A DNA stretch of 46,989 bases from Peribolospora baueri (GCA_029717555.1 JAMDHS010000126.1:1-46989); one strand, 5' to 3'. Shown: positions 1 through 46,989, numbered from the stretch's first letter. Made by a program: numbers and translations. The notes: a model not told the origin generated them from the letters alone.

Positions 1-7
1 TTTGGGG

Positions 8-38
<31 letters not shown>

Positions 39-1177
39 CCTCTTCTCGCCTTTGTTCTGTCTTTTTCGCTTCTCTCTGCTGCTGTGGTCCGTTCACCCGT
101 CCGCGGCACGTCCTATTTGTATTTCTAGCCAGTCGTCGTCGTCATCATCATCGTCGTCGTCATTACGCACGGTCGACGACCGACCCGACCCATGTCGCCG
201 GACCAGAAAGACGCGAGATTCCAGTCTGCCGAACGAAAAAAAAAAAAAAAAAAGAAAAAATCAAAGAGAAAAACAAAAAATTCGATGCGACTCGCAGGAC
301 GGGGCGGGGATGGACGGAAACGACGTACGAACGAGGGTCGATGAGCGAGGGGATGGATATGGAGATCCGAATCCAAATCGAAATCGAGAACCAGATCAAC
401 TTTCGGCCTTCCTTCCTTCCTTCCTTCCTCCCGTCCCAATCAATCAATCAATCATCCATCCATGTATTTATCCAAGCGCATCTGGCGTCGCCCAACCCTC
501 CTCTCCTCTCCTTTCCTTTCCTTGGGAGCCTCGGACGGAGGGAGGCGTGGCACACTTGGACGCGACTTCAAGTCAAGTCAGTCGGTCCGACGACGTCGAT
601 GCTGAGGCGACGACGACGGACGTTGGGTTGGATACGCATCGGGTCGTTCGTGATGACTGACACACACGCGACATACGACATCGACATACTGACATACCGA
701 CGTGACACCGCGGACAAGATGGGGGGGCAAAATGTCCTCGCCGGGACCGGTAAATAGTGTACAGGGCTACCGAGGGATGGGGAAGGAGCGGGCCGACCGG
801 CGGGGGTTGGGTTGGGTTGGGCTTGACGGGAAGGAGGGAAGTAGGTCCTAGGATGAGGAAGCCAAACTGGGGAAGGCCCGCATGCGGGATGCATCGAAGC
901 GATGGAGGCGAAGAGAGGTAAAAAAAGAAAAAAAGGGCCAGGAAGAGATGAAGTTGAGAAAGGGGAGCGACACATGCTCGAGCTCGAACGTCCAGCGAGG
1001 CGAGAAGGGAAGAGAAGAAGAAAAAAGAATGCGAACACGGCCGCGAGTGGGGATGCGAACTGGATGACAATGAGGACGCAAGAAGGGAAGGAAAATGAAG
1101 CCGTCGTGGGTGCGCCAAAAACAGGGACGGAAACCGGATAGACATCTGCTTGCTTTCTTGCTCCCCTCACATCTCCT

Positions 1178-4100
1178 TCACCCGTCCATGTCGACATCAT
1201 CGCCCTTCTTGCCCGCATACCGTCCCATCGGCCGATCGTCATCGAGCGTGCCCCTATCGTCCTCGACGTCGTTCGCCGCCTCTCCTCCTCCTCCGGAGGC
1301 GGCGGAAGCCATCTTGCTCATCCCGAGCCCCATCTTGCCAAACGCGCCCAGCACCGCTCCCTCGCCGCTACCGCATCTGCTCATATTCGAGCTCACGCCG
1401 CCACCACCGCCGGCGGCGGTGGCGGAGCGAGCGAGGAAGGACTCGCTCTCGCCAGAGTAAGTAAATCCCCTAAACTTTTCCTGCACGCTCCTCGTCAGCG
1501 GCGAGCTCGCGTCGCCTTTGCCCGCGCCGGCGCCGTTGGGCTTGTGAATGTTCATCGCCGCCGTGCCTCCCGGACCGCCGCCGCCGCCGCTGCCGCTGCC
1601 GCCGGCTCTGCTCGTCGGCGCCATGCCGGGGGCGTTGCGACTGAACGACGACCCTTCGGCGAGGTTGGTTCCGTCGCCGATGCCGGACAACCACGCGGCA
1701 GACGGGTCGTTGTCGTCAAAGATGGCCCCCGCGGCGTCACGCACGTCCACCTCGGTAAACTCGCGGTCAAAGTTGGCCACGCTCTCGTCCGACTCGACCA
1801 TGGGCTTGAACGGCGGGGTGATCTGCTTCTGGTATAACATGTTCCAGTCAATGTCCTTGAAGAAGGGGTGGTCTTTCAAGTCTTGCGATCCTCGCTGTGA
1901 CCCCAGTCGATGTCTTGGGTTTCGGTTCAGGAGCCCTTTGACAAACTGCTTCCCGTCCTCGCCGATCACGCCGCGCGGGAACTTGATCTTGCCAAAGCAA
2001 ATGTTGCGGTACATCGCCTGCGTGTCCTCTGCGTAGAACGGGCTCCATCCGCAGCACATCTCGAACAGCAGACTGTCAAGAACCCAAGGGAGGGCGAGAA
2101 GAGGATCAGCGCGCGTGTTCGTCCAGGGGAAAGCGGGACGACGACTCACACTCCCAAGCTCCAAAAGTCGACCAATTTAGAGTATCCGCTTTCGTCGAGG
2201 AGGACCTCGGGGGCGAGGTACTCGGTGGTGCCACAAAAGGTGTTGGTGAGCTGGCCGGAGGCGAGGTCGGGCTTGGAGAGGCCAAAGTCGCACAGCGCGA
2301 CGTGGCCGGTGGCGTCGAGGAGGATGTTCTCCGGTTTCAGGTCTCGGTAGACGATGTCATACTTGTGCAAGTGCTCGAGGGCGAGGATGAGCTCTGCGAT
2401 GTAGAACCTTGCCCTCTCCTCGATAAACCTTCCCTCTCGCTGAAGGTGCCAAAAGAGTTCTCCGCCAGATTTGTAGTCGGTAACGAAAAACAAATCCGTC
2501 TCGTTTTGGAAGGAAAACTTGAGGCCGACGAGGAAGGGACAGTCGAGGGATTTTTGAAGGATCTTGCGCTCGCCCATCGTGTGGGCGACTTCCTTCTTGA
2601 GCGCAATCTCCTTCTTGTTGAGCACCTTCATCGCGTAGATCCGCTTCGTATCCCTCTTGCGCACTTGGAACACCTTTCCGAACGTACCCCGACCGATGAG
2701 CTTGAGGATCTCAAAGTCGACCGGCGTCAGGCGATGAGGCTAAGAGGGCGACGGGCGTGCGGCGTCAGATCGATTGTCCTTGCTCCCCCAGCAGACACGG
2801 ATGACGACGACGACGCGTGAACTCACCGCCATCCTCTCGTAGCTGATTTGCACTCGCACCTCGCCCGAGACCGTCTCGTCGGACCTGGACTCGAGGGGAA
2901 ACCACTGGTCGACGGTGTGGTCGTGGACGAGCTTGAAGCGGACCTCGCGCATGCCGAGGAAGTCCTCCTCCTCGCCCGAGCGGTCGTACACGGAGATCAT
3001 CAGCGGCGCCTCGTGGGTGACGTCGCTGTGTTCGGAAGCCGGGACGGAAGGGGGCAAGGAGCACAGGGCCATGAGCGTGAGGCTCGGAGGAACGTTCCTC
3101 CCTCGATCGGTTCCCGCAAAGAAACGACTCACAAGGTCACCTCGTGTTTCCAGACGGGACTGTGGGCGGGGCTGGGAGCGACCGTATCTCCGCCTCCGTC
3201 GGCGGCGGCGGCGGGGCGGTCGCGAGACGTCTCGGGCGCCTTCGCTCTCGCCCGGCTGGCCGCCTCAAAGGCTCTGGTGATGCCCCCCAACGAGAGGGGG
3301 CCCCTACCTTGGGCGGCGGCGTCCGCAGCCGAAGCTGCGGACCGACCGCCGGCGCCGGCGGCAGTGGCGGTCGGGATGCCCTTGGCGTCCGCCTCCTCCT
3401 CCACGACCGGCTCCCGACTGACAAACTCGTTCTTGTCGAACTGCACCACGACGTACGGCCTGGCGCGGGGGGAGGAGACGTTGAGGTTGCGGGCGCCGAT
3501 CAGCCTGACCGTGAGATGGCCCTTGGGCGCTTTGACGGAGACGGCACCGCTGCTGGTGGTGGAGGAGGGGGTGGCAGTAGACGAGGAAGCGGCGGGGATG
3601 GAGCCGTCGTGGGAAGCTCTGGAAGAGGAAGCGAGGGCGGTACCGTCAGCGCTGGCGCTGCCATCGCGGCGGTGCTTGTGGGAGGGGTTGCGGGGCGTGG
3701 GGGGCATGCGCATCGTAAAGTCGGGGGGCACGCCGGTGCTGACGCTGGTGGTGGCCTGGCTGTGGGTGGGATGGCCGTATGCGCCGGGGGTGCGCAAGCC
3801 AGAGGGCGTGACGTCGCCGGGGGTGGGGGTGGAGAGGGGGGCGGGGCGAGGATGGGTGGGGACGGAGAGAGCGGCGGAGGCCTGGCCGGAGGCGACGGTG
3901 GGAGCTGCAGGAGCGGAGGTGGGAGGGAGGGAGTCGAAAGGATTGCATTCCGACGAGCCGGCGGCGGCAGGTGCGCGCGGGGTCGTCTTTTTCATCGACG
4001 AGAGAGGGATGGAGGAGTAGGAGTAGTGACGGCGAGGAGCGGAGAGAAGAGGATGAAGGCGGTCGCGGTCGGGGCGAGGGAGGAAGGAGGGAGAGGGAGG

Positions 4101-4776
4101 GGCGGGGGAGGTGGATGGGAGTCGGTCGTCGGTAGCAAAGGCGTGCATGGAGGAAAAAGAAAGAAGGGGGGATGGTGAGTGAAGAGGCGGAGGAATTACG
4201 GGCGCGTATAGTAGAGAAGAGGGGGAAGAGACGGGAACGGGGCGACGTCGACGTCGACGGCCGTGGTGGTGAAAGCGACAGCGATGGCGGCGATGAAGAC
4301 GACGACGACGACACGACAACGACAGCGACGAACAAACAATGAATGGGCCATCCATCCATCCCCAACCCTAACCCAACCCAACCCAACCTAACCCAACCCA
4401 TCGTATCCCATTTCATCCCTATCCTATCATCCCATCCCATCCCATCCCATCCATCCCCGCGTCCGCCGGGGGCCATAAGGGCACATCCTGCCATCTCACC
4501 GCCGCCTCTGTTTGGCTCGCTCCGTCCCGTCGCGTCGCTGGCCACCGGGTACTGAGGCGCCCCCTCGATGGTGGCGTCCGACCGCCCTCATTCTCGCCGG
4601 GTGCCCGTCCCCAAGACAGCAAGACCATGTGATAGACCGGACGCGAACCCTCTGTCGCACCAGCCACGGCCGTGGTCTGTCTGAGGCGTGAGGAGGAGGA
4701 GGAAGAGGAAGGGCAGCAAAAAGCTCACCTGGTCGCTCGGCGCGGTGGGCCACAACTTGTTGCCCAGGTGAAGCAT
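1178..4776 (-). CDS. SCH9: Sch9/Akt-like AGC Ser/Thr kinase with C2 domain (spliced; 5' end uncertain)
   Basis: Kinase motifs DFEILKLIGRGTFGKVFQVRK, YAMKVL, IVYRDLKPENILLD, DFGLSK, TNTFCGTTEYLAPE; AGC C-tail with hydrophobic motif FRGFTY; C2 domain (GHLTVRLIGARNL..PYVVVQF); GTGAG..AG introns join ORFs 3129-4355, 2740-3132, 2146-2673 and 1178-2164. Start placed at a putative 48-nt exon 4776-4729; alternative ATGs lie at about 4148 and 3995. Confidence 0.93.
4360..4457. repeat. (CCCAA)n/(CCCAT)n pentanucleotide microsatellite
   Basis: Visible run cccaaccctaacccaacccaacccaacc...catcccatcccatcccatcc. Confidence 0.85.
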
Positions 4777-5629
4777 GGCTGCCGAATGCGGAGTACAATA
4801 CAGAAGGCGGTGTGGCGGATGGCCGATCCCGATGGCGGAGGGGCGTTGTACGGGGTTAGCGTGCGTGGCGTAGCGTCTATGGACGGCCGGCCGGGTCGGG
4901 TTGATTCGATCGAGGAGACCAGTGGTGCGGTCCCCGGTCTCGTGTCGGCTGACTGACTGTCAGAGGGTCGCAGGGACGGGTGCCGGCGGGGTGGCGAGGG
5001 AAGGAGGATGTTGAGATGAACGACAGAGAGGGAGCGATATATGGAGCGGGCTCGAGTCGATGTCTGTCGGTCTGGTCTGGTTGGTCGGTTGGTTGGCTGG
5101 CTGGCTGGCCGGCCGTCTTAGGTCCGTCTAACTGTTCGTCTGTCTGTCCGTCCGCTTGTCCGTCCGTCGGCCCGTCGTCGGTGGTGAAAGAAGGGATGGA
5201 GGGAGAAGGAGAGGAGAATGGTCGACTCGGATGAGCGAGGTGAAAAGCGTCGTTGTGGTCGTGATCGATACGATAGTCCGTCGTCGTCGTCGTCCTCGTC
5301 GTCGGCGAGTGCAAACTCTTTTCTCAGGCTCAGCCAACGTCGTCGTCCGTCATCCGTCGCCGGTTCGATCGACGGCTGACGGAGGAGAGAAGGACAGACA
5401 GACTGACTGACTCCGTCCCGCTCTCCACCCTCGGCGGCGTCCCGGACAAGTTCCGTAGCGCGCTATTAGCGACCACGACGCCGCCGTTCCTTTTTCGCTC
5501 GCTCTCCTTCCTCCGCACCCGCACACGCACGCCCCGGCAGGGACGGGACGGGACGATAGGGGCCAGACACATACAGACAGACGATGGACGGGGGGAGGGA
5601 GGATGGCAATAAACAGAATAGACGGGCTG

Positions 5630-5748
5630 TAGACAGACAGACAAACAGACAGACAGACAAGACAACCGACGGACAAACAGATACACCGACGGATGGATGG
5701 ATGGATGGATGGATGGATGGATGGATGGATGGAGGGATGGAGGGATGG
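5630..5748. repeat. (CAGA)n and (GGAT)n tetranucleotide microsatellites
   Basis: agacagacagacaaacagacagacagac, then about 10 tandem ggat units from 5691. Confidence 0.9.
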
Positions 5749-6363
5749 CGTAGGTGGACACCAGACGACACCCGTCGGCGACTGGACGCCATCCCCTCGT
5801 TCGGCTCGCCTCCGTAGTCATCCTAGTCCCACCTAGAGCCAGCTCGGTGACGGCTTATCGCCCCCTCCACTCTGACACGTCAGTCAGTCAAGAGTCGCCC
5901 AAAGTAAAGCCCACCACGACCCGACCGTCCCTTCCCCTCCTCGCGTTCGATCGGCCTTGCGACCACGCCGGCGACGGAGGATGAAGGACGATCACGCACC
6001 CATCCGTTTGCCTGGTTTGGTTTGCACAGAGCGATGCGGGAAAAAGAAAAGGCGACGATGCTAAGCACGGCTAAGACGGCCGGAGCGACATGTCTAGAGC
6101 CACATGACACGATATGACATGAGATGACATGGGAGGCGCAGCATCGCACGACGCCGGCGGAGGGACGGTACGACGGACGGCGACGCCATCGCCGGTCACG
6201 CCGCCCTTGACGTCACACGAGACCGACTGACAGACAGGCCGACAGAAGACACATGATCCGAGCATTCTACCCGCATCCACCCATCACCGTAACAGGACAC
6301 CAAAACAAGTCCGCAGTGGCTCGCTCCTTCGACCGAGCGCGGTTCGCAAACAAAGTCCGCCCA

Positions 6364-9300
6364 TCAACCCCTGCCCGGCGTCGTCCTTCCGTCCCTCCCA
6401 TCCCTCCTGCTCTTCTCTCTCCTCTCCCACTCCCGGTCCGTCTTCTCCCTCTCCCTCCTCTCCCCACCCCCGCCCTCCCTATCCTTCTCCCTCGGCTTTC
6501 GAAAGCACAAAAACTCAAGCGCCGTCGCCTTTCGACTATTCAAAAGCGTTTCCCGAGCTCTCTCCGTCTCCCTCGTCAACTCGTCTCCCGGTGCGTTGCG
6601 GTCGTACTGCTTGCTGATCATCTCGTATACCGCTTTGAGCGTCCTTTCCGTCTCTGCCGAGCCTACGATGTATTGCGATAGTACCTGGTGAACAAACTCG
6701 CACCCCAGCGTCGCCTGAACTCGTCGTCGTCGTCGTCGTCGTTCCCTGTTCGTCAGCCCGATCCGCCCGCTTACTTACTCGTTCGCTCAACTCAAACTCA
6801 AACTCACCTGTAACATCCCACCGCTCCCAAACTTTTTGACTTTTCCAAAGCTCTCCAAAATCTCCCGCGCCAGGTCGCCGACGAGCGCGGTTAGCGTCCG
6901 GTGCACCAGCGGCGGTGCCACCGACCTCACTTGGGCGTGGATTTGGACGAGCGAGAGCAGCGCGTCGTAGATGAACGGTTGAATGCCTGCGATCATCGCG
7001 CGGCGCAACTTGGGGTCAGACCGCGTCACGCCGTCCGCCTTGGCCCATCCCTTCACTCACCTCTCGGCATCGGCAGTGTCACCCAGTCCACGCCGCTCTT
7101 CAACACGCCGTGCCGAATGATACCGGCAATGATCTCCGCCTTGCGCTTCACAAAGTCATCGAACAGGATCTTGTCCATTTCCGAAATCGTCTCCCTTCCC
7201 ACCTGTCCTCCGACCCAAACGGTTTTATTTGTCTTAGCATCTCGGCGCCCGCACGCCGTCGACCGTACCGGACCGGACGTCACTCACCGCCAGCTCCTCC
7301 GTCATGTCCACCTTGAACGCCGTATGGAACTGGTCCATGAGCTTTGGAATCAACTCCGTGCTCAGGTAGTCCAAGTTGCTCACGGTCAGCAGCAGACGCG
7401 TGTCCTGCTCCCTCCCACCGTCCCAGGGGCACCGTCAGCACAGAGTCCACACCTTACGCGTTCATCTCATCTTACTCACCGGGTCTCGCAGGTTGCGCCG
7501 CATCTTTCCTTCCGATACGTTTTCCTCCTCCCTCGACGACGCCAACGGGTTCGCCGAGGCATAATCGGAAAAGCCGAGGTGGACGAGACCGTCGAGAAAG
7601 GCATAGATCGAGTCGAGAAAGGCTTGTCGGATGAGGTTTGTGAAATCCGAGCTTATCGATGCCTACGTTCGTCGACAACAGACAACCAAGCCAGTTTGAT
7701 TTGAATGGATCGAAACAAAAACACGATGCGTCCGCCCAGTCCGCCCAACCAAAACTCACCGCAGACCCCGGCTTTAGAGCGTTATCCTCCTTCCCCCCCG
7801 CTATCCGATACGCCGACCGAAGACTGCTCGTCTGCACCATGTTAAAGTCACGCATGTAAAGCGTCGTCGCAGGTCGGTCCGGTTGCAAAGCCCACGATTC
7901 GAGCTTCCACAGGATTTTAGAGTCTACCGGGGGGCAACGTCCGTCCATCCGACGTGAGCGAGCGACCTACGCGCGTCGTATCGCCCAGGCACTGCGCCGG
8001 ACTCACCGTTATGCCAGCTCTGGCACAGAACCTCTTCAAACCTCCATCGGCAGTTCATCACAAGACCCCTCAAGCTGGCCGCCGTCTTCTTGCTGATCTC
8101 CAGCATGGCCAGGTCGTTGACGCATTCGGATAGCTCGGTCAAGACCAAGATGCCGTAGTGAGCGTTGGTGATCGAGTTGCTGTACGCTGGCACAAACGGC
8201 GGCAGGCCGGCGGGTGCCAGCGGTGACTTTGGCACGGCGGCAACGTCGGTAAGGGTGAAGAATTGGGAGAGCAGCGATACGAAGAGGTCCGAGATGTCCG
8301 ACGCCATCGCTCGAGATGGGTGGTTCTTGCTGTCCAGCGTCGGATCCTGTGAGAGCGGCGCGCCACACACCAACGATACGATCTCCTAAACTCGTCCTTT
8401 TTTTCCTTTTACAAGCCCGGTCCCCACTCACCTTCTTCAGCCTATTCTCCAGGTGCACCTTGGCCACCTTCCAATAGCTTGGCAACGTTTGCAGCACCGT
8501 CTCCGTGACCGACTTGACCAGTTGCAGGATGGCCTTCCAGTGCTGCGCTCCGAGCACGTCGTCTGGGACCAGCGAAGGCAAAAAAGTATGTCAGGCACGC
8601 ATGGCGACGCAGGGACCCGTCCGATCACGCCTACTCACCATACACAGACTCGTCGTGCACAGATAGCTCTCTCACGCACTTTTGCAAGTCGAGTGCTATT
8701 CGTCGATCGTCCACTCCCGCTTCCTCTGGAGCCGTCCGAACGGCTAGCGAGTGGTGGAACGAATCTACGGTGAGCGCATGCCGCCTTGAAGAGACGCGTG
8801 CAAAACAAACCCACCTTCCACTGCCGCAAAAGCGTCGTTGTAGGCTTTCCGGACGTCCTGCATGATGTGTTGGTGCTGGCTCTCGAAGAACAGCGACGCT
8901 GGGTCGTCTCGTGGATCGAGCTCCAACAGGATCCTGGAGAAAGCGGGGTGCCCGCACAGGCTTCGTCAAAACCGAACAGGGCCTTGACAGCCGAGTGAAT
9001 CCGAAACTCACTCGATTATCTTCTCCTGCTCCTCCCAACCACGGCCCTTCTCCTTCAGTTTCCCCAGACGCGTCGTCCTGAGGTCGCTCATGATCCTCTC
9101 CACGGCCGTCCAGACCTTGTCGAACACGCGCTGCTGCTGGGCAGCCTGCTTCGCGCTCGCCGTCGGGTTCGACGCGACCGCCGGGTTGGCGCCACCCAGC
9201 AGCTGACCCGGTCGCGATTCGCGGAGGTAAAGGCCCTTCTTGTAGTCTCGCATAGCCGCGTCGTACTTGCCCTGTAAACATCAACAGGAACGAACAGTTG

Positions 9301-10469
9301 GAGATTAGCGATGGCGTGACGAACGCTCTGACGACGGAACAACCACGCACCGCTTCGATGCTCTCCAAGAGCGAACCCGGAAGGTTGAAGAAAAAGCGAG
9401 ACCTCTCGAAGACGCCTAGCGTGCTACGAAGTCTCTGGGCCTTGAAGTTGTTCTCCAGCACCGGCACGAACACCTGGTCGGCTTTGATGGTCGCGACTGG
9501 GATGCCGCGGTGCAAAAGCGGTACGATATAGATGAACAAGACGCTCAACCGCGACTTGAAGAACGGAACAACTCACGTTTCAACGCCTCCCGGATTTCGC
9601 GCGTGCCTCGCTCGTTGCCCTCCTTGAGCGGGCCCTCCTTCATCTCCTCGTACACGCCATCCGTGGTGGCTTTGACGCCGACGAAACGGTCAAAGTTGTC
9701 CTCGACGAGGATCTTGAGCGCTTCTGAGCGCTGGTTGATCGAGTCCTTGATGTACGCAATCCCCGCCGCTAGGTCATTGAAGGTTGCATCTGGATGGATG
9801 ACGTGAAGGAAGACCTTGGGGTCGAAAGATTTGGACGAGAGCAAGATCTGGGTGCCTTGAGGTGCAAGGCGCGGGGGAACGAGCGTGGTGCAGCAGTGTC
9901 AGCTCCGGCGCACGCATGCCTTAGAGAGAAAGCGGCCTCACGAGTTTCAAGGGACATCTCCCTTGCCCTGCATAGAAGTGAGGAACGAGTGCTTAGCGAT
10001 AGAACCCGGCGCGCACTACCTGCAACTCGCCACTCACTCGGTCAAAGGTCCCCTCAAACCCAACGGGTCAGGCTCGTCCCTCACCCTGCCCTCCTTCGCA
10101 CCCCCTCCCGGTACACCGCTTCCAGCACCGTCGCCGTCTCCACCGCCACCAGAAGACGTCAGCACGCCGTCGGCGTCGTAATCCACATCTTTCCAAGTTG
10201 TGGGCTCCTGATCCGGCGTGGAGATAGGGGTGGCACTAGGTGAGCCAAGCAAAGCGACGGCGAGGCGTTGCTCATCGGGGCAAAGAGGAAGATGAGCTCA
10301 CCAGGTGGTCTGTCCGATATGTCCGTAGCACTGCGATGGGGCCGCGGAGATGGCGACGACGAAGGCCGCCAGGGTCAGGACGATTGGTGGGCGGTGAGCA
10401 GTGAGAAGAGGCGCCACAAGACTCACATGTAGCGTCATCCACATCCAAAATACCTTTCCTGGAGCCCAT
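6364..10469 (-). CDS. SEC5: Exocyst complex component Sec5 (multi-exon)
   Basis: Segments [125 protein letters not shown]; canonical introns keep the frame. Confidence 0.92.
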
Positions 10470-10611
10470 GGCTTGCTGCGCGCAGACAGAATGGATGGAT
10501 AGCGCAGAACGACAACGAACGGACGAACGGACTCAAATCACGACGTTGACCGCCCGACTCGATCGCGGCGCCGAGGTCGGGGTGGGGGGCTGCGACAAAA
10601 AGTACAAAAAC

Positions 10612-10701
10612 TGAACGCTCACGGGTTCGAACCGCGGACCTCGCCCGCTCCGGATTGTTCCTGTTAAGGATGCGTCATAGGACGGTGGCCTGGCCGCAAC
10701 G
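10612..10701 (-). pseudogene. Degenerate tRNA-Val(AAC) copy with intact B-box, anticodon loop and 14-nt intron position
   Basis: Gap-free alignment to the tRNA at 13093-13180 (offset 2481), 54/68 identical over the 3' part by manual count; TTAACA loop, GGTTCGAAC and downstream T5 runs are kept; D-arm and 5' acceptor strand are degraded. Confidence 0.8.
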
Positions 10702-10861
10702 GTGTCTGCGGGATGTGAATGAAGCGAGACGAGATGGAAAATGGATGGAGCGGAGAGGAGGGACGGACGAACAGACTCATCACGACCTTGCCCGCTCACC
10801 TCGATCGTGACGCCGAGATGGGGACGAGCGCCATGCCATCTGGGTTAACGACGACGACCTT

Positions 10862-10913
10862 CTCCGCTTTAATCGAGAGCAGAGGAGCGCCATCGTGTGC
10901 ACAGACCAGTTCA
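10862..10913 (+). repeat. Copy 1 of a ~55-bp dispersed repeat (CGCTT..ATCGA..GAGC..CGTGTGCAC.GACC.GTTC)
   Basis: ctccgctttaatcgagagcagaggagcgccatcgtgtgcacagaccagttca matches 12961-13015 and 13281-13338; 10742-10788 also matches 12922-12969. Confidence 0.75.
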
Positions 10914-11159
10914 TCGGCTTCCCTAGACACGAGACACTAGTTCACCCTGTTATCCCTCTCTCCCCTTGCTCAGGGTTGGTTTACAGCATTGCACTCTTCT
11001 CACAGTCTCCCTCTACGTTTTGGGGCATGTCCAATGATGCTCACTACTATAAAATGGGTCGCCCGCCGAACTTCGTCTGTTGGGATCCAAGATCTTCCTT
11101 AGCACGCGTCTGGGACGTACAGGTGAGCTCTCAACGAGTGCGCGACGGAATCGCACACG

Positions 11160-11402
11160 AACCTCCTCCTTCCGTCGCTCCTTTCAGTACAGTGACCTTG
11201 TCTTCTCTGCACACGCGCCTCCCCCTTCCGTCGCACCGGCACCTTCTCGTATAGTGACATCTCCTTTCGTCGTTCCTGCCGCTGCTCCTTCCGGTACAGC
11301 GACCTTGGTGCACACGCAACTCCTCTTTCGTCGTTCCTTTCGATACAGCCACATCTCTTTTCGCCGCTACTGACGTCGCTCCTTTCGGTACAGCGACATT
11401 GT
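11160..11402 (+). repeat. Degenerate ~50-bp-period minisatellite, core CGTCGCTCCTTTC(A/G)GTACAG(C/T)GAC(C/A)TTG, 5 copies
   Basis: Cores at about 11173, 11229, 11281, 11329 and 11374. Confidence 0.8.
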
Positions 11403-11669
11403 CTATTCAATCTCTACCCCGAAGCCGAACATCGTCTCATTCGCACTTGGCCAGAGGCGTTGTCTCATTCACACTCAACAAATGTCCTCGCCAAGGACGA
11501 AGAGCGGTCGAGCGAGAGAGAAAGTATAAAAAGGGCCCCGTTTCCCGCCCGCTCTCCATCCCCACTCCACAAGCCTTCTCCTCTGCCGTCTCCCCTCCCA
11601 ATAACTCTCGCTCTCTGCCGCCTCGCTTCATCAGACTACAATATGTTTTCACAGGCCGCCCTCGCGCAC

Positions 11670-11850
11670 CATCACTATCGCTTCAGGTAGGTCGCCTCAC
11701 GCCTATGCCGCACCCACGCATCACTACCGCTTCAGCTAGGCCGCCTGACGCCTATGCCGCGCGCGCCCATCACTACCGCTTCAACCCGGTCGCTCGTTCT
11801 CACACAAACGCAACCTGGGCCTCCCACTCACACCACTACCGCTTCAGCCT
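11670..11850 (+). repeat. 49-bp tandem repeat, core CATCACTACCGCTTCA, 4 copies
   Basis: Units start at 11670, 11719, 11768 and about 11831; the first two also share ggt/gccgcct(c/g)acgcctatgccgc. Confidence 0.85.
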
Positions 11851-12170
11851 GCTTGCCGCCGTCGCTCCCGATACTGCTCCCGCACACGTGCCCACGTCCT
11901 CGCCATGTTCGAGGCCCTCCTACCACCGATGCGTTGCCCTGAACATCTTCAAAGGTCTTTCCCACCCTGCGGTCTCATACCTTCTAATACCTCCGCCGCA
12001 CGACCTCGGTCGCAAATCCACCCAACGTCGGGAAATACAAACCATTCAGCGGTAACGGCAGCACCAGCGGGTGGCCTGGGGGTACACAAGCGACGGCGAA
12101 GCGACAATGGTCTGACCTCGTGTTTTCCCCAACGGATCGCAACGGGTACCAATTGGTGTCCCTCCCTCTG

Positions 12171-12399
12171 GAGGTCCCATTGGAGCTCAGCCCCCTTGTG
12201 GGGAATGGGCGCTCTTGGGTTCCGTCTGGAATGAGGACACTAGGGATGACGATCGTCGCTTCCTCCAAACCCTTCCCCCAAGTAGAAGTGCTCCAAGTAG
12301 ACGTAACATAAGACTCCCCCCATCTGGCATCGCTGCACCTTGAGGTCCCACTGGAGTCCAGCCCCACGCAGGGAGTGCTCGCGTTTGGGTTCCGCTCGG
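12171..12399 (+). repeat. Degenerate ~58-bp direct repeat, copies ~171 bp apart
   Basis: gaggtcccattggagctcagcccc...ttgggttccg (12171) versus gaggtcccactggagtccagcccc...ttgggttccg (12342). Confidence 0.7.
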
Positions 12400-12960
12400 C
12401 TCAAGGGGCGCTGAAGGTAATCCGGTACTCGACAGCGGGCACTGCTGCTTTCTGTACCATATCCTTCCCTGCCGCGTCTTTCTCATTAGAACTGACGCAT
12501 TAATGAGCGCTGCCACTTTTGCTGTCCTTCTATGTCTCGGGCATCTTTCCTCTCTTTGGGCAAGTTTCTGAACTTCCCTTCCTACGTTCTCCAGTTGTTC
12601 CGCCACGATCGCGCGCAGCCAGACATGTGAACGTACTTACGGTCAGAGCGGAGCAACCCCGAGCCCTGCCCGGCGCCAATGTCACCGCGGGCGCATGGGA
12701 CGTCCAGGGTCGACACCGGCAGGTTTGGAGGAGAGGTAGGACGACCCTGAACATGATCTTAGAGCCTTGGCTTGCCCTGCCAGCAACGGCGACGGTCAAA
12801 GCGTGTCATCGCTATCAAGTCCTCCTTCCCTCACTACTATCATTGGGTATTTGGACGGCGGGCACGATGTGCTGAGAGCGCTGTCAGGGGACGTGAACGG
12901 AGCGGGATGAAGTCATGCAACTGGATGGAGAGCGAAGAGGAGGACAGAGAGACGGACTCG

Positions 12961-13015
12961 TCATGACCTCCGCTTGAATCGAGGAAGAGCGCAAACGTGT
13001 GCACGGACCAGTTCA
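12961..13015 (+). repeat. Copy 2 of the ~55-bp dispersed repeat
   Basis: tcatgacctccgcttgaatcgaggaagagcgcaaacgtgtgcacggaccagttca. Confidence 0.75.
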
Positions 13016-13092
13016 CCTGCCTCCGTCGGGCCCCGCGGTTCCTTCGATCGCGTCGCAAAAAATCAACCCACCTCAGCGAGGAAGGAAAAAAT

Positions 13093-13180
13093 TGATCGCT
13101 CCCGGGTTCGAACCGAGGACCTTATCCGTTCAGAATTAATCGTGTTAAGGATACGCCATAACCAACTAGGCCAAGCAATC
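13093..13180 (-). tRNA. tRNA-Val(AAC) with 14-nt intron (13129-13142)
   Basis: Minus strand reads GATTGCT-TG-GCCTAGTTGGTTATGGC-G-TATCC-TTAACA[intron]C-GGATA-AGGTC-CTCGG-TTCGAAC-CCGGG-AGCGATC-A; acceptor, anticodon and T stems pair; followed by a T6 Pol III terminator. Confidence 0.95.
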
Positions 13181-13246
13181 ATATTACTTTTGCTATGAAA
13201 AAATGATCCATGGTATCCGTTCCAAACCGAAGGGTATTTTGTATGC

Positions 13247-13275
13247 CGTGGGTTCGAGCCGCACGTTGGGCACCA
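13247..13275 (+). pseudogene. Isolated tRNA 3' fragment (T-arm, acceptor strand, CCA), tRNA-Lys(CTT)-like
   Basis: CGTGGGTTCGAGCCGCACGTTGGGCACCA resembles the conserved eukaryotic tRNA-Lys(CTT) 3' end CGTGGGTTCGAGCCCCACGTTGGGC; no matching 5' half upstream. Confidence 0.6.
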
Positions 13276-13280
13276 TCACG

Positions 13281-13338
13281 TCACGACCCCGGCTTGGATC
13301 GAAAGCAAAAGAGCTCAGCCGTGTGCACGGACCCGTTC
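13281..13338 (+). repeat. Copy 3 of the ~55-bp dispersed repeat
   Basis: tcacgaccccggcttggatcgaaagcaaaagagctcagccgtgtgcacggacccgttc. Confidence 0.7.
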
Positions 13339-14305
13339 TATTCGCCTCCCTATACCCGAGAGAATCTCTTACTGAAACAAAACGATATGATCAATGTAAG
13401 GATCAGTTTTGATGTTTTGCAAGACATGAAACCGAAACGATTTAAAGCCCAGATGTGGATCTTTGCAAGATATCGGTACTACCATCAACCCAGTAGTCCC
13501 CTTGAAAACTGCACAATCTGATTGTGCATTTGGGGCTCATGTTTGGATCTCTGCGAGATGTCGATGGAACATCGACCCTGCAGCCGCCTTGAAAACACAC
13601 GGTCTGGACGGTAATTTAGGTGCCAGGTCGGACACTTGCGAGATATCGGGCACACGGATGGAGGGTGGAAACCGCAAGCCAAGATGCTGCGACTCGCACG
13701 GCGAATATGCCCCCTATTGGTCTCCCACAATGAGCTGCCTGTCTTTGGACATGCGCAAGTTCGGCCTGGTGGATAACAAGGACTGGTATGACGGTGACAA
13801 TACCGGTAAGAGGTCGTGTGTATGACGAACGCAAACAGGATCATGGTCCGCTGCCGGCCGGACTTCCGCTGCTGCGTCTGGACGCGGCCGCTTCGCCGTC
13901 GTCGTCCCAACGCGCGATGCTTGAATTGCGGGCAGATGGTCCACCATACCGATGCGCCCGTCTAGAGGTTCACCACCTGGACTGGACTGGATTCCATCCG
14001 AGCATGCAGACGGGATGGAAGAAGGATGGCCCAGCTCGACCAGCGTTTGGCGGAACGCCGTCGTCGTGGGAATTCCGGCCGGCGATGCGCGGCAAAGGGG
14101 GCCGCGGGCGTGCGCCTCGTGCAGGCGGCTAGGGAGCGAGGGAACGAGGGAACGAGACAGGCATGATCGAGCCACCGTCCTTTCTTCTTCTTGCTCGGCC
14201 CCTTCCTCTTTCGTATTCTCCTCTCCTCGTGCCTTCGCCCCTATATCCCTTCGCATTCATATCCCCCGGCCGTCTTCGTGCGGCTGCTGTTTCCACTCTT
14301 TGTTC

Positions 14306-17300
14306 ATGAGCGGCGATACGAGCGGCGGCCTCTCCAGAGGCGACATGGATACCGAGTGAGTGTCTGCCCACGCCATCGACGGCCTTCTCTTACGCAGCGA
14401 TGAAACCCTCTCGCTGACCTCCCCTTAGAAACGCATTTGCGCTTGCGAACGAGCCCGACCCGACCACCGGCTGGACGCCGCTGCATTACGCCGCGAGCAG
14501 GGGCCAGCTGGAGAGGGTGCGGTGGTTGGTCGAGGAATGTGGCGCCATGGTCGGATGCGAGGACCGAGAAGGAGAGGTGAGCGTGACTTTGTTCATTCCT
14601 GGTTTCGACCGCGAGCATGATCTGAGTTTCCCTCTCGCAACCCGGGCAGACCGCTCTGCACAAGGCCGCCCTGTACGGCCGGCTGCCCACTCTCTCCTAC
14701 CTACTCTCCGAGACCGCTGACGCGGATCCCAATGCCGCCGATAACGATGGTTGGACAGCCCTGCATAACGCCGCTAGTAAAGGCTACCTCGACATCATCC
14801 GGGTATTGATCGAGCAAGCGGGCGCAAACGTGAACATCAAGGGCGGAAGGGGTGGATACACGCCACTGAGTGAGTGCGCGGCCCGGCCCGCCGAGGGAAG
14901 CCATGGTCGGTGGCGGTGGCTCATGTGCGTTCCGGTGTGCTGTCGCAGTGAATGCCGCCTCCAAGGGGCACTTGCCCGTGGTCCGCTACCTGACCGCGAA
15001 ACAACATGCCGACCCGTTCGTGCACAACAACTTTGGCGAGACTGCATACGACGTCGCGGCGGCCACGTTCGAGGTGTACATTTGCCATGTGTTGGAAAAG
15101 TACGAGGCGGAGCGTTGGGCGGCGCTCAAGTTTTCCAGTCCGGCGCAGAGCCAGGATGGCCCTTCGCCCGTCAAGCTGGGACAAGGCGCCTACAACCCTC
15201 TCGTCTTGCATTCGACGGTGCCCGTGCTGGTATACGAGAACCAGCGACTCGATACAAGGCTCAAGACGCTCGCCTACCGCGGCGGAAAGCCGCGCTGGTC
15301 GGCGACGTCCGCTGGCCGAAGGTCGAGGACGGACCGTCGAGCGCCCTTCACCATCCCGCCCGGCAGTTTGAACTCCACCGGCAAGCACGTGCCCGTGTTC
15401 AGGAGCGATGTGCAGCTGCCTAAAAGGGACGACCCGTATCATCTGCCGCTTCCGTCCAGGGTGAACCCAAGTCTGGCTCGACGCGGCGGGCGGTCGCGTC
15501 CGGCTAGCCGCCTTCCGACTGTCAGTGAGGCACCGATAGATATCGACGGATCGGGCGCATCGTCCACTCCCACCCCTTCCTCCGTCCTCGCCACTACCCC
15601 TCGCGCTTCTTCTGCCTCTTCGTCCGCATCCGCGTCCGCCTCTGAAGCCTCCGTGGAGCGCTCTCATTTCTGGCTCTCCGATTGGACGCCTGACTTGACC
15701 CATCCCCGGGTGGACGTGGACGACGGGTGGCAATACGCTCGTTCGTTCGACGATCCAGAAGAGAGGTGGACCGCAGAGCAGCCCCCTCTCTTGCGACGCC
15801 TTCTCTCCGGAGGCGCGTCTGGCGTTGGTGGCGTCGTAGGTTCCGCCGCTGCAATGGGGAGGGACGACGAGGAAAGGCTGAGGTTGACCGGATGGGTGCG
15901 ACGTCGACGGTGGGTGCGTATCATGCGTCGCAGAGTAGACATCGAGCTCGGCGACCCGGTCCCCGGGGAAGATGCTTGGGCCGCAGCCCACGGCGAAGGG
16001 GTTGACTACCTCACTCGCGCCGAATTTCTCGCTGGTGGTGCTGCGGACGGACACTCGATGGGCGTCACAACGCCTTCGGCAGAGGGCACGTCGAACGGGG
16101 TGGACGAAAGCGTCGAGCTCAGGAGGAAGATCGCGAGGCTGGAATCTGCCGTGAGCGAGTTGAGGAGTGGATGCTTCAGTGAGTCCAATTCCAAATGCGG
16201 TTCACCTGCTCCTATGGAACATATCGCGTCTGCATTGAAGAGCACGGCTCGCTTCTCTGCTTGCAACACCCTCACTCGTAAACCATGTCCCATGTACTCG
16301 CTTTCAGCGGACGACAATGCGGAACGACGCTCTCGGGGAGAGGACCTCCTGAAGCGCTACACTCTCGAACTCGGCCTACTGCGAGAATTCGCGGGTGATG
16401 GCCTTGTGGAAACAGAGTATTCGGACGAGGATGACGATGACGATGACGAGGACGAGGAGTTCATCTATCCTGGTTCGTCGCGCGACGACGGCATGTCCAC
16501 CGTCACCGGCCGCACCGGCTATTCTCGTCGGACCGCTCTGGCACCGAGCCCTTTCCGCTCGGGCAGCTACTTCCCCTCAGCCCCGTCAGTCATCTCCTAC
16601 GGCGGAGAGTCTTCCTACACCATCCGTGCTGCTACCCCACGCTCTCAGGACCTTGCAGCTGCCCCGGGGTTCAGGGTGCCCACAAATGAAATGCCCAGCA
16701 AGGCCCCCGTGAGACGCGGCGACGTCCCTCAGCCGCATAACCTGCAGCCTCAGTGGGAAAGGGACGAGGATGCGAACGAGTGTCGAAGGTGCCAGAGGCG
16801 ATTCACTTTCTTCGTCCGCAAGGTGGGTTCGGTTGTGCTGCGCACCACAGGGATGACTTGCTTGCTGATGTCCATCTCCGCCAACGCAGCATCACTGTCG
16901 TCGCTGTGGCCTGGTCGTGTGCGCCCAATGCTCCACACATCGCGTGCCCTTGGACCCGACCGAGCTCGTGCTCGATCCAGCCGCACCTGAGACGTGGCCC
17001 TCGCCGTCCTACCCCAATCAGCCCTTGCTCCATCGCATTTGCGACCAATGCGATGCTGAACTTAAGATGCCCAACCGTCTTCGCAACGCCGCAGGCGAGG
17101 CTTCCTCTCGCGCCGGAGAGATCCTGCTTGGAGGGCGCAGTGGCAGGCGCAACGTGGACGAAAACGAGCGGGCGAGCGACATTAGCTCTAACGTGAGCGA
17201 GCTCACCGAGTGCCCAGTGTGCAACACCACGCTGGCCTCTCTGGGTAGCGCGCAGCAGCAGGAGGAGCACGTGAAGGATTGTCTTGACAACGGAGGCGGT

Positions 17301-17697
17301 GGCAGCGTGCAGAGCGGGCGATATCTTGGTAAGCAGCGCTGTTTCTCCTCTTCCGCATCGCTGCTCCGAAGCTGACCGTCATCCCGAAACTCGGTCTTAT
17401 TGGCGGTCGCGTATGGTGTCGTGGCCAGTGTACAAGCTTCCGGCGAACTCGCCGATCGTCGGCAAAGAGTGCATCATTTGCATGGAGGAGTTCACCGTCA
17501 CCGAGATGATCGCGCGGCTCCCTTGCCTTTGCTACTTCCACCGCACTTGGTGAGCGAGCCACGGGTGGCGTTCTCGAGTTTCTATCGGAGACCGTCGTCC
17601 TTGACGCCCGTCTCCTTTTCTAATCTACTCCGTTCACAGCATCTCTGCGTGGTACAATCGCGGCAAATCCTGCCCAGTGCACGCCAGGACGTGGTAA
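14306..17697 (+). CDS. Ankyrin-repeat, DysF(Pex24p-like), FYVE and RING-H2 protein (Pib1-like E3 ubiquitin ligase)
   Basis: Ankyrin repeats GWTPLHYAASRG, TALHKAALYG, GWTALHNAASKG, GYTPLMNAASKG; DysF signatures VYENQR, WLSDW..D..DVDDGWQYA..F, WVRRRRWVR; FYVE WERD..CRRC..RK|HHCRRCG.VVCAQC..RICDQC; C-terminal ECIICMEEF..IARLPCLCYFHRTC..W..CPVH; 7 canonical introns; stop TAA ends at 17697. Confidence 0.88.
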
Positions 17698-18210
17698 TCG
17701 CCGTTGGATCGACTTTTCTTTCTTCCTTCCTCCGTCCTCGTCTGCCTTTCTTCCCCCCTCTCCTTCCTTGAGATTCCCCGCTGTCCATGGTCCGTCGAGA
17801 TGACCCTACGATCAGTACGTTTTCACGCATTTTATTAATACACACACGCGTGCGTGCTTGGGAGAGCTTCATAGCGGACGTCGACGGATCGACGATCGTC
17901 GACGTCGGCCATGCGCAAAGCCGTCCAGTCACAGTCAAACATCTAATCGGATCGTGTTTCTTCAGCTCGAGCTCAAGCGAATGACACTTCATCCGAACGG
18001 GTAAGTAAGTACACCACGGCGAGCGGTAAAGAGCCGGCCAAGAAACCGGGGGGGCGATAGCGATAGCGATAGAAAAAGAGCAAAGGTGGAAACGACGACG
18101 CCGCTGCGAAGGAAGGTCGCGCGCGTCCGTGCGGAGAGAGAGTGAAATTCGGAGGGAGGGTTATTTGAGGAAGCGGAGCCGTTGTTTTAGACAGACAAAA
18201 GCGGGGCCGA

Positions 18211-21200
18211 TCACATGAGCGCCTTCCAGATCTGAAGGATGTGACGGGGAATGAAATGGTCAGGGAACGTCCGCGGGAGTGCTTCGCGGAAAAAGGGAAG
18301 AGGATAGATAGGCGGGGCCGCACCTTGTCAACAAAGTTCTTCGGAGGCTTCTCCGGCGTTTCGGCGGCCTCGATCTCGTCGATGCCCGAGACGAAGCTGT
18401 GGGGGTTGGGGTTGGGAGAAAAGCGAGGTAAGTGTGTTAGGGTCATGAACAGAAGGTTCAGACAGACGACGAGCGGGATGTAGTAGGATGCGACGCGATC
18501 GAGCGAAAAAAAAAAAAAAAAGGACGAGCGGGAAGAACGCAAGATCGGTCCGTGAGGAGACACTCACTCCTGAGGAACGGCGGCGTCGGCGGCGCAGTTG
18601 GAGGGATGGGGGTGAAAGAAGAGAATGAGCGTCCAGCTCTTGAACGACCGGTCGGTAAGACACGAAAATGGCTAATTGTTCGCGTACCATCTCCTCGGGT
18701 GCGATCACGCGCGACTTTTGCCAAAGCTTGCTGCCGAAGTAGAGCTGCATGTGTGCATGTCGTCGGATGCGGATGCGGACAGGGATGAGCCAAGCTCGGG
18801 GTGTCTATCACAACCCATCTCTCCTTGTCAGACTGGGAGCGGGACTCACCAAAGGGAACAGGACCATGGGCAGGTACGACGTGACCTAAAGACATCGAAA
18901 ACGGAGCGGGCCACCGCGGGGGTCAGACAGGGATCAGAGCCGAGGCGCGCCGAAACGAGTGGGAAATCGTTTAGGAACTCGGAACTCGGGAGCTCACAAA
19001 GGTGGCCACGTCCCACTGCGAATTCGTTCATACGCACGCACGCACGCACGGGGGCGCAAGTGATCTGTCAGTTTCTGAGAGAAGGATACGGACCAGCTCA
19101 TAGAATAGAGGTGATGCGATGGCTTCTTACGTTTCCGTGGATAAAGACGGCGAAGCCTGTGAAGTGCAAATGCAAGTGCAAGTGCGGGCGAGGAGGCTCT
19201 ATCCGTTCAGCTCACGCCCCCGCCCCGCCCCGCATGGCCAAGGGTACAATTTCGGACATGGGCGACTTACCGTTGAACAATACGATGATACAACAAGAGA
19301 TCCTGCGAGCGACGAGGACAACAGCAAAAAGAAAAAGAGTAAGGGATGGACCCCAGTCGACTTATTTCATACTGCCTCTCTAGTAGGTGGCACTCGATCC
19401 TCGAGGACTTTCTGACAACTCACATGCCGTACCACGCCAGGTAGGGCTGACCCCAGTTGGCAAAGGGCAGCTTCTTGCGGTCATAGCCTTGGACCTTCAT
19501 ACCCTTGTAAAAGCGGAGGTAGGTGATGCAAATGCCGACCCAGGTCAAGAGACCGGCGAGGGAGGTCCTATTGCGGCCAAGCGAAGCGAATGGAGGGAGG
19601 CGAGACGGCACGGCACGGGTCAGCACGCCGACCCGCGCGTCGAACAAATCCCGGGAAAGTGGAAAGGGAACGAAGAGCGGGGCTCACATGTTGGCGAACC
19701 AGTTGAACACCATGTTGGAGCCCGCAGAGACGCCCATGAACGAGAGGAAGGTGAAAGCGATGGACACGGTGAGGGAGACCCAGGGCAAGCCGTTCTTGAG
19801 CGTCTTGGAGAAGATGCGCGGCGCTTGGCCAGAGATGGAGAGGGCATAGAGAGCGCGAGAGGAAGTGTAGAGGTCGGACGAGGCAGCAGAGCAGGCCGAT
19901 GTCAACTGAATCAGAAAAAGGTAAAGAAAGGGTGAGAGGGACGATGTAGGAAACGAGAGGCCCGCTGGTGAAGAAAGGGAGGAGGACGCACGAAAGCAGC
20001 ATTGACGACGCTAGGAAGGCCCTTGACCCCGGCGTTCTTGAGAGCGATGACGAAGGGCGACTTGGCGCCAGTGGACGTTTTCAGGCCGAGGTTGGGCTCG
20101 TTAGAGGGGACCAGGAGGGAGATGATGAACGTGCCGCCGATGCTGTTAGCGGACACGAATGGGTCAGTCAGGGGACATCTCCAAAGGCATCTTCCATCTC
20201 CTCGCAGCACGAACCCCCGGTCGACTCGACTCACTAGAAGATCAAGATACGAACGTACACGCGCCTGGGGAAAACGCATATAGTGAGACGGGCTTCAGGT
20301 GGAGGGATTAAGCTAGGACGACTCACCTGATGGCACGAGGGATGTTACGGCGCGGGTTCCTGGACTCTCCGGAGGCGATGGCGACGATCTCGGTACCTGT
20401 GCGCGGGGGCGGGGCCACGGAGAGTCAAATCAGAAAGGCACGCTCAGCGGTCTGGTGTCACGGTCGGAAGCTAGCTCACCGATGTACGAGAAACCGGCTT
20501 GGATCTACTCCGCGGGAACGGCGACATCGCATGGATGAGTCAGCAAGCAGGAAGAAAGGCAACGTACGAGAGCAAGCGAGTCGACTCACGAGGACGGCCC
20601 AGAAGCCGAGGAAGCGTCCCTTCGCGCCCTCGATGCCGAGGTACTGAACGAAGGGGCCCGGATTCTAGGACGACGTGGAGCATAGACATGAGATGGTTAG
20701 AGCCGAACGTCCGACAGTAGCCATCGGGTAAAAAAAAAAAAAAAAAGACAGAGAAAAAAAAGCAGGAAGGAGAACGCCAACACACCTTCCAATACCGGAA
20801 GCCGAGACGGTCATGCGAAGGGCCACCGCCGAGGTCGAGGACGATGCCGAGGATGATAAGACCGATGATAGTGATGACCTTGATGCTGGCAAACCAAAAT
20901 TCCGCCTATTCCGAGATAGAGACGAAGGGCTGAGTGCGACTAAGGCGGGGGCGAGGCGACGACGACGCGAGAGGGACGGAACGTACCTCTCCGTAGCCCT
21001 TGGCACCGAGCAGGTTGATACCTGCACACGGACGATGCAAACGAGTCAGCAGGTTGTCATGGCGTCGAAGGAGAGACTTGGAACGCCAGCGCTCACCTGA
21101 AACGACGACGATAAAGATGCTAATCCAGGCCGCATTGCTGTAAAGAAGATCGAATGCATTGTGTTAGCTGGGCGCCGACGGACCGAGACGATCTTCACCG

Positions 21201-22676
21201 GGAAACGCGTGGACAACTCGCTTCGTCGTGGAATCCCAAAAGTTGACGAGGACGGCTGCGGCGGACAGTTCGGCGGGGAGGACGACAACCCTGTGGCGGT
21301 TCGTAAAGGATGCGGGTGGGGGATGTGAGAAGGAAGGTGCGTCCACAGACTCGGTTCAGAGGACGGAAAAGGAGACGCACCAGTTGTACCAGTAGTTCCT
21401 ATCGGCCGATGCAGCCCAGGACGGTTTGACCGATCAGAACTTGGCACGAGGATCTGCTTGACCGGAGCCTGTCCAACTCACCAACCCTAGGGAGACAGGC
21501 GAACGAAATTCAGAGTCAGATTTTCCAGTCCACCACGTCTGGCGTCGACATCAGAGGAGTGCATAAGCGCAGACGCACCATAGCGAACGAAAGGGCGTTG
21601 TCAACGAATCGCTCGGCAAGCTTGACGTGACTGCAGAGAAGAGGGCGGCGCGGGAGGATGGAGGGTCGGAATTAGAGGAGAGAACGGAAGACGGAGGAAG
21701 GACGGGATGGCTGCCCGCTCGGCGCACGCACCCGCCGGAAATGGGGAGGTAGGCGATCATTTCTCCGAGGGAGACCATGACAGAATACACGATGGTTCCC
21801 ATAATCGCGTAGCCGAGGACGAGACCGACGGGACCACCGTGCTCGAGGGCGTTGGCCGTACCGAGGAAGAGACTTTGGGAGGGGCGTGAGAAGGGCGAGG
21901 AGGGATGGGCGTTGTCAGCGAGGAGGCCGAAGAGCGGGAGGGAAAGGACGCCGAGTTGAATTGCTCACCCGGTGCCGATCACACCACCTGTGTACGTTGT
22001 GGAAGGCAAGACGGCGGTGGGAAGCAGAAGGAGGTGAGCGAGCGAGCCGGTGGTGCTTCAGGGAAGACGCGCATGAAGACGACGTACCAATACTGATCTG
22101 TGGGCCGAACGTCAGGAGCGTCGAAAAGGGACAGATAGACGAGGGCGGGACGTGAATGAGCGCTCGGAAGACACGCCGGTCGTCTGAATGCACTGACCAT
22201 GGCAATATGACTGACGGGGACCAACGTGGAGGATAAGGCCGAAGGGATGAGCGCCGTACCGCGCTGCCAAGGGCCGGCCTAGGTGCGAACGAGAGCTCAC
22301 CGGTTTTTCAAGCCACGATGGAGGTTGCCCTCTCCGATGGCAGAGTCGCCCTAGTGCATGGCGGAAAAGGGCGTTGAGGAGTTAGTGGTGGTACATACGA
22401 AATCGAAATCAAACAGCGCTCTTTCCCTCTTGCTGGTCGAGGAGAAACAGGAACAGGCACGCCACACTCTGCCCTGTCCTGACCCCTCCTAGCCTGGCAG
22501 CTCAGAGAAGGAAGAAGAGACAGCACGGCACTCACGGCGAGCTCTGCAGTTCCGATATCGGGGTGCTTCTCCTCCAAGGGGTGTACGCCGGCGGAGGCAG
22601 GGCCGCCTGCGCTCTTGAAGGGGTCATCGCTCTTGAAGGCGTCCCCTGGGTCGCCTTCGCCTTGGTAGGAAGACAT
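18211..22676 (-). CDS. Amino-acid permease, APC/YAT family, Dip5-like (about 28 exons)
   Basis: Spliced translation gives [111 protein letters not shown] and ends IWKALM*. Confidence 0.93.
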
Positions 22677-22982
22677 GGCGGAGAGGGGGTGAGGTGAGGA
22701 GAAGGCGAGTGTTGTATGTCTGCGTGGGGACGGGAGGAGGGGGGAAAAGAAGCAAGGTCGAGCGAGGCAGCGCGATACTGTCAGTCTCGCTTTATGGATG
22801 GTGGAGAAGAGGGAAGAGAAGGGGACGCTGGCGGGCGCGGTGTAGGCGCGTGATGTGCAGTGCAGTGATGGCCTCCCGCGAGGTGGTGAGTGGAGTGCGA
22901 GGCGAGGAGAGGAGAGGAGAGGAGAGAAGCGAGTTGAGTTGCGTTTGCGTCCCGCTCGACTCGAATCGAATCGTACTTGCAT

Positions 22983-23025
22983 TCTCTCCCTCTCTCCCTC
23001 CCTCTCTCTCTCTCTCTCTCTCTCC
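22983..23025. repeat. (CT)n microsatellite upstream of the permease
   Basis: tctctccctctctccctccctctctctctctctctctctctc. Confidence 0.85.
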
Positions 23026-24345
23026 CCCTCGCTCCCCCTCCTTTCTGGTCTAGGCCACGCGAGGCGCTATTGCTGATAAGAACGGCGCACGCAACACACG
23101 CTTGCGCGCTCCGTGCTATACGCCACTTCCGCCTCCCGTGCCTTACATCCCCCATCCTCCCTCGACTCGACCCGCGGGTCCAAGTGGGAGGAACGGACGA
23201 ACGACGCCACGCGGCCATCGACCCGCGCCCCTCCCCGCGTGCCCTCTCCGGCGTCCTTGGTCCCGCCCGCTCTTTCTGTCCGTCTGACTGGCTATTTCTT
23301 TCTCTCTTCTTCCGACGGGGCCCCGCTGGCGCTCGCAAGCGGACAAAAAGCGAGGCAGGACTGGACCCGGAGCGAATGACGAAAGGGCAGGGCGACGGGA
23401 AGGGAAGGGAAGGGAGGAGAGCAGAGGAGAAGAACACGGTAGCGCCAATGCACAATGCCTTTTGCTCGGGGCGCGGGCACCGCGACGGAAGCAACGGCGC
23501 GGGTGCAGAATGGGTCGAGCTGAGATAGGCGGCCAGGGACGGACACGGACGGAGGGAGGGACGGACGGGAAGAGGTAAGTCAGCGGGATGGAGCTAGCTG
23601 GGCCAACCAGGTCGTACACGGATTCCAGAAACGGCGTCTGCGATATCTTTCAACACCTCGCACAACCGGCCCGCGGCCCACGGCATTTGACTCCTCTGTG
23701 CCAGTCAGCAACCGCCCCCCGCGCGTTCGCTCGCTATCTCGAGGCGCCGTCGCCGATGGGGACGGGCTCGAGATACAAGATAGATATAAAAACAGCAAAA
23801 GCATGTTGCTCGCCGTCACGTGGCGCCACGTGATGCGGCGCGTGCCACGCCTGTTGTGTCCAGCTGATCAGAAGGCACACGGAATGCGTCCATGCATGCG
23901 AACCCCACCCCGCCGGGCCGGACGGGAACGGCGGGACCATCAGCAGCAGCAGCAGCAGCGGCAAGCCAACCAACGGCGTTCTCCCTCCGCCTCCCCGAGT
24001 AGCGGTCTCGCTAGCGCACTCACAGAGACCGACCAGACCAGGCTGAACGACGACCCCATGGACACGAACCGACAAGGGGAAGAGACTCTAGACACCGAAC
24101 ACGGCGTCTCTACTCGCCCTCCTTGCCCACCCGCCGTCAGCTTGCAACACAAACGAACCACGCTCAGTCAGGCGACAAGGTCGGGTCGAGTCGAGTCGAC
24201 CCGCGGGGGAACGTACGGCAATACATACACGACCTCTGCAGGTGCACGGCGGCGCCCCCACCCACCCACCTATCCACCCACCTGCAGAGCAACTGCGGCC
24301 TCAGTCTGTTTGTCCTGTACCGTGCGTGCGTGCGGTAAAAAGCCA

Positions 24346-25604
24346 TGTTGAAAGACAGGGTTGAAAACCGGGGAAGACGGGGAAAGATGGATTTCAGGGG
24401 ATACCCAAGAAGAGGAGATATCGACAGGATTCGCAGAGAAGAGAGGATGCGATGGTCATGGTTATCCGGATCTCCAGAGTCGCCAATGCAGAAGCGAAAG
24501 GGGGATCAATTCCACATTACTGGCCAGATACCAGATTACACGCCGTTGACGCCAGACTTTTCTCCCTCCTCCCAGTCGTCCATCCGAGCATTTTTTCGCC
24601 TTGGGTTTTGTTGGGGCAAGTGCATGTCTGATGGCCGGGCTGCCCACAGTATAGACGACGGTCTTCCTGCGCGCGGCGGAGGCCTTACGTTGGTCTGGGA
24701 TGCCGATTCAGGTCTTCCAGGCCGAGCGGCTGGAGACGGTTTTGGACTTTGGTACGGATGTTCTCCTGGAGACCGCGCTCGAAGCGGCCAACAAGCAAGT
24801 GCCCAATATTCGTCTGAGAGGGAAGGCGACATAAATGCGGATCAGGAGGGGCCCTGAAATTCGGCAATCTACTCGTCCATCGAACCGGTCTGGGCATAGG
24901 CTGTACCATTCATTGATTGAAAAGACGTCTGGTTCTGGCCCTTGCCAATCCGGCGAAAGTCGGTACGAAGCGCTCGTTCAAAGTTGCTCCAAGAGTCGAA
25001 TAGGGGCGCCCGCTGTCTGAGCTCTCAATTCAACACAGGTATCACGTTTCGACGTAACCGGTTAGAAAGGAGGCGGCCCATTCGACTTTGGGTCTTGGTC
25101 AGAGGGAAAAAGGCACTCCGGAAAGAGCCTGAAGACTCATCCGATCCTCTGCATGGAAGACGAGAACTCGTCAGGGTTGCCGCTGAGCGTGTTGATTCGT
25201 CGTATCTAGTGGTCGATGTTAACGAGGCTGTCCGTGGAAGGGGGGTTTTCCGGAGCCCGGCCTTCATACGCTCTCCAAGTCAGCGGTAGGCAGCTGTATG
25301 ATTACCCTCTGTCTACGGGGTAGGAGCCGCGTGGGAGTCATTACTGAGCGGCGATTTCATAATAGGCAGATAATGTGGAATCATGTCAAAGCTCAAAGAC
25401 CGAGGGGAAAAAAAAAGCAGGGCGGGAAGAAGGGGACGTGCCTGCCTTGCTTCCAGATGCAAAGTCTATGTTGAAAGATAAGCTTGAACCCGAGGAAGAT
25501 GGGAGATAGATTTGAGGGGATACCAGTGTAGAGGGAATAAGGATGTAGAGGAGCCGAGAGAGTAGGTATATCGACAGGATTCGCAGAGAAAAGAGGAAGC
25601 AATG
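24346..25604. mobile_element. Degenerate element bounded by direct repeats beginning TGTTGAAAGA (LTR-like relic)
   Basis: 24346-~24454 aligns with 25469-~25604, including a 23-bp identical core ATATCGACAGGATTCGCAGAGAA; the segment looks less GC-rich than its flanks; no intact ORF. Confidence 0.55.
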
Positions 25605-27141
25605 ATGCCCCTTCTCTGTTCCCTCTGCAACGGTTACAAGGTGCTTACCGCAGTGCAGGCTTCACATGGACAACGCTAACCCCGCGGCTCAGAACAGCGT
25701 AACTGACATACGGCGGTTTTTGTGGTCACAGCGGTGTAGACAGACGCACCTCGGCGCTGAACCCGTCCCTTCGCCCGCCCGCCGTCTTCGCTCCTAGTAT
25801 TAGTGTGTTTCTGGAGACGCCCGTTCGCGAGCCTCTCCGGCGCACACCGTCGTTCGTGTCTGTCCGAGATCGAGCGTGCCGAGGAGAGGCTGAACGAATG
25901 CGAAGGCGAAAGAGAGGCGCTCGTGCATTCTTCGGGAAGAACGGAGGGAGAAGGGAAAGGGAGAGGGAGGTTGATGAAAGATGAAAGCCAAGGCGGAAGG
26001 AAGAGGAGGTTGGAAAGGGAAAGGAACGACCGTCGAAACCTTGCCTTGGACCTTGGCTGTCTGTCGTGCGATTGTCACACGTACCTTCGTGCCGCTCGAG
26101 AGACGTCGCGGGGAAGGGATGACGACGCTGCGACGATACCCAATTTTTCCAGTCCAGTCTCCCGCACGCAGACCATCCGTCTGTCATATGAAATTGCAGC
26201 GCACAACTTTTCCTCCCTCCTCCTCGGAACGGTTTGTTTTCGCCGACGACTTGGCACTACGGATTTGCGACGGCGAGGGGTCACGTACGATCGACGAGCC
26301 GGGTCGAAAAAATCGACCGACCAAAGAGGACGGACGTCGTATTTCAAGCAAAGCGACCGCCGAACGCGACGAGGGAGGAAGCGACGCGAGCGGCCTCGTC
26401 CGCCCGCCCAAGCGTCGCTCCGAGTAGGGATTCGTTGAAGACGACAATGCGGGTGGAAGAGAAAAAAAATCCGAACGCCCAACGCAAAGAGCGAGGGAAA
26501 ACTGATGTAGCAGGACCGCCGGTTATTCTGGCCAACCTCGGACGGGGCAGCACGGGACAAGGCAGGACAGGTCGTCGAGCTACAGAACGGCGAGAACGGG
26601 TAAGGGAAGCAAGGACTTTCAGAGGGAAGAACGGGGACCGACGCACGGCGTGCGGGGTATATCAGGGGCTCGTAAAGGGTATATGAAATAACAGAGGAGG
26701 GGGAGCGCAACACGACACGACACTAGTACACCAAAAGACCGTCAGAGACGCCTGAGCAGGAGCATAGGGCCACCTGCGATAGCATATCAACGTCGGAAGA
26801 CGGACAGGACGAGAGACGACGGAACGAGGGCAAAAGGCCCGTCACAGACTTGAGCGCGGGAAAATGACGATGTCGAAAAGCGAGTCAAGGATGGAGACGA
26901 GAGAGAAGATAGAAAGGGACTAAAAGTACGTGACGTATGAGCCGCTCAAAACACAGACACTTCAGACGGCTGCAACTAGCCAGCACGGACGGGAGCGGCG
27001 TTGAATAGAGGGTTCACCCACGCCCAGCGCCACCACCACCCGACATCCTCATCAGAGCAAGCAGATAGCGCAAACTTGACGGATGGCCGAGGGCCGACGC
27101 GCGACCAGCCGAGACGACCACAGTCCAGCCCTCCCTCCCCT

Positions 27142-29396
27142 TTACTCAACGCTGCCCTCGCCCCCGCCCCCGTCGATGCCAGCCAACCTCTCCCCGAGCC
27201 TCCTCCTAAAGTTGGCCACCCACAGCTCAGTAGGCTCAAACTCGCCCGACCTGTAGCCGAGCTTCCTGGCCACTTCCATCGCCTCGAGGCGGATGAACTC
27301 GTCGAAACCGACCGGAAGCTCTGCATCCGGCTTACGAGCGTCAGCGTTGGCGGTGTGGTCCGGGTGGGCGGGGCCGTCGGGATGGTGGTAGTGGATGGGC
27401 AAGCGCGAAGCGGGGTCGGGTAAAGAGCGGAGGGGTGGACTCGGCGGGGACAGCGAAGGAAGACGGTGATCCTCCGCTTCGACATAGCGCATGGCCGAGA
27501 TCCGAGGTAGCATTGTCGAGGTGGGATCGTAGCAGCAAGAGCAGGTCGAGACGCTAGGGCGGCCGAGGGGGGGCAGTCGGTAGCGGTGCTCGTGAGGGGA
27601 GGTCGACTGGGCGGGTAAGGGGGGATAAGGGTATGGTTCGGTAGAGATGGAGGTGGGCGAGGAGAAAGAGAAGGAAGTGCCGAAGGAGGAGGAGGAGGGG
27701 CGCGAGTCGTAGGACGACGGAGGGCTCTGGTCGACAGGACTGCGCTCCGGGCGGGAGTGGTAGTGGTAGTTGGCCTCCACGCCTCGGCCGGAGGGGTATC
27801 GTTCCATGGGCACAGGCTCGAGCACAAATCCAGGGCGAGACGCAGAAGGCGGCGGGACTGGAAGCATAGGAGGGAGAGGTGGTTGGGACACCGGGAGGGG
27901 AGGAGGAGACGGGAGGGTGGACGTGCCCGTTTCAGGAGCGCGATCGAGCTCCAAAGGGAAAGTGGTGTGTCGTCGAACGGCGTCGTCATCAGGACGGAGG
28001 TAAGTGCGCCAACGGATGTTCAACTTTGCCTGCTCGTCCCTACCCAACTTGAGCCACTTTTCCTTGTCCTTGAGTAGCCTGCTGACAGTCGTTTCAGTCG
28101 TGCCGTACAACGCGGCGATCTGCTTCTGCCGCACGGTCGGATTGTCGATCTGAAAGGCGCAGATCGAGTACCGTTCATAGTCCGTCAGAGGCTGCCTCTT
28201 GAAGGCCGGCTTGGCCCGAAAACGAGCGGTCCCACGGCCCGCGGCGGAAGAAGTGGACGAGCGGCCGGGACGGAGAGGCCGGGGGGACAAATTTGGGGGT
28301 GCTCCAATCATGAGTGTGCTCGTAAACGAGGCGGTAGAGCGATGACGTTTCTGACACGCCAAAGGGGCCCCACGACCGTCGAATTCCGCGTCGCTGGCAC
28401 TTCGTCGACGGGTCCTTGCAGTCACTCCGTTCTCGTCGTCGCCGCTGTCTCCACTCTGTGCAGAGGTAGAGCTAGAGGCACGACGGGCGGACGAGTTGGA
28501 AAGGCAGGGCGAGTCCAAGCCGGGCGGCGGGTTTGGAATCGTCGGTTCCCCGGGTATCTGCGGGGGTTGCCAGGAGGGGCAGGTGAGATTGACGTGTCGC
28601 GTCTCATCAAAGACGTGCGTATATGCGCAAAGTTTCGGCGACGCGTCGGGTTGTGGGATCGACTCACCTGCAGCCACTTGTCGCGGTACTTTAAGATATG
28701 CGAGATGGTCGGCTGGCCGGTGTTGAACAGCGCAGCAATCTGGCCAGCGCGGGGCGCGGCAACAGGAGGGTGACGTTGACGGAGAGAATGAGAAAACACG
28801 GTTGGGTGCGGTGCGGCGCGTCGCAACGGAAAAGACCCGACTTGACTCACCTTGTACTGAGACGCGTCAGGGTGTCGCATGCGATAAACAACGATGCCTT
28901 TGCGCTCGAGGTCGGTGAGATAGGGGCGTCGAGCGTGGACTTGAGCGAAATCGGACGAGGTTGGACTGGGCGCGAGGCCAGGGGTAGGAGGAAGAGCGGC
29001 GGGCGAGGCGAAGATGGGCTCGGTGGGCGAAAGGCCGGGGAGGGGTGCGAGAATACGATCCGAGAGGAGGGCGAATTGGGGCGAGGGAAGCGAGGGAGGG
29101 GAGGGAGGTGGCGAAGAAAGGGTAGACCGCATGTCAGACGAATGTGGCTGAAGGTGGACAGGGAAGAGAGGGGGACCGTGATGGGGAACGGGAAAAGGGG
29201 CCGGTTCGGGGCGTTGCGAGCGATGGGGGGTGTTTAAATCGACGAGACTTGCGCAGTGGATGGAGGAGGCGGATGTGGCGTGGAGGGCAGGGAGGAGGGA
29301 TGGAGAGCGAGAGCGAGAGGGGGAAAGAGATGGAGAGAGGGAAAGAGATGGCGATGGAGAGCGAGAGCGGGAGAGGGTTGTGCAGTGATGGGCCAT
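27142..29396 (-). CDS. CENP-B/pogo(Tc5)-type DNA-binding protein: two CENP-B_N/psq-like HTHs and a Tc5-HTH-like C-terminus, no DDE domain
   Basis: HTH1 RRPYLTDLERKGIVVYRMRHPDASQYK|IAALFNTGQPTISHILKYRDKWL; HTH2 KRQPLTDYERYSICAFQIDNPTVRQKQIAALYGTTETTVSRLLKDKEKWL; C-terminal DEFIRLEAMEVARKLG..FEPTELWVANFRRRLG; phase-0 introns 28850-28740 and 28667-28558; start codon uncertain. Confidence 0.8.
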
Positions 29397-32300
29397 CGGA
29401 AACCAAGCGCAAAGAAAGCAACTCGAGCCGGTCGGAGGTGGCGAGGAAAGGAGGGAGGGAAAGGAGGGAGCGAGGGAGCGAGCGACCGACCGACCGACCG
29501 ACCGACCGGACAACCAACCAGCGCGCGGGGTCGTCTATCTCGGGCAGGCCAAACGGATGGGTCGCGCCTGTGCCGTCCGAGTGGATTCGGAGAAGGAGCC
29601 GAGGATGGGGGATCGAGCGAGACGACGTCGTGCGTAGCTGGTGCGCTCTCTTGCTCGAACGAGGCGACGACGCGGGACGAGGGGATGGACGGGGGTGGGG
29701 TATATCGTCGGCTCGCTGATGGATGGGCGTTGGTTTGAAACGAGGGCCCAAGGGGACGAATCGAGCCGCTCCGTGGTGGGAAAGGAAAGGAAAGGATCGA
29801 GTCCACCACCTTGACCGTCCCCCACTACCGGACTTGACTGGCCGGTCGCGATCCTGTGCAACTCCGTCCCGTCCGTGCCGCGAATGCCTTGCCGTCGTCG
29901 CGTGTGATCTCGGCGGCGGCGACGCGGGCGAGCGAGGAGCGAGGAGCGAGCAAGTCTAGGATGCTGGCACGCGTCGGAGAGAGCGGGAGGGGGAGGACCA
30001 GGACTACTATAGCTGAGTTGCACCCACTAAGCAACACGAGTACGAATGCACGCTCGGAGATTCTGGCGGGCGGGCGGGCGAGCGGGGAGCGAGGGGGCCA
30101 GAGCGCGAATAGCTAGGAGCGGAGCGGTGGCGAGCCGAGGAGAGGCGGGAGAATGAAGAGGAGAGCAGAGGAAAAAAGAGGAAAGGAGATGAAAGAGGAA
30201 AACGGAAAAAGTAGGGAAAAGAGAAGGGGATGGTTAGGGTGGTGCCGGACAGACAGACAGACGCACGCAATCTCGTCCCAACTTGCCATCTCCCTCCTTT
30301 CCGCCTCTCAACGTTCAAGCTAGGTCGAGACCGGGCGTCGGCGGGACCGGCATAGAGACGAGTGTGGGCGGCGACGGCGAGCGAGCGAGAGCGATCAAGG
30401 TGGTTGATTGCTGAGAAGACGGGAATGAGAGCGAGATGGCTTAGGGGGATGTGGGTGAATGGCCGCGGGCCGTGAGTGCATCGACCGGAGCGTTGCCGAG
30501 GCTGCATGTGTGTGTGTGTTGTGCGGGGTGTGGGTGCCCACGATTGCGCGGTGGAGCGCAAGGCTGAATGAAGGAAGACAGAGGGGAAGGGGCGAAAAAC
30601 ACGCGTGACCTTTGGACAACCACCGTCGTCACATCTGCTCTGCGGGAAACCTTGGTGTTGTCTCCTCATCTTGGAGAGTCGCTTTCCTTTCTCCTCGTCG
30701 ACTTGGCGTTCCTCCTTTCTTTCACACCTCCCCTTTTCGAGCTCACACACCCTCTCTCTCTCTTCGACGAAGACGGAGACCGGACGATGTGTGAGATCGA
30801 GTCTAGGACGCGGGGGTGGCAAACACATTAGATAGAGAACCCTGACCTGGACTGTAAACTAAGGGCGGGGCCGGGGCCGGGCCCAAGCGCTGGGCTCCGG
30901 GCGCCGTCCGGGCGAGGAAGGTGGAAGCGGAGGGTAGCCAGCCAAGGAGAGCGAGGGTACGAAGGGGAGCGGCGAGCGTCCAACTCGACTCGATTCGGTT
31001 CGACTCATGATTGGCTCATGCGTCATCTCTTGGTCGAACGTCGGCGACCGTGTCTCGCGACGGCCACGTCCATCGGCATCGGCATCTGTACGGATCGAAC
31101 CGATGATGGGCGTTGCAATTGCGACTAGCTATTGTCTGCGAGCGTGTCAGATGCCCGAGCGGGGTCCACGCGGTCGGCGACAACGGTCGGTCAATCGGTC
31201 GGTCGGTCGATCGATCGGTCGGCCGGTTGGTCATTGTCCTCGGCCCCTCGTGTTCATCATCCCCAGTCGTTTCCCTTGGCGCCCTGGCCTCGCCGCGAAG
31301 GGGAGGGAGGATAGAAACGTAGGGGGGGTGGGCCGGTTCGGTGGATCGAGTGGCCGACGACGACGACAACGACAACGACAACGACGACGTCGATGCTGCT
31401 GATGATGATGACGTCCAGTCGTTGTCCACGGCCCGTGCTCGCGTCTGTTTCCGTCTGCAGTTTCGTCGTTCTCCCGTCAGCGCGGTATCAGACCTTGACA
31501 AGCCCAAAGCCGTTCCTGCGGTGCCGTTTGAAATACACATGTATACACACATACATACATGTGCTGCACGCGTGTAGTGGCCTAGGGCCGGAGCCGTCTG
31601 GCCAATATCATATCTCCGCTCTCTTCAGTCGCCCCCCCGCCCCTTCTTATTTAGCCTGCGAACGAGGCCGCAACGCAGTCCACCTTCTCGTTCCCTGCGC
31701 TGCCGCAGCCGTTCAACAAGACGAAGGACGGACAGGGTCTGGTCTGGGGAGGAGGAGGGAGAGAGCGACGACCAGCCGGGCCCACTCGCGCATATCATTC
31801 TCTCATCTCTCTCCGCCTCACACATATCTCGCTGTGCCCGCACCGTCACTTCGCTTCCGGCTGCCCTTTGAGAGATAGAGATAGCATATGGTGCGATCCG
31901 CGGTCCCTCTCCCTCCTCCTCCCGCGACCCCGCGTCTGCTTGCTTTGCCCTCTCCTCCTGCCTCCTGACGTCGAATCGGGGAAGAAAAAGAAAAAAAAAA
32001 ACACGCGCGTCGGCGTCGCCTCGGGACGTCTCGGTCTCGCTTCCGCTCGCTCGCCGCATCGCGACGCGTCGTGGAGAGAGGAAGGAAGAAGGAGGGAGAG
32101 TGGATGGAGGGAGGAGACGGAGAGGAAGGAAGATGGGAGCGGACGCAAAGACCGAAGAGCCAAGCCGCTCTCGTCCCTCGGCTTTTCTCCGTCTTGCCTT
32201 CCTTTCTCTGCTGCCCCTCGTCTTCTTCTTTGCCCGTCACCGTACGCGCCCGCTCGACCTCGGCCCGGCTCACGATTTCATTTCTTGCCCTGTTTCACGT

Positions 32301-34168
32301 CACCGGCCTCGCATGCGCGGGCGTCGGATGTCGAGCGTGCAAGCAACGAACGGCAAGCGACAACAAGCCCGACGTCATACCGACGCCCTTCCTCCGTTCC
32401 GGTTTCTCCTCCTCATTTCGCTCCCCTCGTCCCGACCACGTGCGCGAGGCGAGGCGAGGCGAGCCGAGCCAAGACGAGCCAAGGCGAGCCAAGGCGACAG
32501 AGACCGCCGACAGAGATCGGTGTGACGCACCGGTTTATCGCACTCGTCGCCCCATCCATCGTTCATCCCCCAGCGCTCCCCCTTCCTTGTCCATACCGCT
32601 GCGTCGGTCTCACGTTCGTCCCAAGTGCGGCCCAGCACCCCCCAAACTCTATCCCCGCGCGTCGAACGAGGGGACGAACGAGGGTCGGCCATTCGTAGGT
32701 AGCCATATCCCATAACCAACATCGCACCACCTCCGCTTCACGCTCATTTCTACCCTTGCTTACTCTTCTTGCCTCGCGTCACGCTAACCGTGGAGCCGAG
32801 CCCTGCGCACGTCCCACCGTTGTACAAGCAACGCCAGTCGGCCAGCCGTTCCCATATTTCCATGTTCACATGCGCCCTCTCTCTCTCCCTTCCCACCTTG
32901 TCCTTCGCAGAGGCATCCCCACCAGTCGAGTCGAAATCCCGGCATGGCCCTGAGAGCGCCCTTCTACCGCCGGCTACACCCCGGACAATGCCCGCGACGA
33001 CCGACGGCGAGCTCGACCAGCCGGCCCTCGGCTAGCGCTTCCTTCCTCCACCAGTGGTGGAGTGGCCGGCGTCCGCCACTTCCTTGGACGCACACCGTGC
33101 TGGTCACGAGTCCGCGCTTGCTTGCCGAGTCGCGCCGTGTTGTGTCGTGTTGTGTCGTATCATATCGGGTGTCGCCCGCTGCACGGCGTTGAGCACTTAC
33201 ATGCCCACTGACGGACCCGACAATCCTACTCTGTGCTCATGACTTCTAATCCGCGCCTGCGCCGACCGTCACATGTGTCCGTCCGTAACATGCCCCCCTC
33301 CATCTCCTCGTCCTTCCCTCGTCGTCGCTCCAAACCGGTCCTCGCTTCGGGTCGTGTTACCGCTCTCAGGTCACCCTTTTCACTCAAGCTCGGTACATCC
33401 GAGTTCGACCCCCGGGCGATGGCGATGGGGTCACACCTGCTTGACCTCCCAGCCGGCCGGCCGTCGTTATCCTTGTTCCTTGTTCCGACGTCGAATCGAT
33501 GTCGACGCGAGAAGCGAATGGATGGACGGACGGATGAACGTGGACGGGCCGCCTCTCCATGTGCATTTCGACGACCGTGCCCAGGTCCACGTCCGATCCG
33601 CCTTGCTCATATCCCCAGCACACTCTTTCGCTCTGGTCCGTGACGGCGACGACCCGACCGCGAGCGATCCGAGGATGCCCCCGTCCCATCGCTGCTCGCG
33701 CCGCAGGACGTACGTTACGCACAGCACAGCATAGCATGCAGAGCAACACACGTACAGTACGCACATGTGTCGCGTCGGAAAGCTCCGCGTCCAAAGCCCA
33801 GCCCAGCCCTCCGCCGGTGTCACCCGGACTGTGCCCGGCTATCTACGACCCGCGCCGCGGTAGCAGCGTCCGTGTAGATCACACGTGCTACAGGACCGAG
33901 CGCAAGTGAATGAGCCTCGCCTGAACCGGAAAGGCTTGGCCTGATCTTCTTTTCGCATTCCGTACTCCCACGAGCGGCGCCTCCCTCTCTCTCTTTCTTT
34001 CTTCGGCCGCCTTCCACTCTACGGTACAAGATGCGAGACGCTGGATGGGTCCTTTCACTCTAGGCTCCCGCCTTTTCCGAAGCGCCACCACCATCACCAC
34101 CGCCACCATCCCTCTCTCCCACCGAGGACGCTGGCGTCGGCCTGATCTTCCCTTTTCCCCATCCGTCC

Positions 34169-36282
34169 TCACAGATCCTTCACACTGCGCTGAGCACGGC
34201 ACGCGTCCAGGGCGGCGAGGCGCTCGGCAAGGTGAGGATGCGAGTGGTGGTAGACCGAGTAGAGCCAGTCGTAGTGGAACGTGCTCAGGTTCTGCAGGTG
34301 CAGCTTCACCAGCGCTTGGCCCAGCAGCCGGCCGTAGTTCTTGTCCGCCTCCACCTCCGTCGACTTTTCTTCTTCTTCTTCTTCCGTAGCCGGGCTGCGT
34401 GCGCCGGTTCGCGTTCCGCGGTTGTTCAAAATTGCGCGGTCAGCGGCGACGTCACTCATCTCAGACCACCAGGTAGGGTAGGGTCCCCCCGGAAAGGGAT
34501 CGACGGAGACGTACCGAGGACACTCCACCGCGAATCGGTCCGCCGCGTACTCCATCCTCCTCACCGCCCCGTTCACTCCAAACTTGACCAGCGCATCCAT
34601 CGGCCCGAGGACGAGCTGGAAGAGCTCGATGCCGACCATGAGCGGCAAGCCCGTTCCCTTGTCGCCGAAGCCGAAGGCCCGATAGAGGGAGCCATTGTGG
34701 ATGAAGAGCGTGAAGACGGACATGGTGAAGAAAATCTGAACCTGGGACAGTGCGATCAACTTGACGGGATCCGCGTGCGCCCAGTGCCCCAGTTCGTGTG
34801 CTGTGTCGGTCAAGAGAGAGAGATGGGAACGCCGTCAGGCGTTCGGTCAGCCTGTCTGTCGGGAACCATGGCCTCGCACGCACGCAACGACGGCGGGCCA
34901 CCTACCGAGGACGGCCTCGATCTCTGGCACGCTTTGCTTCTCGATCAAAGTGTCGTAAATGACGATGTGCTTGCTCCACGGCAACACGCCAAAGCTGAAC
35001 GACGACCCACGATCAGCGCCCGTGCAGCCGGTGAGGTCCGGACGACGGTCAGCGAAAGGGAACGTACAAGTAGGCGTTGCTGTGAGCGCTGCGCCGACTG
35101 CCATCGATCATGTAGAGGTGCTTCAAAGGGAACTTGATGCTCCCGGCGAGCTTGTAAACGCGCTCCCGCAATGCGCCTTCGGGGAGGGGCGTAAACTTGT
35201 TGAAAAGCGGCTGGATGACGGTGGGTATAAGGATGGTCGCCAGGAGCTGGAACGCGAGGCTGGAAAAGGGGAAGGAGCGGTCAATGGGACGCCGACATGA
35301 GATATCCCCCCCCCCAGGGGGGAAAGCTTCGATCAAGGTCGTAAGACGCACAAAAAGCCAACGACGTAGGCAACAAAGTTGTCTCCCGCCCATCGAATGA
35401 TCCACAGCAAGGCAGCGATAAAAGGTCCGCCAAGCACGAAACCGACGAGCCATCCCTTGAAAAGGTCCAGAATCCAGGTTTGTAGAGTAGTCTTGTTAAA
35501 TCCGTGCTTTTCCTCCAAAACAAAAGTGTAATAAAGTGAGAGGGGGAGCATGCAGAGCTCGAGAACGAGGTATTGCATCGCGGCGTAGACGAGCGATTGG
35601 AGAATCTGAAGGGCGCAATAAAATGAAAGAGGGCCAGACGAGACGTTGGCCATGTCCACCAAACGTGGTCCAGCGACGGCCAGTCCGAAATAGTCGTGAA
35701 CGCTCGCTCGTGTGCGAAAGGAGAGGAAGGAGAGCTCACCTCGTAACCCCCAAATCCGAACCTGTCCAACACCGCCCCGGCGACCGTCCAGACGCGCACG
35801 TACACATCAAACTGCACGATCGCCCATGTGATCAGCTGCGATACAAGGGACTTTACTAGCGCATACTGCGCCTTGTCCTTTCCGTACGCCTGCGACTTTT
35901 TGAACGTCTCCGCGTCGACGTGGCGCTCGAGCGTCGGGGGAGGGCTCTTGCGAGAATAGAGGGGGTATTGGCGAAGGCTGCGAGGGGGACCGGTTAAGAG
36001 GCCACACGGTCATTCTCCACGTGTATAAAGAAGAAGGACGGCCTGGAAGCTCGAGCGCTCACCTGATGTACGCTGGTGGTTCACGGCGAGTCGAGAGAGT
36101 TGGAATACGAACGTGAGCGCGAAGGGCGAAGAAAGGGCGTGGCGACCGCGTTCGGCCCGGTGAAGCTCACTCTCAAAAGCCCAGCTCGCCCAAAGACCGG
36201 TGACGACGACCTGCTTCCAGGGGATGGAATCGTTGTCCAGCGCTCTTTCGAGCTGGTTCACGCTTGCTTTGAACGTCTCCAT
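34169..36282 (-). CDS. STE24: CAAX prenyl protease Ste24 (peptidase M48)
   Basis: LEEKHGFNKTT, IQPLFNKFTPL, IDGSRRSAHSNAYFFG, zinc motif AVLAHELGHW, EYAADRFA, NLS..DWLYS.YHHSHP.L.ERL; includes a 10-nt exon at 36063-36072. Confidence 0.95.
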
Positions 36283-36493
36283 GGTGGTCGCTTAAGAAAA
36301 GCTGGCCTCTGCCACGCCCGTGTTTCGATCACGCTTTCTTCGAGCCACGTGGCACATGCATGCCTCACCCCAAGTCCACGCCGTCGACACCTACTTATTG
36401 CGTGAGTGGAACGAGTTGGGCCAACGTGTGCAGACGACCGCCTTCATCGAACGTGTATTCTATTCGTACATCGACATGCTTTTACACCCCATC

Positions 36494-37969
36494 TCACATG
36501 TCCTCCGTACCCCAAGCATGCATCTCCTCCCGCAGCCGCTTCCTCGAGTTCTGGATCTCAAAGTATTTTCTCTCGAACCCGTTCGATCGATCTGCGAGGA
36601 GCAAACGCGACAAAAAAAAAAGGCGATCAATTGGGAGATCAGTGAGGAACAGCAGAATGCCAGCAACAAAACCATGGCTTCGGAGAGCTTAAAGTCCAAC
36701 CCACCGACGCCATCCCATCGATAGCCTGGCTGGATGCCGAACCGGTTGGGCGGCGGAGGAGGACCCGTGTATTTTGGTCGCGCTGGCCCTTTCGAAGTCT
36801 TTTGCTGTGCACGGAATAAGTCCAAAGCAAAATAGCTAGGAATCAGATGACAGAATCAACTGACAAGGATGGGAAAAAAGAGGACGGGCGGATGCTCACC
36901 GTGAGGAAGCCAGCAGCGGGGTCATTCCATCGCTCTCTCTCCCGGAGCTCAGCGTTCATAAGGGGATCGTCCTTGGACCTGAAAAAAGCAAAGCAAAAAC
37001 AATGTCAGCCAGATCTGACGATGTATGAGACGGCAACATGTGCATGTTCCACTCACCTCGCAAACGGCGCATCCCTCATTCTCCTCTCCTCCTCCCTTTC
37101 CCTCTCCTTGTCTGCTCGCTGCACCAGGCCTTTGCCCCACTCCATCCTTCCTTGCTCCCTTTCGTCCCTCTCCCTCTTCCTCCTCGCCGCCTCGATCCGC
37201 TCCAGCTTCACATCGATCTTCCGGCCAGAGCTGTCTCGGTACACGGTCTCACCCTGAGGACCACCTCCTTCGCCAGGATCCTCCAGCGACGCCTCGGCAG
37301 CCGCTTGAGCGGCGGCCTTTGCTGCTGCCGCTTCTGCCGCCTTCCGAGCTTCCCGCTCCGCCGCAATTTCCTCTTTCGTCATCAGACCGCCACGCTTCTT
37401 TGCCGGAGGGGGCGCGGTAGGTGCTCCTGACGACTGACCACCTTCCCCTCGCTCCGCTGTCGCCGCCTCAGCCTCCAAAGAAGCGAGAGAGCGACCTGCA
37501 AATGCCGAGTCGCCTTCCTCAACTACCACTTGGGGACGCTCGTCCATGGGGACGTCCTCCTGCGCTGATGGTGGCGGCGGTGTGTTGCCCTCCTCAACTA
37601 CTTTCCACGAAGAGACAGCGGTGGATTTGAGCTTGGACGGGCCACTGACATCCACAACTAAAATATAGGGAAGATACGAAGGTTACAGATGAATGATGAG
37701 CCCGATGTGCACCGTGCAGAGGCAAGCAAAGCGCGCGGTTCAGTCCATTCGGACTCACCAGGAACTCCCTCCTCATCGTCCTCATCCCCGCCCTGCCTCC
37801 ACGAGTCCTCGTCGTCCTTGAGAACAAGACCACCTCCTCCCGCATCCTTCTTTCTCTTCTTTTTCTTCTTCCTTTCTGCATCCCCCGTGCGCGCTAGGAT
37901 GGCATCCGCTTTGGGTCCTGAGAGGTACTTAGAGGCCAAGTACGCCTGAAGGGAGGGGTCGGCCGGCAT
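36494..37969 (-). CDS. BUD13: RES-complex splicing factor Bud13/Cwc26
   Basis: N-terminal [82 protein letters not shown]; ends WGTEDM*. Confidence 0.93.
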
Positions 37970-38369
37970 ATCCACGGAGCTTACTTCTCCTAAAGACCGC
38001 CAAAGCGGGGGATTATACGTATCGAGGAGCGCTCGGCGACCGTCGCCGTGTGCAGCTGTAAAAACGTGTGGACGATGATTGAGGAGGAAGGCGAGGAAGG
38101 CGAGGCGAGCCCGATCGCGTCCACGTGATCTCCGCCGAGGATCCGCAGCGCGAGACATGATCGGGACGACGGTTGCAGTCGACTATGCTCGTCCGACATC
38201 CCACAGGACACAGCGATTAGCGACGACCGCCGCTCGACAACCCCAACCCTTCTCCAACCTCCCGTCTCTTTTTCTCTCAAGCCGTTCATATCAGCGGGTT
38301 TGAGATCTGACTTGAAGGGGGCTTTTTAGTCGCTTTGCGCTGCCACCGAAGAGCGACCAGACGACCACC

Positions 38370-41300
38370 ATGCGTACCCTTCGCGTATCGACTGGGGCAG
38401 TCGCACTTCCCGCGCTGCTAGCAAGTCTGCCTGGCCAGGCCTTCGTAAGAGGTGACGACTCCTCTCCCTTCAAGATCGCATCGTCTATAAGCGGATACAT
38501 ATTCCATGCTGCCCCTCCGCCCAATCGAGGTCCCGGCGTCTGTGCCATGAGGGGATCTTGCGGGAAAAAGGGCATTTTCGGCCAGCCTTTGCCATGTCCA
38601 TACGATGGAGCGGCCGTAAAGGTGGGTTCTCAGTAGGTTGTTATGGAACTGTCTCTGGCACAGTCTCACATTTTACCCTCGTCGTCTTTCTGCTAGCCGG
38701 ACAATGACGACTTCCGCTCCTCCCTGGTGGACACCTGCGGCGCAGACTTCGCCTCGGGACCTGTATGCTGCACGGCGGAGCAGGTGGAAACTTTATCAAC
38801 CAACCTCGCGCGCGCCGAACCTCTCATATCCTCTTGTCCAGCCTGTCATAATAACTTTCGGGATTTCTGGTGTTCTTTCACTTGCTCTCCAGACCAGTCT
38901 CAGTTTCTCGGCGTCGTTAAGACGCAAAAGACGGATGAAGGGAAGGCTGCGGTGAAGACGGTGGAATACCACGTCGGAAAGGAGTTCGCAGAAGGCTTTT
39001 ACGACTCATGCAAGGACGTCAAGTTTGGTGCTACCAACGGATACGCCATGGAGCTTCTCGGTGCTGGCGCGAAGAACTACTCGCAGTTTTTCGCCTTCTT
39101 GGGAAAGGAAGATCCCCTCGTCGGTTCGCCATTCCAGATCAACTTTCCTCCGCCCCCCGCCAACGGCCCTTCGATCTCTACTGTCGACGATTATTCTAAT
39201 GGCCGTCAGCTCGGCAAAAGTGACGATGCCACCGTCCTGGGTAGAGCGGCCTTCACTCCCTACAACCCTCCTCCTCGCAACTGCTCGTCGTCTGCTCTGG
39301 ACTCGCGCTGCGCCTGCGTCGATTGTCCCCAAGTATGCACCGTTCTTCCGGTTGTGGATCCACCCCATACCGGACACCAGTGTCAGGTGGGGGCAGTGAG
39401 CTGCCTTACCTTTTTCATGCTGCTCGTATACGCCCTTGGCCTTGTGAGCTTCGTTGTCGGTTACGGTACAACAGCGACGATCAAGCGCCGAAGAGGCAGG
39501 CAGATTATGAGCTGGGCAACTTCGAGTAGCGGTGGCTACGAGCGCGTACGACTCAGCGGCGACGAGCGAGGGAGCGCATCCACGCTTGGCAGCACTGCTT
39601 CGCACGGCCAGCTAATCGGTGCTACTTCTCTCGGCCACGGCTTCGATGGAGAAGACTCGGAATCGCCTGCCACATCTGACCGTCCTCGTCTAGGCCGCGG
39701 AGCTGCTCTTCTCGACCCCATCGAGTCTTTGCAGCCTCGACAATACAAGTTCAACGTCATCTTGCAACGCGTCTTCCACCAAGTCGGTCTCTTCTGTGCG
39801 TCCAAGCCTTGGCTCACCCTTGCTCTGGCCGCCTTGGTGATCGGCCTGCTCAACCTTGGATGGCTTCGTTTCGAGGTCGAGACCAATCCCGTGCGTCTCT
39901 GGGTTGCCAAGACCTCGGAGAGCAAGGCAAGGAAAGATTTCTTCGACGAGAAGTTTGGACCCTTCTACCGCAGTGAACAAATCTTCGTGACGGCAGCTCA
40001 TGAGGGTGGTGCGCGCAATATCCCCACCAAAGAGCACGGCGAGCCCGACTTGGATCAGCTCGAGCCAGCGCTTAGCTGGGATCGCCTGAACTGGTGGGCT
40101 GACGTAGAAGGGCGTATTCGCTCTCTCCGGTCTGAGCCACACGGATACACGTTGGAGGACGTATGCTTCAAACCTGGGGGCGACCTGGGTGGAGGCAGCT
40201 ACGACTGTGTCGTCGAGAGCATCATGGGCTACTTCGGGGATGACCTGTCCACCGTGGACAAGAACAGCTGGAAGAGCTACCTCGACGACTGCGCCGATTC
40301 GCCGAGCACCTGCCTTCCGTACTTCGGTCAGCCACTCAAGAAGCAGCTCGTCCTAGGCGGCTTGCCCGAGACCGTCCGTGAGCGCGATCCCGACAGCCTG
40401 CCCGGCGAAGGCTCGATCATAACCCGCCCTGGAAGGCCGAGCGACGCACGAGCATGGGTGGTGACGTTTGTCGTCTCGAACAGCCTCAACGTGACTGAGC
40501 GAGCGAAGGCCGAGGAGTGGGAACGCGCCCTCGAAGCTTTGCTTAAGGAGGTTGCCTCGGAGGAGGGTCTGGGCTCCGAACGGAAGGAGCAAGGCGTAGA
40601 CATCGCATTCTCTACAGAAAGCAGCCTCAAGGAGGAGATCAACGAGAGCACCAACACGGACGTCCGCATTGTCGTTCTCTCCTACGTCGTCATGTTTTTC
40701 TACGCTGCGCTGACCCTTGGTGGTACGAGCGCGAGTGCACAAGCTGGAGGTAGTGCGCGCCCAGCCGTCACTGCGGCTTCCCGCTCTCAGGGCCTGTTTC
40801 ACAGGCTCTTCTCCGCTCTTTCCTTCCGACGTCAGCAAGAAGGAGAGATCGCTCTCGGTCGGCACGCTTCCCGCCGTCGTCGTCTAGGCTGGATCGCGCG
40901 CCGGCTTTTTGTGGACAGCAAGTTCACACTCGGCCTATTCGGGATCTGCATCGTGCTGCTGTCCGTATCTTCCTCTGTCGGCCTCTTCAGCCTTCTAGGC
41001 GTGCGCGTGACACTCATCATCGCCGAAGTGATCCCGTTCCTCGTCCTCGCCATCGGTGTCGACAATATTTTCATCCTCTCCAACGAGCTCGATCGCCAAA
41101 ATGCCCTCGCCAGCACCAGCAACCCTTACGGTGGGATAACAGGACGAGGGGGGCATAGCCCGTTCGGGGTTGCCAGAGGGAGTGATGGTGGCCTTGGAAT
41201 GGGACATGAGTACGACGCAAACCTGGTGGACGATTTTGGTAGCGACGATGACGACCTCTCCCTTGGGCCAGCTTACCATCTCCCTCCAGAAGAACGAGTG

Positions 41301-43630
41301 GCGAGATCGCTAGCAAGGATGGGACCTAGCATTCTCCTTTCCGCCACAACCGAGGTCATCGCCTTCGCCATGGGAGCTCTTGTGCCCATGCCGGCGGTGC
41401 GCAACTTTGCCATCTACGCCGCCGGGAGCGTCGCCATCGATGCGCTGCTCCAGTGTACTGTCTTTGTCAGCGCCATGAGCGTCGACCTCAAGCGGGTCGA
41501 GGTGAGCTTAAGTCCTTCCTACCGTTCTGGTCAAGTGGACTTGGTTCCCTATCGCTAACGCGTGCCCTCCGTCATTCTTTCCGTGGCAGTCATATCGCGT
41601 GGACTGCCTGCCTTGCATCAAAGTGGCCCGCCCGGCCGGAGAGGCGGCTGCTGGTGTGGGATTGGGTGGCGAGAACGCCGTTGCACGCTTCATTCGTCGG
41701 TTCTACGCTCCGTTCCTGCTGAAACGGCCGGTCAAGGCGGTCGTCATAGCCGTCTTCTCTGGCTTGTTTGCCGCCAGCATCATCAGCATCCAGCATGTGC
41801 AGATGGGTCTCGGTGAGAAGCCTGTGGTCTGTCTCAGGTGGCAAAGACCGCTCATTCTAAACCATCACCTGACCTTTGCCCACCCGTTGCGTCTCAGATC
41901 AACGTCTCGCTCTTCCGGCTGAGTCGTATCTCGTAGACTATTTCAACGACGTCGACGCCTTTCTAGGCGTCGGCCCGCCGGTCTACTTCGTTACTCGCGA
42001 CATTGACACCTCAATGCGAGTGGGCCAGCAGAGCCTCTGTGGCCGATTCACGACGTGCGACGACCTGTCCGTGGCCAACGTGCTCGAAGCGGAGCGCAAG
42101 CGTCCCGAATCATCTTTCATCTCCGAGCCGGCGGCATCGTGGATCGACGACTTTTTGCAGTGGCTCAACCCGGTCCTGGAAACCTGCTGTCGGGTGAAGA
42201 AGAGCGATCCTTCGCAATTCTGCACGGAGAGTGACTCCGAGTATAACTGTCAACCTTGCTTCGCAGGGCACGAGCCGCCTTATAACATCACCATGGACGG
42301 CCTCCCGGAGGGAGCAGAGTTTCAAAGATACCTTGAGCAATGGCTCGCGTCTTCCACGAACGAAGATTGTCCTCTGGGAGGTAAGGCGGCCTACTCTGCC
42401 GCCATCGCCATCGACACATCTGGCAACCACAGCGTCCAGGCTTCGCACTTCCGGACGTACCATACGCCTCTCAAGTCCCAAGCGGATTTCATTGACGCGT
42501 TTGCCGCTGCGCACCGCATCGCCGAAGACATCAGCCAGCGCACGGGCGCCCAGGTTTTCCCTTACAGCCTCTTCTACGTCTTCTTCGATCAATACGCCCA
42601 CTTGCTCGCCATCACACGCGAGGTCATCGCGCTGACGCTCGTTGCTATCTTCCTCGTCACGTCTCTCTTGTTGGGGAGTTGGCGCACGGGAGCCGTCGTG
42701 ACCGTCACTTGCGCGATGACCGTCGTGGACGTTGCGGGAGTGATGGGGCTGTGGGAGATCAGCCTGAATGCGATCAGCTTGGTCAACTTGGTCATCTCTC
42801 TAGGTATCGCGGTCGAGTTCTGCTCCCACATCGCCAGGGCGTTCATGGGCGCTGGTGGTGGTTTGCCGTACCATCATCCTGACGGACAGAAAGAGAGGGA
42901 TGAAAGGGCTTGGAACGCTTTGGTGGACGTAGGCTCTTCGGTGAGTGGAACGGAGGGGAACTCGCAAGGGTCGGCCCTTTCCGTGCTTTCTTGATTGCTG
43001 ACGTCGTTGTGTCAAAACCCATTTCCGGTCAAACAGGTCTTCTCTGGAATCACGCTCACCAAGCTCATCGGCATCTCCGTGCTCGCTTTGACTCGATCCA
43101 AGTTGCTCGAAGTGAGTGAGGTCCAGCTGGACCGTGTATGTCGCGCCTGGGGGGGGGGGCGATACGAATCCGGTTGCTAACATAACGTCACGTCGGCAGA
43201 TTTACTACTTCCGCATGTGGCTGTCCCTCATTGTGAGTGCCAATCTCGTTCTGTGTGTGAATAGGACCACGTGCTGTGTCCTGTCGGCCATGTGCTTGAT
43301 AGTAAATAGGTACAACCTGAGTTCATTTCGTTTTTTTTTTCTTTTGCTTGCCTTGTTGCCCCGCCATCCACAGGTCCTCGGAGCTTTGCACGGACTCATC
43401 TTTCTACCCGTCGCGCTGAGCTATTTCGGCGGACAAGGCTACGCACTCGACGTGAGTTATGATCGCAGTGTCCTCGTTCTCTTCATTTATCAAACTTGGG
43501 GATACGCTTACCATTTTCATTCACGTCACGACCTTCTCGTTACTCTTTGCAACTATTCCATGTCATTGTTCAGGGAGAGGACGAAGACGAAGTACGCAGA
43601 GTACTTCGTGCTCACGACCAAGAGGAGTAA
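38370..43630 (+). CDS. NCR1: Niemann-Pick C1-like sterol transporter Ncr1
   Basis: Signal peptide; Cys-rich N-terminal domain (CAMRGSCG, CPAC.NNF..FWC.FTCSPDQS); ETNPVRLW, FGPFYR.EQ; sterol-sensing domain (TLIIAEVIPFLVLAIGVDNIF, PMPAVRNF); GPPVYFV; LNAISLVNL..GIAVEFCSHI; YYFRMW; HGLIFLPV; final exon 43574-43630. Confidence 0.95.
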
Positions 43631-45242
43631 GCTTTAGATCCAACTTAGCCTTTTTCGCTAGTTCGACCAACTTCTGAACTTTGCTTTCGGTTCCTTTTCT
43701 CCCTCCAGATTCCACCCATTTATTGCTGACGGTGGAGGAGACGACTCGGACACTGAGGCTTATTGAAGCCAGACCTGCCTTTGTTTGTTCCTCGTCGGTC
43801 CTTATTACCCCTTTTTGCAAGCACGGTAGTCCTCCAAGCCTCGGGCTTCATATCTACTCTCTCAGTTTGTACTACTATTACGTGCTGGCACGCTTCTTGA
43901 TGTCGTTTGAAATGGGACAAACGGCCGACGAGTTCTGGTTCCCTTTCTCCCCTTTATCGTCTCCTTTTTCCAGCCTCGCCCATGAACGGGCAGAAGCGGA
44001 ACGGAATGTTTCGTTTGCTGCTGAGACCTACAGTATATGAACACGTACTATATGGGCCCGGCCCAGCCTCCATATGTCCCCCGGCCGGTCGCAGTCGTCC
44101 AAGGCTGTCCCTTCCAGCCCCCACTGAGGCCTATGTGTGAGGCAGGCGTTTGTGACTGGGCCCGTGCTTGCCAGTTTAACTTGTGTCCATAGATAAATGG
44201 GGTGACTCCTACGTCCAATGAACGGCCCCTTTCTATCAAGACATGACTGGGGCTAAACGTGGAGCGGCCAGTTAATCGGAGTGCCTGACGATGATGCAGT
44301 CTACCAAGGAGAGGCGCCCACCTCGCATCATCTCGTCATTCTCATCCTGGCTTTCCTGTTCTCCGCTCTCTATCTTCTCGCGGGACCACTCCGCCCATGC
44401 GTCACATCTACCCCGTCATCTTCTTCCCCGCCCCGCCCCCGACACCTCCCAATCCGACCAAAGCGGCGCCCCTGTCCAGCCCGAGGGCGAAGGCGGCCCT
44501 GCGTCTGGGGGAAGAGAGGAGGGCGATGAGCACGGTAGAAAGGAGGAAGCCAGCAAAGCGGAAAAAGGCTTGTCGGCTGACGCGACGCTCTTCGGACTCT
44601 GTGCGCGAGGAGGAGAAGATGTGCCGGAGATTGGGCAGGGGCATGGTGGTGAGGGTTTTATGGCGAGACGGTTAAAATGCGCCGATGGTCAAAATGCGCC
44701 GACGGCAGGCGATCGCGTGGACGCGTCGCACGAAGGGCGGCTGCGGCGAGCAATGTACGCGCTGGGCGAGGCGCACGAGCCGCTTCGTTGCTTAACTCTG
44801 ATGGTAGATAAACACAAAGGTTCAACGACGACGTCCGCACCCTTTCTTCCCTAACCACCCGCTCGCCGTCAATGATGAGACCACACATGTATTAAAGCCG
44901 GGGCGCGAGAGGTGAGTTGTTTCTGTCTTCTCACTACCACCACCGTCCTCTCGTCCTTCTTTCCACCCGCAGGATCTGGTCCTCTTCGCCGATACTATCG
45001 AGATGCTTTCCCTTTTCGCAATCATCTTACACTCAACATTCACTCTCTGCTACTCTTCCGGCGGAATCTCCATAATTCCGCTGCTGGCCAACCCTTGCCC
45101 TCTCCTTGACTACATCACTCGGCCACGTCCAGTGATGTTTGGACTGTTCAGGACTGCTCTGGCCTTCACGGGGTAAGTGCGCACATCTTCTTGATGATTC
45201 ATGCTCAAAGGGGATGCGTCGGTGGATGGCTGCAATGCATAA

Positions 45243-46989
45243 CAGACCATCGGCGCATTTTGTGGCTTTCACCTGACAGCGACTTGGTGGACCGCCTTAT
45301 TCGGTGCATTACTGACTTCATGCTTTCCATTTCCCTCGCCCATCCTCCTTCCTCTCTCGCCCGTCTCGCGCAGGCTTGGGCTCCTGACTTACGACTCCTA
45401 CTACGTCCTGACGGCCCAGGTAGTGTCCTGCAATAACTGGTTCCTTAAACAAGTTCCGGTCCCGTCAATTCGTCTGAGAAACGTTCATTCCAACATCCCG
45501 CAAGTGATGAAAGAACTGCGGAATAATGTCATCGAGTGGATCGTCTGGGTGAGCAGAGTACGGGAACGCAGCGTGGCTGCTCTCGTGTTCTACTCAGCCT
45601 CTCACTTTGTCGGTCCCTTTTTGCTTGCCCCTCGCTTTTGCCACCACCTTTTGTCATCCTACCTTCCGTCGGCTCAGCTCTCGTTTCTGCTGGCGCAGAA
45701 GCTCACCAACAAGGTTTTCAGTTGGGTGCCATTATATAGCACCTTCATGTTCGTCTCCGCCCTCTTCCTCTTGTCTTTTCGCAGCGTGGTGAGCAAGCCA
45801 TTCTGTCTCTGCGCTCTTCGTTCCAACGAAAACAATGGCATAAGCGAGCTCTGCTTGATGGAGGCGCTGACTGGGTCATGCGGCCTCTTGTTGGTTTGCT
45901 TCGCGCAGATCTCGGAGAAGCTGTTTTGGACCGTTATTTATCCAAGAGTGGCAAAATACCAGAAGAACATCGAAAGGACGGCTTGGTGTGTCAAGGAGCT
46001 CGCCCTCAGTCTCATTCGTTGGGCACGCCAAACTTACCACCGCATGCTGGACCATCTCCGCGATGTCGTGTCTTTCGTCTTCATGTTCCTCGTGGATACC
46101 ATCTCCCGGTCTGCCTCCGTACCGGCCTTCAGGCATGTTCGAGTCCTCTTCGGCAAGCTTCTACAGGTCTCTCGGCTCCTCCGGCACTGCGAGTGCTTTG
46201 TGGTTCTTCTCTGCGCCTGGGTAGAAAGGGCAACCAACGACAATGTTCAGCCGGCTGCTTCCGAAGCTGTCCCGGTGCCACCATCGCCGATCGAAGAGAC
46301 GCCTCCGGCGGATGCAGCCACCAATTCCCGAGCGCCGGTGCAGGCGACACCTCCGGCGGATGCGGCGACCATTCCTCAAACGCCGGTCCGTTCAGTACCA
46401 CCGGCGGTCGGCGTGAAGCGGGCGAATCCGGCGCCTTTAGCACTGGCTGCAACGCCCGCGACATCTATGCCACACGTCCTCCCACTTCCCGGAGGATACT
46501 TATCTCGGAGTAGGACCTTCGAGCGCATGAAGCTTGAAAAATTACACCTAACACCGGGAGCGACGAACTCGGTTGGATCCCTGGGCTCAAGGAGGAGAGC
46601 GTACGGTACTACCTGGACCTTCGAGCAGCACTTGGAGCTCTCCACGGATCCCGCAGGTGGCTCCCTGCGCTGGCCAGAAAGTCCGACGTTTAGATACTCG
46701 GTACCTGACTCTCTCACCGACCTCTTGGCTAAGGACTTGGACTTGGACTTTCTTCCCTCGACTGACAACGTGTCCTCCCTGACCAAACATGTTCCAATCG
46801 AGTCCTTCGCGTCAAGGCTGTCTCGAGCTAGCCTTGGAGCCTCTTCGCGACGGAAGTCCTCTTCGATAGGCCTTGACGTGGGCCTACGACCTAGCACCAC
46901 CGTTGGAGGGCGAATCAAGCATCTGAAGTCCCCGTCACAGCGACAGACAGACCATGGGACACCCGCCCGAACAACCAGGAACGCGCCGA
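45243..46989 (+). CDS. Hypothetical protein, 3'-truncated by the window edge (absent from the ORF track)
   Basis: Manual translation shows no stop from 45243 to the end (about 580 codons; ATGs at 45507, 45747, 45858); hydrophobic N-terminal part, then Pro/Ala-rich with a TPPADAAT duplication; splice-like sites upstream (GTGAGT 44912, GTAAGT 45174). Confidence 0.6.

Follow-up and report, generated by a model that had tools for sequence, protein, structure and literature searches.

We read the tRNA-Val(AAC) locus described here as a case of ordinary tRNA duplication and decay, and not as a mobile island. On the evidence of its sequence the locus is a head-to-tail array of spacer+tRNA units, and its history was probably an old local duplication of a unit made up of an R repeat and tRNA-Val, decay of the copies and a later insert of unrelated DNA. 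The array is set in a basidiomycete genome, within a 3.8-kb intergenic region flanked by two divergent genes, Sec5 and one for an ankyrin/FYVE protein, and the window referred to throughout is the whole stretch of 46,989 bases that was analysed. Read on the minus strand, the order is Rd and the intact tRNA (unit U1), Rc and a tRNA fragment (U2), the 1,909-nt insert, Rb and a pseudo-tRNA (U3), and finally Ra (U4), so ordered within a repeated structure that extends over 10480-13361. The features are as follows.

10480-10581, minus strand: Ra (U4), R1-type repeat without a tRNA (alignment, BLASTN)
10612-10700, minus strand: full-length pseudo-tRNA-Val (U3) (repeat search, BLASTN, alignment, fold)
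10701-10934, minus strand: Rb (U3), with spacer, R1 at 10724-10823 and R2 at 10862-10934
10935-12843, no strand: non-homologous, non-coding insert of 1,909 nt between U2 and U3
11412-12416, no strand: central insert, short modules recurring elsewhere in the genome (contig depth)
12844-12879, minus strand: third tRNA remnant (U2), the first ~30 nt of the gene, with the 5' acceptor strand and D arm (alignment, register matches)
12880-13024, minus strand: Rc (U2), with R2 at 12968-13024 and R1 plus spacer at 12880-12967
13086-13091, minus strand: T6 terminator of U1
13093-13180, minus strand: intact, intron-bearing tRNA-Val(AAC) (U1) (ARAGORN, Rfam, fold, B box)
13104-13114, minus strand: B box of U1, GGTTCGAACCC
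13144-13146, minus strand: anticodon of U1
13279-13361, minus strand: Rd, R2-type repeat ~100 nt upstream of the intact tRNA (BLASTN, alignment)

Units of the tRNA-Val array

Exactly one tRNA was called by ARAGORN in the window, a tRNA-Val(aac) at 13092-13181 on the minus strand, and with introns allowed the program placed a 14-nt intron at about 13129-13142. Rfam gave 13093-13180 a tRNA score of 47.8 bits (gathering score 29, E 3.1e-08), the fold is cloverleaf-compatible with an acceptor stem present, and the 40 nt upstream of the gene are AT-rich. Further calls made by ARAGORN at ps80 and ps70, such as a 'tRNA-Ser' with a 1,777-nt intron, were rejected as artefacts of the lowered threshold. 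A word on the plus strand near 13236-13268 that resembles a tRNA 3' end and closes in CCA was called neither by Rfam (E<=10) nor by ARAGORN, and a sigma-70/terminator scan, a method unsuited to a eukaryote, showed nothing.

The pseudo-tRNA is on the same strand as the intact gene, with 2,481 nt from start to start. The two are 80% identical across 74 ungapped nt (repeat family D4; 79.7%, E 1.75e-12 by BLASTN), and a full-length alignment of 10612-10700 with the intact gene gives matches in 66 of 92 columns, 7 of which are gap columns. The 3' exon is the best-kept part (30/37 matches, vs 27/41 in the 5' exon and 9/14 in the intron). The B box, in which the live and dead copies do not differ, is kept together with the anticodon loop, the intron region and a T5 run at 10606-10610, while substitutions and indels have destroyed the D-loop/A-box region and the acceptor stem. 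The sequence is uncalled by ARAGORN at default, -ps, -ps80 and -ps70 settings and unreported by Rfam at E<=10, and its lowest-energy fold has no acceptor stem; the second tRNA-Val copy is dead. Since intron, T-run and flanks are all part of the homologous stretch, copying took place at the DNA level, and because the intron is retained the pseudo-tRNA is no retro-copy. It resembles tRNA-derived SINEs and retro-copied tRNAs in no longer folding as a tRNA, but differs from them in keeping the intron region and genomic T-run, in having no CCA or A-rich tail and in being single copy at >=80% likeness.

A third tRNA remnant is found in U2 as a 36-nt stump truncated at 12843/12844. The colinear stretch of U2 and U3 takes in R1, the spacer and ~30 nt from the start of the tRNA (alignment score 79, shuffle maximum 40). 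When the remnant is compared with the 5' end of the pseudo-tRNA, 14 of 20 positions match in register (P=4e-5), and just beyond only 0-3 of 5 do so. The spacer and R1 of these two units align with a score of 68, reached by 0/500 shuffles, and because the spacer that separates R from the tRNA is homologous in the two units, R and tRNA were copied together as a block. R1 is found in U2, U3 and U4. In U4 it forms Ra, which aligns with Rb at a score of 90 (shuffle maximum 37; 81% over 63 nt by BLASTN) and ends 11 nt ahead of a candidate Sec5 start codon at 10469-10467 on the minus strand, a start that, like the GTGAGT 43 nt beyond it, is a tentative reading of the sequence. A possible inverted repeat in this area, I1 (10442-10458 and 13229-13245; 17 nt, 88%), was rejected, as by our estimate chance alone would yield about one pair of this kind in 4 kb; one of its arms falls within the Sec5 start region.

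R2 stands roughly 100-160 nt upstream of each of the three tRNA-like pieces, with order and strand constant in three colinear same-strand units (n=3). Identity among the copies is 76-81% by BLASTN, Rd being 75.7% identical to Rb and 76.7% to Rc, and a 19-nt core of Rb, Rc and Rd, CGTGTGCACRGACCMGTTC, occurs in the window three times, each time within these repeats (0.08 expected). The units are not uniformly colinear, because U1 lacks R1 and its 110-nt spacer has no significant similarity to those of U2 and U3 (324/500 and 356/500 shuffles, respectively, reach the score). Homology of the junctions from Ra to the pseudo-tRNA and from Rc to the tRNA was not significant either (163/500 shuffles). 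A possible origin of R2 from an earlier, likewise dead tRNA-Val was rejected as unsupported: the live tRNA aligned with Rb at a score of 32 that was reached by 1/300 shuffles, but 10 tests were made in all, and a majority consensus built from the three R2 copies gave no alignment (score 14, reached by 358/1000 shuffles).

These results bear out much of what an earlier note on this DNA had described. The intact and the degenerate tRNA-Val(AAC) on one strand, 2,481 apart, are real, in that ARAGORN and Rfam call the one and the other aligns uncalled; the three repeats named R1-R3 in that note are the present Rb, Rc and Rd, recovered by BLASTN, by alignment and through their common core. The structure it delimited as an island at 10612-13340 exists, but the repeats run from 10480 to 13361, and Ra and the third tRNA remnant had been missed. 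One of its two explanations, tandem duplication of an R+tRNA unit that was later invaded, fits three colinear units of which one is cut by 1,909 nt.

Its other proposal, the relic of a tRNA-targeting element, found no support: no recombinase, reverse transcriptase (RT) or integrase was seen in the scanned frames, the copy is full-length and intron-bearing, and the structure is present in a relative. In one form of this idea, site-specific integration by a tyrosine recombinase, as in a bacterial island, a Starship or a Crypton, would have left the pseudo-tRNA as a duplicated attachment site. We regard this as extremely improbable. The layout is superficially alike, with an intact tRNA gene, intervening DNA in the place of cargo and, in the same orientation, a further tRNA-like sequence, and fungal tyrosine-recombinase elements that target a polymerase III gene, the 5S rDNA, do exist (bioRxiv 10.1101/2021.12.13.472469). 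Islands of that kind, however, carry a short exact att repeat, whereas the duplicate here is not a short, near-identical 3'-end repeat but the gene in full length, 5' half and intron included, together with its flanks and with R on both sides, at about 72-80% identity. The third remnant and a fourth R copy are also present, and these extra pieces, U2 and Ra, fit an array and not a single integration. A recombinase or DUF3435-type match was obtained neither for the island nor for the 63 long window frames scanned out of 68, the 1.9-kb 'cargo' holds no gene, and the structure is fixed in a relative.

The insert between U2 and U3

The insert that separates U2 from U3 contains three internal repeat families, all of which the earlier note had reported and all of which were recovered: D1/D5/D9/D11 at 11150-11410, a 49-nt tandem repeat of 2.3 copies at 11669-11783, and D7/D10 at 12149-12224 and 12320-12394. 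Its edges at 10935 and 12843 are marked by none of 19 direct and 4 inverted repeat families, and no A- or T-run was seen at them. The left and right parts of the insert have no significant similarity to one another (95/500 shuffles), nor has the right flank to the insert (338/500 shuffles). The remark that this DNA has no credible ORF also holds, as its frames are without a Pfam match and periodicity is low: none of 39 stop-to-stop frames of >=45 aa in 10700-13000 did better than E 0.065 against Pfam, with no recombinase among the matches, and GC 3-periodicity is 0.09 in the island vs 0.15-0.24 in known exons. RT, integrase, recombinase and transposase had no match in 63 of the 68 window frames of >=170 aa, and no endonuclease remnant was found in the island or the scanned window frames.

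Within the insert, likeness to other parts of the genome is confined to the centre. Summed contig depth over 11412-12416 is 526-1613 vs about 114 in the flanks, with 7-8 other contigs covering 11494 and 11-12 covering 12126, and this central 1 kb is multi-copy both in the source organism and in a related organism, here called organism B. The other copies of the modules are pieces of about 155 nt inside 22-27-kb contigs; within the window BLASTN found no other copy. Metagenome scans with a 24-letter consensus of the highest-copy module returned 0 matches, and a 138-aa minus-strand frame over that module had no protein match at E<=0.001. The modules at 11412-12416 most likely come from an as yet uncharacterised family of repeats in the genome. 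The outer ~475 and ~425 nt of the insert are single copy, which sets it apart from the simple insertion of a transposon from end to end.

TATAAAA occurs on the plus strand at 11048 and 11525, as had been noted before; these are two of the three occurrences in the window, where 0.56 are expected window-wide, and that both fall in the insert is a hint of promoters. The two lie within 480 nt of each other.

Such enrichment, together with the B box kept identical between live and dead copies and the well-kept 3' exon, would be consistent with a co-option of the debris, in which TATAAAA might drive one or two small polymerase II units and the pseudo-tRNA B box, some 140-230 nt ahead of the candidate Sec5 start, might act as a TFIIIC-binding boundary. 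This reading is compatible with a history of duplication, and we consider it conceivable but unlikely. No open frame lies downstream of either TATAAAA box, there is no protein-family match and coding periodicity is low. A 13-nt identical run is, by our estimate, not unusual in a 74-nt alignment of 80% identity, and the changes listed for organism B in the pseudo-tRNA, at 10604 and 10658, indicate a divergence no lower than that of the surroundings.

One of the two motifs falls within a multi-copy module, and TATAAAA is contained in the U3 regions of LTRs. It could be supposed that R or the insert modules represent a solo LTR or terminal fragment beside tRNA-Val, and thus the relic of a polymerase III-directed mobile element, the array having grown by repeated insertion and by recombination between elements. 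The similar distance of R2 from all three tRNA-like pieces and the multi-copy state of the central 1 kb in both organisms agree with this, and tRNA-directed retroelements are known from yeasts and dictyostelids (PMC5006619, PMC5911963). We nevertheless think it improbable. The homologous spacer between R and tRNA in U2 and U3 points to block copying; no RT, integrase or endonuclease remnant was seen in the scanned frames and no repeat family (19 direct, 4 inverted) at the insert edges; and the other module copies are about 155-nt pieces in long contigs. Between the modules and the live tRNA there are about 680 nt, and about 710 nt separate them from the pseudo-tRNA, distances far outside the insertion windows of 7-136 nt from tRNA genes that PMC5006619 gives for TRE5, TRE3, DGLT-A and Skipper-2. 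For R and the pseudo-tRNA, contig depth is not raised and nothing else in the genome assemblies matches at >=80% likeness, a threshold at which the R copies (76-81% alike) did not map onto each other, so that equally diverged copies elsewhere would be undetectable. A yet more speculative version, to which we give little credence, would see in R, and perhaps in the insert modules, what is left of a now extinct family of elements directed to the DNA upstream of tRNA-Val genes in a Ustilaginomycotina-like basidiomycete, including growth of the array by insertion and recombination between element copies. A non-exhaustive literature search found no polymerase III-directed element in a Ustilaginomycotina-like group.

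Age of the array and identity of the host

Organism B carries the same structure, both insert edges included, at about 2% divergence. Its contigs bridge 9000-11458 and 12320-13116, and so take in the pseudo-tRNA, Ra, Rb, Rc, the tRNA fragment and the two insert edges; relative to the window they carry 43 substitutions over 2,459 nt and 17 over 797 nt. Copies within the array are 20-24% apart vs ~2% between the organisms, and the array is therefore old and fixed. Taken at face value, these divergences would make it roughly ten times older than the split from organism B. The earlier note held that its island would be refuted if it were single copy, present unchanged in relatives and free of any association of its repeats with tRNA genes elsewhere; two of these three points largely hold, as organism B has the structure and the flanks and R are single copy. 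A relative with an empty site was not found, and metagenome scans with the ANK/FYVE protein gave 595 pattern matches and no relative.

The basidiomycete origin proposed previously is upheld by the NPC1 protein of the window, which is eukaryotic in the protein atlas and whose named homologues, among the 120 matches listed, are all Basidiomycota, the top named being Ustilaginomycotina.

History of the locus and comparison with known systems

Under duplication and decay, the array would have arisen by local tandem or segmental duplication at the DNA level, probably through unequal crossing-over or replication slippage. U1 alone would have stayed a working RNA polymerase III gene, with its A and B boxes, intron, T-run and AT-rich upstream region, while neutral decay would have reduced the other copies to a full-length pseudo-tRNA in U3, a ~30-nt start in U2 and a partial spacer repeat in U4. 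The word CCGTCC is common to U2 and U3 where the live gene has AGTTGG; as it is derived and shared, U2 and U3 probably descend from an already-dead copy, which implies at least two rounds of duplication. At a later step, U2 would have been cut at about position 30 of its tRNA by 1,909 nt of unrelated non-coding DNA, whose central ~1 kb is most likely decayed repeat or transposon debris. No function is required of anything in the locus except the one tRNA gene.

Such a history is much like the birth-and-death turnover of tRNA genes, in which units lie head to tail on one strand, copies include intron, terminator and flanks, one member is kept while others decay, and, as here, the locus can be fixed in a relative. 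It departs from plain tandem tRNA duplication in that one unit is split within the gene by 1.9 kb of partly dispersed-repeat DNA and the live unit is without the R1 part of the spacer. The likeness to Ty1, Ty3, TRE5/TRE3, DGLT-A and Skipper-2 (PMC5006619, PMC5911963) consists in repetitive DNA that adjoins a tRNA gene in a compact genome and in the TATA box of one module. The locus differs from polymerase III-directed retrotransposons in that no remnant of an RT, integrase or endonuclease came up in the scanned frames, and LTR or poly(A) termini are likewise absent. Those elements are reported to sit tens of nt from the tRNA and do not duplicate the tRNA gene, whereas here the multi-copy part is about 700 nt away and the tRNA is duplicated.

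The locus is of little importance beyond annotation. For that purpose, 10612-10700 and 12844-12879 should be entered as tRNA pseudogenes, with no gene prediction in 10935-12843. A tRNA, filler and a pseudo-tRNA in a row can look like the footprint of an integration, and the array offers a small, clean example of tRNA family turnover in a compact fungal genome, with copies that arise by local duplication and then decay.

A live tRNA-Val gene and a dead copy

The single tRNA gene recognised by ARAGORN in the 46,989-base window is a tRNA-Val(AAC) at 13092-13181 on the minus strand, with an intron of 14 nt. Its score with the Rfam tRNA model, 47.8 bits, exceeds the gathering score of 29 and, as read from the sequence, its B box is canonical, a T6 terminator lies directly 3' and the 40 nt 5' are AT-rich; GC near the gene drops to 0.48-0.50 from ~0.58 elsewhere. 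The region was found in four public DNA runs of one study, two from organism A (X1, X2) and two from its relative, organism B (X3, X4). Since two contigs per run besides its own locus match the live gene, with differences at 13134 (inside the intron) and 13142 (at the intron edge), it is a member of a small tRNA-Val(AAC) family.

At a distance of 2,481 nt, the same strand carries a second tRNA-Val copy, with 80% identity to the live gene over 74 ungapped nt (E 1.75e-12). A full-length alignment of this copy (10612-10700) with the live gene has 92 columns, of which 66 are matches and 7 are gap columns; the matches divide into 27/41 for the 5' exon, 9/14 for the intron and 30/37 for the 3' exon. 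It was not called by ARAGORN with thresholds down to 70%, it is absent from the Rfam list at E<=10, its lowest-energy fold is without an acceptor stem, and it has CCGTCC in place of the D-loop/A-box word AGTTGG found in the live gene. This copy is dead, and on the evidence of ARAGORN, Rfam, alignment and fold the earlier note was correct in describing an intact and a degenerate tRNA-Val on the same strand.

Layout of the array and mode of copying

Flanking repeat R, made up of parts R1 and R2, accompanies the tRNA sequences in copies Ra to Rd.

Features of the array and its neighbourhood
10467-10469, minus: candidate Sec5 start codon, GTGAGT 43 nt later
10480-10581, minus: Ra, fourth R copy, R1-type
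10612-10700, minus: pseudo-tRNA
10724-10823, minus: R1 in Rb
10862-10934, minus: R2 in Rb
10935-12843: insert, 1,909 nt of unrelated DNA
12844-12879, minus: tRNA stump
~12920-12967, minus: R1 in Rc
12968-13024, minus: R2 in Rc
13092-13181, minus: live tRNA-Val(AAC)
13279-13361, minus: R2 in Rd
14307, plus: candidate ankyrin/FYVE start codon, ATG, then GTGAGT intron
38697-41558, plus: NPC1-like sterol transporter

Read on the minus strand, the order is Rd and the live tRNA (unit U1), Rc and the stump (U2), the insert, Rb and the pseudo-tRNA (U3), Ra alone (U4) and the Sec5 start, a head-to-tail array of spacer+tRNA units, one of them broken. The three R2 sequences are 76-80% identical in pairs, and their 19-nt core is confined within the window to these three sites (0.08 expected). 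Ra, overlooked in the earlier note, aligns with Rb at a score of 90 (shuffle maximum 37), and would end 11 nt from the candidate Sec5 start codon. Within Ra, in the Sec5 promoter region, is an 8-nt tandem repeat, ACGAACGG x2.2 (10515-10532).

Homology between U3 and the region left of Rc passes R1, crosses the spacer and enters the first ~30 nt of the tRNA (score 79, shuffle maximum 40). Spacer and R1 alone score 68 between U2 and U3, a value reached by 0 of 500 shuffles, and the tRNA part of the stump matches the pseudo-tRNA at 14 of 20 in-register positions (P=4e-5), while just past 10670/12843 similarity drops to 0-3 of 5. As the homology continues into the tRNA and then falls abruptly, 12844-12879 is a third tRNA remnant, broken at about position 30, which the earlier note had also missed. 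The stump shares CCGTCC with the pseudo-tRNA, is closer to it than to the live gene, and gave no alignment with the matching 5' part of the live tRNA; because of this resemblance U2 and U3 probably descend from one already-dead copy.

The U1 spacer, which is without R1, contains a B-box-like word, GGCTCGAACCC (13250-13260, minus), with one mismatch to the tRNA B box; it is on the strand of the live tRNA and ~70 nt upstream of it. This word may be what is left of a further dead tRNA copy, or a product of chance; local alignment of the U1 spacer with the tRNA and the pseudo-tRNA was non-significant (scores reached by 23/300 and 21/300 shuffles).

Both the genomic T-run and the intron region are still present in the dead copy, whose homology also reaches into the flanks; it was therefore genomic DNA that was duplicated. 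The same three features rule out a reverse-transcribed mature tRNA as its origin, and likewise the short 3'-end attachment-site repeat of site-specific integration. With fair confidence, we take the best explanation to be a tandem duplication that was interrupted afterwards. This was the second of the two readings in the earlier note, an R+tRNA duplication later invaded, and it is the one favoured by the colinear spacer+tRNA units with one broken.

Content of the insert

Stops occur throughout all six frames of the insert. None of 39 stop-to-stop frames of at least 45 aa matched Pfam better than E 0.065, the three weakest-level matches of island frames being to unrelated families, and mean GC 3-periodicity in the island is 0.09, lower than the 0.15-0.24 of neighbouring exons, in agreement with the earlier view that the island holds no credible ORF. 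A search of 5.8 billion proteins with the 138-aa frame over the highest-copy module gave no homologue at E<=0.001. TATAAAA, expected 0.56 times in the whole window, occurs there three times, two of them in the insert 477 nt apart (11048-11054 and 11525-11531, plus strand), the latter within a multi-copy module; no open frame follows either.

Summed contig depth, which is not an exact copy number, is flat at ~114 (X1) and ~99 (X3) over 9000-11411 and 12417-13019, and reaches 526-1613 (X1) and 563-1347 (X3) over 11412-12416. At 11494 there are seven or eight other contigs and at 12126 there are 11-12; some mid-insert matches are ~155-nt pieces within contigs of 22-27 kb. Because depth rises here and other contigs match, the middle ~1 kb of the insert is a mosaic of short modules also present elsewhere in the genome. 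By contig depth, the pseudo-tRNA, R and the outer insert have no further match in the assemblies at >=80% likeness, a threshold at which the local R copies fail to match each other and equally old R elsewhere would escape detection.

The other proposal of the earlier note, the relic of a tRNA-targeting element, is unsupported, given the copying of genomic DNA and the lack of any reverse transcriptase, integrase, transposase or recombinase among the 63 of 68 window frames of at least 170 aa that were scanned (the other five are antisense to recognised genes). None of 19 direct and 4 inverted repeat families marks the insert edges. tRNA-directed retroelements insert within tens of nt of tRNA genes, at ~15 or 50 nt upstream or 7-136 nt downstream according to passages of PMC5006619, whereas the multi-copy modules here lie ~700 nt from either tRNA-like piece; such elements also leave the tRNA itself unduplicated, whereas here it was copied. 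Starships, the fungal tyrosine-recombinase elements, are described in passages of bioRxiv 10.1101/2021.12.13.472469 as giant, with a DUF3435 captain, one of them targeting 5S rDNA; no such features occur at this locus. A non-exhaustive literature search showed no tRNA-directed element reported for basidiomycetes among the papers listed.

Neighbourhood and age of the array

The neighbours are housekeeping genes (AGC kinase, Sec5, ankyrin/FYVE protein, CAAX protease, Bud13 and NPC1). The candidate starts of Sec5 and ankyrin/FYVE bound a divergent intergenic region of 3.8 kb, which seems long against the packed housekeeping genes in the rest of the window. Right of the array are short direct repeats at 13463-13650 and 13623-13823 (87- and 173-nt spacing); in organism A the depth bin 13623-13823 runs at roughly double the level of its flanks, and a 54-nt replacement is present at 13751-13806 in organism B. 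The ankyrin/FYVE promoter region holds an 8-nt tandem repeat, AGGGAACG x3.2 (14131-14156).

Every named NPC1 homologue among 120 listed is from Basidiomycota. None among the matches listed exceeds 55% identity, the value of the top match, and the best named ones there are from Ustilaginomycotina (Ceraceosorus, Microstroma, Violaceomyces). As these reach only 47-49% identity, the organism appears to lack any named relative close to it in that protein collection.

Over the listed pieces, X1 and X2 show no difference from the window; as the window may have been derived from them, they are not independent evidence. Contigs of organism B show 43 substitutions and 31 gap letters over 9000-11458 and 17 substitutions over 12320-13116, and a third spans 13276-15000. 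Because both insert edges, the stump, Rc, Rb, the pseudo-tRNA and Ra all fall within these contigs, the entire structure, insert included, is older than the split between A and B. The island is thus kept in a relative at ~2% divergence, one of the findings that the earlier note named as counting against an element relic. The array copies differ by 20-24% against this ~2% between A and B, which suggests, assuming neutral decay, that the array is about ten times older than the split.
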